A stretch of 64,000 bases of DNA, from NCBI GenBank assembly GCA_018716885.1, contig DVJI01000013.1, forward strand, positions 10,794 to 74,793. Direction: 5' to 3'. The number at the start of each line of letters is the position of its first letter. The first letter of the stretch is position 1. Below are positions 1 through 64,000 of this stretch, piece after piece. Below the pieces are notes generated by a model. That model saw nothing but the letters and a program-made list of their open reading frames with translations. It made no database searches and was not told the origin of the DNA. The DNA comes from Candidatus Enterousia intestinigallinarum (GTDB taxonomy: Bacteria > Pseudomonadota > Alphaproteobacteria > Rs-D84). Both the position numbers and the translations under genes were made by a program.

Positions 1-249
1 AACCTGATAATATTCCCCGAAGGCACACGTGCCAAACCGGGTCAACATATACCACTGCGCCGCGGATTGCTGTTTTTAGCACACGAATTAAAATTGCCAA
101 TATTACCGGTCGGCACAGATGCGGGCGTATATTGGCCAAAGCACGGAAAAATGCACAGCGGCACCGCCCACATATGGTTTGAACCGATGCTGCCGTGCAA
201 TGCGTCACTGGACGAAATCAGCGAAGCAATCAACCGCCACAGTGCATAA
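1..249 (+). CDS. plsC: 1-acyl-sn-glycerol-3-phosphate acyltransferase, C-terminal fragment (5' end outside window)
   Basis: Frame 1 reads NLIIFPEGTRAKPG... The FPEGTR acyltransferase motif is present. Stop TAA at 247-249. Confidence 0.55.
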   Translation, partial: NLIIFPEGTRAKPGQHIPLRRGLLFLAHELKLPILPVGTDAGVYWPKHGKMHSGTAHIWFEPMLPCNASLDEISEAINRHSA

Positions 250-252
250 TAA

Positions 253-278
253 AATCCCGCGTCCGCGGGATTTTTTAT
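253..278 (+). terminator. Rho-independent terminator after plsC
   Basis: aaaatcccgcg-tcc-gcgggatttttt: a GC stem followed by a T-run. Confidence 0.6.
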
Positions 279-640
279 TCATAATAACACAGTACAGATG
301 CTGCCGACGATAAATCATATTCGAATTCCCCCGTTTCATCGGCATATTTCATACCTTTGCTAACACCAATATAACAGGATGCCCTAGTACTTGTCCCGCC
401 AGCAGACGATACCGCCAATGGTTCACCAGTGGCGACAACTGTTATCCCAGAATCAGGACACTTTGAACAATAACTCCGTCTTGGCAAAACCGTTCCATCT
501 ACCAAATAAAAATATCCTGAATTACAACTGGTATAATCACGATAATATTCCTGGCATACAGAAGGTGGCCGCACAATACTTATGGAATATGCCGAACTTG
601 TCCCAAGTATCCCAATCAGTAAAACCAGTAATCTTTTCAT
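275..640 (-). CDS. Small secreted Cys-rich protein, family member 1
   Basis: Signal peptide MKRLLVLLIGILGTSSAYS. RBS ggggga upstream. Motifs CNSGYFY, CSKCP, SCYI, and C-terminal CYYE. Confidence 0.55.
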   Translation of the reverse strand: MKRLLVLLIGILGTSSAYSISIVRPPSVCQEYYRDYTSCNSGYFYLVDGTVLPRRSYCSKCPDSGITVVATGEPLAVSSAGGTSTRASCYIGVSKGMKYADETGEFEYDLSSAASVLCYYE

Positions 641-657
641 TTTATTCTTCCCCCATA

Positions 658-1020
658 TTAGTTACCAGAAACCTGACGACACATAGTACACATAGCCGAT
701 GTTCCAGACGTTGTTGAACGCCGTATATAGCACTCCCCCGTATTTTCCGTCGGGGCACAAGACGAATAATATTGGTTATATTCGCCACGCTCATCAGATT
801 CTGCTGCCGCTGTACGTGAACAAGTTTGTACACCACTGGTGTTGGTTGTTAAACTCCAGCCATCTGGACACGACAAAATTGTTCCTGTATATCCGGCCTC
901 GCAACAATATCCACTGAAACAACTGCCCAGACATTGGGACAAATCATTACATATCTCTGCATACGATATATACGGCCACCCAGAAACCAAGCCCAACAAA
1001 AATAAAAACCTTATTTTCAT
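658..1020 (-). CDS. Small secreted Cys-rich protein, family member 2 (divergent)
   Basis: Signal peptide MKIRFLFLLGLVSGWPYISYA. RBS agggg. Motifs CEAGYTG, SCPDG, GECYI. In tandem with member 1. Confidence 0.5.
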   Translation of the reverse strand: MKIRFLFLLGLVSGWPYISYAEICNDLSQCLGSCFSGYCCEAGYTGTILSCPDGWSLTTNTSGVQTCSRTAAAESDERGEYNQYYSSCAPTENTGECYIRRSTTSGTSAMCTMCRQVSGN

Positions 1021-1081
1021 AATCTTTACCCCTATTTCTATGCCGAATGCAATCGGTCGATAAAAAACGCAACAAATAGTG

Positions 1082-1111
1082 TTGACGCAGTGGTGAATTT
1101 TGGGGTAAAAT
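1082..1111 (+). promoter_or_regulatory. Sigma70-like promoter (TTGACG-N17-TAAAAT)
   Basis: -35 ttgacg at 1082-1087, 17-nt spacer, -10 gtaaaat. Lies immediately upstream of the conserved 93-nt cassette. Confidence 0.45.
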
Positions 1112-1123
1112 AAAATTAAATAA

Positions 1124-1216
1124 ATGCCGAAAACAAACCACCGATTAAAATCGGTGTTTTTATTTTTGAAAAAATCCCGAATTTCTGCATTTTTTTACTC
1201 TCCATTTTTGCCGAAT
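1124..1216 (+). repeat. Conserved 93-nt 5' cassette, copy A (identical to 8584..8676)
   Basis: Exact 93-nt identity to the copy at 8584. Contains hairpin caccgatt-aaa-atcggtg followed by tttttattttt. Confidence 0.9.
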
Positions 1217-1657
1217 CCAATCGGTGGATTTCTAACACTTCTGACACCAAAGGCAAATGCGGCGGCTATCCAATGTTATATGTGCCAACAAATAGTCGGC
1301 GCAAACTGGACAGTTGACGCATCTTGTACTGGAACTTCGTGCACGAATTGCAAAACCACCACAACCACCTTGAACGGTGTTATAACCACAAGAACCGCCA
1401 CAATGATTTCAAATTGTCCAACAGGTTTAACTGGTACAATCACGTGTAGTTGTAGACGCACATATTCATATAAATGCGCGGCCGGGTATTATGGACAGCC
1501 CAAATCTACTTTGCCGGGCCAATGCACAGAATGCCCAGGAAATGGAACATCAGCCGTTGGCAGTACCAGCATAACATCCTGCTATTTACCCAGTGGCACC
1601 AGTTGTTCAGACACATCTGGTACTTGCACATATACAAGTAATTGTTATTACAGTTAA
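1124..1657 (+). CDS. Small secreted Cys-rich protein, family member 3
   Basis: ORF-track ATG at 1124. Alternative TTG start at 1208 (MPNPIGGFLTLL...). Motifs CAAGYYG, CTECPGNG, ITSCYL, C-terminal NCYYS. Confidence 0.55.
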   Translation: MPKTNHRLKSVFLFLKKSRISAFFYSPFLPNPIGGFLTLLTPKANAAAIQCYMCQQIVGANWTVDASCTGTSCTNCKTTTTTLNGVITTRTATMISNCPTGLTGTITCSCRRTYSYKCAAGYYGQPKSTLPGQCTECPGNGTSAVGSTSITSCYLPSGTSCSDTSGTCTYTSNCYYS

Positions 1658-1667
1658 AGCATTAAAC

Positions 1668-2090
1668 TTATTGGTCTTGGTCACACCAACTATCGCGGCG
1701 GCCACCATCATACGGCCGCCCAAATTTTTCATTTATTAAAATTCTGGACACGTCGCGCCCGTCGGACGTAAAAACACGCGCATCTATGCGCCCCAAATAT
1801 TTGTCATCGGCAACATCACGTAAATCAACCGTTGAGCCAACCGGCAGCAGTTCCGCCAACCTGTCGCGTGCACGCAACGCCATTTCTATTTCGCGTTCAC
1901 ATTTTCCATTGATTTCCGGCGTATCAACATCCGCCAATCGTACACGTACGGTTATTGTTATATCTTCATCCAATAAAACACGTGCGGCAAACGTATCACC
2001 GTCAAGAACATAATCAACCGTCGCAGGCACCGCAGCGGCCGAAAACATCAAAAAACACGAAAAACAAATTCCCGCAACAATGCGCATCAT
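1668..2090 (-). CDS. Secreted thermonuclease (SNase-like) family protein
   Basis: Signal peptide present. DGDTF...RLADVDTPE...GRY: conserved SNase motifs. Confidence 0.7.
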   Translation of the reverse strand: MMRIVAGICFSCFLMFSAAAVPATVDYVLDGDTFAARVLLDEDITITVRVRLADVDTPEINGKCEREIEMALRARDRLAELLPVGSTVDLRDVADDKYLGRIDARVFTSDGRDVSRILINEKFGRPYDGGRRDSWCDQDQ

Positions 2091-2092
2091 TA

Positions 2093-3412
2093 TTATGGCA
2101 ACCGCGGCGACCAGGTCGGTTCAACACCGTTCACCCCGTCCGGCAGTTCTATTTCATATATATTGCGCCCGGTGATATCAACACTGCGAATATGACTGAT
2201 GCGTTCGATACCGTCCAAGGCCTTTTCTGTTTCATAATAGACAACACGACGCGAACCGGGTGCCCAGGACGGCGCCTCCATATACCAGCCACCGGCCAAT
2301 ATTTTTTCATTTCGCCCGCGCGGGTCCATAATACCGATATAAAATGTATCATCTGCAATTTTGGTAAATGCGATAAATTTGCCGTCCGGCGACCAGGCCG
2401 GTGTTGCATACCGCCCCGCCCCGTATGTTATACGTTCAACCCCGCCGCTTTCCAAATCCAGAACATAGATTTGCTGATTACCGCTGCGATCGGAATTAAA
2501 TGCCATTTTTTTGCCGTCAGGTGAATAAGACGGACTGGTATTCAGCGAATGTCCAAACGTCAACTGACGCAAAGATTTTGATTCTATATCGTACTCATAT
2601 ATATGAGTTATGCCATTTTTAACCAAAGACAATGCAATCTTTGTCCCATCTGGCGAAAACCGTGGCGCAAAATTCATTCCACCAAACTGTCCCAAACGAC
2701 GCTGTTCCCCCGTTTCCAAGTCCAATGTCCAAACCATCGGATCGTCGTCACGGAAAGACAAGAACACAATCGTCTGCATATTCGGCGAAAAATGCGGCGA
2801 CATAACAAAAGTATCCGCATCAGACAAATAGCGCAACCCATAGCCGTCCTGGTCCATAATTGCCATACGCTTTACCCGATTATTTACCGGGCCACTTTCG
2901 GCAATAAATACAATTTGAGTATCAAAATATCCCACTTCGCCCGTCAAGCGCTCATAAATTGCATCCGCCATAATATGCGCCAGACGTCGTGCAGATTTCT
3001 TTGACGCAACCAAACTTTGTGCTTCGATTTGTTCCCGGCCATTGACGTCCCAGACATAAAATTCCAAATTATACCGCCCGCCGGATTCGGCTGATAATTT
3101 CGCCTGAACCAGAACCTGGGCCTTTACCGCGCGCCATAATGTAAAGTCCGGCATTTTGCCCATTTCAACAAATTCCGGCAACGCATCACGCGCCACTATG
3201 CGGAAAAGTCCCGTTGATTTCAAATCAGCATCAACAACATCACGTATCATTTCTGCATCACGTGCAGAAACATTTCCAACAGTTTCTATTTTTTGAACAG
3301 CCACAGCAATCGGTTCAACACCACCGGCAATAATATCAACCTTCAGTTCCGCACGCGCCACACCAATAAAGGCAAAACACATAACAACCAGTGTCAAAAA
3401 CTTTTTAATCAT
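2093..3412 (-). CDS. tolB: Tol-Pal system beta-propeller protein TolB
   Basis: Signal peptide MIKKFLTLVVMCFAFIGVARA. TolB N-domain plus repeated WSPDG/FSPDG propeller blades. Confidence 0.85.
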   Translation of the reverse strand: MIKKFLTLVVMCFAFIGVARAELKVDIIAGGVEPIAVAVQKIETVGNVSARDAEMIRDVVDADLKSTGLFRIVARDALPEFVEMGKMPDFTLWRAVKAQVLVQAKLSAESGGRYNLEFYVWDVNGREQIEAQSLVASKKSARRLAHIMADAIYERLTGEVGYFDTQIVFIAESGPVNNRVKRMAIMDQDGYGLRYLSDADTFVMSPHFSPNMQTIVFLSFRDDDPMVWTLDLETGEQRRLGQFGGMNFAPRFSPDGTKIALSLVKNGITHIYEYDIESKSLRQLTFGHSLNTSPSYSPDGKKMAFNSDRSGNQQIYVLDLESGGVERITYGAGRYATPAWSPDGKFIAFTKIADDTFYIGIMDPRGRNEKILAGGWYMEAPSWAPGSRRVVYYETEKALDGIERISHIRSVDITGRNIYEIELPDGVNGVEPTWSPRLP

Positions 3413-3607
3413 AATTGTAAATCCTTTCCACAATATAATTTGTATGTAATTTTATATGTATCTTATTCAAATTGCAAGAAATCGCGCCGATTATTCCACC
3501 CCCACAACATAAAATATAGGCCCGCCCCACCCCACAATACACCCGACCACACACCCGCCATCACAACCGTGATTACAACCGTATTTACGGCCGCAATTAC
3601 AAATGTA

Positions 3608-3635
3608 TTGACAAATGTCAATACGATGATATAGT
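3608..3635 (+). promoter_or_regulatory. Sigma70-like promoter with palindromic operator (TTGACAaatgTCAA)
   Basis: ttgaca-N16-tatagt. The -35 hexamer is part of an inverted repeat ttgacaaatgtcaa. RBS aggaga precedes the 3681 start. Confidence 0.5.
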
Positions 3636-3680
3636 CAGTTGTAAGTACGGCGGTATTGCCGACTGTATAGGAGACAGTGT

Positions 3681-3908
3681 ATGCCAAACGTAATGCAACA
3701 ATTGTTCATAATGAACATCGAAGCACTGCTGAAAGAATACGCGGCCTATCGCGCATTCAATAAATCGGACAGCGTTATAAATATGCGTATCCCACACCAG
3801 ATATTGGAACGCATAAAAAAACTGGCCGAGGCACAACACGTCCCATACCAACTGTTGATATCATCGGTTTTATACTCGCTGGTAAGTGCCGACGAATCCC
3901 AACAGTAA
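3681..3908 (+). CDS. Ribbon-helix-helix (CopG/BrnA-like) DNA-binding protein
   Basis: 75 aa. NMRIPHQILERIKKLAEAQHVPYQLLISSVLYSLV resembles BrnA/CopG-family antitoxins. Confidence 0.5.
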   Translation: MPNVMQQLFIMNIEALLKEYAAYRAFNKSDSVINMRIPHQILERIKKLAEAQHVPYQLLISSVLYSLVSADESQQ

Positions 3909-3927
3909 CTAAGTCCAGGAGGCAAAT

Positions 3928-4878
3928 ATGGCGGCGCATAATAAATCAAAAAACACATTTGATTTTCTGCAAAGAAACACCCATCGTGTCAACGAAGCAT
4001 ATGCGTATCAACTGCCCCTGACCCCGAACCCACATCCCTATAAAAATGATTCCCAATATTGGCTGTTTTCAGATTTATATAATTTGTTTGGCGGTCAATA
4101 TGTGGGACGCCATAAAGACATAGATAACACTATGCAAACGGCGATTACGTTTTCAGATTTTGAAAAATTGCCGCGCACAAATGCAGATAAGATTTCACGT
4201 CCAAACAGTTTTATCGATTTTTATTCCGGACACGTTGTAACCATCGCAAACGATTACAATATACACGAAGCATCAGGTACAACAATCACACGAAAAAACG
4301 GCCCCGACGCCAAACTTAGCCGGTATGCCTGTTGGGCGATGATGAAACGCTGGCCGTCACGCATTTTTGCCCAGCTGTACTTTATAATGCCCGATACAAC
4401 ATTTGAAGCCCTGTATAACGCGGCATATAAATTTTCCAGAATATACCAGCGCGCCGAACTGTCACGCGCCGAAAAAATAATCAACGGCATCGCATACAGA
4501 CACAATGCGAATATGCGTCAAGTTCACGCAAAAATGGATCGGGCATTCTTTTATATATCCGACACAGATACTATACGCGACGCATATGAAATATCTGGTT
4601 CATTACTGGACTATATGGGCGCCCGTTCATTAATGGCGCGCCGTATTGCGCTGGACAACGCAATACAAAAGTTTGATTCCGCCCACCGTGTGACATTTGA
4701 CACTTTTATGGACATTCTGTACGAAGAATTGATTCGGGCCCGCATCAATATGTCACGCCAAACCGACCGCACGCCAGAGGCAGACATATCACGCACGCCC
4801 ATATCACGCATCACCAGCGATTTGAAAAAACTGGAACGACAATTTATAAATAAATACGCATTTCAAAATTTAAGATAA
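3928..4878 (+). CDS. Hypothetical protein, 316 aa (possible antirepressor/ORF6N-KilA-N-like N-domain)
   Basis: RBS aggagg. Follows the RHH gene by 19 nt. No confident family assignment from sequence alone. Confidence 0.4.
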   Translation: MAAHNKSKNTFDFLQRNTHRVNEAYAYQLPLTPNPHPYKNDSQYWLFSDLYNLFGGQYVGRHKDIDNTMQTAITFSDFEKLPRTNADKISRPNSFIDFYSGHVVTIANDYNIHEASGTTITRKNGPDAKLSRYACWAMMKRWPSRIFAQLYFIMPDTTFEALYNAAYKFSRIYQRAELSRAEKIINGIAYRHNANMRQVHAKMDRAFFYISDTDTIRDAYEISGSLLDYMGARSLMARRIALDNAIQKFDSAHRVTFDTFMDILYEELIRARINMSRQTDRTPEADISRTPISRITSDLKKLERQFINKYAFQNLR

Positions 4879-4934
4879 ACAAACAAACAAATAAATGGGG
4901 CGACCAAACGGCCGCCCTATTTTTACTTATCTTA

Positions 4935-5312
4935 TTATCTGCCCCAGTTCAAAATCACATTTTCACAGCCAATCAATCCCAATCCGGCCGACGACAAGAA
5001 GAACTGTAACACTATACCGATACCGAATAACAAAACGAATCCAACCAGCATTCCGGTTCCTTTCTTTTGCAGGTCATCCATTTTAACTTCGCCCTTGGAT
5101 ATATAACCCCACGCCCATCCAGCGATAATGAACGCCGCACCAACAAACGCCAGGGTACGCAAAATCTGAAATACCCCGTACATTTGACCAATCAGATCAC
5201 ACAACCCGGAATTATTTACCCCACCAACACCGGCCGGCGCCGCCATTGCCGCAGACGCACCCGTTAAAACAACGATTCCGGCGAATCCCAGTTTTTTTAA
5301 CAAATTCTTCAT
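4935..5312 (-). CDS. Small membrane protein, TrbC/VirB2 pilin-like
   Basis: Start MKNLLKK. Signal-like N-terminus ending AMAAPAG, then two hydrophobic helices separated by KGEVKMDDLQKKG. Confidence 0.35.
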   Translation of the reverse strand: MKNLLKKLGFAGIVVLTGASAAMAAPAGVGGVNNSGLCDLIGQMYGVFQILRTLAFVGAAFIIAGWAWGYISKGEVKMDDLQKKGTGMLVGFVLLFGIGIVLQFFLSSAGLGLIGCENVILNWGR

Positions 5313-5428
5313 ATAAATCCCCTTTTCTTTTTCTATAATTTTATCATAATTTTGACGCCTGTGCAACGACATAAACAAATAAAAAGGCGGTGCCAGATTG
5401 ACACCGCCGTATATTTGCCAATGTAAAA

Positions 5429-5818
5429 TTACATAGCAGGAACGATAATATATCTGCGTTTCAGAACCGGCTGTGCCGCATTACAAGAACTGCAGGAAAC
5501 CTGTTCCACCTTGGCATCACAAGAATTGCACGGAACTTCTTGGGCGGCCGGAACCAGAATCTGGCGATCGTGACGCGGCGCCTGGCCAAAGTTATCAATA
5601 GCATACAAATCTTCGCAACGGGTATTGCGGTACACAATCTTTTTGCCGTTATCAATACCGCTTACATAGCGCGAGAAATTACGACCATATTCACCAGCAT
5701 AATAGATGCAATCCTGACCATCTTGAGTGTATCTGACGCCACCCTTGTAATAATCATAATATGCGCCACAACCCGCCAGGGACGTCAGCGCGATTACAGA
5801 AACCAGAACTTTTTTCAT
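5429..5818 (-). CDS. Lipoprotein, hypothetical
   Basis: Lipobox LAGC. Cys-rich C-terminus. Confidence 0.5.
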   Translation of the reverse strand: MKKVLVSVIALTSLAGCGAYYDYYKGGVRYTQDGQDCIYYAGEYGRNFSRYVSGIDNGKKIVYRNTRCEDLYAIDNFGQAPRHDRQILVPAAQEVPCNSCDAKVEQVSCSSCNAAQPVLKRRYIIVPAM

Positions 5819-6056
5819 AAAACAAACCCTTTGGCTTTAACTCTGTTATCCTCTGACCCGCTCCCCGATTCGTACTTTAATTGTTGCACAAAAATCCCTG
5901 TTGTCAAGTTTTATTGATTTATATTCATATCAAAACGCCCAACAGTATTTCATATGATCCGGCAAAGATTCCCATAAATTATTTGGGCGCACCGCCACCG
6001 ATTGTGTTATAATTGACACTGACGACAAACTATAAATTTTTAAGGACGGAAAAACT

Positions 6057-7004
6057 ATGGACTATAAAGATTTTGGACTGGTGAACACAAAAAATATGTT
6101 TTCAGATGCACTGGCACGTCACTATGCTGTGCCGGCATTTAATTTTTACAATATGGAAACTTTGTCTGCAATTATTGACGCCGCACGCGACACGCACAGT
6201 CCCGTTATTCTGGCAGTATCTGAATCGGCATTAAAATATATGAGCGATAACTTATTGCGCGGTATGATTTGGGGCCTGAACCTGCACGATGACGATGCCG
6301 TTGCCCTGCATCTGGATCACGGGTCGTCATTTGACGCGTGTGTGCACGCAATAGAAATCGGCTTTTCATCTGTTATGATTGATGGTTCAAAACTGCCGTT
6401 TGATGCAAATGTCGATTTGGCACGCACGGTCGCGGAATATGCTCACAAATACGACGTCACAGTGGAAGCAGAACTGGGCGTTCTGTCTGGAATCGAAGAC
6501 GAAAATACACACAGCACAACATCCAGTTACACAAACCCCAACGACGTAGTCAACTTTGTAAATGCAACGAACATCGATTCATTGGCGATTGCAATCGGCA
6601 CCAGCCACGGCGCATACAAACGTAAATCAGACGATGAAGAATTACGCTTTGACATATTGGACGCGGTGGCGCGGCAACTGCCTGATTTTCCGCTGGTTTT
6701 ACACGGCGCGTCCAGTATTCCGACACACTTTGTTAAAACAATAAACGAATTTGGTGGCAAAATGTCAAACGCCCGCGGAATTGCCCCAGCGCAACTGCGC
6801 CGTGCGGTGGAAAAAAACATCTGCAAAATAAATGTGGACAGCGATTCCCGCTTAGCATTCACCGCTGGTGTTCGCGAAGTATTGGCAACAAAACCAGAAA
6901 ACTTTAACCCACGTGACTATCTGGGTGCAGGCCGCAAAAATATCTATGATAATTGCGTTGATGAAATCAAAAATATTATGGGCTCAAACGAAAAAACGAA
7001 ATAG
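6057..7004 (+). CDS. fba: Fructose-bisphosphate aldolase class II
   Basis: HLDHG and the class II aldolase fold. RBS aaggacgg. Confidence 0.9.
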   Translation: MDYKDFGLVNTKNMFSDALARHYAVPAFNFYNMETLSAIIDAARDTHSPVILAVSESALKYMSDNLLRGMIWGLNLHDDDAVALHLDHGSSFDACVHAIEIGFSSVMIDGSKLPFDANVDLARTVAEYAHKYDVTVEAELGVLSGIEDENTHSTTSSYTNPNDVVNFVNATNIDSLAIAIGTSHGAYKRKSDDEELRFDILDAVARQLPDFPLVLHGASSIPTHFVKTINEFGGKMSNARGIAPAQLRRAVEKNICKINVDSDSRLAFTAGVREVLATKPENFNPRDYLGAGRKNIYDNCVDEIKNIMGSNEKTK

Positions 7005-7262
7005 TAATTAGTTACTAGTTACCCATATAAAATGAATTAGAGTAATATACAGTTGTAAAATAAATTAGAACGCCATAGATGTGTGCAGTGGCAACCACGA
7101 AGTGTACAAATGCTACACGAGTTGGTTGCCACCGCGCGTAGATGTGGTGTTATATAAAATGAATTAGAGTGATACAGATGGCGACAAAAAATTTGCGTCG
7201 TGTATTGAACATACATAAGCAAATTTTTTGTCGCCAGATGTGTTATTATAATTTATTTTTAT
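7005..7262. repeat. Composite intergenic repeat with two long hairpins
   Basis: ataaaatgaattagagt appears at 7026 and 7154. Hairpins at 7088..7132 and 7179..7236. tagatgtg appears three times. Confidence 0.6.
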
Positions 7263-7832
7263 TTATTTTGCGCGTTCAACGTATTCCAACGTTTCAGTAT
7301 TTACCACTATTTTTTCGCCCTGTTCGATGAACAAAGGAACCTGGACACGTACACCGTTATCCAAGATTGCAGGTTTACCACCACTGTTGGAAACAGTTTG
7401 CCCCTTTAATGCTGGTTCGGTTTCTTCAACAGTTGCGATAACCGTTTTCGGCAAAGATACGGATACGGGCTGACCTTCGACAAAGTTCACCTTTACCATC
7501 ATTTCCGGTGCCAAGAACTTCATCTGCTCACCCAATGATTCAACAGAAACCGTGAACTGTTCATATGTGGTCAGGTTCATAAAGTACGCATCTGTACCGT
7601 CAGAATACAAATATTGGCAATCAATATCTTCGACCATCAGTTTTTCAACCTTGTCTTCTGCACGCCAACGGTCGTTACCCTTGTTACCGGAATCAATATC
7701 GCGCAGGTCGGCCTGAACGAACGCGCCACCCTTGCCCGGTTTAACCTTGGTAATAGACATAACGGAATAGCGCTTGCCATTGTGAGAAATAACCCAACCC
7801 ACACGCATATCGTTTGCAATATATGATGCCAT
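7263..7832 (-). CDS. efp: Elongation factor P
   Basis: 189 aa. KPGKG loop carrying the modifiable Lys. Confidence 0.9.
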   Translation of the reverse strand: MASYIANDMRVGWVISHNGKRYSVMSITKVKPGKGGAFVQADLRDIDSGNKGNDRWRAEDKVEKLMVEDIDCQYLYSDGTDAYFMNLTTYEQFTVSVESLGEQMKFLAPEMMVKVNFVEGQPVSVSLPKTVIATVEETEPALKGQTVSNSGGKPAILDNGVRVQVPLFIEQGEKIVVNTETLEYVERAK

Positions 7833-7904
7833 AATAATACCTCTTTGTTTTTTCGGAACTTTATTATAAAAATCGCGTACGTTTCGCGCAAGCGTTTATT
7901 ACGC

Positions 7905-8447
7905 CTATTGCGCGGCACGCTTATGCGCCCAATAGCGGTCGATACTTTCCAGAATCAGTTTATCCGCCGTCGCACGATCGGCCCAGCCCTTTACCCGCGA
8001 CCAAGAATTTGGTTGCAAATCTTTGTAATGCTGGAAAAAGTATTCGATTTTAGAACGCAAAATAGCGGGCAACTGTTCAACATATTCGGTGGTTGTATAA
8101 AACGGGTCGATGTTGTCACGCGGTACGCAGATAATTTTTTCATCGCCGCCGGCCTGATCTTCCATCAACAGTGCGCCAATGGGGCGAACTTCTATCAACA
8201 CACCGGGGCGCAGTGGTGAATTACACACAACAACGCAATCCAGCGGGTCGCCGTCGTCGCCCAATGTACCCGGGAAATACCCATAGTTTGCGGGATACGC
8301 CATTGGCGTATGCAAAATTCTGTCCACACGTGGCAATCCGGTTGCCTTGTCAATTTCGTATTTAACGTGTCCGTTTTCAGGCACTTCTATAATAGCATTC
8401 ATTTTTTTTGGCGGTTCTTTGCCCGGCGCAATTTCTTCAATACTCAT
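7905..8447 (-). CDS. ppa: Inorganic pyrophosphatase
   Basis: 180 aa. DGDPLD and other family I PPase motifs. Confidence 0.9.
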   Translation of the reverse strand: MSIEEIAPGKEPPKKMNAIIEVPENGHVKYEIDKATGLPRVDRILHTPMAYPANYGYFPGTLGDDGDPLDCVVVCNSPLRPGVLIEVRPIGALLMEDQAGGDEKIICVPRDNIDPFYTTTEYVEQLPAILRSKIEYFFQHYKDLQPNSWSRVKGWADRATADKLILESIDRYWAHKRAAQ

Positions 8448-8532
8448 AATAATAAATCCTTTATTTGCGGGGCAATATTATCATAAAAAAACAGATTTGC
8501 AATTTCGAATCGGAAAACCTGTAAAATTGGCA

Positions 8533-8561
8533 TTGCAATAATACAGAAAATTACATATAAT
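8533..8561 (+). promoter_or_regulatory. Sigma70-like promoter (TTGCAA-N17-TATAAT)
   Basis: Near-consensus hexamers with 17-nt spacing, about 20 nt upstream of the conserved cassette. Confidence 0.55.
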
Positions 8562-8583
8562 TAAATAGCATAAGAAAATATAT

Positions 8584-8676
8584 ATGCCGAAAACAAACCA
8601 CCGATTAAAATCGGTGTTTTTATTTTTGAAAAAATCCCGAATTTCTGCATTTTTTTACTCTCCATTTTTGCCGAAA
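8584..8676 (+). repeat. Conserved 93-nt 5' cassette, copy B
   Basis: 100% identical to 1124..1216. Confidence 0.9.
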
Positions 8677-9267
8677 AAAATTGGTCAATTCATATCAGCG
8701 ATAATAATTGCCACAACAATCGCAACGCCCGCTATGGCGTTCAAAGATTACAAATGCGGCTGTGGTTCACACTCTGATTTATATAATCGCCCGACCTGCT
8801 ATGCACCGCCAGATTATTTAACAGAATACTGTATAGTAAGTAAAACAAACGATACATTCACATACCGTGTACCAGACGGTATCAACGCCAAAGCGTGCAG
8901 TTTATGCTGGTGCTACGGATATACCGACAGCTGGCGTAGCGGTACCAATGGCGCCCTTGTCCGTACCGTATATACAGCCAAAGACACAAGCGCCACCCAA
9001 TGCGACTATTCATATGAAGACGAAGCCGCCTGTAATTCTGGATATTATGGATTACACGAGCCAGATTTCATGGTATACGCATGCGAGGAATGCCCATGGC
9101 TAGAAGATAAATACGGCACAATGCTGCACGGTTGGACAGAATACGCGAACACAAACACCGATATTACAGATTGCTATATAAGAAAAGAAGATACAGCCAC
9201 CGGTGTATGGTTTGAAGATGACACGGGTCAATACGCGATAACCGATGATTGTTATTATTCACTGTAA
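8584..9267 (+). CDS. Small secreted Cys-rich protein, family member 4
   Basis: ORF-track ATG at 8584. Alternative TTG start at 8668 gives signal peptide MPKKIGQFISAIIIATTIATPAMA. Motifs CNSGYYG, CEECP, ITDCYI, C-terminal DCYYSL. Confidence 0.6.
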   Translation: MPKTNHRLKSVFLFLKKSRISAFFYSPFLPKKIGQFISAIIIATTIATPAMAFKDYKCGCGSHSDLYNRPTCYAPPDYLTEYCIVSKTNDTFTYRVPDGINAKACSLCWCYGYTDSWRSGTNGALVRTVYTAKDTSATQCDYSYEDEAACNSGYYGLHEPDFMVYACEECPWLEDKYGTMLHGWTEYANTNTDITDCYIRKEDTATGVWFEDDTGQYAITDDCYYSL

Positions 9268-9278
9268 TAACAACATAT

Positions 9279-9305
9279 AAAAACCCCGCAGATACGGGGT
9301 TTTTC
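9279..9305. terminator. Bidirectional intrinsic terminator
   Basis: aaaaaccccgcagatacggggttttt, located between the convergent Cys-rich gene and dnaN. Confidence 0.65.
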
Positions 9306-9328
9306 TTGCTTGTATAACCCAAACAATT

Positions 9329-10447
9329 TTACATACGCATCGGCATCAATACGAACAATGCGTCTGTGTTTTTATCCGTTGACTTGATGATTGTCGGCGA
9401 TAACGGATCCTGCATTTCCATTTGGAATTTTTCACCTTCTACCTGTCCAGCAACATCCATCAAGAATTTTACATTAAACACAACCGTAAATGAACTGTCA
9501 CCATTGTATTCAATATCCAGTTCCTGGGTTGCAGTTCCGGCATCCGGGCTGGACGCATTTACAACCAACTTGTTCATAGAAAATGTCAACTGTACGGACT
9601 TGGTCTTGTCCACACTGGCAACCGACACCAAGTCAACCGCATTCAAGAACTGTTTTCTGTCCAGGATTGCAATCTTGTCATTACCCTTTGGAATAACAAC
9701 CCGATAGTTCGGATACTGTGCATCAACCAGTTTGCTGGTCAATGTTGCGGGGCCAACCGTAAAACGGGCCTTGGTATCCGACAGTTCAACAGTAACATCG
9801 TCAACAGTCGCATCTTCCAACAGTTTGGACAGTTCACCAATAACGCGACGTGGCAAAATAACCGCTGGCATTTCCGCACTGCCCGCCGGTGCCGGCATCG
9901 CGCACAACGCCATACGCTGAGCATCGGTTGCAACCGCAGTCAGCATTTTTTCTTTGCCCTCGTCAGAGATATGAAAATAAATCCCGCCCAAATGATAACG
10001 GACATCATCGGTCGGTATTGCAAACTTTGTCTGATTTATCAGGTGCGCCAAGTCACCAGTTGTCATTTGGAATTTTGTGGTCAGATTGCTGCCCGCCATT
10101 GCCGGGAAATTTTCCGCCGGCAGTGTCGGCAAATGGAACACCGCACGACCACTGGACACAACCAGTTGATCACCAGATTGTTTGAACGAAATTTCCGCAT
10201 CGTCTGGCAATTTACGCACAATGTCGTACAACATTTGTACCGGGACAGTTGTTTTCCCACCCAAAGTTATATCTGCGGCAACGTGCTCTACCAATTCCAA
10301 ATCAACGTTTGTTGCCGACAGAATCAAATCGTCTGCAACCTCTATCTTTACATTTACCAATATCGGCAGCGTTGCGCGCTTTTCCACAATCGACTGCATA
10401 TGCCCCAGCGCACGAATTAAAACCTGACGAAATACTGAAAATTCCAT
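9329..10447 (-). CDS. dnaN: DNA polymerase III beta sliding clamp
   Basis: 372 aa with three-domain clamp architecture. Confidence 0.9.
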   Translation of the reverse strand: MEFSVFRQVLIRALGHMQSIVEKRATLPILVNVKIEVADDLILSATNVDLELVEHVAADITLGGKTTVPVQMLYDIVRKLPDDAEISFKQSGDQLVVSSGRAVFHLPTLPAENFPAMAGSNLTTKFQMTTGDLAHLINQTKFAIPTDDVRYHLGGIYFHISDEGKEKMLTAVATDAQRMALCAMPAPAGSAEMPAVILPRRVIGELSKLLEDATVDDVTVELSDTKARFTVGPATLTSKLVDAQYPNYRVVIPKGNDKIAILDRKQFLNAVDLVSVASVDKTKSVQLTFSMNKLVVNASSPDAGTATQELDIEYNGDSSFTVVFNVKFLMDVAGQVEGEKFQMEMQDPLSPTIIKSTDKNTDALFVLMPMRM

Positions 10448-10615
10448 AATGTGCTCCTGTTAAATATATTTTCGTCCTACACTCTTTCGATTCAGTTTAT
10501 CAAAAAATGCCGATTCGGTGCAAGGGTTATTGACGTGTAAAACACCTGGACAAATCGTAATTTCAGTCCACTAAAAAGTGCCGCTATATTGCGGCACTTT
10601 ATTAGACGCAAAAAA

Positions 10616-11374
10616 CTATTTTCCCAAAACGCGTTCCAATTTGGCACGCAGTTTTTTCATATCGTCATATTTTGTAAATTTTCCCTTTTCGGCAATAGAT
10701 ATTTCACCGCTTTCTTCGGACACAACCAGCACGGTTGCACCGGATACCTCGCTCATCCCCAAGGCCGCCCGATGACGCGTTCCATATTTCCAGTTCAGGT
10801 TATTTTTAGACAGCGGCAATATCGCCCCGGCATACGCAATGCGTCCACGTTCTATTATAACCGCACCATCGTGCAGTGGTGTTTTATTAAAGAATATGGT
10901 CAACAACAGTTCACTGGAAATCGTGGCATCAACTGCAACCCCTGGTTTATCAATCGCGCTTTCATCCAAAGACCCTGTAAACACAATCAGCGCCCCCGTA
11001 TGCTTGGCCGACATATATTCAACTGCAGACACTATTTCATCCAACGATTTTGTATCACGTGGACGCTGCACCCCCGCACGAAAAATGCGTCGCCATTCAT
11101 CTATATTACCCATCAGTGCCATAAATTTGCGCAATTCCGGTTGAAACACAACAACCAAACTGATAGACAAAAACAGCGCCGTCCAATGCAAAAATGTCCC
11201 CAATAAATCCAAATGCGCCCAAGACAGCACGAAACTAAGCCCCCATAAAAGCGCCAATCCCAGCAACCCGCGCACTAATCTTTCCGATGAAGTGTTTTGT
11301 ATAAAGCCGCGATAAAACACCCACAGTAAAACAACAATTATCAGAATCTGAATCAACCCAAGCCAACTAAACAC
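10616..11374 (-). CDS. cdaA: Diadenylate cyclase CdaA (c-di-AMP synthase)
   Basis: Three N-terminal TM helices. DAC domain with LHDGAVII and GTRHRAA motifs. Confidence 0.8.
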   Translation of the reverse strand: MFSWLGLIQILIIVVLLWVFYRGFIQNTSSERLVRGLLGLALLWGLSFVLSWAHLDLLGTFLHWTALFLSISLVVVFQPELRKFMALMGNIDEWRRIFRAGVQRPRDTKSLDEIVSAVEYMSAKHTGALIVFTGSLDESAIDKPGVAVDATISSELLLTIFFNKTPLHDGAVIIERGRIAYAGAILPLSKNNLNWKYGTRHRAALGMSEVSGATVLVVSEESGEISIAEKGKFTKYDDMKKLRAKLERVLGK

Positions 11375-11380
11375 GATAAA

Positions 11381-13480
11381 CTATCCCCCTATACTGTTAT
11401 TGTTTAATATATTGTTCACTAATTCGGTCACCGACGTATCCATCCATTGCGGGTCATCACGCCGACGCGGCGCCCCACGTTCCAGTGCTGTTTCGCACGG
11501 ATTATCATCGGCCAGCCAATTTTCCAACAAGTCACCCGCCAACAATCCAACGCCGGCACCGGCAACCAGTCCTATGCCACCAGTAAACGGCGCCAACAAC
11601 AATCCTATTCCTGTGGCAGATGCAACTTTACCTGCAACGGCGGCACCACTTATTTGAATTGTTGGTTCTGCCAGATTACCAGTTATTTCTATTGAATTTA
11701 CCACATTACCCGTCAGCGACAATTTCAACCCACGCACCGGAACCGTGGTCAAGGCCAGTTGAATATCTTCATCACCCAAATCTAAACTGCCCGCCAGACG
11801 AACATTTATTGCGTTTGTTTCCACGGCAACGCCGTTTTGCGTTTCTATCAACCCGTCACGCAACTTGGTGTTCACAGACACACAGGATATTTTTATCTGG
11901 TTATACTTTTTTTCTGAACGGAACAAATCCTGAATACTATGCCGCAATGTTGTCAGGAAATCGGTTCCATACATATTGGCAACCAAAGCCGAATGCGCAT
12001 ATCCAGGCGCAGACGAATATACACGTACCGGTCCGGTCACTGTCTGCATCAGTTCGGATAAGTTTGTTCCATTAGCTTCGACATACGTTTCAAAATCGAC
12101 TGGCAAATCGGAAATAAAATTATCAATATGAATCTGGTTTAACAGTGTCCCGATAACTATACCGCGTCCCTGCCCGCCCATTTGCACATACATACGCCCG
12201 TCTGCATCAATATCGACATTTGCCGCTGCACGAACGGGACCGTCCGCAATTTTTACCGCCGCATCAACACGTCCGTGTCCATTATTCACTGTCACTGTTG
12301 CATCAACATCGCGCAGGTTAAAATCACGATACACGATGAAATTATCCAACAAAACGTGCAAATCCAGATTGAACTTCAAAAATTCGGCCCCAAACAAAGG
12401 TATATCGTGAAACACATTTAATTCCCTGTCTGGACGTACCCAGGGTCGGCCGTATAAATCCGGGAAAAGTTCCAACAGATTTATAGATTTTGATTCCAGT
12501 GTCGCCGTAATATTCGGCATTTTTCCAGACCAGTCAACCACCCCCGAAAACGCCAACGTATTTCCACGAACTTTTATCGACGAATTGCGCAGTGATAATT
12601 TTTGCCAATCATAGCCGCCAGAAATATTCACCTTGACGGCCGGCATCTGGGTCAGGTTCAAGTTAAAAATATTCCCCAGCGCAGTCGTATCCGGAATATC
12701 GCCCTTTATTATAAAATCAATTGGTGCCTTGCTGGTACCTTCCAGCGCGACGTTTGCAATCAACGCATCCCCGCCGGTTGCAAACGCAATACGAACCGGA
12801 TATACGCGCCGTTCAGCATTATATTTTGAAAAAGACAATATAAACGGAAAAACATCAGCATTTGATTTAATCCAACCGCTGTATTCGCGCGTATCGGTAC
12901 GTGGCATATATCTGATTTGAAATCCGTCCAACGAATATTCAGCCCCCAATATATCAATATCCAGATTTTGAACCTCTAACCCGCCAAGTCCCGGATCAAC
13001 AAACGGAAAATCCGTCGGACCGACAGCACCCGGTGTTGCGGCGGCTTCCGATGAAGCGTCTTTTATTTTTGGCGCAATGGAAAATTCGCCCTTGTCATTT
13101 TGTTCTATACATATAGACGCGTCATAAATTTTGATATTTTGAATTGTGGGCCTGTCTTGAAACAGCGATATCAAATCCAAACGTACGTCTATTTTTTCCG
13201 CACTAAAGGCATCTTTGTGCCTTGCCCAGGCAGCATTTGGAATCCGAACCTGGTTTAATTCGATCTGGGGACGCAGTGACAATTTCCACGAAACCGCGCC
13301 ATCAATTTCCACGGGCAGACCGGTGGCGTCCTGCAGTACAGACAGAACATCACCACGCAACGCTTCTAAATTTATCTGTGACAAAGCAATTATAACGGCC
13401 ACCACCAACCCCATTACGAACAGGGTCAGCACCCGCATAATTTTGAAAAAGGTTCCTTCTTTTTTCTTTTTTTTGGCCAT
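11381..13480 (-). CDS. AsmA-family outer-membrane biogenesis protein
   Basis: 699 aa. N-terminal TM anchor and an AsmA-like N-domain. Sits 7 nt upstream of cdaA. Confidence 0.55.
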   Translation of the reverse strand: MAKKKKKEGTFFKIMRVLTLFVMGLVVAVIIALSQINLEALRGDVLSVLQDATGLPVEIDGAVSWKLSLRPQIELNQVRIPNAAWARHKDAFSAEKIDVRLDLISLFQDRPTIQNIKIYDASICIEQNDKGEFSIAPKIKDASSEAAATPGAVGPTDFPFVDPGLGGLEVQNLDIDILGAEYSLDGFQIRYMPRTDTREYSGWIKSNADVFPFILSFSKYNAERRVYPVRIAFATGGDALIANVALEGTSKAPIDFIIKGDIPDTTALGNIFNLNLTQMPAVKVNISGGYDWQKLSLRNSSIKVRGNTLAFSGVVDWSGKMPNITATLESKSINLLELFPDLYGRPWVRPDRELNVFHDIPLFGAEFLKFNLDLHVLLDNFIVYRDFNLRDVDATVTVNNGHGRVDAAVKIADGPVRAAANVDIDADGRMYVQMGGQGRGIVIGTLLNQIHIDNFISDLPVDFETYVEANGTNLSELMQTVTGPVRVYSSAPGYAHSALVANMYGTDFLTTLRHSIQDLFRSEKKYNQIKISCVSVNTKLRDGLIETQNGVAVETNAINVRLAGSLDLGDEDIQLALTTVPVRGLKLSLTGNVVNSIEITGNLAEPTIQISGAAVAGKVASATGIGLLLAPFTGGIGLVAGAGVGLLAGDLLENWLADDNPCETALERGAPRRRDDPQWMDTSVTELVNNILNNNSIGG

Positions 13481-13495
13481 TTTTAACAGCGTTTG

Positions 13496-14467
13496 TTACG
13501 GTAACTTAAATTCCAAGAACTTTATCACCGGTTGCATAAAATCCGGTATTGGCGCGCGCAAAGTCATTGTCCGGCCACTAGACGGATGCCGAAATGTTAG
13601 CTTATATGCTAACAAAAACAAGTTATTTGTTTCCAACATAGAACGCAGTGCCCCGTCCAATTTCTTGTCCGCACCATACAACATATCCCCCACAATCGGC
13701 GCGTGCAGTGTCAATGCACTGTGCACACGCAACTGATGCGTACGGCCGGTTTTTGGCGAAAACAGCACCCAGGACAGATGCCCACCCGCACTGGATAATA
13801 CCTGATATTCCGTTATTGCACGTTGTGGTCGTTGGCCGGTGCCGTTGTTCAGACGCGCTGGGCTGTCAAAGACCTGACCCTTGACCATATAGTTATCGAT
13901 TACACCGCGCTTTGGGCGCACATCGCCATTTAACAAGGCCAGATATTCCTTATGCGCGGTTTTGTTTTGAAACTGTGCGGCCAAATCCTGGGCAGCACGT
14001 TGATTTTTTGCGACGATTAAAATACCACTGGTTTCCCTGTCCAATCGATGAACCAGTGAAATCTTGTCATATGGGAACAATGCGGCCGCCATTTTATCGA
14101 CTGATTTGCGAATACCGGTTCCGCCCTGTACCGCCAAACCGGCCGGCTTGTTAAACACAACAATGTCTTCATCGTTATGAATTATACACTGGCGCAAATC
14201 TTCCAAATCCGCCAAAGAAAATCGTGCACCACTTTCGGTCTTTTTCCCAGGCACGGCCGCGTAACTGGTCAACGTCGGCGGGACACGCACAACATCACCG
14301 GCGCGCAAAATTTCCTGTCCACGGGCACGCGACGAATTTACACGTATCTGACCACCGCGACACAATTTATAAAACTCACGCTGGGGCATAGACGGAAAAC
14401 GGCGCAAAAACCAGCGCAGCAATCGTGTTCCATCTTCGGTTTGGGAAACCTGAATCAATTCAGCCAT
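13496..14467 (-). CDS. RluA-family 23S rRNA pseudouridine synthase (RluC/D-like)
   Basis: S4-like N-terminus. HRLDRETSG catalytic motif. Confidence 0.8.
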   Translation of the reverse strand: MAELIQVSQTEDGTRLLRWFLRRFPSMPQREFYKLCRGGQIRVNSSRARGQEILRAGDVVRVPPTLTSYAAVPGKKTESGARFSLADLEDLRQCIIHNDEDIVVFNKPAGLAVQGGTGIRKSVDKMAAALFPYDKISLVHRLDRETSGILIVAKNQRAAQDLAAQFQNKTAHKEYLALLNGDVRPKRGVIDNYMVKGQVFDSPARLNNGTGQRPQRAITEYQVLSSAGGHLSWVLFSPKTGRTHQLRVHSALTLHAPIVGDMLYGADKKLDGALRSMLETNNLFLLAYKLTFRHPSSGRTMTLRAPIPDFMQPVIKFLEFKLP

Positions 14468-14488
14468 AGTACCGGCCCCCGTCCAGAA

Positions 14489-14953
14489 TTATTCGCCGTA
14501 CGTAATTTGAACGACGTTTTCACCATTGGCATTACTGCACGACCCAGACGCGCCACTTTGCGTGTGACCGGACATTTCATATCCAACCGAATCAGTCCAG
14601 GCCTTGGCCACAATGGCTTGACAATCAGATTGACTCAACCCAGTTATTGATACTATAAACTGACGACTGTTTGACGGGTTCACAGAAACTTCATACGTAC
14701 CACCATACGGATTTTGGTTCGACATACCAATAGCACCAAATACAGTCGCGCTGTTTATGCTGGAATAATCATCGTACTGATTATAAATACTGCGCACCTG
14801 GGTTACAATCTGCAAAACTTCGTCATTGACACTGTTGCGCTTTTGCAAATTCATCGCACTGGAAATAGCGGCAATCGCCCCAACAGTAATCACACCCATA
14901 ATTGCCAACACACCCATCATTTCAATCATAGAACGTCCGGATTCTTGTTTCAT
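14489..14953 (-). CDS. Type IV pilin / pseudopilin-like protein
   Basis: N-terminus MKQESG|RSMIEMMGVLAIMGVI with Glu at +5: a prepilin cleavage/methylation-type leader. Followed by a hydrophobic helix and a C-terminal Cys pair. Confidence 0.55.
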   Translation of the reverse strand: MKQESGRSMIEMMGVLAIMGVITVGAIAAISSAMNLQKRNSVNDEVLQIVTQVRSIYNQYDDYSSINSATVFGAIGMSNQNPYGGTYEVSVNPSNSRQFIVSITGLSQSDCQAIVAKAWTDSVGYEMSGHTQSGASGSCSNANGENVVQITYGE

Positions 14954-15004
14954 AATTTCAACCTCTGTTTGCTATTTATTTTTTTATATTCTATCATAAA
15001 TACT

Positions 15005-16429
15005 ATGAATATTCAATTTTCTGATTTGATTGAAAACAGTCCCAACGCCCCGGGCGTCTATAAAATGTACGACGCGGACGGCGCCCTGCTTTACGTGGGC
15101 AAGGCCAAAAATCTGTCCAACAGATTACGGCAATATATGGACATATCAAAACTGGAACCGCATAAACAGGTTATGCGCACACTGGTTGCACGTGTTGACT
15201 GGGAAATTGTTCCAACTGAATCCGATGCACTGATTCTGGAACAGCATTTAATCAAAACACTAAAGCCAAAATACAACATAATGCTGACCGACGGGAAAAT
15301 GTACCCGATGATTGCCCTGACAAAATCGGAATACCCCCGCCTGATGAAATTTCGCGGCAAAATATCCCAGCGTCGTGACGTGTACGGCCCCTATCCGTCG
15401 GTCAGCGCACTGAACGAAACAATCAAGACGATTCAAAAGGTATGCAAAATACGAACGTGCACGGACACGTTTATGCGCAACCGCACGCGTCCGTGTCTGT
15501 TGTACCAAATCGGCCGATGCAGCGCACCGTGCACAATTACGCAAACGGACTATGCCGAAAATGTGGCGTTGGCGCGTCGGATTCTGACCGGGGACAGTGA
15601 ACCGATTATCGCAGATTTAACCCGCCAGATGAAAAAATATTCCGACGCAATGGACTTTGAATCGGCGGCGGCAATACGCGACAAAATCGCCGCAATGACA
15701 CAAACATCAAACCGCGGTATGCGGCGGAATCGTGCACATAGCGCAAATTTTGACTGGCCGGATGCGGTCGCTGATTTGGAACGTTGGTTGGGATTAAAAA
15801 TAAATTGTGCTGGGGTGTTTGATAATTCGCATCTGTTTGGACGCAGCCCCGTTGGTGCGATGATAACATTTGGGCACGACGGATTTATCAAGGCCGGATA
15901 CAGGCATTTCAAACTGCGTGATGCGGCACGCGCCGGTAATGATATCGCAATGATGGCTGAATTTGTATCGCGTGCAGTCGAACGTGGTCCAAAATTGGAT
16001 TTGATTATTGTTGATGGCGGTCCGGCCCAATGGAACATAGCGCACAAAACGGCGCCAGATATTCCAATTTTAGGTGTCACCAAGGGCGAAGTTCGTGACG
16101 GCGACGAGCACTTTATTATGCCCGACGGCACCGTTTGCCGCGATATACCAAAAGATTCACGGTTGTTCTTGCTGCTGCGCGCCGTGCGTGACGAAGCACA
16201 CAGATTTGTAATAACGTTTCATCGCACCGTCCGGGCAAAACAAATGACATCATCCGTACTGGATGAAATTGACGGCATTGGCCCGACACGCAAACGCGCA
16301 CTGTTAAACCATTTTGGTTCAGTTCGCGCAATAACCGATGCCAACCTGGACGCTTTAATGCACGTACCGGGCTTGGGAAAAGCAGCCGCAGAAAAAATAT
16401 ATGCCCATTTCCATTCAGAAGTGGTATAA
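15005..16429 (+). CDS. uvrC: Excinuclease ABC subunit C (compact)
   Basis: GIY-YIG N-domain, Cys-rich region, UvrB-interacting motif, RNase H-like domain, C-terminal HhH. Start MNIQFSDL chosen to avoid overlap with the pilin gene. Confidence 0.85.
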   Translation: MNIQFSDLIENSPNAPGVYKMYDADGALLYVGKAKNLSNRLRQYMDISKLEPHKQVMRTLVARVDWEIVPTESDALILEQHLIKTLKPKYNIMLTDGKMYPMIALTKSEYPRLMKFRGKISQRRDVYGPYPSVSALNETIKTIQKVCKIRTCTDTFMRNRTRPCLLYQIGRCSAPCTITQTDYAENVALARRILTGDSEPIIADLTRQMKKYSDAMDFESAAAIRDKIAAMTQTSNRGMRRNRAHSANFDWPDAVADLERWLGLKINCAGVFDNSHLFGRSPVGAMITFGHDGFIKAGYRHFKLRDAARAGNDIAMMAEFVSRAVERGPKLDLIIVDGGPAQWNIAHKTAPDIPILGVTKGEVRDGDEHFIMPDGTVCRDIPKDSRLFLLLRAVRDEAHRFVITFHRTVRAKQMTSSVLDEIDGIGPTRKRALLNHFGSVRAITDANLDALMHVPGLGKAAAEKIYAHFHSEVV

Positions 16430-16466
16430 TAATTGCATTGATATAAAAAACCCAAGGAGTTGCATT

Positions 16467-17066
16467 ATGAAATTTTTCGTAAACTTTTTATCGGCATTTC
16501 GCATTGCTGCGGCATTTGCGATTATACCAACACTGATGTTCGGACTGTATTGGACGTCGTTCATATTGTTCTTGCTGGCGGCGGTGTCTGATTGGTTTGA
16601 CGGATTTTTGGCACGCAAATATAACGTATGCACAAAATTGGGCGGCGTTATGGATCACATTGGCGACAAATTGCTGGTGGTCAACACATTGATTATGCTG
16701 ACGGTTATGATGCCGGTATGGTTTATCGTTGTACCAGTTATCTTGATGATTGCACGTGAATTATATATCAGCGGCCTGCGTGAATTTCTGGGCACCCAGA
16801 AAATTGAAATGCCGGTACCCAAGGCCCGCTTTTCAATGGGTAAGATAAAAACAACCCTGCAGATGATAGCAATAGTTGCATTTTTACTGATGTTTGCAAT
16901 GGCGACACTGATGACCACCACGAACAGCAGTTTTGTAATGTGGACAATAAACGTACTGCCATATATTGGTATGTGGGGCACGTGGTTGGCACTGGTTGCA
17001 TCCCTGTGGTCTGCGACACAATATACATTTACATTTGCCCAAAAGTTAAAGCAAATAAAGAAATAA
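16467..17066 (+). CDS. pgsA: CDP-alcohol phosphatidyltransferase (likely PgsA)
   Basis: DxxAR...G...D motif (DWFDGFLARK...GGVMDHIGDK). RBS aaggag. Confidence 0.75.
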   Translation: MKFFVNFLSAFRIAAAFAIIPTLMFGLYWTSFILFLLAAVSDWFDGFLARKYNVCTKLGGVMDHIGDKLLVVNTLIMLTVMMPVWFIVVPVILMIARELYISGLREFLGTQKIEMPVPKARFSMGKIKTTLQMIAIVAFLLMFAMATLMTTTNSSFVMWTINVLPYIGMWGTWLALVASLWSATQYTFTFAQKLKQIKK

Positions 17067-17072
17067 TACAAC

Positions 17073-17102
17073 AAAATCCCGTCAAAAAAGACGGGATTTT
17101 TA
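17073..17102 (+). terminator. Intrinsic terminator
   Basis: aaaatcccgtcaaaaaagacgggattttt. Confidence 0.6.
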
Positions 17103-17162
17103 TTGCAATACAAAACGCGCTATGTGTTGGATTTTATGCACATAGCGCGATTTTATATTATA

Positions 17163-18290
17163 TTAAAACCAACCTTTTTTTGCGCCCTTGGTACCGGCAA
17201 ATTCGGTCAATATTTTCTTTTGCTTTTCGGTCAGTTTTGTTGGCACCGGCATATTTATTTCTATATACAAATCGCCAAACGTGCCCGCACGACGCCCCGG
17301 CATACCGTGTCCGCGCACACGCAGTTTTTCACCAATCTGCGTGCCGGCTGGCACCTTGACCGACAGTTTCTTGTCATCAATGGTATCAACCTCTATCTCG
17401 CCCCCCAGTGCCAATGTGGTGAACGGAATATCTGCGCGTGTTATCAAATCCGCACCGTCGCGGACAAAACGCTTGTCCGGTCGAATGTGTATATCCAGAT
17501 AGAAATCACCGGCCGGCGCACCGTTTTGGCCGGCCTCGCCCTGACCTGCCAGACGCAGGCGCGCACCGTCTTCAACCCCCGCTGGAATTTTTACATCCAA
17601 CGTTCTGGTTTTGCGAACAGTACCCGCGCCGTCGCATTGCGGACACTTCTTGTCTATTTTATGTCCCAACCCGTTACAATCCGGACACGGCGTTTCCATC
17701 GCAAAAAATCCACGCGACGTGCGAACATAGCCCGTTCCGCCACAACGTGGACAGGTTGGCGCCTCTTTCCCATCGGCGGTACCAAAACCGTGGCACTTGT
17801 CACATTCAACATTTGTCGTGAATTTTACAGTATGCGTTGTGCCGAAATATGCATCACGCAGGTCAATTACCACTTCGTCCAACAAGTCGCGACCGCGACG
17901 TTGCGCATCGGCACGTGCGCCGCCACCCATATCAAATCCAAAACCGCGCATTGCTTCGCGCAGAATATCGTCCATACCGGCGCCGCCACCCATATTGAAA
18001 TGAAACGCGCCATTACCGAACGGATTGCCACCCGCGCCAAACGGGTTTGCCCCGGATGCATTACCACCTGCAAACGCCGCATCACCAAAACGGTCATATG
18101 CCGCACGCTTCTGCGGATCTTTCAAGATATCAAATGCATTGTTGACTTCTTTGAATTTTTCTTCAGCGTCTTTATTACCGGGGTTTCGGTCGGGATGATA
18201 TTGCATAACCAGTTTATGATACGCCTTTTTAATATCTGCATCGGACGCATCGCGCGCGACCCCTAAAACTTCATACGGATTTTTGTTCAT
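17163..18290 (-). CDS. dnaJ: Chaperone DnaJ
   Basis: J-domain with HPD. Gly/Phe-rich region. Four CxxCxGxG zinc-finger repeats. Confidence 0.9.
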   Translation of the reverse strand: MNKNPYEVLGVARDASDADIKKAYHKLVMQYHPDRNPGNKDAEEKFKEVNNAFDILKDPQKRAAYDRFGDAAFAGGNASGANPFGAGGNPFGNGAFHFNMGGGAGMDDILREAMRGFGFDMGGGARADAQRRGRDLLDEVVIDLRDAYFGTTHTVKFTTNVECDKCHGFGTADGKEAPTCPRCGGTGYVRTSRGFFAMETPCPDCNGLGHKIDKKCPQCDGAGTVRKTRTLDVKIPAGVEDGARLRLAGQGEAGQNGAPAGDFYLDIHIRPDKRFVRDGADLITRADIPFTTLALGGEIEVDTIDDKKLSVKVPAGTQIGEKLRVRGHGMPGRRAGTFGDLYIEINMPVPTKLTEKQKKILTEFAGTKGAKKGWF

Positions 18291-18452
18291 TTTGTTGTTC
18301 CATAATTATTATGTCCACAAATATATAGATATAATAATATAAAAATCAAGGTTATAAAAATATTTTCCTTTGAATTTGAGTAAGTATCCCGCGCCATACA
18401 ACAAATTCTTTCACTTGCAAGATTTGGCAAAATGTACTAATAATGTTGTGCT

Positions 18453-20432
18453 ATGGTTGAACAAAACACACATTCTTATGATGCATCAGATATCCAGGTA
18501 CTGGAAGGTTTGGAACCCGTACGCCTGCGCCCTGGTATGTACATTGGCGGTACCGATGAAAAGGCGTGGCACCACCTGCCGGTGGAGATTATGGATAACT
18601 CTATTGACGAGGCCGTCGCCGGTTTCGCCAAGAAAATCACTGTAAATTTAATTGATGCAAAAACAATAGAAATCACAGACGATGGTCGTGGTATTCCGGT
18701 TGACGAACACCCAAAATTCCCGGGCAAATCCGCGTTAGAGGTTATTTTAACCACTCTGCATTCTGGGGGTAAATTTAATAATAATGTTTACAAGACCAGT
18801 GGCGGTCTGCACGGCGTGGGCAGTTCTGTTGTCAATGCCCTGTCATCTGAAATGATTGTAACTATTTCACGCGACGGTTATGAATGGACGCAAACGTTTT
18901 CACGTGGCAAGCCAACCAGTAAAATGACCCGCGGCGCAGCCACAAAAAATCACGGAACAAAAATCAGATTTACAATCGACGACGAAATATTTGGCGCCGC
19001 CGCGGTATTCAAACCGGTCAAGATTTACCGTATGGCACGCGCAAAATCGTTCTTGTCACGTGGTGTGCGCATAGAATGGATTTGTAATCCAGAATTATTG
19101 ACCGAAGATATGAACATCCCCGCCCAGACGGAATTTTACTATCCGAACGGCGTGGCGGACTTCCTGGACGAAAAGACCCGCGACAAACCGCGTATTTTGC
19201 CAAAAATATTCAGTGGCACGGTTGATTTTCCCGACGATTCTGGTCGCGTTGAATGGGCATTGACATTTTTAACGGACGAAAACGGCGCTGCGTCGGATGA
19301 TGGATTTTTCGCATCATATTGTAATACTATTGCAACAATTGACGGCGGTACGCACGAAACCGGATTCAAATCCGCAATCACCCGCGGTATCAAGGCATAC
19401 GGGGACAAGGTAAATAATAAATCCGCCGCGTCAATCATCAGCGACGACGTATTTGATTCCGTTGCGGCGATTGTATCAGTGTTTTATAAAACACCACAAT
19501 TCCTGGGCCAGACCAAGGAAAAATTATCCAACCCGGAAATCGCGCGCTATACCGAAAACGCATTACGTGATCCGTGGGAAATGTTTTTGGCGTCCGACCC
19601 AAAAACGGCAAACGCATTACTGGAATTTGTAATAAACCTGGCAAATGCGCGTATAAAAACCAAACAGGTAAAGGAAATCGCCCGCAAAACCCCGACAAAA
19701 CGTATTCGTATGCCGGCGAAATTGGCAGATTGCTCCAAGCACGGTATCGACGGTACGGAATTATTTATAGTCGAAGGTGAATCCGCCGGTGGCACCGCCA
19801 AACAGGCGCGCGACCGCGCGACCCAGGCGATTATGCCCCTGCGCGGCAAGGTGTTAAACGTCATATCAAATTCCGACGAACGCTTCAGCGCGAACAAGGA
19901 ACTAAATGAACTGATTGACATTATCGGTGCCGGCACCGCACGGGATTGGGATGAAAGTAAACTGCGCTATGAAAAAATCATCGTTATGACCGATGCCGAC
20001 GTTGACGGCAGTCATATTGCATCACTACTGATGGCGTTTTTCTATCAGGTTATGCCCCAGTTGATTTACGGTGGCCACCTGTATTTGTCGTGCCCACCGC
20101 TGTATAAACTGACGTGCGGAACCGAATCGGTCTATATCGACACGGACGAAGAACTGGAACAACTGAAAAACACCAAATATAAAAACAAGAAAGTTGAAAT
20201 TTCCCGGTTTAAGGGTCTGGGTGAAATGATGCCCAATCAGTTAAAAGAAACAACAATGTCGCCAAAAACACGGCGTCTGATACGCGTTGACCTGCCACCG
20301 CGCACGGATGACGGTGCCGAAGACACCGAAAAAACACGCACGATTGTATCCGAACTGATGGGTAAAAAACCGGAATTTCGATTCAAGTTCATTACTGAAC
20401 ACGCCCAGTTTGTAAAAGATCTGTTCGTATAA
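18453..20432 (+). CDS. parE: Type IIA topoisomerase ATPase subunit, likely topoisomerase IV subunit B
   Basis: GHKL ATPase, TOPRIM (EGESAGG), C-terminal domain. At 659 aa it fits ParE better than GyrB. Confidence 0.75.
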   Translation: MVEQNTHSYDASDIQVLEGLEPVRLRPGMYIGGTDEKAWHHLPVEIMDNSIDEAVAGFAKKITVNLIDAKTIEITDDGRGIPVDEHPKFPGKSALEVILTTLHSGGKFNNNVYKTSGGLHGVGSSVVNALSSEMIVTISRDGYEWTQTFSRGKPTSKMTRGAATKNHGTKIRFTIDDEIFGAAAVFKPVKIYRMARAKSFLSRGVRIEWICNPELLTEDMNIPAQTEFYYPNGVADFLDEKTRDKPRILPKIFSGTVDFPDDSGRVEWALTFLTDENGAASDDGFFASYCNTIATIDGGTHETGFKSAITRGIKAYGDKVNNKSAASIISDDVFDSVAAIVSVFYKTPQFLGQTKEKLSNPEIARYTENALRDPWEMFLASDPKTANALLEFVINLANARIKTKQVKEIARKTPTKRIRMPAKLADCSKHGIDGTELFIVEGESAGGTAKQARDRATQAIMPLRGKVLNVISNSDERFSANKELNELIDIIGAGTARDWDESKLRYEKIIVMTDADVDGSHIASLLMAFFYQVMPQLIYGGHLYLSCPPLYKLTCGTESVYIDTDEELEQLKNTKYKNKKVEISRFKGLGEMMPNQLKETTMSPKTRRLIRVDLPPRTDDGAEDTEKTRTIVSELMGKKPEFRFKFITEHAQFVKDLFV

Positions 20433-20544
20433 CTAGCATAAATTATAAAGATTTGCTTATACCGTATATGACAAACTGCGCCAAGTTATAATTGACAATT
20501 ATATTTTTTGTATTATATTATAGTAAAACAACAAGGAAATAAAT

Positions 20545-21015
20545 ATGTCTGATAATAAAAAAACAGAAAACGTCGCAAAAATGCGCGAAACTAAAAAGAA
20601 GAAAAATACATACGTTGTACACTTTTCCGCACTGAACAATTTGGAAGTATTTGAATATTGCGACACAACACCGATGCGTGTTGTAACCGTGAACGGCAAA
20701 TCAGTGCAAAATATTGACGGCTGGGCATCTATGACGCAATTTCCGAACCCAGGGGCACACAATATGGTTGCTGCGTTCAAAAAATTACAACCGATAATGG
20801 GTGAAAAATTGGCCAGTACAATTGTTGAATACCTGGACAAGGATACATACGAACCAGTTGCAATACTGTTTCCAACAAATGAAATTATGTGTCGTACCGA
20901 CGTTGTGGACTTTATGAAACGTCTGAATCACGCATCGCGCAAGGATTTGAACCGTCAAATACAAATTCGCGACAGAATGATGCGCAAAATGTTTGAAAAC
21001 AATAAACAAAAATAA
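20545..21015 (+). CDS. Hypothetical protein
   Basis: 156 aa with a basic N-terminus. No family recognised. Confidence 0.4.
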   Translation: MSDNKKTENVAKMRETKKKKNTYVVHFSALNNLEVFEYCDTTPMRVVTVNGKSVQNIDGWASMTQFPNPGAHNMVAAFKKLQPIMGEKLASTIVEYLDKDTYEPVAILFPTNEIMCRTDVVDFMKRLNHASRKDLNRQIQIRDRMMRKMFENNKQK

Positions 21016-21035
21016 TACCCAAAACATCATCTAAT

Positions 21036-21066
21036 AAAAAACACCGGATAAATATCCGGTGTTTTA
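21036..21066. terminator. Bidirectional intrinsic terminator
   Basis: aaaaaacaccggataaatatccggtgtttt. Confidence 0.6.
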
Positions 21067-21084
21067 GTTTTCCCCATCTAGTGT

Positions 21085-22566
21085 TTATTGGATACCGACG
21101 CGGAACTCATCGCCCCAGCCGGCCACTACCTGGCCGCCTATGGTGCATTGTATGTCTTCAAACCCGTTTTCTACCTGGTTCTTTTTTACTACATTACTGG
21201 TTATCAGACCACCGGCCGTACCCAATACAACCCCAGCAATGGAATCAGATAACAGACGCGATGTGTTAAAGTTGCCTTCTTCATTACGCCACACCGTCAG
21301 CTTTAACCCAGACGCTATATCATCCAGTTTTGATACTGCGCTTTCTATACGTTCCCGCGCCACTGCCTGTTGGTCTGTTGTTACAGTTGTTGTACTAGAT
21401 GCGCTGCCACCACTGGTTGTTGCATCGACACAGGCGGTACCTTCGGGATTAAATGTTTTACCAACCTCCATACAATAACACTGACCCGTTGTATAATTCC
21501 AGTTTGCACCAGTTATCAGCAAACATTTCTGAATTGCCGGATTCATTGCACAAACACTGCCGTTCCAAGAATACTGCTGATTGGTGCAACGACACTGTTT
21601 ATTCACGTCATCCCAATACGCGCCCGATGCGATACTGGCCTGCGATGTGCATTTTTGTTGCAATGCGGCCGCATCGGTCAAATCACATCTGTCGCCATTG
21701 CGTACATAATTTACATCATCCAAACATACACAGACATTATTTTCCACACGCAGATTTTTTGCACTGTCGCAAGCACACGCGCCGCCCGTCCACACTCCGC
21801 CGGAATTTTCACAGGCCGCCTTGCGTTGCTGGTTCAGGCGATTATTTTCCTCCTCGCGACGTCTGCGGTTTTCTTCATCTATAACAGATTGCTTTTTATT
21901 GCACTGCTTAGCCGTGGCATCAAATTCATAATCGCTGCTGATACATTCACAGGCCCCGCCACCGGAAACCAAACGCAGATTTTTTGCACTGTCACAAGTA
22001 CACGCGCTGCCCGTCCACGCTCCGCCGGAATCGACACAACGCTGCTCGCGATTATCTGCTATACATTCTGTTTTGGCGGCATTCGGCATATAACCAGAAT
22101 TGCATTTTACATATATACAGGATGCCCGACCAATAAAGGCCTCCAAATCACCCAAACTAAATGAAGAAGTCGCGACACCGTCAATACGGTATGTTTTCTT
22201 TGCATTAATTAAACTTATACCACCAAGACCACTGCCCGATTGTAATTCCGAATCTTTACAAAAATGTCCCGGCTCATAATTTACAAATTTATTTGTGAAC
22301 CCGGTTGAACATTGGTACAAACCAACTACATCCCCAACCCCGTCAAGATACGGGACAACTTCATCATCACTGCAGGAATTTGGCCCTGGCCCGCAAAACC
22401 AACACTGATTACCCCCAATATCAGCGGTAAGCCAAGCATTAGGATCGAAGAAACTTGTATCACCACAACTTAACAAAGTGCATTTTGCATCCGCATTATG
22501 TGGCAGAACCGCAAATCCGCACAATATCACTACGAACAACAATAATTTTTTCATATTCTCCCCCAT
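21085..22566 (-). CDS. Large secreted Cys-rich repeat protein with a C-terminal hydrophobic anchor
   Basis: Signal peptide MKKLLLFVVILCGFAVLPHNADA. A CNSGY motif. Two near-identical CENSGGVWTGGACACDSAKNLRV repeats. 37 Cys. Confidence 0.6.
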   Translation of the reverse strand: MGENMKKLLLFVVILCGFAVLPHNADAKCTLLSCGDTSFFDPNAWLTADIGGNQCWFCGPGPNSCSDDEVVPYLDGVGDVVGLYQCSTGFTNKFVNYEPGHFCKDSELQSGSGLGGISLINAKKTYRIDGVATSSFSLGDLEAFIGRASCIYVKCNSGYMPNAAKTECIADNREQRCVDSGGAWTGSACTCDSAKNLRLVSGGGACECISSDYEFDATAKQCNKKQSVIDEENRRRREEENNRLNQQRKAACENSGGVWTGGACACDSAKNLRVENNVCVCLDDVNYVRNGDRCDLTDAAALQQKCTSQASIASGAYWDDVNKQCRCTNQQYSWNGSVCAMNPAIQKCLLITGANWNYTTGQCYCMEVGKTFNPEGTACVDATTSGGSASSTTTVTTDQQAVARERIESAVSKLDDIASGLKLTVWRNEEGNFNTSRLLSDSIAGVVLGTAGGLITSNVVKKNQVENGFEDIQCTIGGQVVAGWGDEFRVGIQ

Positions 22567-22702
22567 TTATGCCGAAAATAAAGGTTGGTTTATTTTGGCA
22601 CCATAAACTCACATTTATTAGTTGTATTTTATCATATTTTCTGCGTAATTCCAATATTGAATTTATATCATATAAAAAAGCGCCGCGTTCGCGGCATAAC
22701 TT

Positions 22703-23983
22703 TTATTTGCAATCTGCAATCAACTGATTGATTTGTGCGGCCAGAACCAAATCGGACTTTTTTAATTTTTCAACCTGCCCTATCGCATAGACAACTGTTG
22801 CGTGATCACGGTCACCGCACACACGCCCTATTTCCGTCAGCGACATATTTGTCGCATTTTTCAATACCACCATCATCATCTGACGCGCCAGAACAACCGC
22901 GCGACTGCGACCCTTGCCACAAACGGCATCATATGATACCCCCAATTTTTCACACATTGATTTTACCATCGCAATCGGTGTCTTGGATTTCTGTAACGTG
23001 TCCGCCAACAAATGCTGAGCAACGTCCATTGTTACCGTGGTACCCATCAATTCCGCATATGTCTTGATTTTCATTGCGACACCACCAATCAGATGGCCGT
23101 CACCCGCAATGCGCGACGCAATCGTATCCGCAACATCCGACGCCACACCCGCACGCATCAGCATAACACGCTTTACATTTGCGGTCGGCGCCGCCACGTC
23201 CGCCACCAAGCCAGACGCCAACAGGGACTGAATACGACGATCAAACCCGGTCAGGTTACCCGGCGCCGCGTTTGCTGTTAAAACAATATTTTTACCCGCC
23301 GCGCGCAAATCCATAACCAACTGTGCAAATTCTTCACAGGTCGCACGCTTGCCAGCCAATGCCTGAACATCGTCCAGAATAAATGTGTTACAATTACGAC
23401 AGAAATCTTTGAACGCAAAAACTGTTCTGTCGTGCAGGCTGCGGGTAAATTCGGACACAAACTGACCGCCAGACATTTTGATTGTACGACCCGCCGAAGC
23501 AGTTTCTATACAATCGGCCAACATTGATTTACCACAACCAGCCGGCCCATAAATAAACAGCGGCGAGAAAGAAACCGCACCCGCCGCCAATTTTTTGCAC
23601 GCCGACAATACGAACGTGTTTTCATCACAGCACACAAACGCATCAAATGCATCTGCTGCACCATTGTGTGCAACAACCGGGGTCGCCGGCGCAAATGACT
23701 GAACATTGTTGTCATTTGCAATTTGCGCCACCGTCGCGCCACGAACAGCAATCTGAACCCCCAGTCCGAATTGCGCCGCCACCGCAGTCAAAACGTTTTT
23801 ATGTGCACTGCCAATATAGTCGGCTGAAAATTGATTTTGTGCAGTCAGCACCAGCGTATTATCACGAACATCAAACTGTAACGGTGCAATCCAGGAAGTA
23901 AATGCGACAGAATCCATTTTTGCGGCGACGGCCTCCTTGATTTGTTCCAAGTTAGTCATTTTTGTCATTGCCGCTGCCTGCAT
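22703..23983 (-). CDS. dnaA: Chromosomal replication initiator DnaA
   Basis: AAA+ Walker A GPAGCGKS. C-terminal HTH VCGDRDHATVVYA. Confidence 0.9.
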   Translation of the reverse strand: MQAAAMTKMTNLEQIKEAVAAKMDSVAFTSWIAPLQFDVRDNTLVLTAQNQFSADYIGSAHKNVLTAVAAQFGLGVQIAVRGATVAQIANDNNVQSFAPATPVVAHNGAADAFDAFVCCDENTFVLSACKKLAAGAVSFSPLFIYGPAGCGKSMLADCIETASAGRTIKMSGGQFVSEFTRSLHDRTVFAFKDFCRNCNTFILDDVQALAGKRATCEEFAQLVMDLRAAGKNIVLTANAAPGNLTGFDRRIQSLLASGLVADVAAPTANVKRVMLMRAGVASDVADTIASRIAGDGHLIGGVAMKIKTYAELMGTTVTMDVAQHLLADTLQKSKTPIAMVKSMCEKLGVSYDAVCGKGRSRAVVLARQMMMVVLKNATNMSLTEIGRVCGDRDHATVVYAIGQVEKLKKSDLVLAAQINQLIADCK

Positions 23984-24365
23984 TTGTTTTCTCCTTTCCT
24001 TCCCTTCAAAAGAGTTTCCCGTCGCCGCGCAAGAGTATAAAAATCACCTGCACATAAACGCTAAATTTTACTGCGACCACATACTTATATATATATTCGC
24101 AACATAAAAATTTAGTGTTTATGTATTGCCCTACTTTTAACTCTCTCGCTTTTGTTCGGTGTGATAACAATTTTATTTGTCACCCCGCCGATTTGTTTGA
24201 TTGGGATTGCTCTCAATCGTTTTGGATACGTCAAATAAGTTAAATGATATATCCCGTTTTGCAACCAATTGTTAAATGAATTTTGAACATTTATTTTTTG
24301 ACAACGATTCGTTTTTTTGCCAGATTTCCGCGGTTTGTATATACAATGTATAGACAAGATTTTTT
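23984..24365. other. Candidate oriC region upstream of dnaA
   Basis: AT-rich 380-nt intergenic region with imperfect DnaA-box-like 9-mers (tgtgataac, ttggatacg). Confidence 0.25.
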
Positions 24366-25394
24366 TCACGCGCGAACATATCCACCGTCAACTTTTCGCA
24401 CTAAACCCCGCAATTCCAAAATAACCAATTCTGTTTTTATTTCCGAAATAGTTTTTTTGACAATTTCTGACAATACAGATTCAGACACAGGAATTGTTCC
24501 CAACGCATCAAGAATTAAATTTTCCGAATCGAAATTTTTATCAATTTTTTTCATATCGGACAGATTTTTATCCGATTCAAAAAAATCTGACGGCCCACTG
24601 CACAATTTCGCAGCACCAGATTTTATCAGCATATTCGGCCCAGCCGCCCGGGAATCCGACGGGTGTGACGGGATTGCCCAAATTTCCCGATTCGATTCGT
24701 ATGCGAATCGGGCGGTTTTCATACTGCCTGATTTCAAATCTGCTTCACCCAGAATCAATTTTTGGCCAATACCAGCAATCCATCTATTTCGCATAACAAA
24801 GTTTGACGCCACTGGCGTAAATCCGACTGGCATTTCACTTATCACCGCGCCACGCGCCACAATTTCCCAATATAACGATTCGTTTTCCATTGGCCATATA
24901 TAATCCACCCCACCGGCAACAACGGCGATTGTTTGCATATCACCAGCCACACGCAATGCACCACGATGCGCCGCCGCATCTGTTCCCATCGCCATTCCTG
25001 ACACAACCGCTGTTCCGTGCGATGCGAACGCGTGCGCGATTTGTGCGGTTAAATTCATTCCAGCCGCGGTCGCGTGACGCGTACCAACGATTGCCACAGT
25101 CGGCCGTGTCAATGTCATAACATTACCACGCACACATAAAACCGGCGGATGCAACTTCATCGCGCGCAGTGCGGGCGGGTATTCCGGCATATCGTCACAT
25201 ATATAATGTACGCCCAGTTCATTAGCACGCGCCATTTCACGCAAGACCCGATCCCGCATACCCACATCCGCCCGCAGGGACGCCGCCGCGTCAAACACAT
25301 TGCCAAAGCGTTTAATCAATTCGCTGTAATGCGCCGGCCCGATATTCGGTGTGCGCAATATCAACAATCGATTAAAAAGTTCGTTATTTTCCAT
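24366..25394 (-). CDS. dprA: DNA processing protein DprA (Smf)
   Basis: Rossmann-like DprA domain and C-terminal winged helix. Confidence 0.85.
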   Translation of the reverse strand: MENNELFNRLLILRTPNIGPAHYSELIKRFGNVFDAAASLRADVGMRDRVLREMARANELGVHYICDDMPEYPPALRAMKLHPPVLCVRGNVMTLTRPTVAIVGTRHATAAGMNLTAQIAHAFASHGTAVVSGMAMGTDAAAHRGALRVAGDMQTIAVVAGGVDYIWPMENESLYWEIVARGAVISEMPVGFTPVASNFVMRNRWIAGIGQKLILGEADLKSGSMKTARFAYESNREIWAIPSHPSDSRAAGPNMLIKSGAAKLCSGPSDFFESDKNLSDMKKIDKNFDSENLILDALGTIPVSESVLSEIVKKTISEIKTELVILELRGLVRKVDGGYVRA

Positions 25395-25491
25395 AGTGTC
25401 ACTATAAGAAATTTGTCTTATATAAATAAAGCCGTATTTTCAAAAAACATCCCGCGGACACGCCGCGGGATAATATTCAGTACTTTTATAA

Positions 25492-26370
25492 TCAGTTCTT
25501 TGCGTTCAACAAATATTCATAATTATATTCTTCACATTCCGCTGGTTTATTGTCCCCAGTCCAACCTTCACATTCATCGCGCAGTTCTTCCAACGCATCC
25601 ATAAACTGATCAAACTCGTTCGGGCTTTGATTTTTCAATGCACGCAACTGAGCCAGCAACCGTGCATCGCCCTGTAATGCCTTTTGCCCCATAACACTGC
25701 CACCAATCAGACGATTACCGAACAGTTCCATCGCACCGACACCGATACCCGCACCACCGACAACACCACCAACGGTTGCCCAGGTGCGCGCACTTTTCTT
25801 GGCGTCCAAAATACGCTGACGCAATGTTTCTTCATCTGCCCAATTACCACAGGTTATATTTTGCCCCATTTGGAAATATTTAGTCGGCACATCTGAAACA
25901 TTTATTCTGGAATCGTTGGATTTAACCTCTACCAAAACGAAGCAGACATTATTTTCAGGATTGCTGACATCTTCTACCATAGACGCATAGTTATTCGTAT
26001 TGCTGTACCGTGACGCCCAGACAAAAGTATTACCGACGCCGATATTATTGCTTAAACAGGCGCGTTTTTGCCGTTCAATTTCAGCCAGCGCATCATCATT
26101 TTCATTATCATCGCCACCATTGTCAGTCGAGTTTTCTGTTCCCACCGGCACGCGTATACTGGACATATCAGTTGTCGCAGCGGTCGTATTAGACACAGAC
26201 ACATTATTAGCATTTGCCATCGCAGTAATTTGATTTGTGGACGCAGTTGCGCGCGGTGCCGGTGCCACCAGTTGCGATGTCATTGAACGGCGCGACTGCC
26301 CCGCAGGCGTCAAAGCAAACGCCGGTGCGGCGATTAAAGATATTGCAATCCAGGATATAAATTTTTTCAT
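25492..26370 (-). CDS. Secreted hypothetical protein with a Gly-zipper segment
   Basis: Signal peptide MKKFISWIAISLIAAPAFA. Acidic and Asn-rich. GGVVGGAGIGVGA segment. Confidence 0.45.
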   Translation of the reverse strand: MKKFISWIAISLIAAPAFALTPAGQSRRSMTSQLVAPAPRATASTNQITAMANANNVSVSNTTAATTDMSSIRVPVGTENSTDNGGDDNENDDALAEIERQKRACLSNNIGVGNTFVWASRYSNTNNYASMVEDVSNPENNVCFVLVEVKSNDSRINVSDVPTKYFQMGQNITCGNWADEETLRQRILDAKKSARTWATVGGVVGGAGIGVGAMELFGNRLIGGSVMGQKALQGDARLLAQLRALKNQSPNEFDQFMDALEELRDECEGWTGDNKPAECEEYNYEYLLNAKN

Positions 26371-26444
26371 CTCTCGTTCCCTGTTTTTATCCCTTTTATT
26401 ATACCACAAAACGGCCATAAAATAAAGAATAAAAGCACGAAAAA

Positions 26445-26488
26445 ACAATGCGCCGAAGATTTTACGGCGCGTTGTTTTTTATTTTTTC
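26445..26488. terminator. Bidirectional intrinsic terminator
   Basis: aacaatgcgccg...cggcgcgttgttttttatttttt. Confidence 0.55.
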
Positions 26489-27072
26489 CATTTCCATTCT
26501 ATTTTTGATTCGGTTCCCGACAGCAGTCGTCCTATATTTGCACGGTGCCGCCACAGGCACAACAACGCGATAGCCAAAAACGGCCACCCCATTTGCACAC
26601 CGATTACAAACCCCAAAACCGGCATCAAGCAAAACGCAACCACGGCCCCCAGTGACGAATATCCAGACGACAGGGCCACAATCAACCATTCAATTCCACA
26701 CGTTATAAACGCCAGTGGCGATGTTGCCAACAATACACCGAACAGCGATGAAATCCCCTTGCCCCCGCGGAAACGCAGCCAAACAGGATAGCAGTGCCCA
26801 ACAATCGCCGCAAACCCACACCAGGCCCCGAACACTTCGCCACCAATATATTTACCAATGAATACGGCAGCAATCGCTTTTGCCATATCCAGAATCCAGG
26901 TTGCGGCCGCGGCACGCAATCCGCCAACACGCATAACATTAGTTGCACCAATATTACCACTGCCGACCTTGCGTAAATCGCCCTTGCCCATTAAACGCGT
27001 CAGAATCAGTCCCATTGGAATTGAACCCAACAGGTAAGAAACCACAATACCGATAATATAAAGCCATATCAT
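26479..27072 (-). CDS. plsY: Glycerol-3-phosphate acyltransferase PlsY
   Basis: 197 aa. GSGNIGATN motif. Confidence 0.85.
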   Translation of the reverse strand: MIWLYIIGIVVSYLLGSIPMGLILTRLMGKGDLRKVGSGNIGATNVMRVGGLRAAAATWILDMAKAIAAVFIGKYIGGEVFGAWCGFAAIVGHCYPVWLRFRGGKGISSLFGVLLATSPLAFITCGIEWLIVALSSGYSSLGAVVAFCLMPVLGFVIGVQMGWPFLAIALLCLWRHRANIGRLLSGTESKIEWKWKK

Positions 27073-27145
27073 TTTATTTTTCCTTGATTTTATGTTTGTT
27101 TTCTATAAAATAGCAAAAAACGTGACTAAATAAAAGGAAAATAAA

Positions 27146-27406
27146 GTGGCAAATCACAAGTCATCTAAAAAAAGAATTCTGGTGACGGAAAAGAAAAACG
27201 CCGTCAATAACTCTCGTCGCAGCGCGGTTAAAACCGCCGCGAAAAAGGTTCTGATCGCCGTTGAATCCGGTGACAAGGCCGCGGCCACGGTCGCTGTACG
27301 TAACGCGGAAAGCCGTATTATGAAATCCGCTGGCAAAGTTATGCCGAAAAAGCGCGCCGCGCGTAAGATTTCTCGTTTGACCAAACGCGTTGCCAAAATG
27401 GCGTAA
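27146..27406 (+). CDS. rpsT: 30S ribosomal protein S20
   Basis: 86 aa. MANHKSSKKR... Confidence 0.9.
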   Translation: MANHKSSKKRILVTEKKNAVNNSRRSAVKTAAKKVLIAVESGDKAAATVAVRNAESRIMKSAGKVMPKKRAARKISRLTKRVAKMA

Positions 27407-27455
27407 TTGGTTTTCAGAATTCTGGATTCGAAAAATCGCCCAGTTGGGCGATTTT

Positions 27456-27977
27456 TTATTCGGTATAATAACACTTTGGATCATATACAAAAGAACCAGT
27501 TGAATCAGATCCTGATGCAATATAACAATCTGTTATTTTTGTACTGCCCGCAGTGGACATTCCGCCGTCTGGACACCTTGTGCAGTTTGCACTGGTTGGC
27601 ACAGTGATACTTGTAGTCAGATTCACACCATAATACCCCATAGTACATCGTACTTGATATCGTGGTGAACACTCACACGTTAAACGATTTTGAGAATAAC
27701 TGGAAATCTTATACTGCCACCCTGTCCCGCCAACACGCCAAATATTTGACACTGTTGGGCACGGATCACAATCGGGGTCATCAATATCACCCCCGCCAGG
27801 GTCAGGCGTTGGACATCCCGCTTGTTCACAGGTTTCTGTTGACAACCGGCAACAAGGGGCCGAACCAGCCGTCACAGGACATTGAATAGAATATATTCCC
27901 GAACAAGTTCGCCCAACGGCATCGGCAACAAACGCGCACGCAACTGCTGCGCTGACAATAAAACAGCTACATTTCAT
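27456..27977 (-). CDS. Small secreted Cys-rich protein, family member 5
   Basis: Signal peptide MKCSCFIVSAAVACAFVADA. Motifs CTMGYYG, CTRCPDGG, ITDCYI, C-terminal KCYYTE. Confidence 0.6.
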   Translation of the reverse strand: MKCSCFIVSAAVACAFVADAVGRTCSGIYSIQCPVTAGSAPCCRLSTETCEQAGCPTPDPGGGDIDDPDCDPCPTVSNIWRVGGTGWQYKISSYSQNRLTCECSPRYQVRCTMGYYGVNLTTSITVPTSANCTRCPDGGMSTAGSTKITDCYIASGSDSTGSFVYDPKCYYTE

Positions 27978-28000
27978 TTTCAATTCCCTTTTGTTTTTGT

Positions 28001-28030
28001 TAAACAAAAAACCGCCACGGAATTGGCGGT
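28001..28030 (-). terminator. Intrinsic terminator on the minus strand
   Basis: Minus strand reads ccgccaattccgtggcgg + ttttttgtttt. Lies about 35 nt upstream of the member-5 start codon. Confidence 0.5.
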
Positions 28031-28291
28031 CGGGGATTGAAAAATCATATTTAGGAATGACCCCGCGATTTTTATGGTTTCCCACTGTTGTATAATCGCG
28101 AACCCCCGACCGGTTAAACAGTCGGGCGATAAAACATACGGCGCAAACCCGCGCCGACGCTTTGTCAGTCGGATTACAATGCGATAACCGCATTGCCTAA
28201 ATACAGGATTTTTCAGGTCCCGAACCCAAATCCCTTTGGATTCAATATTCAGTATATTTTAACGTTCCAATAAAAACAAGACATTTAATCA
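28031..28291 (-). ncRNA. Candidate small RNA (unclassified)
   Basis: 260-nt structured, non-coding stretch bounded by two intrinsic terminators. No ORF and no RBS. Confidence 0.2.
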
Positions 28292-28327
28292 AAAAAAAAC
28301 ACCATCATATGATGGTGTTTTTATTTT
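28292..28327. terminator. Bidirectional intrinsic terminator after the secretin gene
   Basis: aaaaaaaaacaccatcatatgatggtgtttttatttt. Confidence 0.65.
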
Positions 28328-28337
28328 ATTGTTTGCA

Positions 28338-29966
28338 CTAGTTCAATGGTGCGCCCCAATGTTGCTGTATGGTGCGTTCCGCATCCATCGGGCTGACCAA
28401 GACCTGTGGTGTCAGGATAACAACCAACACATCGCGCGTCGCCGTTGTTTCACGCGACCCAGACAGTGCCATAAAGTCCGGATCCCCTAACCCATAGCGA
28501 GTGTCATTATTTTCCTGCTTTTCAAATCCGGATACAACCAACATCTGGCCGGATTCCATAATAACCTCTTGCATAAAGCTACGTTCTTCTACCTCTGGCA
28601 GCTGCAGGGTTACTTCGCCAATCGTCTGTGTTGACATACGCAACAGTTCACGAACCGACATTCTGAACAGCAATAATATCTTGCCATTTTCCAAAACGTT
28701 CGGCAGTAACTGCATTGAAAATCCGGTTTCCAAATCGTCCTGGTCAACGGTACTGGATTCAACGGTCGTAAAGTTGCGCGATTCGAAACGTTTGATATAT
28801 CCAGTTGTACGTGTATTGTTCACCGGCGCGACACGATTGTTTCGCGTTGTAACGCCAACATTAGTAACCAAAGACACCTTGCCCTGCTTGGCCAACGCCT
28901 GAATCAAGGCATCTGTACCCGCCAATGCGGACAATGAACCGTTTTGAATCTGATCCTGGGTGTATGCACCGGCAACTGTTTCGGTACCCTCCAGATGGGT
29001 CGCACCAGTCGCCGCAGACACCGCATTGGACAAAACGGCAATGTTCATAGAACTGGCCTCGGTACTGGTCAGATTGTTTTTCGGATTTGCAACGATATTC
29101 AACCCGGACGCAGAATTTATCGCCGCCGCCAGATTTAACCCAAACGCCGAATCGTTGGATATAGATACCTGCAGAACCTTTACATCAATGGTAACCAACT
29201 GTGACAGACGTTTGTTTTGGCGATCAATATAATCGGACACACGTGCCAATGTTGACGGTGGCGCCGTAACAGTTATTGTGCCCAAACTGCGCGACACAGT
29301 AAAGTTCGCGTTATCAACATCACCAATGATTGTTTCTATGGCATTTTCAATTTCATCCCATTCCTTCAGCGTGGATTCCAACGACACAGTATTTCCGTCA
29401 TCGGTTTCAACAGCAGTCTGGTATGAAACATCTGTTCCCAACGCATATAAAGTGAAGGTTCTTGTTTCCGTTTCATAGAAAACAATAGAAGATTTATCAT
29501 AATACCACAATAAATCCAAGTCCGTCGCCACCTGGGACAACAGGCCTGACAAACTGCCAGTATATGCAACGTTTATAGTTTTCTTTAATTTTTCAGAATT
29601 TATCTGGTTATCAATTTTGACCGGTATGCCAGTTATTGAAGTGATATCATTGGCCAGCATACTTAAACTGACGGGTTCATTCAACAAAATCGTAATTCCC
29701 GTACTGGTTTCAAACTGCGACGGCAGATTGTTACGATGTTCCAATAATGTTGACGATGCCCCCAACCAGACACCTTCGGACATAGAAACGGTATCGCCAC
29801 TGGCCACCTTGGCCGGCGGATTTTTAGACATTTCGAACGCATCGTATGCGTTTATAAAGTCCTGGTCAACAGATGCCGCAACTTTGGCGGATTCCTTGGT
29901 GGCGCATCCCGCAACCATTGCGCCCAAAACGCCGCACATAACGAAAAATTTTATTGGGTTGGTCAT
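28338..29966 (-). CDS. Secretin-family outer-membrane lipoprotein (type IVb pilus / PilN-BfpB-like)
   Basis: Lipobox MVAGC. C-terminal secretin domain (VTIDVKVLQVS..., GFEKQENNDTRYGLGDP..., LVVILTPQVL). Confidence 0.6.
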   Translation of the reverse strand: MTNPIKFFVMCGVLGAMVAGCATKESAKVAASVDQDFINAYDAFEMSKNPPAKVASGDTVSMSEGVWLGASSTLLEHRNNLPSQFETSTGITILLNEPVSLSMLANDITSITGIPVKIDNQINSEKLKKTINVAYTGSLSGLLSQVATDLDLLWYYDKSSIVFYETETRTFTLYALGTDVSYQTAVETDDGNTVSLESTLKEWDEIENAIETIIGDVDNANFTVSRSLGTITVTAPPSTLARVSDYIDRQNKRLSQLVTIDVKVLQVSISNDSAFGLNLAAAINSASGLNIVANPKNNLTSTEASSMNIAVLSNAVSAATGATHLEGTETVAGAYTQDQIQNGSLSALAGTDALIQALAKQGKVSLVTNVGVTTRNNRVAPVNNTRTTGYIKRFESRNFTTVESSTVDQDDLETGFSMQLLPNVLENGKILLLFRMSVRELLRMSTQTIGEVTLQLPEVEERSFMQEVIMESGQMLVVSGFEKQENNDTRYGLGDPDFMALSGSRETTATRDVLVVILTPQVLVSPMDAERTIQQHWGAPLN

Positions 29967-29997
29967 ATCTTTATTTTCTCCTACGGCAAACTATGAC

Positions 29998-30906
29998 TTA
30001 TTCTTCTGTTGTGGAAATCACCAAAACGCGATTTCCCTTATAGAATTTAGCATACGGTATCGGTGTTGCGCGTGCAAAGTTTCGAACCAGCGCAGACGCC
30101 ACATCGACAAAGCGACCCTTGAACACGGCACTGGCCTCAATCGGATATTCACGCGATGTCGCCCAAACCAAATCCCAGCCCTCTTTATTGCACCAATCTT
30201 GCAACACTTCACGCAGTGTCTGACCATTGGCAACGACCCAGGAACGCACCTGGTCGGTTAAAGTAACTGGTGCTTCGGCATCGGCAGAAATATCAACAGC
30301 GATTTCCGCATCCAACGCTTCTGTTGCTTCGTTCGCGGCGGCAATTTCTTCCTCACTCATACCAAATTTAGCCATAAATGCTTCATATCCGTCGCGATAC
30401 TGAGTGCAATCCTGGCGACTGCTGCGCGACACTGACAAAACGGTGCCCCCGTCATCTTCCAACATTTCGCGCGACAGCAACGGCATTTCCGCCCCACTTT
30501 TGCACGGATCATCAAATCCGGCCGGCACCTGGGTCCCGTGCAGCATATTCGCCCCACCAGACCAACCGTTAAAATCACCATCCGTCGTACGTCCCAAATT
30601 GAAATTATTTTCAACAACTAAATCCGCACCGATTTTTGAAACTATACGAATATTATCCTTGTTCTTATTACCTGAACAGGCCCCGTCTTCACACGCGACG
30701 GTCACGTCCGCATCTGACCCCGGAATCGGCCACACAGGCACCTGCTGAGTATTATCAACCTGAACGGTTTGCGTTTCGGTTGCAACAGGTTCAGTGGAAT
30801 AATAAACCTCTGACGTGACGACCTGGGGCAGATTTGTATTTTCTGCTGCGAAACAGTATCCGGCCGCGGTTGCAAACATTGCGACAATAAGAATCTTGCG
30901 GAACAT
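29998..30906 (-). CDS. Periplasmic protein with a C-terminal TcpQ/PilL-like domain
   Basis: Start MFRKILIVAMFATAAGYCFA. The C-terminus WCNKEGWDLVW...KGNRVLVIST resembles the TcpQ domain found next to T4b secretins. Confidence 0.35.
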   Translation of the reverse strand: MFRKILIVAMFATAAGYCFAAENTNLPQVVTSEVYYSTEPVATETQTVQVDNTQQVPVWPIPGSDADVTVACEDGACSGNKNKDNIRIVSKIGADLVVENNFNLGRTTDGDFNGWSGGANMLHGTQVPAGFDDPCKSGAEMPLLSREMLEDDGGTVLSVSRSSRQDCTQYRDGYEAFMAKFGMSEEEIAAANEATEALDAEIAVDISADAEAPVTLTDQVRSWVVANGQTLREVLQDWCNKEGWDLVWATSREYPIEASAVFKGRFVDVASALVRNFARATPIPYAKFYKGNRVLVISTTEE

Positions 30907-31093
30907 AAAAACTTCCTTTCCTGAACGTTTTACATATTTATTACATATTATTATAACAATTTGACCGAATCTGTGCAAGATTAAAACGCACTGAAAATAA
31001 CGGATAAATACACACGCAAAGATAAAATCGCACGAATCGGCAAAAGATGCTATACTAAAACCCGATAAAGGCAAAATACCGCGGGGGACACAT

Positions 31094-31639
31094 ATGCAGG
31101 ACACATTGATAATCGCCGCAATAGGCATCGTTTTTTTGGTACAGATTGCAATACTGTATTTTATATACACAACAAACACACGTGTTCGTGATGTGACAAA
31201 AACACTGACGCATCAATATAACCTTATTGTAAAAATTCAGTCCACTTTGAAAAACAAGTCCGCAACAAACGCGGTTGCCGAAAACGCAGAAATGATTTAC
31301 CAGGATCTATTGCAAAACCTGATACCAATTATGGCGGCGATTGACGTGATGCCACGCGCGACATCGGAACATCCGTTGTGGCGGGCATTGGGCGGAATTA
31401 TGGACGAATACGCAAAAAATCCGTTTGCATTGGAAAAATTACGCCGCTGCATCAAACTGGACGCCGAAGTTGCCCGCAGCGTCGATAATTATATGAACCG
31501 CGCAGACGCGTTTTTGAACCATTTGACAACAACCGATCCGGATGGAATATTATCCGCAACGTTTACAGACGGCCTGTTGGGACAATCACTGACTTTTTTT
31601 GCCCAGGCAAAACAACTGGCCGCCCAGACAACAGAATAA
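31094..31639 (+). CDS. Hypothetical membrane-anchored protein
   Basis: Single N-terminal TM helix. Confidence 0.4.
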   Translation: MQDTLIIAAIGIVFLVQIAILYFIYTTNTRVRDVTKTLTHQYNLIVKIQSTLKNKSATNAVAENAEMIYQDLLQNLIPIMAAIDVMPRATSEHPLWRALGGIMDEYAKNPFALEKLRRCIKLDAEVARSVDNYMNRADAFLNHLTTTDPDGILSATFTDGLLGQSLTFFAQAKQLAAQTTE

Positions 31640-31642
31640 TTT

Positions 31643-32980
31643 ATGCCGACACTGTCTGAAAATCTTATCCGCGAAATATCAAGTGCACGTGGCGAACCGG
31701 CCTGGTTATTGGATTGGCGATGTGCGGCGTTGGTGGCGTGGAAAAAAATGACCGAGCCACACTGGGCCGAAATCGACTATGCCCCGATTGATTATGATGC
31801 GCTGAATTATTATAACGAACCAAAGCCAGTTGATAATTCCGATTTGCGCGCAACATATGAAAAAATGGGACTGCCCGACGGTGAACAGCGTGCCCTGTTG
31901 GGTATGGCAACAGACACGGTCATAGACAGCCGGTCTGTTCACACATCATACACGGACGAATTAAAAAAACTGGGTATAATATTTTTGCCTTTTTCAGATG
32001 CGGTAAGACAATACCCAGAACTGGTAAAAAAATATCTGGGAACGGTTGTACCCGCGACGGATAACTTCTTTGCCGCACTGAATGCCGCCGTATTTTCGGA
32101 CGGCACATTTGTATATGTCCCGCCGAACACCAAATGTCCCATTGACCTGGCCAGTTATTTTAGAATAGAAACCGCAAAAATCGGTCAATTTGAACGAACG
32201 CTGATTATCGCAGATAATGGCGCGCAGTTGAGTTATATGGAGGGCTGCAGTGCCCCGCGGCGTCCAAATCACCAACTGCACAGCGGCGTTGTGGAAATCA
32301 TAGCGCACGATAACGCCACTGTTCGCTATGCAACGGTGCAGAACTGGTATGCTGGTGATTATTCCGCAAATAAAAAACGCGAATCCAGTGGCGGCATTTT
32401 GAATTTTGTTACCAAGCGCGGCCGTTGCGACCGCGGGGCACGGTTGGACTGGACCCAGGTAGAAGTCGGATCCGCAATGACGTGGAAATATCCGTCAACG
32501 ATACTGGCCGGCGACGGTTCGATGTCTGATTTTTATTCACTGGCGATAACACGCGGCGGTCAACAGGCCGACACCGGCACAAAAATGATTCACGCCGGCA
32601 ACAACACCGTATCAAACATAGTATCATATGGCGTTGCACTGGACACGTCGCGCCAAACATTTCGCAGTTTGGTCAGTTTTTCCGGCCACGGTGGCAAAAA
32701 CGCATCAAAGTGCGACACACGCCTGATTGGGAACGATGCTGTGGCAAACACACTGCCGACAATAATTCACGGCAACGGCGACAACCTGCAAAGCCACGAA
32801 GCCACCACCGGTGCAATCGACGCCACACAACTGCAATTTTTGATGCAGGCCGGTATTGATGAAGACACCGCAACGGCACTGATTATCGGGGCAGCGGCGG
32901 CGCCGATTATATCGCGTCTGCCGATGGAATTTTTGGTTGAATCGAAACAGTTGATTCAAATGGCGTTGTCACGAAAATAA
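31643..32980 (+). CDS. sufB: Fe-S cluster assembly protein SufB
   Basis: YATVQNWY..GGILNFVTKRG.C...WTQVEVGSAMTWKYPS...QQADTGTKMIH matches the SufB core. Confidence 0.85.
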   Translation: MPTLSENLIREISSARGEPAWLLDWRCAALVAWKKMTEPHWAEIDYAPIDYDALNYYNEPKPVDNSDLRATYEKMGLPDGEQRALLGMATDTVIDSRSVHTSYTDELKKLGIIFLPFSDAVRQYPELVKKYLGTVVPATDNFFAALNAAVFSDGTFVYVPPNTKCPIDLASYFRIETAKIGQFERTLIIADNGAQLSYMEGCSAPRRPNHQLHSGVVEIIAHDNATVRYATVQNWYAGDYSANKKRESSGGILNFVTKRGRCDRGARLDWTQVEVGSAMTWKYPSTILAGDGSMSDFYSLAITRGGQQADTGTKMIHAGNNTVSNIVSYGVALDTSRQTFRSLVSFSGHGGKNASKCDTRLIGNDAVANTLPTIIHGNGDNLQSHEATTGAIDATQLQFLMQAGIDEDTATALIIGAAAAPIISRLPMEFLVESKQLIQMALSRK

Positions 32981-32997
32981 AACAGAACGGAAACCAT

Positions 32998-33675
32998 ATG
33001 CTAAAAATAGAAAATTTGTCTGTATCGCTGGACGGGAAACAGTTATTGACCGACATAAATATGACGGTGGCACGCGGTGCACGCCATTTGTTGTCTGGTC
33101 ATAATGGGTCTGGCAAATCGACACTGGTTGGCACCATTGCCGGCAATCCAGAATATCACGTTGATGCGGGCCGCATAATATTTGACGGCCGCGACATAAC
33201 AAATGAAAACACCACAACACGCGCATTGATGGGAATTTTTCTGGGGGCACAAAACGTTCCGGAAATACCTGGATTGACAGTATTGAGTTTTTTGAAACAC
33301 TCAGCCGCCGCGCATCGGCACTTTGACACCGGTCGTGACCTGTCTATGGGCGAGTTTTTGCAGAATCTGGAAGACGCGCGTGAAAAACTGAACATACCGC
33401 GCGATTGGCTGAACCGCAGCATAAACGTCGGTTTTTCTGGTGGCGAACGCAAGCGTCTGATGTTGTTGCGTCTGATTATGACGACACCCAAACTGGCGAT
33501 ATTAGATGAACCAGATTCTGGCGCAGACGCATCGGTTCAGACACAAATAGTCCAAACAATGCGCGAAATGACAGAAACAACATTTTTGTTCATCAGTCAT
33601 CAGCAGCACTTTACCGATATGGTGCAGCCGACCCATATAACAACTTTGTCGGCCGGCAAAGTTATGATAGAATAA
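32998..33675 (+). CDS. sufC: Fe-S cluster assembly ATPase SufC
   Basis: Walker A GHNGSGKST, ABC signature, Walker B LDEPDSG. Confidence 0.9.
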   Translation: MLKIENLSVSLDGKQLLTDINMTVARGARHLLSGHNGSGKSTLVGTIAGNPEYHVDAGRIIFDGRDITNENTTTRALMGIFLGAQNVPEIPGLTVLSFLKHSAAAHRHFDTGRDLSMGEFLQNLEDAREKLNIPRDWLNRSINVGFSGGERKRLMLLRLIMTTPKLAILDEPDSGADASVQTQIVQTMREMTETTFLFISHQQHFTDMVQPTHITTLSAGKVMIE

Positions 33676-33701
33676 AACCATAAATGTAAAAAGGATTAAA
33701 T

Positions 33702-34598
33702 ATGGCGTATCATAAATCACTGTCACTGTTGTCGTGGGTTTTATGGCAACCGCTGAAATTTGCGGTTATATCTTTTCTGATGATAATGCTGGTGATTATG
33801 ATGTTTGGAATAATTGCCCCCGACGCATCGCCGGCATCAGTTTCTTTGGCCGTACTGGTCGCATTTGTGGCCGCCGCATTTGCAACATACTATAAACTGC
33901 CACGTGAAAATATGGACAGACGTGGATTTGTTGCATTAAACAATGCCCAGATGACAATCGTTGCGACAATCTTTAGCGTTGCTATGTCCATAATTGTCAC
34001 ATACAAAAACGCGATTGCTATGAAACTGATGTGGTTTTACACACACTTTAATGCAACGGATGCAATTATTATCTGTGCAGTATTGCTATTGTTTTTATAC
34101 CTGTGCGGAATATTTGTAACAAACCTGTATGCAAAATACCGCAGATGTCGCGAAATGGGAATTGCGCCGTGGAAAATAATATGCTCTATGCCGTTTGGAT
34201 TCTCATTGCTGTGGACACCAGGATATCTGCTTGATGACACTGACAAAGGTGCACCCGCTGTCGCGGTTCACGCAAAATGGTACAAGCAACTGACAAACTG
34301 GATTATTTCACGACCGATATACACGACATTGGCATTTGCCCTGATTACAATATATTCTATATTTTTCTATGGCCGGCGCGCGGTGATGGTAACGCTGGCC
34401 TGTGCGGTCGTGTTCGCATTGTGGTATCGCGTGACTGGCCTGGCCGGTTTTCGCCAGCAACAGGGACGCAAATACGCCCTGTTCGCGATTGCGGTAAATA
34501 TTGTAATACTGGCGTGTGTAATCGCACACCAAGTACATATATCAAATATGGACATAACAACAATAAACATCAGCGATGTTGCAACAACACAAATGTAA
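33702..34598 (+). CDS. Hypothetical polytopic membrane protein
   Basis: About 8 hydrophobic helices. No family recognised. Confidence 0.4.
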   Translation: MAYHKSLSLLSWVLWQPLKFAVISFLMIMLVIMMFGIIAPDASPASVSLAVLVAFVAAAFATYYKLPRENMDRRGFVALNNAQMTIVATIFSVAMSIIVTYKNAIAMKLMWFYTHFNATDAIIICAVLLLFLYLCGIFVTNLYAKYRRCREMGIAPWKIICSMPFGFSLLWTPGYLLDDTDKGAPAVAVHAKWYKQLTNWIISRPIYTTLAFALITIYSIFFYGRRAVMVTLACAVVFALWYRVTGLAGFRQQQGRKYALFAIAVNIVILACVIAHQVHISNMDITTINISDVATTQM

Positions 34599-34640
34599 AA
34601 AACACGCTTGATACACGTGACAGCGGCATAGGAGGTTTTT

Positions 34641-35690
34641 ATGAACGGTATAATTTTATTTGTTGCACTTATTTTGTTCCTGTGGTTGGGACGTTCGATT
34701 TTAATACCGTTGCTGGTGGCAACGTTTTTATGGTACCTGATAAACGCAACGGCAACATACTGTCGCAAATTGTTCCCGTTTAATTCTGACACAGACAGAA
34801 AATCACGTCCTGTTATTTCACGGGCGTTCGACTGGACATCAAATGTTCTGGCTGTTATTGCAATGTGCATACTGATATATTTCTTTGCAACACAAATTCA
34901 GCCGATGTTCCGTGAACTGGTGGCCGCCCTGCCCGGTCTGCAGCATAAATTCGTTCAATTTACCGACTATCTGACACGGTCAGTCGGGTTGCGCTTTGAC
35001 GCCAGTATGTTGCCGAACATTGCAAATATTGCCACAAACATAGGGGCTTCGGTTGCCGGAATTGTAACATCAACCGGAATGATTTTGGTGTATATGATAT
35101 TCTTGTTTGTGGAACAAAGCACATTTAATAAAAAATTCGCCGCACTGTTTCCTAATAAAACAAAGTATAAAAAGGTGCGCTATATCGTCGACAGCATTGA
35201 TGAAAATATGAAAAAATATCTGTTTATGAAAACTGTGTTATCTGGCATTACCGGTATATTGTCATATTTCTGGTTACAGATGATAGGTGTTGAATTTGCA
35301 GGCATATGGGCATTTATAGTATTTATTACCAGTTATATTCCGACAATCGGCGCGATTGTGGCGTGTGCTTTGCCGATACTGTATTCGCTGATAACCGCCC
35401 CATCGTTGCAGCAGCCGATTTTAACCGCCGTCGGACTGATAGCGCTGCAGGTTATATTCGGCAACATACTGGAACCAAAATTCACGGGCAAGACGCTGAA
35501 CCTGTCGACATTGGCGATATTGATAAACCTGGTATTCTGGGGGATGATTTGGGGAATTGCCGGAATGTTTTTCAGTGTGCCGTTACTGGTTGCAATATTC
35601 ATCATCACGGCGCAATTTGATTCCACCAGGTGGATTGCGGTTTTATTATCAGCAGACGGAAAAATCCCGGACAAGCGTGACGACGACTAA
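34641..35690 (+). CDS. AI-2E family transporter (PerM/UPF0118)
   Basis: 349 aa with 8 TM helices and typical AI-2E topology. Confidence 0.7.
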   Translation: MNGIILFVALILFLWLGRSILIPLLVATFLWYLINATATYCRKLFPFNSDTDRKSRPVISRAFDWTSNVLAVIAMCILIYFFATQIQPMFRELVAALPGLQHKFVQFTDYLTRSVGLRFDASMLPNIANIATNIGASVAGIVTSTGMILVYMIFLFVEQSTFNKKFAALFPNKTKYKKVRYIVDSIDENMKKYLFMKTVLSGITGILSYFWLQMIGVEFAGIWAFIVFITSYIPTIGAIVACALPILYSLITAPSLQQPILTAVGLIALQVIFGNILEPKFTGKTLNLSTLAILINLVFWGMIWGIAGMFFSVPLLVAIFIITAQFDSTRWIAVLLSADGKIPDKRDDD

Positions 35691-35753
35691 AATCCACACC
35701 AGTCACAACAATAACAAAAAACGGTGCTATATGCACCGTTTCTGCTTTTTTTG

Positions 35754-36206
35754 CTATTTCAATCTGTTTATCATTGCAATCGCGTTTTCCAAAATTACAC
35801 GCGCAGCGGCCGAATCCAAATCACGCTTTATATCCGCCACGCGGACCCGCCCCATTTCGTCCTGGGCCGCGCGACTGGTTAAATTTTCATCTATAAACAC
35901 AATCGGCAAATCGGTGTATGTGGCAATTTCCACCGCGCACGCACGTACAGCATTAGTTGTGTCGGACTCACTACCGTCCATATATCGTGGCAATCCAATA
36001 ACAATTCCGACCGCTTTTTCGGTTACCGCAAAATCGGCAATCTGACGTGCAACAGATGCCCCGCCCCGCACTACCATAATTGGTGGACGCACAAACACAA
36101 ATTCACGTGTTTCGTCTGATATGGCAACCCCGGTACGTCGTGCACCCCAATCGATACCAATAATGCGCCCAGTGCGCGGAAAATCGTTGAAATTCGGCAA
36201 AATCAT
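35754..36206 (-). CDS. ruvX: Holliday-junction resolvase-like RuvX/YqgF
   Basis: IGIDWGARRTGVAISD start motif. 150 aa. Confidence 0.85.
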   Translation of the reverse strand: MILPNFNDFPRTGRIIGIDWGARRTGVAISDETREFVFVRPPIMVVRGGASVARQIADFAVTEKAVGIVIGLPRYMDGSESDTTNAVRACAVEIATYTDLPIVFIDENLTSRAAQDEMGRVRVADIKRDLDSAAARVILENAIAMINRLK

Positions 36207-36258
36207 TGTATAATTTTCCTTAAAGTTTTTTTATTGTATAAACAGAATAGGATTCGAA

Positions 36259-36552
36259 ATGGCATTTAGCAAGCAACAATTAAAAAAATTTGCCGACTTG
36301 ATAAGAATTGATATTCCAGACGATAAATTGGAACAAATGAATATCGATTCTGTGATTGACTGGTTGGATAAACTGCAACAGATTGACACAACTGGCGTGG
36401 AACCGATGCTGAATCCGGCGGAACATAAACTGCCGCGACGTGCGGACGTGGTTACCGACGGCAATATACGCGACGCGGTTTTGGCGAACGACCCGGATAA
36501 TGCCGGTGTATCACGCGGCTATTTTGCCGTGCCCAAGGTTATGGATGAATAA
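36259..36552 (+). CDS. gatC: Glu/Asp-tRNA amidotransferase subunit C
   Basis: 97 aa GatC. Confidence 0.85.
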   Translation: MAFSKQQLKKFADLIRIDIPDDKLEQMNIDSVIDWLDKLQQIDTTGVEPMLNPAEHKLPRRADVVTDGNIRDAVLANDPDNAGVSRGYFAVPKVMDE

Positions 36553-36561
36553 TAAAAACAT

Positions 36562-38040
36562 TTGGATATTACTATGATAGACCTGACAATTACAGAAGCA
36601 TTGGAAAAATTGAAATCACGCGAAATCAGCGCAACCGAATTGACCCACGCATATTTGGACAGAATTGAAAAATACGGCGCGGATTTAAATTGTTATATAA
36701 CCGTCACACCGGAACGCGCACTGTCAGATGCGGCGGCGGCGGATGCGCGATATGCGAACGGCGACGCGCTGCCACTGGATGGTATTCCAATCGCGATGAA
36801 GGATTTGTTTGCCACACGCGGAATCCGCACAACCGCAGCGTCGCATATGCTGGAAAACTTTGTTCCGCAATATGAATCATCCGTTTCACAAAAATTCATA
36901 GACGCTGGCACGGTTTTACTGGGTAAATCAAACCTGGATGAATTTGCAATGGGCACGTTCAGCAAGACCAGTTACTTTGGTGCACCCGTAAATCCGTGGC
37001 AAATTGAACGTAAATTGACCGCTGGCGGCTCGTCAGGTGGTACAACCAGTGCGGTTGCATCTGGTCTGGCCATTGGTGGCACGGGTACCGATACAGGCGG
37101 CTCAATTCGCTTTCCGTCGGCAATAACCGGACTGGTTGGTATGAAACCAACGTACGGCCTGTGCAGTCGATGGGGCTGTGTGGCGTTTGCATCCAGTTTG
37201 GACACCCCTGGTCCGATTGCGCGCACCGTTGACGATGCGGCACTGCTATTGGGTGCAATGGCCGGTCACGATTCAAAGGATTCAACCAGCGCTGATGCAG
37301 GATTTGATGCACATACACCGTTACAACCAATTTTAGGTGACGGCAAAAAACTGCGTATCGGACGCATCAAGGAATTTGCCGACGTTGAAATATCGCCCGA
37401 TATGCGGCGCCTGTTTGATGCACGCATTGCCGACCTGAAATCCATCGGTGCGGAAATTGTTGATGTATCTATTCCAAATATCTTGGACGCGTTGGCAGCA
37501 TATTATATCATTGCCCCGGCCGAAGCATCATCAAACCTGGCACGCTATGACGGTATGCGCTATGGTTTGCGCGTTGATGGCACCGATTTGATAGATACGT
37601 ATAAAAAGACGCGTGCCGCCGGCTTTGGCGAAGAAGTTCAACGCCGTATGATTGTTGGTACGGCCGTATTATCCAGCGAATCGTACGAGGTTTATTTTAT
37701 GCAGGCCGCCCGTGTTCGCCGTATGATTGCGGACAGTTTTACCCGCGCGTTTGAACAATGTGACCTGATTATGTGCCCGGCCAGCGCCAGCACGGCAATG
37801 CCATTGGATTCGGATTTGACACCATTGGAATACTATGCGTTGGATCTGTTCACGGTTGCGATGAACCTGGCGGGCGTGCCAGCGTGCAGCGTGCCGGCCG
37901 GTCTGGCAGAAAACGGGTTGCCGTTGGGGATTCAGGTTGTCGGTCGTCGTTTTGACGATATGCGCGTACTGCAGCTGGCCAAACACATAGAACAATTCGC
38001 GGGCATTGATAACCGCCCAACGAAAATAATGGGGAAATAA
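36562..38040 (+). CDS. gatA: Glu/Asp-tRNA amidotransferase subunit A
   Basis: Amidase signature GGSSGG and the Ser-cisSer-Lys triad region. Confidence 0.9.
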   Translation: MDITMIDLTITEALEKLKSREISATELTHAYLDRIEKYGADLNCYITVTPERALSDAAAADARYANGDALPLDGIPIAMKDLFATRGIRTTAASHMLENFVPQYESSVSQKFIDAGTVLLGKSNLDEFAMGTFSKTSYFGAPVNPWQIERKLTAGGSSGGTTSAVASGLAIGGTGTDTGGSIRFPSAITGLVGMKPTYGLCSRWGCVAFASSLDTPGPIARTVDDAALLLGAMAGHDSKDSTSADAGFDAHTPLQPILGDGKKLRIGRIKEFADVEISPDMRRLFDARIADLKSIGAEIVDVSIPNILDALAAYYIIAPAEASSNLARYDGMRYGLRVDGTDLIDTYKKTRAAGFGEEVQRRMIVGTAVLSSESYEVYFMQAARVRRMIADSFTRAFEQCDLIMCPASASTAMPLDSDLTPLEYYALDLFTVAMNLAGVPACSVPAGLAENGLPLGIQVVGRRFDDMRVLQLAKHIEQFAGIDNRPTKIMGK

Positions 38041-38073
38041 AAAACGACCATAACGGCCGAACTAGAAAGGAGA

Positions 38074-38150
38074 TGGTGGCTAGGAACGGAATCGAACCGC
38101 TGACACAGGGATTTTCAGTCCCTTGCTCTACCAACTGAGCTACCTAGCCA
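38074..38150 (-). tRNA. tRNA-Phe (GAA)
   Basis: Cloverleaf GGCTAGG/TAGCTCAGTTGGTAGAGC/AGGGACTGAAAATCCCT/.../GGTTCGATTCC/CCTAGCCACCA. Anticodon GAA. CCA encoded. Confidence 0.85.
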
Positions 38151-38202
38151 ACGTGAGACGCATAATAAGATATCAAAAGAAAAAAAGCAAGGAAAAATAA
38201 AA

Positions 38203-39723
38203 ATGTTTACGATAAAGGGCAAAACAACTGATTGGGAACTGGTCATCGGACTGGAAACACATATAGAAGTATTGTCAAACAGCAAACTGTTCAGTGGTGC
38301 ATCCGCCGACTATAACCCGACCGTTGCCCCCAATACCCAGGTATCTATGGTTGACGTCGCTATGCCGGGAATGCTACCGGTGTTGAACGAGTACTGTGTG
38401 GAACAGGCGATAAAAATGGGACTGGGACTGAACGCGGAAATTTCACGCCGCAGTAAGTTTGCCCGTAAACAGTATTTTTACCCTGACCTGCCCCAGGGGT
38501 ATCAGATTTCGCAACCGGCCGAAGAACCGCCGATTGTCGGTCGCGGTTGGGTTGAAATTATGTCGGACGACGGCAAACCTAAAAAGATTTTTATTGAACG
38601 CGCGCACCTGGAACAAGACGCAGGAAAATTAAAGCACGATGTGCACCCGACAAAATCATTTGCGGACTATAACCGTACTGGTGTTGCACTGTTGGAAATC
38701 GTAACATTTCTGGACACAAAAAATCCGGAAAACAATTCATACATATCGTCCCCGGACGAAGCGGAACGATACTTGCGTGAAATTCGCGAAATCGCACGTG
38801 CATTGGGCGTGTCCAAGGCAAATATGGAAGAAGGTTCTATGCGCGCGGACATCAATGTTTCCGTACGCCCTGTCGGTTCGCCCGAGTTCCGTACCCGCAC
38901 AGAAACAAAAAATATGGTATCGTTCAAATTTATAAAATCCGCCATAGAATACGAAGCGCGCCGTCAAATTGAAATCTATGAAAACGGTGGCACCGTATCC
39001 CAGGACACTATGCGTTATTCTCAGGCCGACGGCACAACATCAGTTATGCGCAGCAAAGAAGACGCCCTGGATTACCGCTATTTCCCGGATCCGGACTTAC
39101 TGCCGCTGGAAATCAGTGACGAAACAATCGAACGTATTCGCGCGACTATGCCCGAATTGCCGGCGGCAACACGCGCGCGCTATATTGCAATGGGACTGAA
39201 CGAATACGATGCGGCGCGTCTGACCGAAACGACGGACATATCAAAATGGTTTGATGCAGCCGTCGGTGACACACCGTCACGCGCAAAACCGATTGCGAAT
39301 TGGATGATATCAGAACTGTTCGCACATCCGGAAAATTGGGATGTAAAAAACGCTGTGGATACACGTGAGCAAGGCACAGCGCGAATTATCACCCCGTCTG
39401 ATTTGGCCGAATTAGTCGATATGATTGCCGCAAATGAAATCAATGGCAAACAGGCAAAAGAAATATTTATAAAAATGCTGGACGGTGAAAATGGTACACC
39501 GCGCGCAATCGCGGACAAGTTTTCGATGAAGCAAATTACCGACACATCTGCAATCGAATCGGTTGTTGATGAAATTATCGCGGCTAACGCCCCCCAGGTT
39601 GAACAATATCGCGCGGGCAAGACCGGGCTGTTGGGATTCTTTGTTGGCGCCGTGATGAAAAAAACTGGCGGCAAAGCAAATCCGGCCGTTGTAAATGAAA
39701 TACTGCGTAAAAAATTGGCGTAA
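38203..39723 (+). CDS. gatB: Glu/Asp-tRNA amidotransferase subunit B
   Basis: 506 aa GatB with C-terminal YqeY-like domain. Confidence 0.9.
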   Translation: MFTIKGKTTDWELVIGLETHIEVLSNSKLFSGASADYNPTVAPNTQVSMVDVAMPGMLPVLNEYCVEQAIKMGLGLNAEISRRSKFARKQYFYPDLPQGYQISQPAEEPPIVGRGWVEIMSDDGKPKKIFIERAHLEQDAGKLKHDVHPTKSFADYNRTGVALLEIVTFLDTKNPENNSYISSPDEAERYLREIREIARALGVSKANMEEGSMRADINVSVRPVGSPEFRTRTETKNMVSFKFIKSAIEYEARRQIEIYENGGTVSQDTMRYSQADGTTSVMRSKEDALDYRYFPDPDLLPLEISDETIERIRATMPELPAATRARYIAMGLNEYDAARLTETTDISKWFDAAVGDTPSRAKPIANWMISELFAHPENWDVKNAVDTREQGTARIITPSDLAELVDMIAANEINGKQAKEIFIKMLDGENGTPRAIADKFSMKQITDTSAIESVVDEIIAANAPQVEQYRAGKTGLLGFFVGAVMKKTGGKANPAVVNEILRKKLA

Positions 39724-39744
39724 AAACACTATAAAGGATTCAAA

Positions 39745-39921
39745 ATGAAAGTCATCACAATCATAGAAGACGATAAAATCACGGGCGTTAAATATGGCAC
39801 GGTTGAAATTCCGGAAACGCCAAATAAGACCATACGCAGCAAACGTGTGTACAAACAGGTTCAAAAAGTTCGCGAAATGTATGCGGAACGTGTTCGCGCC
39901 GAACATACCAAGAATAAATAA
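39745..39921 (+). CDS. Small hypothetical protein (58 aa)
   Basis: MKVITIIEDDKITGVKYGTVEIPETPNKTIRSKRVYKQVQKVREMYAERVRAEHTKNK. RBS aaagga. Lies between gatB and miaB. Not in the ORF track because it is under 60 aa. Confidence 0.3.
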   Translation: MKVITIIEDDKITGVKYGTVEIPETPNKTIRSKRVYKQVQKVREMYAERVRAEHTKNK

Positions 39922-39927
39922 GATAAT

Positions 39928-41226
39928 ATGAAAAAGTTTTATATTCATACATTTGGCTGTCAAATGAACGTATATGACGGCCAGCGGATTGCCGCGATGC
40001 TGACTGCACGTGGATACGAATCAACTGAAACGGTTGCGGATGCCGACATAATAATTTTGAACACGTGTGCCGTGCGTGCCAAGGCAACAGATAAAGTATT
40101 CAGTGCCCTGGGGCGCATACGTGCCGAAAAAAAGCCAGACGCCCTGTTTGGCATTGTTGGATGTGTCGCACGTGAATCCGGCGCCGATGCGTTTAGACGG
40201 GTTCCTGAATTAAACTTTGTGCTGGGACCACAGAGCTACCACAAATTGCCCGCTATATTAGAAAATCCAGAAACAAAACTATTAAACATAGATTTGGGTG
40301 GTCTGGAAAAATTCGATGAATTACCACAAATGGAAAAATCGCCTGTAATCGCATACATCCCGATACAGGAGGGTTGCAATCATTGCTGTACATACTGCAT
40401 CGTGCCGTACACGCGCGGTCGCGAACTGTCGCGTCCATTTAACGATGTTATGCGTGACACAGAACACGCCGCAAAAACTGGCGCGGTTGAAATATGCTTT
40501 CTGGGGCAAAACGTCAATGGATATAAATACACCGACGCGGACGGAACGGTATACCGTCTGTCGGATTTAATTGCCGCAACCGCAAAATTGGACGCAGTAA
40601 AACGCATCAGATTTACATCAAGTTATCCAACCGAAATGACGGACGATTTGATTGATATGTTTCGGACAGAACCCAAACTGTTACCGTTCTTAAACTTGCC
40701 TATACAAAGTGGGTCGCCCGATGTATTGACAAGAATGAACCGTCCATATTCGTTGAATCTATATATAGATATAGTTGACAAATTAAAACACGCCCGCCCC
40801 GATATTCAAATATCCAGTGATTTTATTGTCGGTTTTCCCGGCGAAACAGATGCCGATTTTGAACAGACAATGAAAATTGCACAGCGTGTAAAATATATCA
40901 ATTCTTATTCATTCAAGTATTCACCTCGCCCCCACACGGCTGCGGCCCTGATGCCGAACCAGATACCGGAATCTGTTAAATCGGCCCGTCTGGCAAAACT
41001 GGATGCATACCTGAATGAATTGCAACGCGATTTCAATTTATCCTGTGTTGGAAAAACAATGCCCTGTTTATATGAAGGACCCGACAAAACCGGCCGTCAT
41101 TTGGTGTACCGCACACCATATATGCAACCCTGCATTGTTGATGCAAAATCGGACACTGCGCCAATAATGGCGGAAATAGAAATCACAGATGCGAACAAGG
41201 CATCATTGCGCGGGAAATTAAAATAA
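39928..41226 (+). CDS. miaB: tRNA-i6A37 methylthiotransferase MiaB
   Basis: MTTase N-domain, radical SAM CxxxCxxC (CNHCCTYC), TRAM domain. Confidence 0.85.
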   Translation: MKKFYIHTFGCQMNVYDGQRIAAMLTARGYESTETVADADIIILNTCAVRAKATDKVFSALGRIRAEKKPDALFGIVGCVARESGADAFRRVPELNFVLGPQSYHKLPAILENPETKLLNIDLGGLEKFDELPQMEKSPVIAYIPIQEGCNHCCTYCIVPYTRGRELSRPFNDVMRDTEHAAKTGAVEICFLGQNVNGYKYTDADGTVYRLSDLIAATAKLDAVKRIRFTSSYPTEMTDDLIDMFRTEPKLLPFLNLPIQSGSPDVLTRMNRPYSLNLYIDIVDKLKHARPDIQISSDFIVGFPGETDADFEQTMKIAQRVKYINSYSFKYSPRPHTAAALMPNQIPESVKSARLAKLDAYLNELQRDFNLSCVGKTMPCLYEGPDKTGRHLVYRTPYMQPCIVDAKSDTAPIMAEIEITDANKASLRGKLK

Positions 41227-41228
41227 CA

Positions 41229-42803
41229 TTAAAACTTGATTCCGACACCGACGCCAACCTTGTACCCGATTGCGTCGTTGTCATAAATAATCCCCAGTGA
41301 TATGTTTCCACCCGCCCTGTCAGCAATGGATGTTACACCCAAACGCAACGATGTATCCAAACGACCAGACACATCGCCACTAATACGAATCCCATAGTTA
41401 TATTCTATGTCATAACCATCGGCGATATTAAATATAAGGTCCGCGCCTGCACCAGTAAAAATTTCCAAATCGGACGCCGAAAGTATTTTTGCATAATCCG
41501 CACCAACACGAACAAATGGCGCCACTGTAAAATTTTCTAGCGGTGCAAAACCAATTCCAAAATCGGCAACCGCATACATAGAAACACCGTTTGGATTTAA
41601 TACTATTTCACCATTGTCAAACACCGCCCCAACATCAAACTTTGAAATCGTTGCACCGGCAACACCACGTGCAAAAATCGAATTATAAAAATACGCTATA
41701 TGCACGTTTCCGCCATATAGCGCAATTTTATATTCGTCCAAATCGTTTGTAAAATCCATTGTCACGGCATATACTGACGCTGCGATTTTCAGATTTCTAG
41801 ATATATCAAACGACACATCCGCGCCCACACCAAACGCATTGAAATCATCAGAATATAAAAAGATTGGTGCAACACCGACACCGTCTGATAACGTGGCAAC
41901 TTCTATCATTTCGAACATATTAAATGTTCGTACTGCGTCCATCATACGAATCGGATTCATACGCACCGTGCGCGACATAATAGATTCCAATTCGGCCATT
42001 GTTGTGGCGCGGTCTAATGCGGCTATCAGTTTATCGTCAGGATTTTCCACACGAATACTATTCAAAAACATCCCGGCGTCATTTTGTAAAATCTTGAAAT
42101 AATCGGTATCACGAACCACATCAACATACAGGGCATTATCTGATATGCGTGCCGCGACGCGATACAATGGATTGGTATTTTCGGAATATATGCTAATTGT
42201 GCCGTCCCCATAAACATTTGACATAATCGGCCCATTGCCAAACACGGATAAATCATCTGCATACAGTGTGACATTTCCGCGTAATTCTATATCCGGCGCA
42301 TCAGCGGCAGGAAACATACGCGCCCCACCATCATCCAAATCCAGTACGGAATTATACAGAACTATTCTGTCCGCATCGCCAGACATATTGCGTAATCCAA
42401 ACCACGATACGCGATTGGCACTTTCAACAATAATTTCGTATTTTCCCGCAACACCCAATGGATTCAAATCGGCATTATTGCGCACCAGCTGTATAACAGA
42501 ACTGTTATCCCCAGTTGCGTCAAACATCGCATTTATGTTCCCGGTGTTTTGAACATATACATCACATCCGTCACACACGTTCACGCGCCCGTTAATTGTA
42601 CCAGCATTTGTCAGTACCAACGAATTTATGACATTTACCTGATTTACATCAACGACAACCGAATCGGCAATCACCGTGTTATTTTCAATATTCCACACAT
42701 CGCCACGTATATCACTGCCAATATAGTCAACAGCGGCGTCCGCCACATCAGGCACCACCGACACAACTGCACATATAAAAAGAAAAATCCATCCCTTTCC
42801 CAT
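41229..42803 (-). CDS. Autotransporter-like outer-membrane protein
   Basis: Signal peptide MGKGWIFLFICAVVSVVPDVADA. Asn/Val-rich passenger region. C-terminal beta-barrel ending ...GVGVGIKF. Confidence 0.55.
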   Translation of the reverse strand: MGKGWIFLFICAVVSVVPDVADAAVDYIGSDIRGDVWNIENNTVIADSVVVDVNQVNVINSLVLTNAGTINGRVNVCDGCDVYVQNTGNINAMFDATGDNSSVIQLVRNNADLNPLGVAGKYEIIVESANRVSWFGLRNMSGDADRIVLYNSVLDLDDGGARMFPAADAPDIELRGNVTLYADDLSVFGNGPIMSNVYGDGTISIYSENTNPLYRVAARISDNALYVDVVRDTDYFKILQNDAGMFLNSIRVENPDDKLIAALDRATTMAELESIMSRTVRMNPIRMMDAVRTFNMFEMIEVATLSDGVGVAPIFLYSDDFNAFGVGADVSFDISRNLKIAASVYAVTMDFTNDLDEYKIALYGGNVHIAYFYNSIFARGVAGATISKFDVGAVFDNGEIVLNPNGVSMYAVADFGIGFAPLENFTVAPFVRVGADYAKILSASDLEIFTGAGADLIFNIADGYDIEYNYGIRISGDVSGRLDTSLRLGVTSIADRAGGNISLGIIYDNDAIGYKVGVGVGIKF

Positions 42804-42910
42804 AGGATGAGAGATTAGCACATAAGATTTTTTTCTTAAAGTTTTTTATAAAAATCACACCCCAGGCGTCCCCGGGGTGTAATTATATACATCTTGTGAT
42901 GCCGGACAAC

Positions 42911-43453
42911 TTACAACATCATACCTTTTTCCAACGTGCCCCACGCAGCTTTATAGCCACCGTCGCGTTCCAGATAAATCTTGGCATTGTTCAGCTGTTC
43001 CGCTGTCAGGCCACGGATAATGAACGATTCCTTCAGACGTCCCTGGCTTTTGATGCTTAAAGTCGGCAAACTTACTGCCATCGGCGATTTATCACAGCAC
43101 ATACTGTTATTGTTACAGCTGCCACACTGATAGATGCGAACAGTATATACCTTGCCCGGACGCAAATCCTTCAAATCCACTTCCATTTTCAGGCCAGCAT
43201 CAGTTTCATAGAATTTGATATATCCCATTCTGGATTCGCCGCCGTGACTGCTGTGCGTATACATTTTTGCGTGCACGTGGCTGACATCAGAATCTTCGTA
43301 TGTCTGATAGAATACGACGGCTTCTGCCTGGGGTGCCGTGGGTTTTGGCTGTGGCTTCATTTTCTTTTGCCCACAACCGGTACATCCAGCCATCAGCACC
43401 ATTACACCCAGAACGGATGATAACAACAACATTTTTTTGACTAAGTTTTTCAT
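42911..43453 (-). CDS. Lipoprotein, hypothetical (His/Cys-containing; possibly metal-binding)
   Basis: Lipobox LMAGC. Contains HVHAKMYTHSSHGG. Confidence 0.45.
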   Translation of the reverse strand: MKNLVKKMLLLSSVLGVMVLMAGCTGCGQKKMKPQPKPTAPQAEAVVFYQTYEDSDVSHVHAKMYTHSSHGGESRMGYIKFYETDAGLKMEVDLKDLRPGKVYTVRIYQCGSCNNNSMCCDKSPMAVSLPTLSIKSQGRLKESFIIRGLTAEQLNNAKIYLERDGGYKAAWGTLEKGMML

Positions 43454-43642
43454 AAAGGTCTCCTTTTTTTCCTTATGGTTACGAAAGACATTGTATAATA
43501 TTTTTTTACACTTTTCGTCAGGTTTGAATCCCTAGGAATCCCAGCAAATCGTGCACATAGCGCAATTTGAATCATATCCTGTAATCTTATATGGTCTGTG
43601 CGTGATAACCTGTATTTACACAACCGAACAAAGGAGGAAAAA

Positions 43643-43999
43643 ATGTATGAACTGTTACAGCATCTTATCGCGTTCAAATACGCCTGCAAAATAAACCACT
43701 GGTCAACGGACAAGTATGCAGCGCATCTGTTGTTTGACAGATTGAGTGAAAATATCGACGACTGGGTTGACAGTATTTCGGAATGTTATTTTATGGCAAT
43801 GGATAAAAAAGACGTGTTCAAGCCAAATATTATGAACCCGAAATTGGTGGACAAGGATTTAGTAAAAATGTGCGAATCGATTATATCGCATCTGGAAGAA
43901 TTACAAAATGACGACGAATTAAACGAAGGTATGTGTTCTTTGCTAAGTGCAATCGAAGAAGGATTTCTGAACAAAATGGCATTGGCAAAATTGGCCTGA
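43643..43999 (+). CDS. Hypothetical protein
   Basis: RBS aaaggagg. 118 aa. Start MYELLQHL chosen over the track's upstream ATG. Confidence 0.45.
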   Translation: MYELLQHLIAFKYACKINHWSTDKYAAHLLFDRLSENIDDWVDSISECYFMAMDKKDVFKPNIMNPKLVDKDLVKMCESIISHLEELQNDDELNEGMCSLLSAIEEGFLNKMALAKLA

Positions 44000-44034
44000 A
44001 CAAAAAACGCCCCGATATGGGGCGTTTTTTTTAT

Positions 44035-45660
44035 TTAACTATGCAGTTTCAAAAACGATTTCAGCAATGTTCGCGGCGAATACTGATGCTTGCTTATCGG
44101 TGTCAAATCCTTGTCCACACCCATCAGATAGTAAACGGCCCGCTGTGCGGCACGAACGGAATATTCCATTGTGAAAACAACATCATCGGGAACTTCGGCA
44201 AATTGACTGATGAACGCAAAGTTTTCATATCCTTGTGGAATAACCAGCGGTCTGTCGCCAATTTTACGTGGCTGAAACTGCGATGTGATATACGGCATAA
44301 TCGATGTACGGCAAATAACGCCACGCATCATTTCGGCCTGGTCACGTTTTGGTATATGCAACTGTCCCATCAGTTCCGTCATTATTTCACGACCGGTGCA
44401 CTTGTACATCGGCTTTTTCACATAATCACCGTCCACAAACATATTTAACGCATAACCCCAAAATATCTGGGTGTCCATCGGCTGATTTTTGAAATGCGGC
44501 TGGCGCGCAACGACAAAAGACAGACGCCAAGCAGAATCCTTAAACGTAACCAACGCGCCGCCCCCTGGGTGGTTGCGTGTAAAGCGCTGGATATATTCAA
44601 ACAGTTTCGGATTGTTGTTTATCGTCACCGTGAACGACATCCACATCGATTCGTCCGGACGCGAACAAAACACATCTGGGTCACCGAATTCAGGACGCCC
44701 GTTAGCAATCTTTTTCCACAATTCAAACGATGGCGCGGTCTGTGCAGTATTATATTTTGCAACAGTATCAGTGGACGCTTCATCCGAATTATCAGTCATA
44801 CATCCGTTTGTAAATGTAACTATATCCGTCGGCGCAACATTTATGGTATGCTTTTTGCCGCGTTGCACATATTCTATTTTTGTGGCCAGGTTTTCACCCT
44901 TTTTATTCTGGTCAAACAGAATATCCGTCACACGCGCCCCCAGAATAATTTGCACCCCCTGCCCGCGTAACCAATCGACCATCGGTTTTACAATCGAATC
45001 GTGCTGGTTGTACGCAGTACGCGCCACGCCCGCCAGCGTGTGTATTCGCGGAAATTCGTGCATAAATCGTATCATATACCGACGCAGTTCCGCCGCACTG
45101 GACCACGGCTGAAACGCAAATGTCGTCTGCCACATAAACCAAAAATTAGTTTTGAAAAAATGCGGACCAAATACCTCGTCGATTCGTTTGGCACCCAATG
45201 ATTTTTCTGTTTCCATCAATATCAGTTTTTCCATATCCATACGATCGTCCGGGGAAAAGCCCATTTGTGTGACATCAACCTTGCCACCATTTTTATCAAC
45301 CAGACGCGCCCGCGAATGAGTTTTGAATTCCTGATTGTATTCTAAAAATTCTTCTTCCAGTGATATGTCATCAAATTCAATCGACGGTATTTCCGTCATA
45401 ACATCCTGCAGACATTCGTATGTCGGTATATTCAGCATACGCCCGCCACGAATCATATACCCGCGCTTTGCGTCACCGGCACCGTCCAAACTGCCACCGT
45501 CAACGTCCAGCGATTCGAAAATTTTTATATTTTTTCCCGGTACACGTGCATCACGAATCAAATATATTGCCGCCGCCAATGAACCGATACCAGAACCAAT
45601 CATATAAACATTTGTCGTCGCTGGGCGACGCTTTATTGAACTTTTTCCTGCTTTGGCCAT
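44035..45660 (-). CDS. Oleate hydratase (MCRA / myosin-cross-reactive antigen family)
   Basis: FAD GxGxxG motif (MIGSGIGSLAAA). Long MCRA-family core. Start MAKAGK. Confidence 0.8.
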   Translation of the reverse strand: MAKAGKSSIKRRPATTNVYMIGSGIGSLAAAIYLIRDARVPGKNIKIFESLDVDGGSLDGAGDAKRGYMIRGGRMLNIPTYECLQDVMTEIPSIEFDDISLEEEFLEYNQEFKTHSRARLVDKNGGKVDVTQMGFSPDDRMDMEKLILMETEKSLGAKRIDEVFGPHFFKTNFWFMWQTTFAFQPWSSAAELRRYMIRFMHEFPRIHTLAGVARTAYNQHDSIVKPMVDWLRGQGVQIILGARVTDILFDQNKKGENLATKIEYVQRGKKHTINVAPTDIVTFTNGCMTDNSDEASTDTVAKYNTAQTAPSFELWKKIANGRPEFGDPDVFCSRPDESMWMSFTVTINNNPKLFEYIQRFTRNHPGGGALVTFKDSAWRLSFVVARQPHFKNQPMDTQIFWGYALNMFVDGDYVKKPMYKCTGREIMTELMGQLHIPKRDQAEMMRGVICRTSIMPYITSQFQPRKIGDRPLVIPQGYENFAFISQFAEVPDDVVFTMEYSVRAAQRAVYYLMGVDKDLTPISKHQYSPRTLLKSFLKLHS

Positions 45661-45771
45661 AATGAAAACTCCTTTGTTTTGCCAACGATATAATACCAAT
45701 TTATCGTCTAAATATTCCACAGGACAAAAAGCCCAACCCCACAAAATCGTGCACATAGCACGTTTTTATAA

Positions 45772-45802
45772 TAAAAAACATCGCCGGAAATGCCCGGCGA
45801 TG
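45772..45802 (-). terminator. Intrinsic terminator on the minus strand
   Basis: Minus strand reads catcgccgggcatttccggcgatg + ttttttat. Confidence 0.55.
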
Positions 45803-45824
45803 TACACGCGATAGCGCACCCGAT

Positions 45825-46436
45825 TTAGAACATAAATCTGATACCAATATCACCACCAAAATTATGCAGGCCTGAATTGATATCGACATAGTTATAACGT
45901 GCCGCAATATCAACCGCAAAGCGTTCCATATCAAATGTCACGCCCAATGCCCCCATCGCAGAGAAACGCGTTTTGCTTTCGCTGTGATGACCAACATTTG
46001 GAATTTCGCGTTTAACATCAGTGAACGCGACACCGGCGCCCAGCCCAAAGAACGGACGAACAATGTGGTATCCGCCAAATTCCCAATAGTTGTTCCACAA
46101 CAACGTCTGCATCTTGGTTTCGACATTTACATCGCCGATATTACCAAAATTGGCGCTGTCCTTGGCCTTGCTGTATATGGACCATTCGATTTCAGAACGT
46201 ACTGTATCGCACACTTCCAAACCTAATGCCGCACGCCCCTGGAATATGGTATCCGACATTGTTTCTTTATGGTCGTTATAGCTATAGTTCAGATTTGAAT
46301 AGCTGGCGCCGCCACGCAATCCAATATACGGATCTAATCCGAAAAATTGCCACGTGCTTTCGTTCGGATTACGTCCCGCCGCGAACGCCGGACACGCAAT
46401 CAGCACGGCCAGTGTTGATATGACTATTTTTTTCAT
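45825..46436 (-). CDS. Outer-membrane beta-barrel protein (OmpA-like / OmpW-like barrel)
   Basis: Signal peptide MKKIVISTLAVLIACPAFA. Alternating hydrophobic strands. C-terminal ...GIRFMF. Confidence 0.55.
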   Translation of the reverse strand: MKKIVISTLAVLIACPAFAAGRNPNESTWQFFGLDPYIGLRGGASYSNLNYSYNDHKETMSDTIFQGRAALGLEVCDTVRSEIEWSIYSKAKDSANFGNIGDVNVETKMQTLLWNNYWEFGGYHIVRPFFGLGAGVAFTDVKREIPNVGHHSESKTRFSAMGALGVTFDMERFAVDIAARYNYVDINSGLHNFGGDIGIRFMF

Positions 46437-46672
46437 TTGCTCTCTCCTTTGTAGGTTTGTTGTATAAAAGTTTTTTCGTGTCAACACTGTAATTCTATCA
46501 AAGCAAATCATAAGTTTGCATAGGTATGGCTGCCTATTATTCGGCACACGTATTTTTATGCGATTCGCAGGCGCCACTACAAAAAATGATAAATACCCTT
46601 GCATTTGGCTAAAAAAGGACTATAATCGCCTAGGTCAAAAGACAAAAGTGATGATAAAATCACAACGGACCC

Positions 46673-46748
46673 GGGTGCGTAGCTCAGTTGGTAGAGCAAC
46701 TGACTCTTAATCAGTGGGTCCAGGGTTCGAGTCCCTGCGCGCCCACCA
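46673..46748 (+). tRNA. tRNA-Lys (CTT)
   Basis: GGGTGCG/TAGCTCAGTTGGTAGAGC/ACTGACTCTTAATCAGT/.../GGTTCGAGTCC/CGCGCCCACCA. Anticodon CTT. Confidence 0.85.
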
Positions 46749-46786
46749 CAAACATAAACCGCAACGCGGTTTTTTATTTTTGTATT
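46749..46786 (+). terminator. Intrinsic terminator after tRNA-Lys
   Basis: aaaccgcaacgcggttttttattttt. Confidence 0.6.
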
Positions 46787-46902
46787 GTGGCGCTAAGGGC
46801 GAGAACCCTGCCCCAGGGTTCGACAATGAGTCGTTGAGAACGCGCAACGCGCGTATCGAAACGTAACGAATGCCCCACAGCCGGCGTGAACAACGCCGCG
46901 CG

Positions 46903-46960
46903 AGGGAGTCCCTGCGCGCCCACCACAAACATAAACCGCAACGCGGTTTTTTTATTTTTA
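46903..46960 (+). repeat. Direct repeat of the tRNA-Lys 3' end plus terminator (att-like scar)
   Basis: gagtccctgcgcgcccaccacaaacataaaccgcaacgcggtttttt is repeated about 174 nt downstream of the intact copy. A degenerate T-arm fragment (ccagggttcgac) lies between the copies. Confidence 0.7.
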
Positions 46961-47003
46961 TAAAATGCCGTATGTACAGGAAACTATGCACATACGGCTT
47001 TTT

Positions 47004-48329
47004 TTATTTCAAATATGAAGAAGGATTATACGCCTTGGTGCCCTTGCGAATTTCAAAGTGTAATTGTGGTTGATCAACCTTGCCCGTTTCACCAACGGTT
47101 CCGATTTTCTGACCAACAGAAACCTTGGTTCCACGACGAACGGTCATTGAATCCAGATGTGCGTACACCGTCATCCAACCACCAGAATGCTGAACAATTA
47201 TCAGATTGCCCATACCTTTGACCTCGTTCCCGGCATATGCGACAACACCATTTTCCGCCGCACCCACCGCAGTGCCACGCGATGCCGCGATATTTATCCC
47301 GTCATTAAACAGACCGTCTGACTTGGCGCCATAACTGGATAAAATCTTGCCACGTACCGGCCACGAGAACTTTGACGACGAACGCGCACTGATTGTCGGC
47401 AACTTTTTCGTCGGATCCGATGAAATCTTTTCCTTTGGCTTTGCGGTTGGCGCGGTTGTTGTGCTATCCGCGATCGCAACCGCCGACGTGGACGTTGTAC
47501 GCACCGGCGCCGTGCTTAAATTCGGAACCTTTAACTTTTGCCCGACAGACAACGTAAATGGCGCGGTCAAATTATTCATAACCGCCAAATCATTTACCGG
47601 CACCGAATATTTTCGCGACAATGAATACAGCGTATCACCCGCCGCAACGGTTATTTCCTGCAATTCGACCCGTGTTGTGGTGTTTGCTGCCGGTGCTGTT
47701 GCGGGACGCGCCGGCACAGTAATAGTTTGTGTGGCTGCCGTCTCGGTCACGACCGGAACTTTTAACTTTTGCCCAACGGACAACGTATATGGTGCGACCA
47801 GATTATTTTCATTTATCAATTCATCAACGGTCGTTCCATACATCTGTGCCAATGAATACAATGTATCGCCAGCGGCAACTGTTATTTCGGATGTTGTCTG
47901 AACCGTTTTTATCCCGCCATACATCGGCACGCGCAGATAATCCGCCCCAGCATCCGCAACCGCGGTCTGTGTATCAACGATTGGCTCACCCGCCGTAACA
48001 GACGTTTGCGACGGCACGTCACCATACATAGACGCCACGGACGTACTTGTTGCGCTTGGCGGTACTATATAGTCATCAACACTGGCGTATTCAACGTATT
48101 CCGCATCATCCACAGAACCGTACAGCGTCGGCGATGCATAAACGCCATAGTCGGTTGACGCAGCATTATAAATTTCTGGTTGGGTTTCTGGGTCTGCCAA
48201 CAAGGCCGGATAACGCGACGAAATAAATTCACCAACAGTATCTGGCAACGAAACAATCTTTGGCTGTAAATCACACGCAGTGACAGCCAACGCAAACACG
48301 CCTGCAAAAAGGAAACTGAAATTTTTCAC
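47004..48329 (-). CDS. LysM-domain M23 family metallopeptidase (NlpD-like lipoprotein)
   Basis: Lipobox VTAC. Two LysM repeats (ITVAAGDTLYSL...GQKLKVP). M23 domain with HxxxD and HLHFE. Confidence 0.8.
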   Translation of the reverse strand: MKNFSFLFAGVFALAVTACDLQPKIVSLPDTVGEFISSRYPALLADPETQPEIYNAASTDYGVYASPTLYGSVDDAEYVEYASVDDYIVPPSATSTSVASMYGDVPSQTSVTAGEPIVDTQTAVADAGADYLRVPMYGGIKTVQTTSEITVAAGDTLYSLAQMYGTTVDELINENNLVAPYTLSVGQKLKVPVVTETAATQTITVPARPATAPAANTTTRVELQEITVAAGDTLYSLSRKYSVPVNDLAVMNNLTAPFTLSVGQKLKVPNLSTAPVRTTSTSAVAIADSTTTAPTAKPKEKISSDPTKKLPTISARSSSKFSWPVRGKILSSYGAKSDGLFNDGINIAASRGTAVGAAENGVVAYAGNEVKGMGNLIIVQHSGGWMTVYAHLDSMTVRRGTKVSVGQKIGTVGETGKVDQPQLHFEIRKGTKAYNPSSYLK

Positions 48330-48362
48330 ACACTAATTATATCACAAAAATGAAAATAAATC

Positions 48363-49088
48363 TTATCTATTTTCATCGTCGCGCATAAACAGCAAACTAG
48401 CTTCGAACAATCCCCACATCGGCAATGCCAGCAGTATTTGCGAAACAACATCCGGCGGTGTCAGCACGGCGGCCACCGTCACAATCAAAACTATTGCATA
48501 GCGACGCATTTTTACCGCACGTGCACGCGACAGTATTCCAACCCGGTTCAACAATACCAACACAAGCGGTAATTGGAACGCCAACCCAAAAACCTTTAGC
48601 ATACCGATTGAAAAAGACAGATAATCGGTTGCGGCCGGCATAATCACGGCGGGCACCGGTGCGGACTGGTTCATTTCTATAAAGAACCCAAAAACGAACG
48701 GAAACAATATATAAAACGCAAACGCAGCGCCACACAGGAACAAAATTGGCGATGCAATCAAAATCGGCCAAATAACACGCCGTTCCCCGCGATGCAACCC
48801 CGGTGCGATATATGCCCATATCTGCCACAGGGCAAACGGCGTCGTCACGAACAGCGCGAACAAAACCGACAAAGAAAACCGAATCATCAGCCCGTCCGCC
48901 AAGCCGTTATACAATAACTCGCCATCGGGCCAAACGCGTAACAACGGCGTGGTCAATACCGTCTGCAGCCACGGCGACAAATACCACCCCGCAACCAGCG
49001 CAATCACAAACACAACAAACGTCCACAATATGCGCCGACGCAATTCGGCAAAATGCTGTCCCAGGGTCATACGTGTTTTTGTCTTCAT
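48363..49088 (-). CDS. tatC: Twin-arginine translocase subunit TatC
   Basis: 6-TM TatC. FAELRRR near the N-terminus. Confidence 0.85.
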   Translation of the reverse strand: MKTKTRMTLGQHFAELRRRILWTFVVFVIALVAGWYLSPWLQTVLTTPLLRVWPDGELLYNGLADGLMIRFSLSVLFALFVTTPFALWQIWAYIAPGLHRGERRVIWPILIASPILFLCGAAFAFYILFPFVFGFFIEMNQSAPVPAVIMPAATDYLSFSIGMLKVFGLAFQLPLVLVLLNRVGILSRARAVKMRRYAIVLIVTVAAVLTPPDVVSQILLALPMWGLFEASLLFMRDDENR

Positions 49089-49420
49089 TTACGTTTGCCC
49101 CCCGCTTTTTTAGTTTTTGTCGTTGTGCGCGTTACAACACGACCGGCTTTTTTGCCTGTCTTTTTTTTCATCCCCAATGGTTCTGATATTCCGTCCAACA
49201 TATCCGCCGTTGTTGTGCGAATTAAATCGTCAATGGGCTTTTCCAGGTCGATTTGTTGACGTATTTGTTCGGACGCATCGGTTATTTTCCAAACCATTTT
49301 GCGCACAAAAGTTACCACAGACGCCAAAAATCGCGCCACATCCGGCCACAACCGTGCCGGTATTACCAAAACACCGACCAATAAAATTACTAAAAATTCG
49401 GCCCAACTGATTCCAAACAT
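49085..49420 (-). CDS. tatB: Twin-arginine translocase subunit TatB
   Basis: MFGISWAEFLVILLVGVLVIPARL N-terminal helix plus an amphipathic helix. Adjacent to tatC. Confidence 0.7.
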   Translation of the reverse strand: MFGISWAEFLVILLVGVLVIPARLWPDVARFLASVVTFVRKMVWKITDASEQIRQQIDLEKPIDDLIRTTTADMLDGISEPLGMKKKTGKKAGRVVTRTTTKTKKAGGKRK

Positions 49421-49422
49421 AT

Positions 49423-50037
49423 TTAATCATAAAATGAGTCACCGCCACTGGTGCTGACCGTCTTGTGACGCTGAATCTGAAAATAGTCCGACGGAAAATC
49501 CGTTTTTGTACGTAAATCATAAAACGCGACATCTGTTTTGGCGCCCGTCGCATCTATCACTGTCCAAGAATTCAATTTCACCGGATTCTTGTCAAACACG
49601 ACGGTCATATTCCCAATTCCTTCCTGGCCGCGCAAGTTCATTTTCAATGAAAAAGTATTATCCATATCGGCGGTATCAACAACATTTATGTCCGCATTGC
49701 GCAAATCTATATTTTCACGAATAAGTATGCCGGCTGGCGTGCTGGTCAATGGCACCGTTGTAATCTGATCCAACGACCGGTCAAAGAAATACAAATCCCG
49801 CCCGTCGGAAATCAACTGTACCGGCATATTATCATAATCCAAACGTACACGTCCGGGTCGCAGCATCGCAAATGTGCCACGTTCCTGATTACCGTTGGCG
49901 GTTTGTACAAACGTACCCTGTAATCCAGTTATGGAATTCAAATATTTTTCTGCCGCAGAAACCAATGTCGCGTCCGTTGCGGCCGCGGCTACACCGCACA
50001 TCATAATTCCGACAAATGCGGATAATATTTTTCTCAT
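49423..50037 (-). CDS. lolA: Outer-membrane lipoprotein carrier protein LolA
   Basis: Signal peptide. FxQ...RPGRVRLDY...ISDGRDLYFFD pattern. Confidence 0.7.
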   Translation of the reverse strand: MRKILSAFVGIMMCGVAAAATDATLVSAAEKYLNSITGLQGTFVQTANGNQERGTFAMLRPGRVRLDYDNMPVQLISDGRDLYFFDRSLDQITTVPLTSTPAGILIRENIDLRNADINVVDTADMDNTFSLKMNLRGQEGIGNMTVVFDKNPVKLNSWTVIDATGAKTDVAFYDLRTKTDFPSDYFQIQRHKTVSTSGGDSFYD

Positions 50038-50990
50038 TTCACCCCCCTGAATAACTCCAAAACACGCGCACGCACATTATCCAGCGAATCGTGCACAACG
50101 GCGCCGGCCGCACATACGTGGCCGCCCCCACCCAGCGCAGCCGCGATTTCGTTTACCGGCTGTGTCTTGCTGCGCAATGATACGCCCGTTTGATTTTCCT
50201 TTTGACGCTTTAACAATATTATGTATTCGACACCCTTTATTTGCCCCAGCAGTGATAAAACCGTTTCGCCGCGCCCGTCCAGGTTTTTATAATCCTTGGC
50301 ATCAATGGTGGCCAGCGCCACGCGCCCACGATAGAAAAATTCCGTACGTGATGCAACCGCCGCTTCGGTCAAAACTGTCTTGCGCGGTTTGTTGTTCAAC
50401 AAATTAGACACGTGTTCTATACTAACGCCCTCATCCACTAATTGCGCCATAATGCGTAACGCCGCCCCACGGCGTGCATATTTGAAAAATCCAGTATCCG
50501 TCAGTATGGATATTGCAATCAGTTCATCAACAGCATTGTCACGCGTCCACTTTAATTTTTTTGCAATATTAAAAATAATTTCACCAACGGCGGCCGCATC
50601 AGTATCGTTCAGGCACACATCGCCAATCGTATCGTCGTTTTTATGGTGGTCTATTTCTATTACACAGGCGGCGGATTCAACGGCCGGCATAATACCACCA
50701 ATATGGTTTTTTGTACCATAATCCAATAACAGAACCAAATCAAACGGACGCGTTAAATCCACACGTCCATAAAAATGCATATGTTCCCGCAACGGCACGT
50801 TATCCAACATATCCGGCACATTGCCATCATAAACACACAGTGCATCTATACCGAAATTCAGTTTTATCAGCCGCGCCAGTGCCAGCACCGAACACATCGC
50901 GTCACCATCCGGATTTTTATGTCCGGCAATCAGTATTGTGCGTGCACCACTAACTTTTTCGACAAAAATGTTTATATCGTCCGTTTTCAT
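50034..50990 (-). CDS. nrnA: DHH/DHHA1 phosphoesterase (NrnA-like oligoribonuclease/pAp phosphatase)
   Basis: DHH motif (IEIDHH). GGGH in the DHHA1 domain. Confidence 0.7.
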   Translation of the reverse strand: MKTDDINIFVEKVSGARTILIAGHKNPDGDAMCSVLALARLIKLNFGIDALCVYDGNVPDMLDNVPLREHMHFYGRVDLTRPFDLVLLLDYGTKNHIGGIMPAVESAACVIEIDHHKNDDTIGDVCLNDTDAAAVGEIIFNIAKKLKWTRDNAVDELIAISILTDTGFFKYARRGAALRIMAQLVDEGVSIEHVSNLLNNKPRKTVLTEAAVASRTEFFYRGRVALATIDAKDYKNLDGRGETVLSLLGQIKGVEYIILLKRQKENQTGVSLRSKTQPVNEIAAALGGGGHVCAAGAVVHDSLDNVRARVLELFRGVK

Positions 50991-50998
50991 ATTTATAC

Positions 50999-52762
50999 TT
51001 ATACCGCAATATCTTCCAGAAAGAACTGTGCGCTGATATGCCCGTTGTATTCGTTTTCCTTTAATTTGCCCAACAACATTATTTTAGTGTTTGCATTTGC
51101 ATCGTCCAGCAAAAAATCACCGACCGGCGTTCCGACCAGATTAAATCCGACAAAGGCCAACTGTGTCCCCGCACTGGTTGCGACACTGCCACGCAGATGC
51201 GCCCCGCCACCCATTGTCGTTGCAAAACGTAATGTCGCACCGTTCAAAATCAGTGTCGGTTCGGGGTTACCCTGGCCAAACGGCGCCAACGCATTTAATT
51301 TGTTCACCAGTTTCAGCGTCGCCCCGCCCGCGTCCATTTCCGCATCGGCAACAATTTCGCGATGCGGCATAACGCCGTTTAACTGCGTACGAACGGCCTG
51401 TTCCAGAAATTCACAAAATTTCCCCTCATTTTCGGCCGACAAAGAAAATCCCGCCGCGGCCGCGTGACCGCCACCTTCGGACACGATTCCAGCGGCCAAT
51501 GCATCGTGTATAATATGCCCCAAATCAACACCGGGTATCGAACGACCAGAACCATTTATAACCCCGTCCGACCGCGTTGCGACACACGACGGCAGATTAT
51601 ATTTATCCTTCAGCCGGCCGGCAATTATGCCCATCACCCCACCGTGCCAGTTATCGCCACAGACAAACAAACTGCACCGGCCGGCGTCACAACACTTTTG
51701 CGCCATATCACCCGCCGCAACCATAATGGCGTTTTGTATGTCTATTCTATCCTGGTTCATCTGGTGCAGTTTATGCGCCAAATCATTTGCAATCAGCGGA
51801 TTGTCCGTCAACAGCAATTCCAACGCTGGCGCCGCCGAATCCAAACGTCCCGCCGCATTCAAACGTGGCCCCAATGCAAATCCCGCGGCATAAACGGACG
51901 GCTTTTTAATTCCGGCCACATCCATCAGCGTCCGCAGCCCCAAATTATTACGCAGTCCCAAAACTTTTAGCCCCGTTGCAACAAACGCCCGGTTCAATCC
52001 AACCAGTGGCATAGTGTCACAAATCGTCCCCAACGCGACCAAATCCAGATAATTCATCGGGTTCGTGTCGGCAATGCGTCGCGCCATATCGTCCGACACG
52101 TCACGCGCACGCAGTTCACGCCGCGTCGCGACCAATGTCAGGAACGCAACCCCCACCCCCGCCAGATATGACAGTCCCGACGTGTCGTCCGCACGTTTGG
52201 GATTTACAACCGCATCCGCCGCCGGCAATACCGCATCCGGCGAATGATGATCCGTAACAACAACGCGCAGCCCCAATGACTTTGCGTATGCAACCTCTGC
52301 CACGCCGCTGATACCGCAATCGACGGTTATTATCAGACGTGCCCCCCCGCGCGCGATTTCATCTATCGCCCCGGTGTTCAGGCCGTATCCTTCACCTTCG
52401 CGCGTTGGCAAATGCCAAACCACGTCGGCACCAATAGAACGCAAATATTTAACAAATATTGCCGTAGATGTTATGCCATCAACGTCATAGTCGCCATAAA
52501 TCGCAATTTTGTCATTATTTAGTATGCTATCTGCTATTATTTTTGCGGCCACGTCCATATCACGCATAACAGACGGGTTTGGCATATAATCCTTTATACA
52601 GGGATTCAAGAATTTTTCCATTGCCGCCATATCAGTCACACCGCGACTGATTAAAATTTTCTGTACCAAATTATCCGCATTACTTGGACTGTTATCATCA
52701 CCAGGATACGTCGCCACCGCCCATACCTGGCCCAGGATGGACTTTTCTACTACCTTTCTCAC
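50999..52762 (-). CDS. recJ: Single-stranded-DNA-specific exonuclease RecJ
   Basis: DHH (VVTDHHSP), DHHA1, OB-fold C-terminus. Confidence 0.85.
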   Translation of the reverse strand: MRKVVEKSILGQVWAVATYPGDDNSPSNADNLVQKILISRGVTDMAAMEKFLNPCIKDYMPNPSVMRDMDVAAKIIADSILNNDKIAIYGDYDVDGITSTAIFVKYLRSIGADVVWHLPTREGEGYGLNTGAIDEIARGGARLIITVDCGISGVAEVAYAKSLGLRVVVTDHHSPDAVLPAADAVVNPKRADDTSGLSYLAGVGVAFLTLVATRRELRARDVSDDMARRIADTNPMNYLDLVALGTICDTMPLVGLNRAFVATGLKVLGLRNNLGLRTLMDVAGIKKPSVYAAGFALGPRLNAAGRLDSAAPALELLLTDNPLIANDLAHKLHQMNQDRIDIQNAIMVAAGDMAQKCCDAGRCSLFVCGDNWHGGVMGIIAGRLKDKYNLPSCVATRSDGVINGSGRSIPGVDLGHIIHDALAAGIVSEGGGHAAAAGFSLSAENEGKFCEFLEQAVRTQLNGVMPHREIVADAEMDAGGATLKLVNKLNALAPFGQGNPEPTLILNGATLRFATTMGGGAHLRGSVATSAGTQLAFVGFNLVGTPVGDFLLDDANANTKIMLLGKLKENEYNGHISAQFFLEDIAV

Positions 52763-52805
52763 GCTGCACTCTTTTATTTATTATCAAAATAATTATAATC
52801 AAAAA

Positions 52806-54431
52806 TTATTCAAATAGCAACGGCAGTATACTATCAAGAATTTTTCCCGTTGTCGGCACGGCGTTCCACGCCGCGGTACGCAGCCCAAATGAATCTTCGG
52901 TTCCGTGCGGTTCATCCAAAATAACTAATATAGTGTACTGTGGGGCGGATACCGGGAAAATACCCGCAAATGCAGTCAGGTTCTTTTTATGATTTATTTT
53001 TCCATTTTCATATTTTTCCGCGGTTGCAGTTTTTCCACCTATTTGAATGCCGGCAACACGCGCCTTGCGTCCCCCAGTTTCTTCGGCAATTTGAAACATA
53101 ACCTGGCGCAGGCGTGCCGATATATCATCGGGCAGCACACGTTCACCGCTTATGGGTCCAACACCGCGCTTCAATAAAGTCGGATAAATATAAATGCCAC
53201 CATTTGTCATCGCATTTACCGCCAGCAACAAATGCATCGGCGTTACGGAAATACCGTGTCCAAACGACAGCGTCGCCCGTTCAACAGGCCCCCACTTTGC
53301 CGGCATCAGCGGCCGTTCGGTCGTACCGAATTCTAAATCCAACGCTTCGTCCAGATGCAGACGATGGAAAAATTCCTCTTGCGTGCCGTCTGGTAAATCC
53401 AGCGCAATCTGTGCGCTGCCAGCATTACACGAATGCAACATAATTTCTTCTATGGTCAGGTTCGGACGTGGCGGCTTAAAACTGCGCACATCACTGATAC
53501 GTGCGGCAACACGACCAAATTTATCCTTTATTTCAAACGGCTTTGCCACATAGTATTCTTTGTCTATGCCGTTTTCCATCGCCATTGCGGTATTGAAAAT
53601 TTTGAATATAGACCCCATTTCAAACACACCGCGCAATGGCATAAACAAGCGGTTGGACGCCGGATCCATATTTATATTTTCCGGGTCAAAATCCGGCAGC
53701 GACACCATCGCAATCATTTCACCAGTGCGCGAATTCATCAACAATCCCATCGCAGCACGCGCCTGATACTTCTGCATTGCCATAGTCAGTTGTTCATAAA
53801 ACACCGATTGGATTCGTGCATCCAGTGATAACTGCAACGGGTCAGTATTTTCACGCAGGTAATCGTCATATATGCGTTCGGCCCCCTCCAGTCCGTATCC
53901 GTCGCGTCCAACAAAACCAACCACGTGCGAAAACAATCTGCGCTTTGGATAGCGGCGCTTTTGTTCCGATTCGATTTCTAATCCGGGCTGTTTAGCACTT
54001 TCCACCACATCACGTTGTGAATCAGACGCATATTTTTTTACATATATGAACTTACGCGATGAATTTACCAAATCCAACGCCTGACTCAATGTGTACTCAT
54101 ACGGCAAAATCTGGTGAATTATCTGTGCGACTGTGTCGCGATTTTTAACATACGGTGGCCGCAACGTAATATGACCGGACATAATATTTTTTGCCAATAT
54201 ATCACCGTTTCTGTCGACAATATCCGCACGTTGTGCCAACCACGCCCCATCTGCACCCGCACGACGCGCGCGGTCTGTCCCCTCAATCCCCAGCATCAGT
54301 GTACGCCCGACGAACAGGACAAACGCCGCCACAAAAACATAATACACGACACGCATACGCCGGCGGCCGCGCTTGTCACCAGACGCACTGAAAAAACCGT
54401 GTTTGAAAATATCCCTGCCGATTTCGAACAT
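52806..54431 (-). CDS. ftsI: Peptidoglycan D,D-transpeptidase (FtsI/PBP3-like class B PBP)
   Basis: N-terminal TM. Dimerisation domain. SxxK (GSIFK), SCN, KTAT. Confidence 0.8.
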   Translation of the reverse strand: MFEIGRDIFKHGFFSASGDKRGRRRMRVVYYVFVAAFVLFVGRTLMLGIEGTDRARRAGADGAWLAQRADIVDRNGDILAKNIMSGHITLRPPYVKNRDTVAQIIHQILPYEYTLSQALDLVNSSRKFIYVKKYASDSQRDVVESAKQPGLEIESEQKRRYPKRRLFSHVVGFVGRDGYGLEGAERIYDDYLRENTDPLQLSLDARIQSVFYEQLTMAMQKYQARAAMGLLMNSRTGEMIAMVSLPDFDPENINMDPASNRLFMPLRGVFEMGSIFKIFNTAMAMENGIDKEYYVAKPFEIKDKFGRVAARISDVRSFKPPRPNLTIEEIMLHSCNAGSAQIALDLPDGTQEEFFHRLHLDEALDLEFGTTERPLMPAKWGPVERATLSFGHGISVTPMHLLLAVNAMTNGGIYIYPTLLKRGVGPISGERVLPDDISARLRQVMFQIAEETGGRKARVAGIQIGGKTATAEKYENGKINHKKNLTAFAGIFPVSAPQYTILVILDEPHGTEDSFGLRTAAWNAVPTTGKILDSILPLLFE

Positions 54432-54434
54432 ATG

Positions 54435-54752
54435 TTATTGTTGCGCCGTTTCTTCCCTGGTTGGTAAATCATAGACCGATACGTGTTTATGAAAACTTAT
54501 AACCTCTGCCTTTGGATAGACACTGGTCACCAAATTGCGCAAAATTTCCGGCCGAACATAGGACGCAAAGTCCGCCTGGGCAACGGCGATATCTTGTTGG
54601 GTCTGGACAATGGACGTGCGAACACGATTTCGCATCTTGTTCTGGGTGCGATAGCATACCTGTAATACAGCGGACAACATAAATACCAAGCACAATGCCC
54701 AAAAACCGATATAAAACATTTTTTTTGCTTCGCCCATATATCCCGCACCCAC
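54435..54752 (-). CDS. ftsL: Cell division protein FtsL-like
   Basis: Small bitopic protein immediately upstream of ftsI. Confidence 0.45.
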   Translation of the reverse strand: MGAGYMGEAKKMFYIGFWALCLVFMLSAVLQVCYRTQNKMRNRVRTSIVQTQQDIAVAQADFASYVRPEILRNLVTSVYPKAEVISFHKHVSVYDLPTREETAQQ

Positions 54753-54775
54753 TTTTGTTTATCATAGTAATGTTA

Positions 54776-55138
54776 TCACAAATTCTGTAAAAAACTAATC
54801 ATAGAATTTACCCCGCCCAATCGCCCTGTTCCAAGATTCAGTTGCAGGCCAGCAAATTCATCCCCCAGGTTCATTTTTTTTATCTCGTCCGGCGTTTTAC
54901 CGTCAACCATAGCGGTAATAATTGCAACGATTCCACGTACCAATGCCGAATCGGCACGCCCGTAAAAACGGTTCCCGTCACGACAAATCTGCACCCAGGA
55001 CGCACACCCCACAATATCACTGCATACGGCCGAATCTGGCACGGGCGGCATATGCGCACCAAAATCCATAACAATTTCTAACTTTTCGGCCGCATCATCT
55101 GTCATAGACAATATTCGTTTCATTTCCGCATACGTCAT
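54776..55138 (-). CDS. sufE: SufE-family sulfur acceptor
   Basis: Start MTYAEMKRIL. SufE-like core with the conserved Cys region (CASWVQI). Confidence 0.65.
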   Translation of the reverse strand: MTYAEMKRILSMTDDAAEKLEIVMDFGAHMPPVPDSAVCSDIVGCASWVQICRDGNRFYGRADSALVRGIVAIITAMVDGKTPDEIKKMNLGDEFAGLQLNLGTGRLGGVNSMISFLQNL

Positions 55139-55143
55139 TACGA

Positions 55144-55458
55144 TTACCACCCCTGCTCTGTTAAATCCAGTTCCAACCGCGCCGCATCGGACATACGCGA
55201 TAAATCCCACGGCGGATCCCACACCAGTTCAACACGCACATCGCGCCCCCCGGAAATTGCGGCGACAGTATCGTGAACCTGTTGCAACAAATCTTCCATC
55301 ATCGGACAAGTGGGACTGGTGAACGTCATAGTTATAATGACATCAGAATCACTGATAGCAATATCATATATCAATCCCAAATCCCATATATTTACCGGTA
55401 TTTCCGGATCATAAACAGATTGCAAAACTTCAATAATGTTTTCCCGTGTCAGTTCCAT
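55144..55458 (-). CDS. sufT: DUF59 (MIP18/SufT-like) Fe-S assembly protein
   Basis: VYDPEIPVNIWDLGLIYDI...TSPTCP. Confidence 0.7.
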   Translation of the reverse strand: MELTRENIIEVLQSVYDPEIPVNIWDLGLIYDIAISDSDVIITMTFTSPTCPMMEDLLQQVHDTVAAISGGRDVRVELVWDPPWDLSRMSDAARLELDLTEQGW

Positions 55459-55460
55459 TG

Positions 55461-56600
55461 TTATTTAACCACACTTTCTATTATATCCGCGGCACGAACA
55501 ACATCATCCATAATATTCATTGAACCAACAGAAATACGTGCCGTACCATCCAATTTCAATACCCGGTGTATCCAACTGGCGCACATATTGCCGACCCGCA
55601 GGCATACCCCGCGTGTTCCAACCAACGCACCGAAGTCCAATATATGCATATCTGGGACATAAAAAGTCAACAATGTTGAATCACGCGGCGTTATAACACG
55701 AATACGGGGATTTTTGACAAATCTGTCATATAAATATTTTATTAAATTCAAATCAGGCCGATTCGCGACCAGATAATCTATGGCCGCCGGCAATCCAATA
55801 ATTTGTGTCACGGGCAACGTGCCGGCTTCAAACTTGGCCGGTGCTGGTTCCCACTGAAAAGCGACATTATGTTCAATAGCGCAGCCCGTTATTTTCGCAA
55901 TCATTCCGCCACCAAACTTATCTGGGCTTATCCACCGTTCTGGATTTTTTATATACATAATTCCCAAACCAGTGTCTGCCCCAATTTTATGCGCCGAAAA
56001 GCACATAAAATCACAATCCCATTTTTGAACATCAATTTCGCTATGTACAACATATTGCGCCGCATCTACAACTGTTATAACATCCGGATTTTTTTTACGT
56101 GCCGCAGCAACCAATCCGGCAACATCTTGGGGAATTCCCATAACATTTGACATAGCAGTTATAACAAAGACATCCGCATACTGCATATCCGAACACATCA
56201 AATTGTGCTGTGCATCCATTGGACACAGAACAATATTGCACGAATCAGAATCATATAACAGCTCGAACGGCAAACGCGCACTGTGATGATCTAAATCGGA
56301 CACCATCACAATTTTATTTTTTAATCCCGTTCCACACACTTTATCATTTATTATATGAGCGATTCTGTTCATACCATCTGTTGTTCCAGCGGTAAAAACA
56401 ACCTGTTCCGGTTTTGCATTTATAAATCGCGCAACACGCGCACGTGCATTTGCGACCAAATTATCAACATTACTGGCACGTGCACAAATACCCCGCCCGG
56501 CGTTAGCATACGATTCGTGCAAAAAATCCATCTCTGCCTTTATTACTGATTCAGGTTTCAATGCCGACGCGGCCGTATCTAAGTATATGATATTATTCAT
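55461..56600 (-). CDS. sufS: Cysteine desulfurase (SufS/NifS class V aminotransferase)
   Basis: Start MNNIIYLDTAASALKP. PLP Lys in SAHKIGADTG. Active-site Cys in the C-terminal domain. Confidence 0.85.
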   Translation of the reverse strand: MNNIIYLDTAASALKPESVIKAEMDFLHESYANAGRGICARASNVDNLVANARARVARFINAKPEQVVFTAGTTDGMNRIAHIINDKVCGTGLKNKIVMVSDLDHHSARLPFELLYDSDSCNIVLCPMDAQHNLMCSDMQYADVFVITAMSNVMGIPQDVAGLVAAARKKNPDVITVVDAAQYVVHSEIDVQKWDCDFMCFSAHKIGADTGLGIMYIKNPERWISPDKFGGGMIAKITGCAIEHNVAFQWEPAPAKFEAGTLPVTQIIGLPAAIDYLVANRPDLNLIKYLYDRFVKNPRIRVITPRDSTLLTFYVPDMHILDFGALVGTRGVCLRVGNMCASWIHRVLKLDGTARISVGSMNIMDDVVRAADIIESVVK

Positions 56601-56673
56601 TTTATGTTTTCTCTTGCATTTTGTGGCGATTATAATACACTCCTGAAAAATATCAACAAGGAAGGAGTTAAAG

Positions 56674-56994
56674 ATGGCTTTGGAACACGCAAATGACGCA
56701 ACATTTGAATCGCTGACAGGTTCTGGTTTGGCGTTGGTTGATTTCTGGGCACCTTGGTGCGGTCCGTGCCGTATGTTTGGGCCTATCTTTGAATCGACGT
56801 CCGAAAAAATTCCAGATGTCAAATTCATCAAATTTGAAATTGACGAATCAAACCGACGTACACCGGCGAAGTTTGGCATACGCAGTATCCCCAGTGTTCT
56901 GGCGTTCCGTAACGGTGAATTGGTTGAGGCGCGCACAGGCCTGATGGATGAAGAAACTCTTATGGATTGGATACGTGAACTAAAAGGATCCTAA
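56674..56994 (+). CDS. trxA: Thioredoxin
   Basis: WCGPC active site. 106 aa. Confidence 0.9.
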   Translation: MALEHANDATFESLTGSGLALVDFWAPWCGPCRMFGPIFESTSEKIPDVKFIKFEIDESNRRTPAKFGIRSIPSVLAFRNGELVEARTGLMDEETLMDWIRELKGS

Positions 56995-56996
56995 AG

Positions 56997-57425
56997 ATGG
57001 CAGCAAAAAATTATAAAAACATTGAATTACCACCAAAATACGTTCCTAAAAAATCGGAACCGTATATGTGTCCGGAACAACTGGCGTATTTCTATCAGTT
57101 ACTGACCGCACAAAAAGAAGAATTATTACACGACACAGCGTCAACATTGAACGCGGTTCGCCTGGCTGAAAAGGTTGATAACGAAGGCGTCGGTGACGAA
57201 TCGGACAACGCGACATTCGAACAGGAAATTACAATGAACCTGCGTATGTCAGAACGTGACAACAACCTGTTGAAAAAAATCAACGCCGCATTGGAACGAA
57301 TCGAAAACGGCACATATGGATACAGTGTTGTTTCCGGTGATGAAATCGGTCTGTCACGTATGTTGGCACGTCCGTTGGCAACAATGACCGTTGACGAACA
57401 GGAAGAATACGAAAAACGTAAATAA
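56997..57425 (+). CDS. dksA: DksA-family RNA polymerase-binding transcription factor (zinc-finger-less)
   Basis: Coiled-coil with the DxxDxA tip region. The C-terminus GTYGYSVVSGDEIGLSRMLARPLA lacks the four Cys residues. Confidence 0.7.
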   Translation: MAAKNYKNIELPPKYVPKKSEPYMCPEQLAYFYQLLTAQKEELLHDTASTLNAVRLAEKVDNEGVGDESDNATFEQEITMNLRMSERDNNLLKKINAALERIENGTYGYSVVSGDEIGLSRMLARPLATMTVDEQEEYEKRK

Positions 57426-57463
57426 GCAAATATTTACATTAAACGGGTGCCAAAAACGGCACC

Positions 57464-59404
57464 CTATTTTTTATTATCATCACTTGCGTTATTTTTGCCC
57501 ACACCGTCAAAAACATTATTTATTAAAACATCACCAACCGCACCACCGGCAACACCCGCACCACCAACAATAGCACCTGTTTTTAATTGCGATGATGTAT
57601 CGGACTTCTGCGCCGCCCATTCTGCCGCATCCGCGCCAGTCGGATCAGACAACGCGCGTGACAATGACGTATATGCACCGTCGGTTATACCAGTCGCCGC
57701 ATTGTCGTACAAACCAGACGTCGCCGCATCCAGAATAACTTCGGATTCTATACCTGGGGTCATACCAAGGGCCTCTTTGCGCGTTTTCAAATCTGCCGCT
57801 AATGTCGTATATTCGTTATATATTGGCAATAATACATTTGCGCCGGGCAGTTGTATATTTGTTTCGCCACCGCTGATTGTCATACCATGGCCATAGTCGC
57901 ATTTGAACGTTGCAAGATACGCCGCCATATCACGTTCGGCGTCCGCATCGGCATTTTGTTCGGCCAGTGCGGATGCTACCTGCATCCCGCCAATACCACC
58001 GGCACCGATTGCCGCCGCACCCAGCATACGATTCGCTAATGATTGTTCGCGCGCTTTTGCCTCTTCATACGCTTTCTTAGCTTGTCGCCAATTTTCTAAT
58101 TGTGTATCGTACCGAACTAAGTTATCCAAAATATCAAATATTTCTGCGTCAGTTGTATCTGCCGTAACAGTGCCGATTGCATCTATTACTTGATTACCCA
58201 AATTATCAATTTGCTGTTTCTCTTTTTCCAGCAGTTCCCCCGTATCGTCTGCGACAGCAACATCTGGCGCACCAGACGCATCAACAAAACTTGCAACTGG
58301 CAATAAATTTTCCCGCGAACCATCGGCGTCAATTACACCCGTTGGATTCACAGATTGTACACGATTATCTGGCATAGATGCCGGCACATCAATTTTATCT
58401 ATTTTTGCAGCATCAGATACAGAACCGTTTTTCCAAACTTTTCGACCACTTATAATATCCCCCAAAACATCCTGTGCTGGTGATGTTTTTTGCATTTCTT
58501 TCAATGCAGCCATCCAATTTGATGATGCAGAATACAAAGTTTCATTTTCACCAAATTCGTTCGCATCAAAAGAAGTCCTTGACCTTGACACAACCCCATA
58601 TACCTGATTGTCATTTGTCCACGCGGCACCACCAGAATTTCCCTGTGACAGTTGACAATTTCCGTTATAAGACACAGCAAGTGTTTGTTTTGTCCTGTCC
58701 ACAACACTAATGTTACCAACCCCTGTCAGTTCACAAGCTGTGTCCGCCTTTAACCTAAATCTTTTTTTCCCGGACGAAACATCCCAATCTCTTAATTCTT
58801 TACCATCCAGCAATGTTGTAAATTCATCATAGAATTGTTCTAAATAAGTTTCTGCGCTTTCATAAGACGCCACATTGTGTTCTGACAATTTTTTATGTAT
58901 TTTTTGTATTTCATCTGGCGCCAATATCCTAAGCCAACCAAATCCAGCGATACTAACAGGTACAGGAAACCTTGCATCATTTTTTTTCAAAGAATCTGGA
59001 AAAGAATCAAAATAGTCCCGGCTAAAAAATCGACCATCTGTTACGCGCAACAACGCCCAGTCATCAGACAAAGAGGTTCCATATTTTTCTAAAACAACCC
59101 AAGTTTCTCTGCCATCGTATGTCTCTATTGGTATTTTTTCACCAACCATTTGATTGCCGTCATATCCTGTACTATAAATCAAACAATGGCGTGCCGTTAA
59201 AATTATATCTGGCGCAACATATTGCCCAGCACAAGTCACAGAAACCCAATCAGCCGAGAAAGTATTTCCCTTTATCAATACAATTTTGTTATACGGCGCC
59301 GCAGCCCAATCAACATATTCACGTTCGTCGTATGAACCAATATATGCACGTGCCGCGCACGGCACAAATAACAATGCAATAAAAAGAGTCCTGTAAAGAA
59401 ACAA
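57464..59404 (-). CDS. Secreted trypsin-like (S1) serine protease with a 400-aa C-terminal extension
   Basis: Signal peptide. Catalytic triad TARHC, DWALL, GNSGGA. Coiled-coil and Gly-rich C-terminus. Confidence 0.6.
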   Translation of the reverse strand: MFLYRTLFIALLFVPCAARAYIGSYDEREYVDWAAAPYNKIVLIKGNTFSADWVSVTCAGQYVAPDIILTARHCLIYSTGYDGNQMVGEKIPIETYDGRETWVVLEKYGTSLSDDWALLRVTDGRFFSRDYFDSFPDSLKKNDARFPVPVSIAGFGWLRILAPDEIQKIHKKLSEHNVASYESAETYLEQFYDEFTTLLDGKELRDWDVSSGKKRFRLKADTACELTGVGNISVVDRTKQTLAVSYNGNCQLSQGNSGGAAWTNDNQVYGVVSRSRTSFDANEFGENETLYSASSNWMAALKEMQKTSPAQDVLGDIISGRKVWKNGSVSDAAKIDKIDVPASMPDNRVQSVNPTGVIDADGSRENLLPVASFVDASGAPDVAVADDTGELLEKEKQQIDNLGNQVIDAIGTVTADTTDAEIFDILDNLVRYDTQLENWRQAKKAYEEAKAREQSLANRMLGAAAIGAGGIGGMQVASALAEQNADADAERDMAAYLATFKCDYGHGMTISGGETNIQLPGANVLLPIYNEYTTLAADLKTRKEALGMTPGIESEVILDAATSGLYDNAATGITDGAYTSLSRALSDPTGADAAEWAAQKSDTSSQLKTGAIVGGAGVAGGAVGDVLINNVFDGVGKNNASDDNKK

Positions 59405-59493
59405 TTTTTCATAAACTATATTTCTTTATATTATACCATAAAGTTTGAAACAAAAAAAGCCGGTGTTTCCCGGCTTTTTATATATCTTAAAAA

Positions 59494-59796
59494 TTATTTC
59501 GCTACCTGTTTACTGGTCGATTTTTTGACCTGTTTTTTAACACCAACCCTGCCGGCTTTTACCGGCTTTTTCGTTACTTTTTTGACATCATTTGATGATT
59601 GCGTGGCATTTTTTGCCTGTTCGGCCTTTGCCGGCGAAATTTCACCTTTTTTGGACTTGTCCTTTAATTCCTTCTTAAATACATTTATCCCATCGGCCAG
59701 ATTTTTCATCATACCCGGTATTTTATTGTGCCCGAACAAAATCAGTACTAACACAACAATTACTAGTATTTCGGCCCAGCCAAAGCGTCCAAACAT
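59494..59796 (-). CDS. tatA: Twin-arginine translocase subunit TatA/E
   Basis: MFGRFGWAEILVIVVLVLILFG.KIP...FKK. Lys-rich tail. Confidence 0.75.
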   Translation of the reverse strand: MFGRFGWAEILVIVVLVLILFGHNKIPGMMKNLADGINVFKKELKDKSKKGEISPAKAEQAKNATQSSNDVKKVTKKPVKAGRVGVKKQVKKSTSKQVAK

Positions 59797-59812
59797 TTTA
59801 TCCCCCGTTACA

Positions 59813-60640
59813 TTATTTTGTTACATAACATTCCAGACCATCGGCCTTGGCATTACGGCAGAAATTATTCGCATCTGCCGCCGCATTAAATCCAACACGT
59901 AATCTGTACGCCGTTGTACCGTTCGGCAGGACAGCCGCCAGTATCACAAACTGATGCCCATTAAACAAGTTTTGATGTGACGCACGTAACTGACGCTGAC
60001 CACTTTCCGCCAATGCACGCGTACTATACGATCCAATTTGGGCATACCAGGCGTATGTGCGTGTAGTATTTTGTGCACGCTGGGCCGCCTTGGCCGGTTG
60101 CGTATTGCGCGCTGGCTGTGCCTTGGCCGCGGGCTTTGCGGCAGGTTTTGCCGCCGGTTGTGCCGCTGGCTTATCAGGGTTAAACGTGACTTCCTTTCTA
60201 TCTTCTATCACACGAACCGGTACGCCGGGCGTAGTATTTTGAACCGCCGGCTGTGCCACTGGCTGCGGCGCAGGTTGAACGACTGGCGCTGGCTTTTGTA
60301 CTGGTTGTGGCGCAACCTGTGGTGCGGGTTGCGGCGCCGCGGCAACATTTGCCGGTGTTGGTGCGGTCGACGGACCAACAACCAATGGCGCAGCAGAATC
60401 CACCCCGTCAACAATAACGGCCGGTGCGTCCAAATCAACTTCCATCGTGGAATTGGAATCATCCCCAACGATGCGAATAATGACGTACGTCGCCAATATG
60501 ATAATCAACACACCAATCGCCATCAACAGCCACGGCTTTTTCGGGCGCGGTGCAGCAAACGGTGCCGCTTCCGGCAATGCATCCGTAGAATCGGCGTCGT
60601 CATTCAAATCCAATAAATCCAAATTATCATCGTTGTTCAT
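59813..60640 (-). CDS. SPOR-domain (peptidoglycan-binding) bitopic protein, DedD/FtsN-like
   Basis: TM helix. PAQ-rich linker. C-terminal SPOR domain (YAWYAQIGSY...YRLRVGFN). Confidence 0.7.
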   Translation of the reverse strand: MNNDDNLDLLDLNDDADSTDALPEAAPFAAPRPKKPWLLMAIGVLIIILATYVIIRIVGDDSNSTMEVDLDAPAVIVDGVDSAAPLVVGPSTAPTPANVAAAPQPAPQVAPQPVQKPAPVVQPAPQPVAQPAVQNTTPGVPVRVIEDRKEVTFNPDKPAAQPAAKPAAKPAAKAQPARNTQPAKAAQRAQNTTRTYAWYAQIGSYSTRALAESGQRQLRASHQNLFNGHQFVILAAVLPNGTTAYRLRVGFNAAADANNFCRNAKADGLECYVTK

Positions 60641-60701
60641 CAGGATTCCCCCATAGTTCTTTGTGATACATTATATCATAAAAAACCGTATTTTCCAAAG
60701 A

Positions 60702-60858
60702 TTATGTAAGCAAATTTACTTTGGCATCTGACCAAAATTTGGCGGTACAATCAGTTTATGATTTTCTTCAACAATCGGTTCACTTTCACATTTTGTGGCG
60801 CACGCAGATAAAATCATAGACGTCAAACAAATCATCAATAAAAACAGTGCTTTTTTCA
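60702..60858 (-). CDS. Small lipoprotein (52 aa), hypothetical
   Basis: MKKALFLLMICLTSMILSAC... with lipobox LSAC. RBS aggaag. Lies between thrS and the SPOR gene. Confidence 0.3.
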
Positions 60859-60929
60859 TATATCCTTCCTTTGGGTTTTATACATATTATAATGGCGCGG
60901 AATAACCGCGCCATATTTTTTTATACCTT

Positions 60930-62663
60930 TTAGTTCGGCATTTTTACCGCATCGCGCATTTGTGCGACAAAATCGTCCAGCGACACGGTTTCTTGTTTTT
61001 CCACCCCCAGACGACGCAACGTTACACTGCGGTCTGCGCTTTCTTTTTCACCGACAACGGCGATAATCGGTGTTTTAGCCAGCGACAATTCGCGGATTTT
61101 ATAGTTCACCTTTTCATCGCGCAAATCGGCGCGCGCATATACCCCCGCCGCACGCAACGCATCAACAACATCCACCGCATATTCACGGAATTTTTCAGAA
61201 ATCGGGGTTACAACGACCGGTTCCGGCGACAGCCACAACGGCAGATTTCCACCCGTCGATTCTAACAGGATGCCCATAAATCTTTCAATCGATCCCAACA
61301 TTGCACGATGCAGCATAATCGGACGATGCTTTTCACCGTCTTCACCGATATAGGACAAATCAAACCGTTCCGGCAGATTCATATCCAACTGTACGGTACC
61401 ACACTGCCACGTGCGTCCCAGTGCGTCTTTCAAATAGTTATCGATTTTGGGTCCATAAAACGCGGCGTCCCCTGGGGCAATTTCATATTCGATACCGTTT
61501 GCATCCAGCGCGTGTTTTAATGCGCCCTCGGCCTTGTCCCAGATTTCATCGGAACCGATGCGAAATTCAGAATCCTTGCGCGTGGCCAATTTCATTGAAA
61601 TCTTGTCAAATCCGAATTTTGCATAAATATCCTTGATAAAGCGCAGAATTTTTACAACTTCGGCCTCTAACTGTTCTTCGGTACAGAAAATATGCGCATC
61701 ATCCTGGGTAAATTCACGTACACGCATCAGTCCGGACAGACCACCGGCGGCCTCGTACCGATTTACCTTGCCAAATTCTGCCAGGTACATTGGCAAATCC
61801 TTGTATGATTTTATACCCTGCCCGAACACCAACATTCCACCCGGACAAGACATCGGCTTTACACAGAAAGTTTTGCCATCCTGGGTTTTACCTGAATAGT
61901 TATGTTCGCCATACTTTGCCCAATGTCCGCTGCGTTCCCACAGTGATCTGTCCATAACGGACGGGGTTGATATTTCCTGATACCCGGCCAGTTCCTGGCG
62001 ATGACGGATATATTCAATCAATTTACGATAAATTTTGTACCCGTGGTCGTGCCAGAACACCGCCCCCGGCGCATAGTCCGGTTCAAAATGGAACAAATCC
62101 ATATCTTTGCCCAGTTTGCGGTTATCACGCGCAGCGGCCTCTTCCTGCATTTTCAGGAATTCATCTAATTCTTCTTTGGACGCAAATGCATCAACATAAA
62201 TACGCTGCAATATTTTATTTTTTGCATCGCCCTTCCAGTATGCGCCGGCAACATTACGAATTTTGAACCCATCGCGTGGCAGATCACGCGAACTTTCCAC
62301 GTGCGGCCCGCGACACAGGTCAACAAAATCACGGAAAGTGTACACAGACAACTGTTCCCCGGCCGCATCATATTCGTTCAACCATTCCATTTTATATGGT
62401 TGGTTTGCAAAAATCTGTTTGGCTTCGTCCAATGATACAAACCGCTGTTCGAATCGACCGTTTGATTTGATTAAATCGCGCATTTCTTTTTCTATTTTGG
62501 CAAAATCATCTTCGGAAAAACGGTGTTCAGTATCAAAATCGTAATAAAACCCGTTTTCAATCGCGGGACCACCCGCAAATTTAACATCTGGATACAACTT
62601 CTGAACCGCCGCCGCCATAACGTGCGCCAACGAATGCCGAATCGTTTCAATTGGATATGACAT
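60930..62663 (-). CDS. thrS: Threonine--tRNA ligase (N-terminally compact)
   Basis: Class II motifs. Zn-binding editing/HxxxH region. Anticodon-binding C-terminus. 577 aa. Confidence 0.9.
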   Translation of the reverse strand: MSYPIETIRHSLAHVMAAAVQKLYPDVKFAGGPAIENGFYYDFDTEHRFSEDDFAKIEKEMRDLIKSNGRFEQRFVSLDEAKQIFANQPYKMEWLNEYDAAGEQLSVYTFRDFVDLCRGPHVESSRDLPRDGFKIRNVAGAYWKGDAKNKILQRIYVDAFASKEELDEFLKMQEEAAARDNRKLGKDMDLFHFEPDYAPGAVFWHDHGYKIYRKLIEYIRHRQELAGYQEISTPSVMDRSLWERSGHWAKYGEHNYSGKTQDGKTFCVKPMSCPGGMLVFGQGIKSYKDLPMYLAEFGKVNRYEAAGGLSGLMRVREFTQDDAHIFCTEEQLEAEVVKILRFIKDIYAKFGFDKISMKLATRKDSEFRIGSDEIWDKAEGALKHALDANGIEYEIAPGDAAFYGPKIDNYLKDALGRTWQCGTVQLDMNLPERFDLSYIGEDGEKHRPIMLHRAMLGSIERFMGILLESTGGNLPLWLSPEPVVVTPISEKFREYAVDVVDALRAAGVYARADLRDEKVNYKIRELSLAKTPIIAVVGEKESADRSVTLRRLGVEKQETVSLDDFVAQMRDAVKMPN

Positions 62664-62850
62664 AATAAAATCCTTATAATTTATAAAGTAAAATTGAATT
62701 GTTATTGATTATTGCACTGCGCGGATAAAACCGCAAATAGAATCTACACCCCCGCGGGGGTTGTTGTAGTTGTTGTAAAGAAAACGCAAATATTATTCAT
62801 AACCCTATAAATAATAGTACTATTAAAAATAAATGTCAAATAACACACAT

Positions 62851-63357
62851 TTAATTAATTTCAATCTCTTCTTCAACCTCTTCTTCAAAAGAATCAGAAT
62901 CATCGTAACGGCAATCTTCTGAAAAAACATAACTGCCAGCACTGTCCGCACATATGGCATCAACGCCATAATAACACCCTGTTATACCTGCGCCTTCGGT
63001 ACTGTGCGGACCACGAAGACACCCATTCAACGTCGGACAATCCAAACACTGGGCCAATATTCCCACCATTCCATTGTGATATTGCCCATCTTCACAAACC
63101 AACTCTTCTTCAATGCATTCACAGGTGTCTGGGTCCACTGTACCAAAACATATTTTTGCTGGGTCACATACACATTCAAGTGCATCTGCATCCCAAACCT
63201 TGCCATCGCCACAGTCTGGTTCAACCTCTCCCATACAATAATCGGGGTCATATTCACATTGCAAACAACTGGCACCTGAATATTTCACACATTTATAGCA
63301 ATCTGGGCATACCGTATCCACCGCCACAGATGCACCCGTTGAAAAACCAATCAACAT
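62851..63357 (-). CDS. Cys-rich acidic protein (related to the Cys-rich family)
   Basis: 26 Cys. GITGCYYG motif. C-terminal poly-Glu tail. Weak signal peptide. Confidence 0.4.
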   Translation of the reverse strand: MLIGFSTGASVAVDTVCPDCYKCVKYSGASCLQCEYDPDYCMGEVEPDCGDGKVWDADALECVCDPAKICFGTVDPDTCECIEEELVCEDGQYHNGMVGILAQCLDCPTLNGCLRGPHSTEGAGITGCYYGVDAICADSAGSYVFSEDCRYDDSDSFEEEVEEEIEIN

Positions 63358-63518
63358 AATAAACCCACCGATTTATTTCGGCACAACAGAAAGGAATAAA
63401 AATGCAGTTTTTCAGTGTTTTCAAAACAATAAAAACACCGATATTAATCGGTGGTTTATTTTCGGCATATCTTTTGTGTACATTATATCAATCTGTGCGC
63501 CCCACCCGCAAGACTTTT

Positions 63519-63974
63519 TTATAAATCAATTATGCAACCAAACAGCACGGCGAAAAAGAAGCACACACTGCCCCCTATTACAAACAGATGCCAAATTGCG
63601 TGTGAATACTTCATACGTCGCCACAAATAGAATATTACACCCAATGAATAAGACAGTCCACCCGCCAATATAAACCATAACCCGCGTGGCGGAATATTAT
63701 GCAACATTGCTGGCAATATAAACAGCAGCGTCCACCCCATAACCAGATACAGTGCGACAACCCATTTCGGCTGATTGTGCGGATTACGCATTTTCATAAT
63801 CGCGCCCAGGATTACAATCGCCCACAATATTCCAAACACGGTCCACCCCAGGCCCCCACGTAAATTCACCAGTAAAAACGGTGTGTACGTACCGGCAATC
63901 AGCGCATAAATGGCAACACTGTCCCATACTTCGAAAAAGCATTCGCCGCGCCGGCCTATTGTCGCGTGGCACAT
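63519..63974 (-). CDS. Hemolysin III / PAQR family membrane protein (N-terminus probably beyond the window)
   Basis: Multi-TM protein with a conserved HxxxH-containing C-terminal helix region. Confidence 0.6.
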   Translation of the reverse strand: MCHATIGRRGECFFEVWDSVAIYALIAGTYTPFLLVNLRGGLGWTVFGILWAIVILGAIMKMRNPHNQPKWVVALYLVMGWTLLFILPAMLHNIPPRGLWFILAGGLSYSLGVIFYLWRRMKYSHAIWHLFVIGGSVCFFFAVLFGCIIDL

Positions 63975-64000
63975 TGTTGAACCAAAATACAGCGTTATCA

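What the first reader, a model, noticed from the sequence alone, without database searches (positions are those of the whole stretch)
275..1657. Clustered multigene family of small secreted Cys-rich proteins with a eukaryote-like furin/ephrin-receptor/VSP-type Cys spacing
At least five small ORFs (275..640-, 658..1020-, 1124..1657+, 8584..9267+, 27456..27977-) carry signal peptides and share an ordered motif set: CxxGY[YF]G, 5-12 residues, CxxCP, then [ST]ITxCY[IL], then a C-terminal CYY[SET]. The large 493-aa protein at 21085..22566 and the acidic protein at 62851..63357 share partial motifs (CNSGY, GCYYG). The CxxGYYG...CxxCPxG...S spacing matches laminin-EGF, furin-like and ephrin-receptor-like Cys-rich repeats, which are typical of eukaryotic surface proteins. 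Three members are clustered at 0.3-1.7 kb and the others are scattered. This looks like a lineage-specific secreted or surface family, possibly an effector or adhesin family or host mimicry.
Basis: partly seen in the sequence, partly recalled or inferred. Interest (0 to 1): 0.8.

Follow-up and report, generated by a model that had tools for sequence, protein, structure and literature searches.

The report
Capped ephrin-receptor-like secreted protein family
A reduced-genome gut bacterium (Candidatus Enterousia, order Rs-D84) carries many genes for small, exported, disulfide-rich proteins built on a cysteine-rich unit otherwise typical of eukaryotic surface receptors; the genes vary between strains and probably serve contact with other cells, but their function is untested.

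Summary
The family is real. A profile built only from foreign homologues recovers five window ORFs (275-640-, 1124-1657+, 8584-9267+, 27456-27977-, 62851-63357-). It does not recover 658-1020 or the 493-aa protein at 21085-22566.

The shared part is a ~68-residue module that ends within 3 residues of the C-terminus in 85 of 93 ORFs. Its first two thirds is one ephrin-receptor-like unit (PF07699 type). Profile-profile comparison with bona fide units gives 96.5% probability, and relatives P0044 and P0051 pass Pfam's threshold. The last third is a family-specific cap ending CYY[ST][NE].

No window protein itself hits any Pfam model. Fold matches are weak, but all are TNFR, Eph or class-C GPCR cysteine-rich domains.

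658-1020 belongs to a separate 10-Cys family. A gene of that family sits directly upstream of a minimal family member in 9 other genome assemblies, forming a conserved gene pair.

The family is confined to uncultured gut Alphaproteobacteria with genomes under 1 Mb. It comprises about 2,000 clusters at 50% identity and shows strain-level deletions and segment swaps. Many members share a conserved promoter and leader cassette.

The function (variable binding or adhesion proteins) is inferred, not shown.

The parts
275..640 (-). Family member ('B' type), 121 aa. Signal peptide followed by the capped ephrin-like module (module about 278-559), with insertions. It is the downstream gene of the A-B pair.
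   Evidence: External profile E = 4e-11. The module ends at the C-terminus. 17-nt gap to 658-1020 on the same strand.
658..1020 (-). Partner gene ('A' family), 120 aa, signal peptide plus a 10-Cys domain (CC..G.TGT..CP.GW...C.R..SGSD.TGYYTQ.YGTC...). It is not a detectable member of the main family.
   Evidence: Not hit by the B profiles. It has its own family of 26 clusters. An A gene lies directly upstream of a minimal B gene in 12 loci from 9 assemblies and in L088/L089. 100% identical to IAD02_04325 of Ca. Enterousia intestinigallinarum.
1082..1207 (+). Sigma-70-like promoter (TTGACG-18-TAAAAT, 1082-1111) plus the type-1 leader. The leader holds the R1 box, the hairpin CACCGATTAAAATCGGTG with a T-run, the box AATCCCGAATTTCTGCAT, and the R2 box overlapping the TTG start at 1208.
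1208..1657 (+). Family member with a Cys-rich N-terminal extension. Listed as ORF 1124-1657; probable start is TTG at 1208. Capped module at 1442-1654.
   Evidence: External profile E = 3e-17. AlphaFold2 model of the module has pLDDT 85.5.
8578..8667 (+). Type-1 leader, second copy (89% identical to 1110-1237).
8668..9267 (+). Family member. Listed as ORF 8584-9267; probable start is TTG at 8668, which gives MPKKIGQFISAIIIATTIATPAMA|FKDY. Capped module about 8998-9264.
   Evidence: External profile E = 1e-13. In the strain variant P0004 the C-terminal 50 aa are identical while the N-terminal part has diverged.
27456..27977 (-). Family member, 173 aa. Capped module about 27459-27680. It lies downstream of the secretin and TcpQ-domain genes but is separated from them by a terminator and a structured region.
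27990..28240 (-). Structured upstream region ('type-2 leader') ending in an intrinsic-terminator-like hairpin. It includes a near-threshold Rfam sRNA-Xcc1 match at 28020-28111.
   Evidence: MFE z-score -4.95. RF02221 scores 49.2 bits against a threshold of 53, E = 2.5e-8, over the full model length. A related tail lies upstream of a paralogue in L090.
62851..63357 (-). Family member, 168 aa, with an acidic C-terminal tail after the capped module (module about 62902-63129).
   Evidence: External profile E = 4e-5. Strain variants carry a 117-nt in-frame deletion (L077) or a replaced 3' end (L075).
63358..63476 (-). Type-1 leader, third copy (77-78% identical to the other two).
21085..22566 (-). 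493-aa Cys-rich secreted protein. It is not a family member, but it is preceded at about 22567-22605 by a short variant of the leader (R-box inverted repeat TGCCAAAATAAACCAACCTTTATTTTCGGCA).

Best explanation
Shown. These are genuine genes of a very large family restricted to uncultured, reduced-genome gut Alphaproteobacteria. The window comes from Candidatus Enterousia intestinigallinarum (order Rs-D84) or a very close relative.

Each protein has an N-terminal Sec-type signal peptide and an invariant C-terminal module of about 68 residues. The module contains one ephrin-receptor-like (TNFR-like) cysteine-rich unit: C-x9-C-xx-GYY ... CxxCP ... ITxC. This is fused to a family-specific hairpin cap: Y[IL]PxGT..SDSTGxYxY...C-Y-Y-[ST]-[NE]-COOH. 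The module has six conserved Cys.

Upstream of the module there is either nothing (mature proteins of about 65 aa), or a variable Cys-rich extension, or further ephrin-like units.

Inferred. After Sec export and oxidative folding, the proteins act outside the cytoplasm as compact, protease-resistant binding modules. These would be adhesin-like or ligand-like proteins that a partner-dependent bacterium uses to contact other cells or the host.
- The constant capped module would provide a common docking or assembly function that needs a free C-terminus.
- The variable N-terminal parts, the many paralogues and the strain-level indels would provide diversity.
- A conserved gene pair (10-Cys 'A' protein followed by a minimal member) is probably the ancestral core and may form a complex.
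- Many members share a promoter and leader cassette containing a terminator-like hairpin, which suggests co-ordinated and possibly conditional expression.
For: Family and module:
- The external profile recovers five window ORFs.
- The core alignment has 7 invariant and 7 near-invariant columns.
- The module ends 0-3 residues from the C-terminus in 85 of 93 ORFs. In the wider search, 120 of 144 representatives have it at the C-terminus.
- The last Cys is followed by exactly 4 residues in 61 of 81 distinct sequences.

Ephrin-like nature. AlphaFold2 model pLDDT 85.5. All structural neighbours are TNFR, Eph, ELAPOR1 or class-C GPCR cysteine-rich domains.

Export and disulfides:
- Signal peptides are visible in the sequences.
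- Extra Cys appear in pairs, for example GTSCSDTSGTC in 1124-1657 and in P0027.

Lineage:
- 69 loci in about 30 assemblies, nearly all gut Alphaproteobacteria MAGs, with up to 7 loci per assembly. Complete chromosomes are 0.72-0.96 Mb.
- 2,049 clusters at 50% identity with E <= 1e-3. This count includes some long multi-repeat proteins that match only the ephrin-like part of the profile.
- No relatives in viral contigs.
- Rs-D84 lacks biosynthesis, respiration and standard transporters, and a partner-dependent lifestyle has been proposed for it (PMC12306168).

Variability:
- 117-nt in-frame deletion and 3'-end replacement against 95-99% identical flanks.
- 629-bp deletion of the A-B pair in other strains.
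- A/B hybrid proteins P0034 and P0037.
- N-terminal divergence with an identical C-terminus in P0004.

A-B pairing.

Leader cassette.
Against: - No window member reaches any Pfam or NCBIfam model.
- No membrane anchor, sorting signal or dedicated secretion system was identified.
- The only nearby secretin is separated from its family neighbour by a terminator.
- No Dsb-type oxidoreductase gene was seen among the window ORFs that were scanned.
- The signal peptides of 1124-1657 and 62851-63357 are weak, and some leader copies carry an in-frame TAA after the presumed start.
- No binding target, localisation or expression data exist.
- The A-B pair is deleted in some strains, so at least that copy is dispensable.
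Confidence: 0.5

Rival explanations
1. Antigenic or phase-variable surface coat, analogous to Giardia VSPs or Mycoplasma variable lipoproteins. Many paralogues with a shared 5' cassette would be expressed alternately to evade host IgA, phages or proteases.
For: - VSP profile hits just below threshold (28.3 against 31.4 bits).
- Many scattered paralogues and strain-level indels.
- A conserved promoter, leader and first-codon cassette shared by otherwise different genes.
- T-runs within the leader.
Against: - No membrane anchor or lipobox, and the C-terminus is CYYSN rather than a transmembrane tail.
- Each gene has its own promoter.
- No inversion sites, recombinase or silent cassettes were seen.
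- T-run lengths were not shown to vary.
Confidence: 0.15
2. Secreted antimicrobial or toxic peptides. This would be a two-component A+B bacteriocin-like system, or defensin-like molecules, used against competitors or to lyse prey or partner cells.
For: - Small, Sec-exported, three-disulfide proteins.
- A conserved two-gene A-B operon.
- Presence/absence polymorphism between strains.
Against: - Mature minimal members are neutral to acidic and rich in Ser, Thr, Gly and Tyr. They are neither cationic nor amphipathic.
- No adjacent immunity, processing or ABC-export genes; the flanks are housekeeping genes.
- Most paralogues carry long, unrelated N-terminal extensions.
Confidence: 0.12
3. Periplasmic or envelope-resident proteins that never leave the cell. 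Examples would be structural stabilisers of the envelope or scavenging binding proteins that compensate for missing transporters.
For: - Only a Sec signal is evident and no outer-membrane translocation signal was found.
- Rs-D84 lacks standard uptake transporters.
- The window encodes envelope machinery: TolB, LolA, AsmA-like, TatC.
Against: - Housekeeping envelope components are not normally hypervariable, multi-copy or deleted between strains.
- Ephrin-like and TNFR-like units are otherwise found on extracellular proteins.
Confidence: 0.13
4. Convergent low-complexity Cys/Gly/Tyr motif with no homology to eukaryotic ephrin-receptor-like units.
For: - Window members have no Pfam hit.
- The PDB sequence search gives only E >= 0.028, and the top hits are sushi domains sharing 'CNxGYY'.
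- The units used were picked with a regular expression containing the same Cys motif, which biases that comparison.
Against: - Bridging proteins contain both threshold-passing PF07699 units and the family cap.
- The family profile retrieves proteins with 13-30 PF07699 repeats at E = 1e-35 to 1e-17, matching over about 40 positions.
- The reversed-sequence control gives 0.6%.
- The classes of fold neighbours are consistent with the homology.
Confidence: 0.1

Closest known systems
Ephrin_rec_like repeat proteins (Pfam PF07699; formerly GCC2_GCC3), as in Eph receptors, ELAPOR1 and ciliate or Giardia surface proteins
   Same: They share the Cys framework CxxG(Y/F)Y ... CxxCP ... (S/T)xxxC over about 35-40 residues. 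Profile-profile probability is 96.5%. Some relatives pass the Pfam threshold. Structural neighbours are of the same class.
   Different: - The window proteins have a single unit rather than tandem arrays.
- They are small (65-200 aa mature) and bacterial.
- They end in a family-specific cap (SDSTGxYxY...CYY[ST][NE]-COOH) that is absent from Pfam.
- They have no transmembrane or kinase parts.
- The window members themselves score below Pfam's reporting limit.
- PF07699 is described as having arisen in early eukaryotes, with only rare bacterial cases (PMC6993872).
Giardia variant-specific surface proteins (VSP, PF03302)
   Same: Cys-rich, CxxC- and GYY-containing extracellular proteins of a gut organism. 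Both form large, variable multigene families. Sub-threshold profile hits cover VSP positions about 254-347.
   Different: - Scores are below the gathering threshold.
- VSPs are 20-200 kDa with many repeats, a C-terminal transmembrane helix and a CRGKA tail (own knowledge). None of these is present here.
TNF-receptor-type cysteine-rich domains, and the class-C GPCR cysteine-rich domain (NCD3G)
Variable surface-protein gene families with conserved 5' cassettes (for example Mycoplasma vsp/vlp/vsa; own knowledge)
   Same: Paralogous genes that share a highly conserved promoter, 5' UTR and first codons, followed by divergent coding sequence.
   Different: Those are lipoproteins, and their phase variation works through inversions or homopolymer tracts. 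Neither a lipobox nor a switching mechanism was found here.

Membership tests
Ephrin_rec_like (Pfam PF07699) | Score at or above the curated gathering threshold (23.1 bits) against the PF07699 HMM | tested here: not met
   The seven window proteins gave no PF07699 hit at E <= 10. Among relatives, P0009 scores 23.0, P0044 34.2 and P0051 29.4 bits. 10 of 26 core sequences hit at E <= 10, the best at 6.3e-6.
Ephrin_rec_like (Pfam PF07699) | Cys framework (CxxGxY ... CxxCP ... C) alignable with bona fide units at the profile level | tested here: met
   hhalign of A4 against 57 units taken from proteins with 5-30 threshold-passing PF07699 repeats gives probability 96.5%, E = 8e-10 over 32 columns. 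The reversed control gives 0.6%. Caveat: the units were selected with a motif regular expression.
Ephrin_rec_like (Pfam PF07699) | TNFR-like disulfide-ladder fold | tested here: inconclusive
Ephrin_rec_like (Pfam PF07699) | Occurrence as tandem repeats in large extracellular proteins | tested here: not met
   Window members have one unit each. Some relatives have 2-5 units.
Giardia VSP (Pfam PF03302) | Score at or above the gathering threshold (31.4 bits) | tested here: not met
   The best relative scores 28.3 bits (P0009). Window proteins give no hit.
Giardia VSP (Pfam PF03302) | C-terminal transmembrane helix with a conserved cytoplasmic tail | tested here: not met
   The proteins end in CYY[ST][NE] 0-3 residues after the module, with no hydrophobic C-terminal segment.
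Furin-like / laminin-type EGF repeats | Significant match to Furin-like, Furin-like_2 or Laminin_EGF profiles | tested here: not met
   Furin-like_2 appears only at E = 0.025-0.18 in two relatives. No Laminin_EGF hit was found.
Rs-D84 capped ephrin-like family (uncharacterised; defined here) | Capped module (C-x9-CxxGYY ... CxxCP ... ITxCY[IL] ... SDSTGxYxY ... CYYxx) at the extreme C-terminus, detected by a profile that excludes window sequences | tested here: met
   Met for 275-640, 1124-1657, 8584-9267, 27456-27977 and 62851-63357. Not met for 658-1020 or 21085-22566.
Rs-D84 capped ephrin-like family (uncharacterised; defined here) | Export by the Sec pathway and formation of disulfide bonds | not testable with these tools
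   Signal peptides were judged by eye. No signal-peptide predictor, model coordinates or experimental data were available.

The most novel reading that the evidence does not exclude
Rs-D84 bacteria would have turned a eukaryote-type receptor module (ephrin-receptor/TNFR-like) into a hypervariable secretome of hundreds to thousands of variants. These variants would mimic or engage host or protist surface ligands. Their expression would be gated by a previously undescribed family-specific promoter and leader (attenuator or operator) cassette. The A-B pair would form the core heterodimeric adhesin that underlies an obligate cell-attached lifestyle of a widespread but uncultured member of the gut microbiota. 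A corollary is that the ephrin-receptor-like unit is not a eukaryotic invention, or that it was transferred to bacteria and then expanded massively there.
Probability: 0.2. Interest if true: 0.8.

Novelty: new variant of a known kind. Interest (0 to 1): 0.55.

Why it matters
Rs-D84 (Enterousia) is common in animal and human guts. It has genomes under 1 Mb with almost no biosynthesis or transport, and nobody knows what it lives on or attaches to.

A densely encoded family of exported proteins that varies between strains is the most obvious candidate for its interface with a partner. The window holds five members plus one partner gene in 64 kb.

The family also shows that the ephrin-receptor-like cysteine-rich unit, regarded as essentially eukaryotic, has a large bacterial radiation with its own C-terminal cap. 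This bears on the origin of the unit and on the direction of any horizontal transfer.

The shared leader cassettes give a handle on regulation in an uncultured lineage.

Tried and rejected
- Pfam and NCBIfam scans of the seven window proteins found nothing relevant. The NrfB-like, DUF5874 and IpaB hits are sub-threshold CxxC or composition noise.
- A PDB sequence search with the family profile gave only insignificant sushi, thyroglobulin and Eph hits.
- The 493-aa protein was rejected as a member.
- 658-1020 as a member. jackhmmer started from it eventually pulled in the main family. A clean A-only profile found no B member at E <= 10, and hhalign matched only 15 columns. I therefore treat it as a partner family that may be distantly related.
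- A secretin operon was considered for 27456-27977. A terminator and a 300-nt structured region separate the genes.
- Phage origin was checked: no relatives in viral contigs.
- Leader as a coding upstream ORF: the ATG and the reading frame are not conserved.
- Leader as a known RNA family: no Rfam family at gathering score.
- Leader structure. RNAalifold gives almost no consensus energy. The proximal hairpin shows no covariation in fixed columns. The long-range ACCGATT/AATCGGT complementarity shows modest covariation. A DNA inverted repeat would give the same signal.
- The afdb50 fold library was unavailable.
- The first genome scan, with the broad alignment, failed for lack of a conserved stretch.
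Full report
**Observation.** 21085-22566 and 62851-63357 are on the minus strand. Aligning the small proteins shows a shared C-terminal region with aligned Cys positions.

To avoid circularity, I built a profile from 18 foreign homologues only and searched all 887 six-frame ORFs of the window that are at least 40 aa long. It hit 1124-1657 (3e-17), 8584-9267 (1e-13), 275-640 (4e-11), 27456-27977 (6e-10) and 62851-63357 (4e-5). The next ORF scored E = 0.19. The family is therefore real, and the 'acidic protein' is a full member.

658-1020 and the 493-aa protein were not detected.

**Anatomy of the module.** A 26-sequence core alignment (A4) gives the pattern C1-x9-C2-xx-G-Y-Y-x(4-16)-C3-xx-C4-P-...-[IV]-T-x-C5-Y-[IL]-P-S-G-T-x-x-S-D-S-T-G-x-Y-x-Y-x-x-x-C6-Y-Y-[ST]-[NE].
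- Across the window and 92 fetched loci, the module ends 0-3 residues from the stop codon in 85 of 93 ORFs.
- The last Cys is followed by exactly four residues in 61 of 81 distinct sequences.
- Extra cysteines appear in pairs (GTSCSDTSGTC in 1124-1657 and P0027), as expected for disulfide-bonded extracytoplasmic proteins.
- Minimal members are signal peptide plus module only: 84-91 aa as precursor, with the mature protein starting at C1.
- Other members carry unrelated Cys-rich N-terminal extensions or additional CxxGYY...CxxCP units.

Signal peptides were assessed by eye. They are clear for 275-640, 658-1020, 27456-27977 and 8584-9267, the last when started at TTG 8668 (MPKKIGQFISAIIIATTIATPAMA|F). 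They are weak for 1124-1657 (TTG 1208) and 62851-63357.

**Relation to eukaryote-type repeats.** No window protein hits Pfam or NCBIfam. Four lines of evidence nevertheless link the family to the ephrin-receptor-like unit.
1. 10 of 26 core sequences hit Ephrin_rec_like (best 6e-6), 6 hit VSP and 4 hit TNFR_ELAPOR1_6th. All are below threshold. P0009 scores 23.0 against 23.1 bits for Ephrin_rec_like and 28.3 against 31.4 for VSP.
2. An exhaustive profile search of 1.84 billion representatives found 2,049 clusters at E <= 1e-3 and 405 at E <= 1e-10. Small proteins match the whole profile at their C-terminus; 120 of 144 top hits do so. Long proteins match only positions about 8-46 repeatedly. These long proteins carry 3-30 threshold-passing PF07699 repeats according to Pfam.
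3. P0044 (274 aa) and P0051 (437 aa) combine threshold-passing PF07699 units (34.2 and 29.4 bits) with the family cap.
4. hhalign of A4 against 57 bona fide units gives 96.5% probability, E = 8e-10, covering C2 to C5. The reversed control gives 0.6%. The units were chosen with a motif regular expression, which is a bias.

I conclude that the first two thirds of the module is one ephrin-receptor-like unit. The last 25 residues or so are a cap specific to this family. There is no support for laminin-EGF or furin repeats. VSP membership fails on both score and architecture.

**Organism and distribution.** The protein of 658-1020 is 100% identical to IAD02_04325 of the MAG Candidatus Enterousia intestinigallinarum (taxonomy).

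The window is the chromosomal origin region. It carries dnaA, dnaN, gyrB, tolB and other housekeeping genes, and the family genes are inserted singly between them.

A scan of GTDB species representatives returned 69 loci in about 30 assemblies. Almost all are labelled as uncultured gut Alphaproteobacteria, Rickettsiales or Enterousia, from deer, goat, sheep, rabbit and human. Up to 7 loci were found per assembly, which is a lower bound. Complete chromosomes are 0.72 and 0.96 Mb. A few records are labelled Bacteroides or Muribaculaceae; these are probably mislabelled bins, which I did not verify.

There are no relatives in viral contigs.

The only study of this lineage reports genomes under 1 Mb without TCA cycle, respiration, biosynthetic pathways or standard transporters. 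It proposes a partner-dependent lifestyle and does not mention this family (PMC12306168). PF07699 has been described as arising in early eukaryotes, with rare bacterial cases attributed to horizontal transfer (PMC6993872).

**The partner gene.** 658-1020 belongs to a distinct family ('A'; 10 conserved Cys; CC..G.TGT..CP.GW...C.R..SGSD.TGYYTQ.YGTC). I found 26 clusters of it.

In 12 loci from 9 assemblies, an A gene lies immediately upstream of a minimal B gene on the same strand. The same holds for a second pair in the window's own species (L088/L089) and for 658-1020 followed by 275-640 in the window.

A and B share only the SDxTGxY stretch (hhalign probability 14%). The A model is of low confidence (pLDDT 62.7) and has no structural neighbour.

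**Variability between strains.** Against flanks that are 95-99% identical:
- one strain has a 117-nt in-frame deletion in 62851-63357;
- another has the 3' end of that gene replaced;
- two metagenome strains lack window positions 299-927, which removes most of the A-B pair;
- hybrid proteins joining the A signal peptide to the B C-terminus exist (P0034, P0037);
- P0004 differs from 8584-9267 throughout the N-terminal part but is identical over the last 50 residues.

**Regulatory surroundings.** Three window members (1124, 8584, 63357) share a cassette of about 120 nt. It consists of:
- a sigma-70-like promoter (TTGACG-18-TAAAAT);
- an R1 box ([A/T]TGCCGAAAAYAAA);
- a hairpin CACCGATT-AAAA-AATCGGTG followed by a T-run;
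- a conserved box AATCCCnGATTTCTGCAT;
- an R2 box that usually contains the start codon (xTG CCG AAn ... = MPN/K...).

The cassette recurs upstream of family genes in 6 of the GTDB loci (2 further copies precede the membrane-protein gene described below), in 9 metagenome contigs and in the L088 pair.

The ATG at 1124 and 8584 belongs to R1. Neither that ATG nor its reading frame is conserved elsewhere, so it is not the gene start.

The 5' ACCGATT and the 3' AATCGGT, about 80 nt apart, co-vary modestly. Six cells show double changes, and the covariation score exceeds all 500 shuffles. The proximal hairpin shows no covariation in fixed columns. RNAalifold finds almost no consensus energy. An RNA helix and a pair of DNA half-sites are both compatible with this, and I could not decide between an attenuator and an operator.

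Two other upstream elements were seen.
- A short variant (R-box inverted repeat) precedes the 493-aa gene and the family gene in L082.
- 27456-27977 has a different, strongly structured upstream region (z = -4.95). It contains a full-length but sub-threshold match to Rfam sRNA-Xcc1 (49.2 against 53 bits) and ends in a terminator. A related tail precedes a paralogue in L090.

**Mechanism.**

Shown:
- the family is real, large and lineage-restricted;
- it has a signal peptide and a conserved six-Cys module;
- that module is derived from an ephrin-receptor-like unit and sits strictly at the C-terminus;
- the family varies between strains, includes a conserved A-B gene pair, and has shared leader cassettes.

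Inferred:
- The proteins are exported and folded oxidatively. They then work as stable binding modules that mediate contact with a partner or host.
- The constant capped module provides a common docking or assembly function.
- The N-terminal parts and the paralogue number provide diversity.

Rivals, with evidence and refuting tests given in the rival-explanations section, are:
- a phase-variable coat;
- two-component antimicrobial peptides;
- purely periplasmic envelope proteins;
- convergence rather than homology with ephrin-like units.

**Verdict.** The ephrin-receptor-like interpretation holds at the profile level, but not as formal Pfam membership of the window proteins. The function remains inferred.

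This is a new variant of a known kind of domain, found in a poorly understood gut lineage. Its cis-regulatory cassettes are themselves undescribed.

Noticed in passing
window 1082-1240 (+), 8550-8700 (+), 63350-63500 (-); also L022, L049, L055, L045, L058, L020, L078-L080, L083-L088: A conserved cassette (promoter, about 90-nt leader and the first codons) is shared by otherwise divergent family genes across species. It has two direct R boxes (TGCCGAAAA...), a terminator-like hairpin with a T-run, the box GATTTCTGCAT, and a long-range ACCGATT/AATCGGT complementarity with modest covariation. It matches no Rfam family. Whether it is an attenuator or an operator is unresolved.
   Followed up: partly
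window 27990-28240 (-), Rfam hit at 28020-28111 (-): A strongly structured 250-nt region (MFE z = -4.95) lies between the secretin gene and 27456-27977. It contains a full-length, just sub-threshold match to Rfam sRNA-Xcc1 (49.2 against 53 bits) and ends in an intrinsic-terminator-like hairpin. A related tail precedes a paralogue in L090 and was mistranslated as 'IPDRQFVGGFLF' at the start of P0194, P0197 and P0198.
   Followed up: partly
window 22567-22605 (-), upstream of 21085-22566: The 493-aa Cys-rich secreted protein is not a family member, but it is preceded by an inverted repeat of the R box (TGCCAAAATAAACCAACCTTTATTTTCGGCA) just before its ribosome-binding site. The same short variant occurs in L082. 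This suggests that the gene belongs to the same regulon.
   Followed up: partly
window 299-927, compared with L080 and L084: Two metagenome strains with 95-99% identical flanks carry a 629-bp deletion that removes most of the A-B gene pair. Hybrid A/B proteins (P0034, P0037) from other samples indicate recurrent recombination between the tandem genes.
   Followed up: partly
window 4935-5312 (-) and 5429-5818 (-): A small protein with a signal peptide and two hydrophobic segments (no Pfam hit) lies next to a Cys-containing lipoprotein. By eye it resembles a VirB2/TrbC-type pilin. Its homologues in L067 and L056 carry the type-1 leader, whereas the window copy does not.
   Followed up: partly
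window 28338-31179 (-): A secretin (PF00263) and a TcpQ-domain protein are adjacent. A strong terminator follows the secretin gene, so the downstream family gene is probably not co-transcribed with it. No other pilus or secretion genes were seen in the window.
   Followed up: partly
window 63367-63382 (-); L022, L049, L080: In several leader copies the R2 box reads GCCGAAATAAA, which places an in-frame TAA three codons after the presumed xTG start. In L022 and L080 this leaves no canonical start codon upstream of the signal-peptide-like segment. Either initiation occurs elsewhere or these copies are impaired.
   Followed up: no
window 41229-42821 (-), 45825-46604 (-), 57464-59404 (-): Other envelope or surface candidates in the window are a 530-aa protein with a weak autotransporter beta-domain hit, an outer-membrane beta-barrel protein, and a 646-aa trypsin-like protease.
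   Followed up: no
window 46729-46781 and 46906-46958 (+): A 53-nt direct repeat (96% identical, 177 nt apart) begins at the 3' end of tRNA-Lys (46673-46748) and contains a terminator-like hairpin. It could be a duplicated tRNA 3' end, such as the remnant of an integration site.
   Followed up: no
L047, L064, L072, L073 (CAVGNU01, labelled Bacteroides fragilis); L054 (OZ246409.1, labelled Muribaculaceae, 716 kb chromosome): Family loci occur in records whose organism labels are implausible for this family and for that genome size. The likely cause is mislabelled or contaminated bins.
   Followed up: no

Follow-up and report, generated by a model that had tools for sequence, protein, structure and literature searches.

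Two genes for diverged cysteine-rich (Cys-rich) proteins of Candidatus Enterousia intestinigallinarum are preceded by the same stretch of DNA in the window analyzed here (64,000 nt of contig DVJI01000013.1, to which all coordinates refer). This raises the question of whether the shared stretch encodes a common protein N-terminus, serves recombination between the genes, or acts as RNA. The genus Candidatus Enterousia belongs to the order Rs-D84, an uncultured alphaproteobacterial lineage of animal guts with genomes below ~1 Mb and reduced metabolism (PMC12306168). The answer we favor, which we place just on the probable side, is that the stretch is a new cis-regulatory leader, absent from Rfam, that would combine a transcription attenuator with masking of the translation start. 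It would be shared by a regulon-like family of secreted-protein genes, and gene conversion would account for the identity of the two copies.

Copies of the element and their genomic context

The preliminary description reported two identical copies of 93 nt. The exact repeat is real but one base shorter: positions 1124-1215 (copy A) equal 8584-8675 (copy B), the first base past the identity is T at 1216 and A at 8676, and the bases directly 5' of it (1123 and 8583) differ as well. The upstream flanks are unrelated, as had been stated (53% identity over 60 nt), and the downstream flanks show 55% identity over 100 nt, both values being at the background level. Independent assemblies from human gut contain the B locus without a mismatch (100% identity) over up to 6.7 kb, which rules out an assembly artifact for the repeat. 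A scan recovered the two sigma70-like promoters proposed earlier, except that the spacer at copy A is 18 and not 17 nt. The promoter-like sites are TTGACG-N18-TAAAAT at 1082..1111 (+), with a -10 box ending 12 nt 5' of the element, and TTGCAA-N17-TATAAT at 8533..8561 (+).

A full-length nhmmer match and alignment delimit the leader element of copy A to ~107 nt (1124..1230, +), non-coding until a start codon at 1208. The element of copy B spans 8584..8690 (+), with a hairpin at 8599-8616, a U-tract at 8617-8627, and a TTG start codon at 8668-8670. The window has three occurrences of the 29-nt core formed by the hairpin and the T-tract, where 0 are expected from 100 shuffles. The third occurrence, at 63425-63453 (-) with 2 mismatches, was overlooked in the preliminary description and belongs to a copy C, whose element (63362..63468, -; hairpin 63453-63436, U-tract 63435-63425) is 84% identical to A and B across the first 92 nt and has its own promoter-like site, TTGCGG-N18-TATAAT, at 63482..63511 (-). 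A short relative of the 5' hairpin, GCCAAAATAAA-CCAACC-TTTATTTTCGGC, lies at 22571..22603 (-), directly 5' of the SD and ATG of another secreted Cys-rich gene (21085-22554).

The gene of copy A (1208..1657, +) encodes a secreted Cys-rich protein (MPNPIGGFLTLLTPKANA...CYYS) without a Pfam family, one relative of which belongs to Candidatus Enterousia. That of copy B (8668..9267, +) encodes a secreted Cys-rich protein with a textbook signal peptide (MPKKIGQFISAIIIATTIATPAMA before FK), and that of copy C (62851..63357, -, ATG at 63357) another Cys-rich protein. A Pfam scan of seven downstream proteins gave no family above the cut-offs, with weak TNFR- or ELAPOR-like matches only.

The element is not unique to the first two loci. 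As the search for further copies suggested in the preliminary description showed, related MAGs of gut Alphaproteobacteria and metagenomes from human gut contain at least 25 distinct copies; one related MAG has five of its own and one assembly has seven. A promoter-like site was present in 25 of the 25 scored copies (score 8-11 of 12), its -10 box ending 7-24 nt 5' of the element, and a secreted-protein gene with a signal-peptide-like N-terminus followed in every downstream region read. A dispersed miniature mobile element (MITE- or REP-like) would also be multicopy, of ~107 nt, and bounded by inverted repeats such as Seg1 and Seg3 (see below), and partial remnants occur 5' of two promoters (window 1029-1060; L004 5608-5679). 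Such an element is nevertheless a very improbable explanation: orientation and position between a promoter and a secreted-protein gene were constant in every copy read, none turned up elsewhere, within genes or between them, and there are no target-site duplications. Moreover, conservation is asymmetric about the inverted repeats, reaching 11 nt past the 5' one only.

Between species, leaders at orthologous positions diverge by 5.6-14%, compared with 14.9% for the neighboring hlyIII-like gene, 16.8% for thrS, 16.9% for ppa, 23% for tolB, and 27% for dnaN. By this comparison of sequences, the leader is under strong purifying selection at the nucleotide level and is conserved beyond adjacent housekeeping genes. 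An Rfam scan of the whole window gave no family at gathering thresholds, and a permissive scan of 1000-1350 gave AT-rich noise only, the best match being WsnRNA46 on the reverse strand (27 bits, cut-off 65). A small genome retains this 107-nt leader several times, ahead of genes for secreted Cys-rich proteins that evolve fast and are plausibly factors interacting with a host or partner. If the leader controls their expression, it would offer a handle on how this organism deploys its secretome and be a candidate new RNA family for Rfam.

Coding frame and position of the start codon

Open reading frames starting at the ATG of the cassette do exist (1124-1657, 177 aa; 8584-9267, 227 aa), and the cassette had been described as encoding a shared 31-aa N-terminal peptide, possibly an export signal. 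This reading fails, as most copies have stops or frameshifts in the frame of the 5' ATG. In the ortholog of copy A (L005) the frame is interrupted by a TAA in the hairpin loop, and in copy C it closes at codon 16 (TGA). In four other copies (L011, L023, L024, and L030d) indels put the 5' ATG out of frame, while the xTG at +84 is still in frame with the signal peptide. Variable sites fall on codon positions 1, 2, and 3 in the numbers 19, 21, and 17, without a third-position excess, and the hairpin loop is free to vary among copies.

The start codon probably lies further downstream. Twelve copies have an xTG at +83 to +85 that leads in frame into a signal-peptide-like sequence regardless of the 5' ATG frame, among them the four with a displaced 5' ATG. 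In copy A it is a TTG at 1208..1210 (+) that opens a repeat, TGCCGAA, a counterpart of the element's 5' end. Six copies have a gene that begins still further 3' with an SD of its own, leaving Seg3 clear of the ribosome-binding site. In eight copies xTG CCG AAA is followed at once by an in-frame TAA, and copy C has such a mini-ORF, GTG CCG AAA TAA, at 63384-63373. The start of the upstream ORF (uORF) is conserved, and the uORF itself is 8 to 98 codons long or fused to the gene.

Translation from the 5' ATG as a genuine extension of the N-terminus, either a long signal peptide or a propeptide, would agree with the annotation made by gene callers, with the retention of this ATG in 25 of 26 copies, with a frame open from the ATG into the gene in A, B, L001, L002, L004, and L021, and with L002, which has no other canonical upstream start. 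We consider it most unlikely all the same, given that the frame is disrupted in most copies, orthologs included, and that substitutions show no codon-position bias. The 5' ATG also has no SD and lies ~5 nt from the predicted transcription start, and the internal xTG yields a textbook signal peptide in B and others. As far as its sequence tells, the cassette is a transcribed non-coding 5' leader and not a shared protein N-terminus. Gene callers probably run the ORFs through it, the true products being 149 and 199 aa rather than 177 and 227 aa.

Translational bypass, a hop like that of T4 gene 60 from the codon-5 AAC to an AAC before GGT, was considered and rejected: the landing site reads ATC or ATT in about half of the copies, and in copy A landing on the nearest AAU would give the wrong frame.

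Terminator-like hairpin and pairing with the start region

The terminator-like hairpin noted earlier, CACCGATTAAAATCGGTG followed by TTTTTATTTT, was found again at 1139-1156 and 8599-8616 and scores on both strands. In copy A, hairpin 1 (CACCGAT/ATCGGTG, 1139-1156) is followed by the U-tract TTTTTATTTTT (1157-1167, +), and an A-tract at 1130-1137 is able to lengthen its stem. Copies A and B show the makeup of an intrinsic terminator, with a 7-bp stem containing 4 G-C pairs, a 4-nt loop, and then TTTTTATTTT, and every other copy, divergent ones included, has a hairpin and U-tract at this place too. The first ~45 nt (A-tract, hairpin, and U-tract) share the design of the genuine gene-end terminators of the lineage. 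At -8.1 kcal/mol, the stem-loop is weak compared with the gene-end terminators of the window (-10 to -13 kcal/mol). A hairpin lies within the first 55 nt in 25 of 25 copies (-8.6 to -23.5 kcal/mol), and L009a, L030d, L031, and L009_4816 have rebuilt hairpin and U-tract with other nucleotides or in a shifted register. No compensatory changes in hairpin 1 were found among the standard copies, whose stem hardly varies, in part as a consequence of search patterns that demanded it. A sequence-specific DNA operator, considered for the perfect palindrome CACCGATT-AA-AATCGGTG, was rejected, since hairpin and pairing persist in divergent copies despite changed sequences and since a divergent and a standard copy share one genome (L030).

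In all these leaders the hairpin lies between the promoter and the start codon, which is at or beyond +84. Premature termination, one of the roles first suggested, is the leading idea, in view of the conserved terminator-type hairpin and U-tract near the predicted transcription start. Judging from promoter geometry, transcription would probably start a few nucleotides 5' of ATGCCG, and a fraction of the transcripts would probably end at hairpin 1, which amounts to attenuation. No antiterminator able to form before the terminator was found: the competitors (Seg3 and the second TGCCGA) lie 50-70 nt 3' of the U-tract, so Seg3 is not a classical cotranscriptional antiterminator. No sensor (aptamer, regulatory leader peptide, or protein-binding site) and no curated RNA family were recognized in the leader. 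An attenuator on the reverse strand, where the competitor would precede the terminator, was set aside, the orientation of the element being fixed to the downstream gene and not to any minus-strand gene.

Between the U-tract and the start codon, the middle segment of copy A (1168..1204, +) comprises an A-tract, a weak CAG/CUG hairpin, a U7 tract, and the C-rich motif ACTCTCCA; its counterpart in L003, L049, and L031 forms a complete second hairpin with a U-tract. Further 3', Seg3 of copy A (AATCGGTGGATT, 1219..1230, +) is complementary to the 5'-arm region of hairpin 1 (AAACCACCGATT, 1135-1146), and both arms of this hairpin are complementary to the region of the +84 xTG and the first ~7 codons. 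In the alignment, 86% of cells show pairing of the Seg1:Seg3 helix and 3 double changes are compensatory, a result reached by only 9 of 500 shuffles; pairing drops to 20-49% in slid controls, and all three double changes come from one lineage (L009a). For 11 of 15 copies, RNAduplex gives the cognate pair -21 to -33 kcal/mol, whereas shuffled partners reach about -8 to -12 kcal/mol. Complementarity is weak in copy B (-13.4 kcal/mol), whose Seg3 is degenerate (AATTGGTCAATT, 8679-8690), and in L017 and L024. In the divergent L009a, L030d, and L031, the best or almost best partner is the own start region, reached with different sequences, and the cognate partner ranks first for L030d and L031. The long duplex is the minimum free energy structure in 15 of 25 full leaders. 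The leader thus holds an upstream segment complementary to the start region, with covariation drawn from few independent lineages, because protein-guided context look-ups gave mostly a second type of leader (see below) or orthologs of copies already found.

The same observations bear on two other explanations. In a passive leader, the hairpin would only stabilize the mRNA or insulate it from upstream transcription, and the complementarity to the start region would be a by-product of internal duplication. The hairpin is indeed bidirectional, that of copy C is the sole terminator-like structure after an upstream gene on the same strand, a tandem duplication would yield an X-X'...X-X' arrangement, and strong Seg3 pairing is missing in some copies. 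However, the genes upstream of copies A and B are divergent, so there is no read-through to terminate; the whole 107 nt, and not the hairpin alone, are conserved beyond housekeeping genes; and three lineages keep the complementarity with different sequences. We regard a passive role as unlikely. Less likely still is a multicopy small-RNA gene made up of the promoter and the first ~45 nt, acting in trans as an antisense to the start regions of the family and cross-regulating paralogs. Each copy has its own promoter, hairpin, and U-tail, and the 5' region of one copy can pair with the start regions of others at -20 to -29 kcal/mol. Yet the complementary bases would be locked in the hairpin stem of the short RNA, its free 5' tail is identical and not complementary to the start regions, and no copy without a downstream gene occurs in the regions read.

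A cis-acting leader remains our preferred reading, and it probably throttles the expression of secreted Cys-rich protein genes in small-genome gut Alphaproteobacteria. Its RNA would have two possible states, with either two local hairpins or one long duplex between the 5' region and the start region. In mRNAs that have escaped termination, the long duplex would cover the start region and lower translation, and it might also serve as a substrate for RNase III. Expression across the family may be set by the balance between hairpin and duplex, through a protein, through ribosomes starting at the conserved 5' AUG, or through folding kinetics; we infer the ON/OFF polarity of the leader as well. More tentatively, and doubtful as a whole, these leaders could form a new two-state RNA class in which the terminator hairpin doubles as an antisense mask of the start and the 5' AUG mimics the real one, all within one switch. 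Ribosomes loading 5', or some factor, would then decide both read-through and unmasking, and the xTG-CCG-AAA-TAA mini-ORF variants could be a built-in OFF or reinitiation state spread by gene conversion. If true, the whole secreted Cys-rich repertoire of a genome-reduced gut symbiont would be under one shared switch.

Probable gene conversion and comparison with known systems

The perfect identity of copies A and B is best explained by gene conversion together with nucleotide-level constraint, both raised in the preliminary description, and not by coding constraint. Copy pairs within a genome are normally 75-95% identical and A and B are the sole pair at 100%, which argues for recent conversion. 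The syntenic copy of the B locus in another species (L007) is 14% different and precedes a different gene. In a close strain (L012), 12 clustered changes lie inside the leader of the A locus and at most 1 in its promoter, and the upstream 196 nt are 98.5% identical to the window.

The cassette had also been proposed to be an expression-site box comparable to those of vlsE or vsp. This idea is not supported, given a promoter in all 25 scored copies and a full-length gene after every copy read. A broader version, in which the element provides the homology by which a surface-protein family undergoes recombinational switching or ON/OFF variation and conversion swaps leader variants, some of them with a TAA after codon 3, would fit several observations: A equals B while other copy pairs differ, L012 has a mosaic A-locus leader with the TAA variant, eight copies carry xTG CCG AAA TAA, and the Cys-rich genes and their surroundings differ between strains. 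We nevertheless find it improbable. Neither silent promoterless cassettes (none among the 25 scored copies) nor an inverted promoter came to light. Because the copies are arranged as direct repeats with essential genes (tolB and dnaN) between them, a crossover would be lethal. The TAA variant is also found in distant species, before genes equipped with an SD and ATG of their own (L031 and L003), and therefore seems ancestral rather than a switch. Finally, conservation exceeds what mere homology requires.

The variable surface families of Mycoplasma (vsp, vlp, and vsa) and Borrelia (vlsE) resemble this system in being families of exported proteins with a conserved promoter-proximal region beside diverged coding sequence, and in showing signs of gene conversion. 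They differ in that every scored copy here has its own promoter and every copy read a complete gene, without silent cassettes or an invertible element, and in that the conserved part is a structured non-coding RNA and not a signal peptide. No phase-variable homopolymer was seen in the promoter spacers.

Terminator-based leaders (trp, pyrBI, and T-box) likewise place a terminator-like hairpin and U-tract between the promoter and the start codon and engage a terminator arm in alternative pairings, and pyrBI also has a short upstream ORF across the terminator. In contrast to these, no structure precedes the terminator here, which ends ~45 nt from the start; its competing segment is located 3' and not 5' of it; and there is no recognizable aptamer, regulatory codon, or Rfam family match. 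Long-range masking of the start by a segment of the 5' leader is known from the Escherichia coli rpoS leader, from hok mRNA, with its metastable 5' hairpins and fold-back, and from the leader of the phage MS2 maturation gene. As in these RNAs, a leader segment here is complementary to the start-codon region and an early local 5' hairpin competes with the long-range pairing, giving two states possibly under kinetic control. There is no sequence relationship with them, and the present element differs in that its 5' hairpin is also terminator-like, it is multicopy before a whole gene family, and no sRNA or antisense partner is known.

A parallel in design comes from paralogous Cys-rich genes with a second, "type II" leader, found in the window at 27977-28135 (-) and in L030, L033, L036, L038, L041, L046, and L049. 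This leader has no detectable sequence homology to the cassette, is longer (~160-200 nt), carries its terminator near the 3' end, and masks a classical SD (UCAGGAG or GGGG) instead of the start codon and early codons. The two kinds of leader have in common the gene family that they serve, a terminator hairpin and U-tract of their own in the 5' untranslated region, and a repeated 5' hairpin arm complementary to the ribosome-binding region. In type II leaders the terminator covaries, and anti-SD/SD repeats are present.

A leader repeated behind promoters of secreted-protein genes

The leader copies A (1124-1230, plus strand) and B (8584-8690, plus strand) share an exact repeat of 92 nt (1124-1215 and 8584-8675), one nucleotide shorter than first described (position 1216 is T and 8676 is A). 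The identity also ends at once on the left side, and the flanks of the two loci showed no relationship on comparison, as had been noticed before for the upstream side. A repeat finder joined 1110-1237 with 8570-8697 at 89% identity. Independent human-gut assemblies contain the B locus at 100% identity along as much as 6.7 kb, which excludes an assembly artefact as the source of the repeat. The 29-nt core of hairpin and T-tract occurred three times in the window and never in 100 shuffles. Its third occurrence (63425-63453, minus strand) is part of copy C (63468-63362, minus strand), a full-length but diverged version of the cassette that precedes a third Cys-rich gene (62851-63357, minus strand). 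The element lies directly after promoters: consensus scans found both promoter-like sites of the preliminary description, TTGCAA-N17-TATAAT for B (8533-8561, plus strand) and TTGACG-TAAAAT for A (1082-1111, plus strand), the latter with a spacer of 18 instead of 17 nt.

The search for further copies extended the cassette beyond these loci, within the window and outside it. The scan of one genome per species revealed eight additional copies, all from the uncultured alphaproteobacterial MAGs CALXMQ01 and CALXML01. With a metagenome scan whose pattern left the hairpin unconstrained and with the contexts of protein homologs, the count of distinct copies rose to at least 25, many of which come from human-gut metagenome contigs. 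A sigma70-like site (8 to 11 of 12 matches) precedes each of the 25 copies scored, with 7 to 24 nt (most commonly 12 to 13) between the end of the −10 box and the ATGCCG that opens the element. In every downstream region read, the element was followed by a gene whose product has a signal-peptide-like N-terminus. The majority of these products are Cys-rich and end in ...CYY(S/T), while three related loci (L001, L002, and L014) encode members of another secreted family; none of the seven downstream proteins tested matched a Pfam family. The copy A protein has one named relative, from Candidatus Enterousia intestinigallinarum, a genus in Alphaproteobacteria. Its order, Rs-D84, is described in the literature as uncultured and gut-dwelling, with genome sizes of ~0.75 to 1.0 Mb (PMC12306168).

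A non-coding element and over-extended gene calls

The element is non-coding, and the 31-aa N-terminal peptide that copies A and B had been thought to share must be abandoned, since the frame is broken in most copies, codon bias is absent, and an internal start is in frame. When tested for membership, the element did not group with coding sequences. The ORF from the 5' ATG runs into the gene only in A, B, L001, L002, L004, and L021; in the other copies, it ends after 8 to 48 codons or the ATG is out of the gene's frame. This frame is closed by a TAA inside the hairpin loop in L005, the ortholog of copy A, and by a TGA at codon 16 in copy C. Variable alignment columns are spread over codon positions 1, 2, and 3 (19, 21, and 17, respectively), minor alleles are fewest at the third position, and the hairpin loop varies at positions 1 and 2. 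Of 26 copies, 25 keep the 5' ATG itself, despite the lack of a conserved ORF behind it.

In 12 copies, an xTG (TTG, GTG, or ATG) at +83 to +85 of the element shares the frame of the signal peptide that follows; in four of these (L011, L023, L024, and L030d), indels shift the 5' ATG to another frame. From this internal xTG, copy B reads MPKKIGQFISAIIIATTIATPAMA|FK, a textbook Sec signal peptide. In L003, L007, L009a, L015a, L017, and L031, the start is further downstream, with its own SD and ATG. The genes of the window are therefore probably 1208-1657 and 8668-9267, and the public gene calls (1124-1657 and 8584-9267; database proteins P0001 to P0003), which start at the cassette ATG and give 177 and 227 aa, are over-extended. 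This is a systematic mis-annotation in the lineage, adding ~28 residues of translated leader. Genes starting at +84 lack an SD, unlike other genes of the window. Eight copies carry xTG CCG AAA TAA, and six of these resume the signal-peptide frame directly past the stop, without a good canonical start.

A conserved hairpin and its competing pairing with the start region

From 5' to 3', the consensus consists of ATGCCGAAAAYAAA, Seg1 CCACCGATT (5' arm of hairpin 1), a variable loop, Seg2 AATCGGTG (its 3' arm), TTTTTATTTTT, and GAAAAAATCCCAGATTTCTGCA-T7, followed by a C-rich motif, xTGCCGAAAnnAAA, and Seg3 (T)CGGTGGTTT, past the start codon. For most copies, the GAAAAAATCCCAGATTTCTGCA-T7 segment gives a weak hairpin; in L003, L049, and L031, it makes up a complete second one with a U-tract. 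The terminator-like hairpin proposed earlier was recovered by the consensus scan in A (1139-1156) and B (8599-8616), where it scores on both strands. Its design of 5' A-tract, hairpin, and U-tract matches the real gene-end and tRNA terminators of the lineage, and at −8.1 kcal/mol it is somewhat weaker than the gene-end terminators of the window (−10 to −13 kcal/mol). The terminator-type hairpin is conserved, being present within the first 55 nt of every copy folded. Divergent copies remake it with different bases or a shifted register (AUGCCGA:UCGGCGU in L009a, GAAUUCAAA:UUUGGAUUC in L030d, and GCCG...CGGC in L031 and L009_4816), and all keep the U-tract.

The complementarity to the start region is conserved as well. 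Seg1 is complementary to both Seg2 and Seg3, and Seg2 to the TGCCGA in which the start codon lies, so the RNA has two alternative folds: a pair of local hairpins, or a long duplex joining the 5' hairpin region to the start region. The start region is repeated at the 5' end of the element (TGCCGAAAAYAAAC), partly because both segments pair with Seg2. Of 25 full leaders, 15 had the long duplex as their predicted MFE structure, and fold predictions for four copies gave z-scores of −2 to −4 relative to shuffles. In an alignment of 22 copies, Seg1 and Seg3 were paired in 86% of cells (20 to 49% in slid controls), a level reached by only 9 of 500 shuffles; the three double compensatory changes all come from the L009a lineage. 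An alignment-free comparison of 15 copies gave −21 to −33 kcal/mol for the cognate duplex of 11, whereas shuffled partners came to about −8 to −12 kcal/mol. In three divergent lineages (L009a, L030d, and L031), the leader's own start region was its best or almost best partner, and pairing was weak in B (−13.4 kcal/mol), L017, and L024. A DNA operator bound by a single sequence-specific protein is unlikely, as the divergent L030d and a standard copy coexist in one genome, and intramolecular pairing fits the data better.

The element is a genuine, well-supported candidate cis-regulatory RNA, which fits no Rfam family. Partial termination at the hairpin would amount to attenuation, and in read-through mRNA the start region may be masked by a duplex of 20 to 25 bp, possibly sensitive to RNase III. 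A factor or process shifting the balance between these states could control the whole family. A kinetic scheme, with local hairpins first and the long duplex later, is equally possible. The competitor lies downstream of the U-tract, which is not the classical antiterminator design; with neither an upstream antiterminator nor a sensor, the element did not group with classical attenuators. It resembles terminator-containing leaders, combined with putative long-range masking of the start region. It did not qualify as a MITE either.

Nucleotide constraint, probable gene conversion, and other structured leaders

Between the species of the window and the MAG CALXML01, the leader differs by 5.6, 11.2, and 14.0% at orthologous positions, and is more conserved than the housekeeping genes compared: hlyIII-like (14.9%), thrS (16.8%), ppa (16.9%), tolB (23%), and dnaN (27%). 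Promoter spacers differ by 40 to 58% at two of the three loci and by 3.9% at the C locus. The lower divergence of the leader bears out the suggested constraint at the nucleotide level. Leader pairs within one genome are 75 to 95% identical, A/B being the sole pair at 100%. The syntenic B-locus leader of L007 is 14% different, and the gene after it differs. In the close strain L012, the A-locus leader has 12 clustered differences and the promoter 1, while the 196 nt upstream match the window at 98.5% identity. The perfect A/B identity would be best explained if gene conversion, as already suspected, had recently taken place between leader copies; a variation system of the vlsE or vsp type found no such backing, since the element failed to group with these. 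Partial remnants of the cassette 3' part (GCCGAAnnnAAtCGGTCG) immediately precede the copy A (1029-1060) and L004 (5608-5679) promoters, which suggests that cassettes were once arranged in tandem or recombined.

The copy A Cys-rich coding region (1231-1657) is ~6% different in L021 and L012, with flanks at ≤1.5%, indicating either fast evolution or recombination. Some 630 bp (299-927) are absent in these two close strains, where 1-298 directly joins 928. This stretch overlaps two small minus-strand ORFs, one of which (658-1020) is Cys-rich and begins MKIRFLFLLGLVSGWPYISYA; its presence or absence makes the A locus a strain-variable islet of Cys-rich genes.

A separate, longer conserved leader (type II; 27977-28135, minus strand) precedes a paralogous Cys-rich secreted gene whose real start is the ATG at 27976; ORF 27456-28193 is over-extended through this leader. 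It consists of a 5' hairpin, a repeated anti-SD segment, a terminator hairpin with T-tract, SD, and ATG, and recurs in L030 (~9800-10000), L033 (~9815-10000), L036 (~9530-9753), L038 (~5960-6157), L041 (1-69), and L046 and L049 (both ~9750-10000). Its terminator covaries (GACC[G/A]CCAA...TTGG[C/T]GGT with T-tract), as do anti-SD and SD (CUCCUGA/UCAGGAG in some copies and CCCCGAC/GUCGGGG in others). Type II is absent from Rfam, the sole match being sub-threshold (sRNA-Xcc1, 31 bits). Since paralogs carry a different structured leader, regulation by structured leaders appears to be a general trait of the family. A gene for a 489-aa Cys-rich secreted protein has, immediately before its SD and ATG (22554), a short relative of the cassette 5' hairpin that lacks a U-tract, GCCAAAATAAA-CCAACC-TTTATTTTCGGC (22571-22603, minus strand).

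Elsewhere in the window, the 3' end and terminator of a tRNA-Lys (46673-46748) are duplicated 177 nt downstream (46729-46781 and 46906-46958, 96% identity). A similar tRNA 3'-end duplication is found in L046 (~12300-12530), and both may be scars of integrative elements.

Follow-up and report, generated by a model that had tools for sequence, protein, structure and literature searches.

A conserved ribbon-helix-helix protein, a phased 12-bp repeat array and a divergent DinD-like gene in a putative repressor-controlled operon of Candidatus Enterousia

A 64,000-nt stretch of DNA from Candidatus Enterousia intestinigallinarum, hereafter the window, contains a two-gene operon in which a gene for a 75-aa ribbon-helix-helix (RHH) protein is followed by a gene for a 316-aa protein, and the locus raises the question of whether this pair is a mobile cassette or a resident operon of its host lineage. 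A preliminary description read it as a mobile-element or defence-type module with its own promoter-operator, inserted next to tolB. We lean towards another reading, namely that the operon is ancient and vertically inherited in Rs-D84/Ca. Enterousia, and that the RHH protein represses it and sets the dose of a DinD-like protein. The locus is a variant of kinds already known and overturns no current idea.

The gene order at the locus is tolB, the RHH gene, the large gene and a gene for a small membrane protein; fbaA, efp, ppa and dnaN are close by, and the operon is divergent from tolB (Table 1). A 19-nt gap containing AGGAGG separates the RHH ORF from the 316-aa ORF, which lies where it had been described, as does the terminator, which the operon shares with the membrane-protein gene converging on it. 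Among the flanking genes, tolB is confirmed by a family match and the 129-aa gene 3' of the operon, which had been called a lipoprotein gene, carries a lipobox, whereas the 'pilin' label given to the 147-aa membrane protein is backed by no library match.

Table 1. Positions of the features of the operon in the window.
Feature	Position	Strand	Remarks
Repeat array	3545-3676	+	Eleven phased 12-bp units, 132 bp; lag-12 autocorrelation, TRF period 12
Extended palindrome GTATTGACA-AA-TGTCAATAC	3605-3624		Array units 0 and 1; core TTGACAAATGTCAA at 3608-3621
Sigma-70-type promoter	3608-3635	+	TTGACA (3608-3613), 16-nt spacer, TG-extended TATAGT (3630-3635)
Small 5'UTR hairpin	3648-3661	+	CGGC / loop GGTATT / GCCG; covariation; tentative
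75-aa ribbon-helix-helix protein	3681-3908	+	PF12441 match; GGAG at 3670-3673
316-aa protein, divergent DinD-superfamily member by remote homology	3928-4878	+	AGGAGG at 3917-3922
Terminator hairpin	4898-4917		GC-rich, T-runs on both sides; listed for the - strand, the + strand reads GGGCGACCAAACGGCCGCCC then TATTTTTAC

The comparison covered 69 complete loci, drawn from 58 genomes at species level that all belong to one lineage with reduced genomes of about 0.75-1 Mb (Ca. Enterousia, order Rs-D84). Both ORFs are intact in 69/69 complete loci, the gap between them is -4 to 34 nt in all of these loci, and the pair lies beside tolB at the same site in every one, across about 58 species, which does not support its description as an inserted module. 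In the relatives examined, the 316-aa gene keeps its place as a core gene in a context without signs of mobile genetic elements, an outcome that had been named beforehand as one that would refute the preliminary reading. A comparison of presence and absence at this site, which had been proposed as a check, finds the pair in all 69 complete loci and the large gene lost in one sister lineage. No tRNA genes lie within 14 kb of the operon, no att-like repeats were found flanking it, no integrase-type Pfam families occur among the called neighbour genes of the loci, no phage genes neighbour the pair in any locus, and no plasmid copies of the pair were found. IMG/VR contains no RHH relative and, for the large protein, no close one, and viral contigs encode only DinD-type relatives that are 22-26% identical to the large protein. 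Insertion of a mobile element was rejected in view of the fixed synteny and the lack of tRNA genes within 14 kb, flanking att-like repeats, plasmid copies and close viral copies. The 128-nt direct repeats at 1110-1237 and 8570-8697 bracket the region but were rejected as att sites, because they represent the 5' ends that two Cys-rich paralogues have in common; tolB, fbaA, efp and ppa lie between the two copies. A nearby replication origin was likewise rejected, as the GC skew shows no sign change, though dnaA and dnaN both lie in the window.

The two proteins of the operon evolve at very different rates. Identity to the proteins of the window is 70-100% for RHH, 74-90% for TolB, 88-96% for EF-P and 30-59% for the large protein, and dN/dS is approximately 0.024 for RHH, 0.077 for TolB and approximately 0.23 for the large protein. 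The RHH gene is present in 76/76 related loci, and 43 of the 75 residues of its product are invariant. No gene of the neighbourhood evolves faster than that of the large protein (22-59% identity overall). RHH still shows 80-83% identity in the sister clade, against only 22-26% for the downstream homologue. In one sister lineage, the large gene is cleanly deleted, and the RHH gene (product 80% identical), the promoter and the array are intact. Judged by these comparisons, RHH evolves like a housekeeping protein, and the large protein is a dispensable, rapidly evolving accessory passenger. The deletion lineage indicates that RHH has a function of its own for which the large protein is not needed; because RHH is retained where the large gene is lost, it is not merely the antitoxin of that gene. 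A dN/dS of 0.02 and survival without the large gene together call for an RHH role beyond autorepression.

That the small protein is an RHH of the BrnA/CopG/Arc type is supported. Pfam PF12441 (CopG_antitoxin) matches residues 25-64 above its cut-off of 28 bits (E 3.7e-9, 37.6 bits), the Pfam search also returns a weak Arc match, and the protein matches phrog_582, described as 'Arc-like repressor'. RHH is built from an invariant N-terminal helix (residues ~4-26), the strand SVINMRIP and two helices. The INMRIP part of the strand fits the pattern N-x-R-x-P, which is the pattern of the DNA-contacting ribbon of Arc in the Arc-operator structure. The AF2 model of the monomer shows the expected helix pattern at low confidence (pLDDT 62.8), as would be expected of an obligate dimer. 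These matches suggest that RHH is most likely an Arc/BrnA-type repressor.

For the large protein, no Pfam family matches at E <= 1, Bro-N (PF02498) included. The NCBIfam DinD model (NF008573) matches it with an E of 4.6e-6 and 26.2 bits, far below the 242-bit cut-off. In an hhalign comparison with E. coli DinD, the DNA damage-inducible protein D (97.9%, E 6e-13, 176 columns), residues 36-237 of the 316-aa protein align with residues 13-206 of DinD, and the DxxLSRYAC motif lies inside the aligned stretch. DinD residues 13-105, within this stretch, carry Pfam Bro-N, which bears out the earlier impression that the N-terminal half is Bro-like. A profile of the orthologues of the 316-aa protein finds P0147 and P0153, both of which score above the DinD cut-off. 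The AF2 model has a pLDDT of 91.8, and in the protein a Bro-N-like alpha/beta domain at the N-terminus, presumably DNA-binding, precedes a C-terminal domain made up of helices only. The best PDB match by Foldseek is Deinococcus DdrC (7qvb, 7udi and 8u0g; probability 0.96, ~200 aligned columns), with nothing at E <= 0.001 against the PDB and BFVD; PDB sequence searches with the RHH and large-protein profiles gave no meaningful match. By remote homology, the 316-aa protein is a very divergent member of the DinD superfamily. E. coli DinD inhibits RecA on duplex DNA, an activity that may not transfer to the 316-aa protein; by homology, the most likely targets of the DinD-like protein are DNA or RecA-DNA complexes.

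The large protein also matches two families through its C-terminal part: PADLOC PDC-S13 (E 2.4e-12, residues 122-307 against profile positions 80-274 of 281) and PHROG phrog_8036 (E 8.3e-12, residues ~121-308). The PADLOC match, together with the fast evolution of the protein, would suit an anti-phage role equally well. It gives the defence-type reading of the preliminary description a weak link, whereas a toxin-antitoxin or abortive-infection insert is unsupported. The neighbourhood is conserved and of housekeeping character in all loci and is not a variable defence island, and literature searches on PDC-S13, on DinD with RHH and on DinD in defence found nothing relevant.

A type II toxin-antitoxin or abortive-infection system, in which RHH would be both antitoxin and autorepressor and the 316-aa protein an effector freed on phage attack, would account for the membership of RHH in the Pfam CopG antitoxin family, for the NCBI names of its orthologues ('BrnA antitoxin family' or CopG antitoxin), for the tight two-gene operon with a strong promoter and an operator, and for a large protein that matches PDC-S13 and evolves fast. 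However, the NCBIfam BrnA model gives RHH only 17.3 bits against a cut-off of 60, and no ORF for a BrnT-type toxin occurs in 3300-5500, in agreement with the preliminary description. RHH is far more conserved than its presumed partner, and neither RHH nor its N-terminal helix has changed appreciably in the lineage that lost the large gene. The only variable segment of RHH is a short acidic tail of 6-15 residues, unlike the toxin-binding extensions of typical antitoxins. In addition, the pair keeps one syntenic position in about 58 species and bears no mobile-element marks, and phage DinD-like genes share their expression with a repressor and have no antitoxin of their own. We consider a toxin-antitoxin system improbable.

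Phages and viral contigs have Bro-N/DinD-like genes immediately downstream of a repressor gene of the CI or Cro/CI type, in the same orientation, and a repressor gene followed by a DinD-like gene is therefore a recurrent arrangement. The operon might be read as a domesticated remnant of a prophage immunity region resembling arc-ant, with RHH as the repressor and the large protein as an antirepressor or antagonist, either of RHH or of another repressor, in a feedback switch. The gene order, with a small Arc-like RHH protein encoded ahead of a ~300-aa protein of the Bro-N type and a single, strongly repressible promoter for both, is in keeping with such a remnant, and so is the position of DinD-like genes next to repressors in phage immunity regions. 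Against it, no ANT/KilAC or P22_AR domain was detected with Pfam, RHH operates in one lineage that lacks the large protein, and neither the viral sequences of IMG/VR, with their lack of RHH and close large-protein relatives, nor the surroundings of the loci, all free of phage genes, point to a phage source. An arc-ant-like origin is accordingly no less doubtful to us than a toxin-antitoxin system.

The promoter of the operon matches 11 of the 12 consensus positions and is the best promoter-like site within 3300-5500; transcription would start near 3642. As the preliminary description had it, the -35 hexamer lies inside the core palindrome, both being where they had been placed, and both hexamers are invariant in 64/64 distinct orthologous upstream sequences. 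Perfect copies of the palindrome are confined to the nearer half of the clade, and the distant half has GTATTGACAAnTGTAWWTACAATG at this site. The idea of a promoter-operator is upheld in a wider form, in that the promoter lies within a conserved repeat array that had been missed and of which the palindrome is one part. In the window, the first to sixth units of the array are GACCACACACCC, GCCATCACAACC, GTGATTACAACC, GTATTTACGGCC, GCAATTACAAAT and GTATTGACAAAT, and the seventh to eleventh are GTCAATACGATG, ATATAGTCAGTT, GTAAGTACGGCG, GTATTGCCGACT and GTATAGGAGACA. The cross-species consensus of the 12-bp unit, GTAWWKACAAYY, is a small TGT..ACA dyad, which forms a TGTAWWKACA pseudo-dyad with the preceding base. 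The -35 hexamer sits in unit 0 and the -10 hexamer in unit 2, and the array spans the promoter, the 5'UTR and the ribosome-binding site and is kept in every species.

The periodicity of the array stands out from the rest of the window. Its base autocorrelation at lag 12 reaches 0.58, where the mean over the window is 0.274 (sd 0.05), and this is the strongest lag-12 signal of the 64 kb, the second-best being 0.44; at lags 12, 24 and 36 the values are 0.58, 0.54 and 0.48, compared with ~0.27 at other lags. The 12-bp periodicity is found in 68/68 orthologous loci (0.46-0.58 vs 0.25-0.33), and each of the units -5 to +5 carries 11.6-21.8 bits of information, vs 3.6-5.8 bits elsewhere in the intergenic region. 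In the sister clade, the length of the array differs by precisely one 12-bp unit. The RHH start fixes the position of the array, which lies 74-78 nt from the ATG although the whole intergenic region measures anything between 180 and 322 bp. Scans for further phased sites with the exact motif and with a PWM found none above shuffles in the 64 kb, which is ~7% of a genome (array 31.6, elsewhere <=11.9, shuffle maximum 13.4). We presume the array to be a multi-site operator. An array look-alike upstream of dnaA (24334-24360) was rejected as a second RHH target, since it is not significant. The array was also rejected as a coding repeat, the antisense ORF 3463-3687 being interrupted or frame-shifted in many species, and as a known RNA, Rfam giving no match there.

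There is weak evidence for a small hairpin in the 5'UTR, the loop of which is the conserved core of array unit 4. Its covariation is 0.316, compared with 0.227 for shuffles (0/500 reach 0.316) and <=0.129 for slid controls, and one of its pairs occurs as CG in 19, GC in 14 and UA in 9 cases. The consensus energy is only -1.29 kcal/mol, and the unit bearing the hairpin is wholly absent in the sister clade.

It is very improbable that RHH and the 132-bp iteron-like array are primarily a chromosomal nucleoprotein device, either a centromere-like or organising site of the ParR/parC or ParG/parH kind or a controller of the divergent tolB operon, with the DinD-like gene riding along on the promoter: eleven phased direct units around RHH's own promoter, like those of parC in plasmid R1, the standing of the array as the sole such site in 64 kb, the housekeeping-level constraint on RHH, its retention alone with the array, and its ParG-like size and layout (N-terminal segment plus RHH, 75 aa) would fit, but no gene for a partner NTPase (ParA/ParM/TubZ) occurs in any locus and the position of the array is tied to the RHH start, not to tolB.

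In the reading that we favour, an inherited operon under its own repressor, RHH dimers would bind side by side to the eleven 12-bp-phased TGTA..ACA dyads, and the filament of protein and DNA so formed would silence transcription of both genes of the operon. We infer both the binding of RHH to the array and repression by this binding from the features described above. The DinD-like gene appears to be controlled by RHH, and the level of RHH would set the dose of the DinD-like protein. The geometry of the filament is speculative, because the 12-bp spacing is off the helical repeat. A bolder view, which we think rather unlikely, is that RHH and its array are a lineage-specific, near-essential nucleoprotein device of these ~1-Mb genomes, either a centromere-like or organising site or a master switch, which does not depend on the large gene, and that the DinD-like protein represents a general, hitherto unrecognised 'repressor-coupled' class of DinD/Bro-N proteins, encoded behind CI repressors in temperate phages and behind RHH here and perhaps directed against RecA or incoming phage DNA.

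The locus is an annotation trap, as RHH is publicly labelled a 'BrnA/CopG antitoxin' yet appears to act as a core, ultra-conserved DNA-binding protein in a lineage of genome-reduced gut bacteria with few regulators left. Its eleven phased 12-bp dyads are a cis element directly open to experiment. The large gene widens the poorly understood DinD family by a very divergent branch, and the repeated wiring of DinD-like genes behind repressors may help to explain the purpose of DinD proteins.

Compared with known systems, the operon shares with BrnTA an RHH protein that matches PF12441 above the cut-off, but its partner gene is downstream, dispensable and unrelated to BrnT, and RHH is conserved without this partner. 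RHH proteins are known to coat direct-repeat arrays at their own promoters, as in ParR/parC of R1, ParG/parH of TP228, omega of pSM19035 and CopG. The phased repeats described here likewise overlap the RHH promoter, which would imply cooperative binding of multiple dimers; unlike in those systems, the unit is 12 bp long and is itself a small dyad, no NTPase or zeta-type partner is present, and the site is a single chromosomal one in a genome of ~1 Mb. In the immI region of P22, arc-ant consists of a small RHH autorepressor gene, an operator overlapping a strong promoter, and then the gene of a ~300-aa protein of the Bro/KilA/Ant world. The operon resembles it in having a small Arc-like RHH gene followed by a gene for a ~300-aa protein, and differs in its eleven phased units, where Arc has one 21-bp operator, and in its ancient, chromosomal location outside any phage.

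For the large protein, PDC-S13 and PHROG 8036 are unnamed families, the match to which is restricted to the C-terminal two thirds. Deinococcus DdrC, a DNA-binding protein of the DNA-damage response, is similar to the model of the 316-aa protein by fold, at an E of 0.05 and TM-scores of 0.29/0.40 and without sequence similarity, and serves as a lead only. The phage pairs (Pasteurella phage Pmp14 and IMG/VR L080, L100-L103 and L107) also have a repressor gene directly before a gene for a ~280-aa Bro-N/DinD-like protein; their repressor is an HTH protein of the CI type, with or without an S24 peptidase, in a prophage context instead of an RHH protein, and their DinD-like proteins are only 22-26% identical to the 316-aa protein. 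E. coli DinD is similar in length and two-domain layout and is expressed under a repressor, as the 316-aa protein appears to be. Unlike E. coli DinD, the 316-aa protein has an extra N-terminal helix and a ~45-residue insertion, and its gene appears to be controlled through its own RHH gene rather than by LexA and is fixed and syntenic in one reduced-genome lineage.

The region can be read as a single compact operon, in which a promoter matching 11 of 12 consensus positions is followed by the genes for the ribbon-helix-helix (RHH) protein and the large protein. The sequence-level features of the preliminary description (promoter, palindrome, 75-aa and 316-aa ORFs, 19-nt gap) are all present in the window; the flanking tolB gene is confirmed, and the 129-aa gene downstream has a lipobox. 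The name 'pilin', given to the 147-aa membrane protein, is unsupported. The RHH protein is of the CopG type as proposed, matching Pfam CopG_antitoxin (PF12441) above the cut-off, and it also weakly matches Arc and Arc-like phage repressors.

Features of the operon, its surroundings and the compared loci (positions are those of the window unless a locus of a related genome, phage or IMG/VR contig, L004-L107, is named)
Feature	Position	Strand	Detail
Cys-rich ORFs, secreted-looking	275-640; 658-1020	-	
Direct repeat, two copies	1110-1237; 8570-8697		128 nt, 89% identity
Cys-rich ORFs with common leader	1124-1657; 8584-9267	+	30-residue N-terminus MPKTNHRLKSVFLFLKKSRISAFFYSPFLP
SNase-like ORF	1668-2090	-	140 aa, directly 3' of tolB
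tolB		opposite to operon	divergent
12-bp array	3545-3676		eleven units in register, consensus GTAWWKACAAYY
Palindrome	3605-3624		TTGACAAATGTCAA, extended over these positions to GTATTGACA-AA-TGTCAATAC
-35 hexamer	3608-3613		TTGACA
-10 hexamer	3630-3635		TATAGT, TG-extended, 16-nt spacer
Unit-4 hairpin (tentative)	3648-3651 / 3658-3661		CGGC / GCCG, flanking conserved GTATTG of unit 4
RHH ORF	3681-3908	+	75 aa, ATG start, GGAG 7 nt 5' of ATG
RHH-large gene gap			19 nt, AGGAGG inside
Large ORF	3928-4878	+	316 aa
Terminator hairpin	4898-4917		GC-rich, common to operon and convergent membrane-protein gene
Lipoprotein gene			downstream, 129 aa, lipobox
Segment without relatives' extra genes	4935-5818		
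Relatives' extra-gene segment	L004 9486-13329; L005 9491-12574; L007 9485-11886; L010 9497-13045		
dnaN	9329-10447		
dnaA	22703-23983	-	
Look-alike of two array units	24334-24360		TTTGTATATACAATGTATAGACAAG
dprA-like ORF	24366-25394		
Repressor + Bro-N/DinD-like pairs, temperate-phage context	L079 2468-4085; L080 4049-5675; L101 4382-5672; L107 4484-5750; L102 3453-5442; L100 3556-5744		
RHH start in divergent relative	L078 60-110		TTG, …GTATTTGCCAAATGTAATG…

The palindrome, previously described as a typical operator, corresponds to units 0 and 1 of an array, but its perfect form is restricted to the nearer half of the clade and the array is larger. In the 160 bp 5' of the RHH start, lags of 12, 24 and 36 give base autocorrelations of 0.58, 0.54 and 0.48, compared with about 0.27 at other lags, and TRF likewise reports a period of 12. 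The lag-12 signal is the highest in the 64 kb (mean 0.274, sd 0.05; runner-up 0.44), and the periodicity is kept in 68 of 68 orthologous intergenic regions. Each unit together with the preceding base forms a small TGTA..ACA pseudo-dyad, and the register places the -35 hexamer in unit 0, the -10 hexamer in unit 2 and the Shine-Dalgarno sequence in unit 5. Information content across species amounts to 14.5-21.8 of 24 possible bits in units -1 to +5 and to 11.6-13.3 bits in units -5 to -2; nearer tolB the same spacer, used as an internal control, has only 3.6-5.8 bits per 12 nt. The distance from the start of unit 0 to the RHH ATG is 76 nt in 48 of 64 sequences, and the sister-clade array is shorter by exactly one unit (64 nt). 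No other phased sites were found in the 64 kb (array score 31.6; best elsewhere 11.9; shuffle maximum 13.4). One segment 5' of dnaA, adjoining the 3' end of a dprA-like ORF, resembles two array units; it does not exceed shuffled controls in a PWM scan, and the resemblance may be due to chance. A coding repeat was rejected as the nature of the array, the antisense ORF across it being broken in many species, and no Rfam family matched in the array. In unit 4, the variable bases beside GTATTG tend to complementarity with covariation above controls, a tentative hairpin whose helix has only 3-4 pairs and negligible energy and whose unit is missing in the sister clade.

The compared loci argue against the earlier proposal of an inserted mobile or defence module. 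Homologues of the large protein, 31-99% identical and without exception about 300-320 aa long, sit on contigs of uncultured gut Alphaproteobacteria, Candidatus Enterousia. This genus belongs to the order Rs-D84, with genomes of about 0.75-1.0 Mb (PMC12306168); one circular MAG of the compared set has 958,618 bp. The order tolB, RHH gene, large gene and small membrane protein is found in all 70 fetched loci (58 species-level genomes plus metagenome contigs), with fbaA, efp, ppa and dnaN nearby. In each of the 69 loci not ended by a contig edge, both ORFs are intact and lie -4 to 34 nt apart. No tRNA genes occur within 14 kb of the operon, no att-like repeats flank it, and the called neighbour genes include no integrase-type Pfam families. 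A search of 72,556 plasmids gave no match to the large protein, and in IMG/VR the RHH protein has no relative and the large protein only relatives of 22-26% identity. The pair is thus syntenic in a non-mobile context, the very pattern named beforehand as refuting a mobile module, and the mobile or defence story fails.

Several other features of the neighbourhood were observed. The direct repeat comprises the common upstream region and N-terminus of two cysteine-rich ORFs, which, with two more nearby, look like a paralogous family of surface or secreted proteins with a conserved leader. The SNase-like protein (Pfam SNase, E 1.6e-4) has a signal-like N-terminus and keeps its position after tolB in all relatives. 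In relatives, the stretch from the lipoprotein gene to fbaA contains genes for a 422-446-aa protein and one to four unannotated tandem paralogues of roughly 143-173 aa, none of which is found in the corresponding window segment; this segment beside the conserved operon is copy-number-variable. Although dnaN and dnaA both lie in the window, no replication origin is evident in positions 1-64000: of 32 bins, 28 have negative GC skew and the remaining four (32-40 kb) do not exceed +0.05, and the cumulative skew curve has no turning point.

We compared the evolutionary rates of the operon and its neighbours. Identity to the window is 87-100% for DnaN, 88-100% for EF-P, 74-100% for TolB, 70-100% for the RHH protein and 30-59% (99% within species) for the large protein. 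Nei-Gojobori dN/dS over 162 locus pairs (TolB dS 0.05-1.2) is about 0.024 for the RHH protein, 0.077 for TolB and 0.23 for the large protein, with many dS values near saturation and less diverged pairs concordant; median dN over all pairs is 0.10, 0.14 and 0.70, respectively. The large protein is therefore functional, yet the least constrained of the neighbourhood, while RHH constraint equals or exceeds that of housekeeping proteins. In the RHH protein, 43 of 75 residues are invariant, including the entire N-terminal helix and the strand INMRIP, and variation is confined to a short acidic C-terminal tail. In the sister clade (TolB 73-74%, EF-P 87-89% and DnaN 84-90% identical to the window, the 84% being a truncated 97-aa match), the RHH protein occupies the same slot at 80-83% identity. 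Some members have behind it a homologue of 304-309 aa that shares only 22-26% identity with the large protein of the window (hhalign 98.5%, BLASTP E 1e-15). In one lineage (loci L072-L074), RHH gene, promoter and upstream repeats are intact and lead directly to the terminator and membrane-protein gene, the large gene being cleanly missing. Because the large gene is present in both major clades, its absence here is most simply a loss, and the RHH protein does not depend on it. A toxin-antitoxin or abortive infection pair, in which the RHH protein would neutralize its neighbor, is quite improbable given the fixed synteny without mobile-element signs and the far lower dN/dS of the RHH protein than of the large protein; the chief argument against it is that an RHH protein still 80% identical after its neighbor's loss is unlike an antitoxin that solely neutralizes that neighbor. 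The array is equally conserved in the lineage that lacks the large gene, indicating that its binding partner is not the large protein, and the RHH protein is the obvious candidate.

Three independent routes link the large protein to E. coli DinD. It matches NCBIfam DinD (E 4.6e-6), and a profile of 28 orthologues aligns with E. coli DinD over 176 columns (97.9% probability, E 6e-13), the two having the motif D..LSRYAC in common. When 1.84 billion representatives were searched exhaustively by profile, 498 matched at E <= 0.001; the 67 at E <= 1e-30 are mostly near-full-length and orthologue-like, and ten sampled weaker matches include two proteins above the curated DinD cut-off (P0147 and P0153) as well as Bro-N-positive proteins. 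The 'Bro-like N-half' described earlier finds indirect support, since the aligned stretch covers the Pfam Bro-N domain of E. coli DinD (residues 10-105), but the large protein itself matches no Pfam family. Its AF2 model is confident (pLDDT 91.8, pTM 0.86) and consists of two parts, an N-terminal alpha/beta domain and, over residues 159-310, long helices. Foldseek against PDB and BFVD gave nothing significant, the best PDB match being the Deinococcus DNA-damage protein DdrC (E 0.05). Further matches of the large protein are PADLOC candidate PDC-S13 and PHROG 8036, both families of unknown function. In the more divergent relative L078, whose large protein (P0101) is the member nearest canonical DinD, the RHH gene starts with TTG, so that the gene caller began it 10 residues late.

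A repressor gene followed by a DinD-like gene is a recurring design: Pasteurella phage Pmp14 carries a DinD-like Bro-N gene directly 3' of a CI-like repressor gene on the same strand, and IMG/VR contigs of several distinct lineages likewise carry one 3' of CI-type HTH+S24 peptidase or Cro/CI-type HTH genes with gaps of 25-94 nt. In such pairs the DinD-like protein is co-produced with the lysogeny repressor and has no dedicated antidote. E. coli DinD is reported to inhibit RecA on duplex DNA, and by analogy the phage proteins might modulate RecA-dependent induction.

The reading we favor, at slightly better than even odds, combines RHH autorepression through the array, a DNA-directed DinD-like accessory factor and a separate RHH role. 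RHH dimers would bind the phased dyads cooperatively and occlude the promoter and 5'UTR, and transcription of both genes would be held low and self-limiting. The rapid divergence and occasional loss of the DinD-like protein fit a role in which it meets foreign DNA or recombination better than they fit a core process, and the RHH protein would need an additional role important on its own. A domesticated phage switch resembling arc-ant, in which the large protein would serve as antirepressor, is quite unlikely, as there are no Ant domains and no phage context. A centromere-like or tolB-controlling nucleoprotein site is slightly less likely still, because an NTPase partner is absent and the position of the array is fixed relative to the RHH start rather than to tolB.

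The array and an RHH protein able to stand without its partner are concrete, testable and unexplained. A literature search found no paper on the pairing, the eleven-unit array, the RHH conservation or the divergent DinD branch. The parts are of known kinds, namely an RHH autorepressor that has several phased sites and a member of the DinD/Bro-N family; the pairing of RHH and DinD-like proteins, the array of eleven 12-bp units, the extremely high conservation of an 'antitoxin-family' RHH protein in a reduced genome and the very divergent DinD branch are new.
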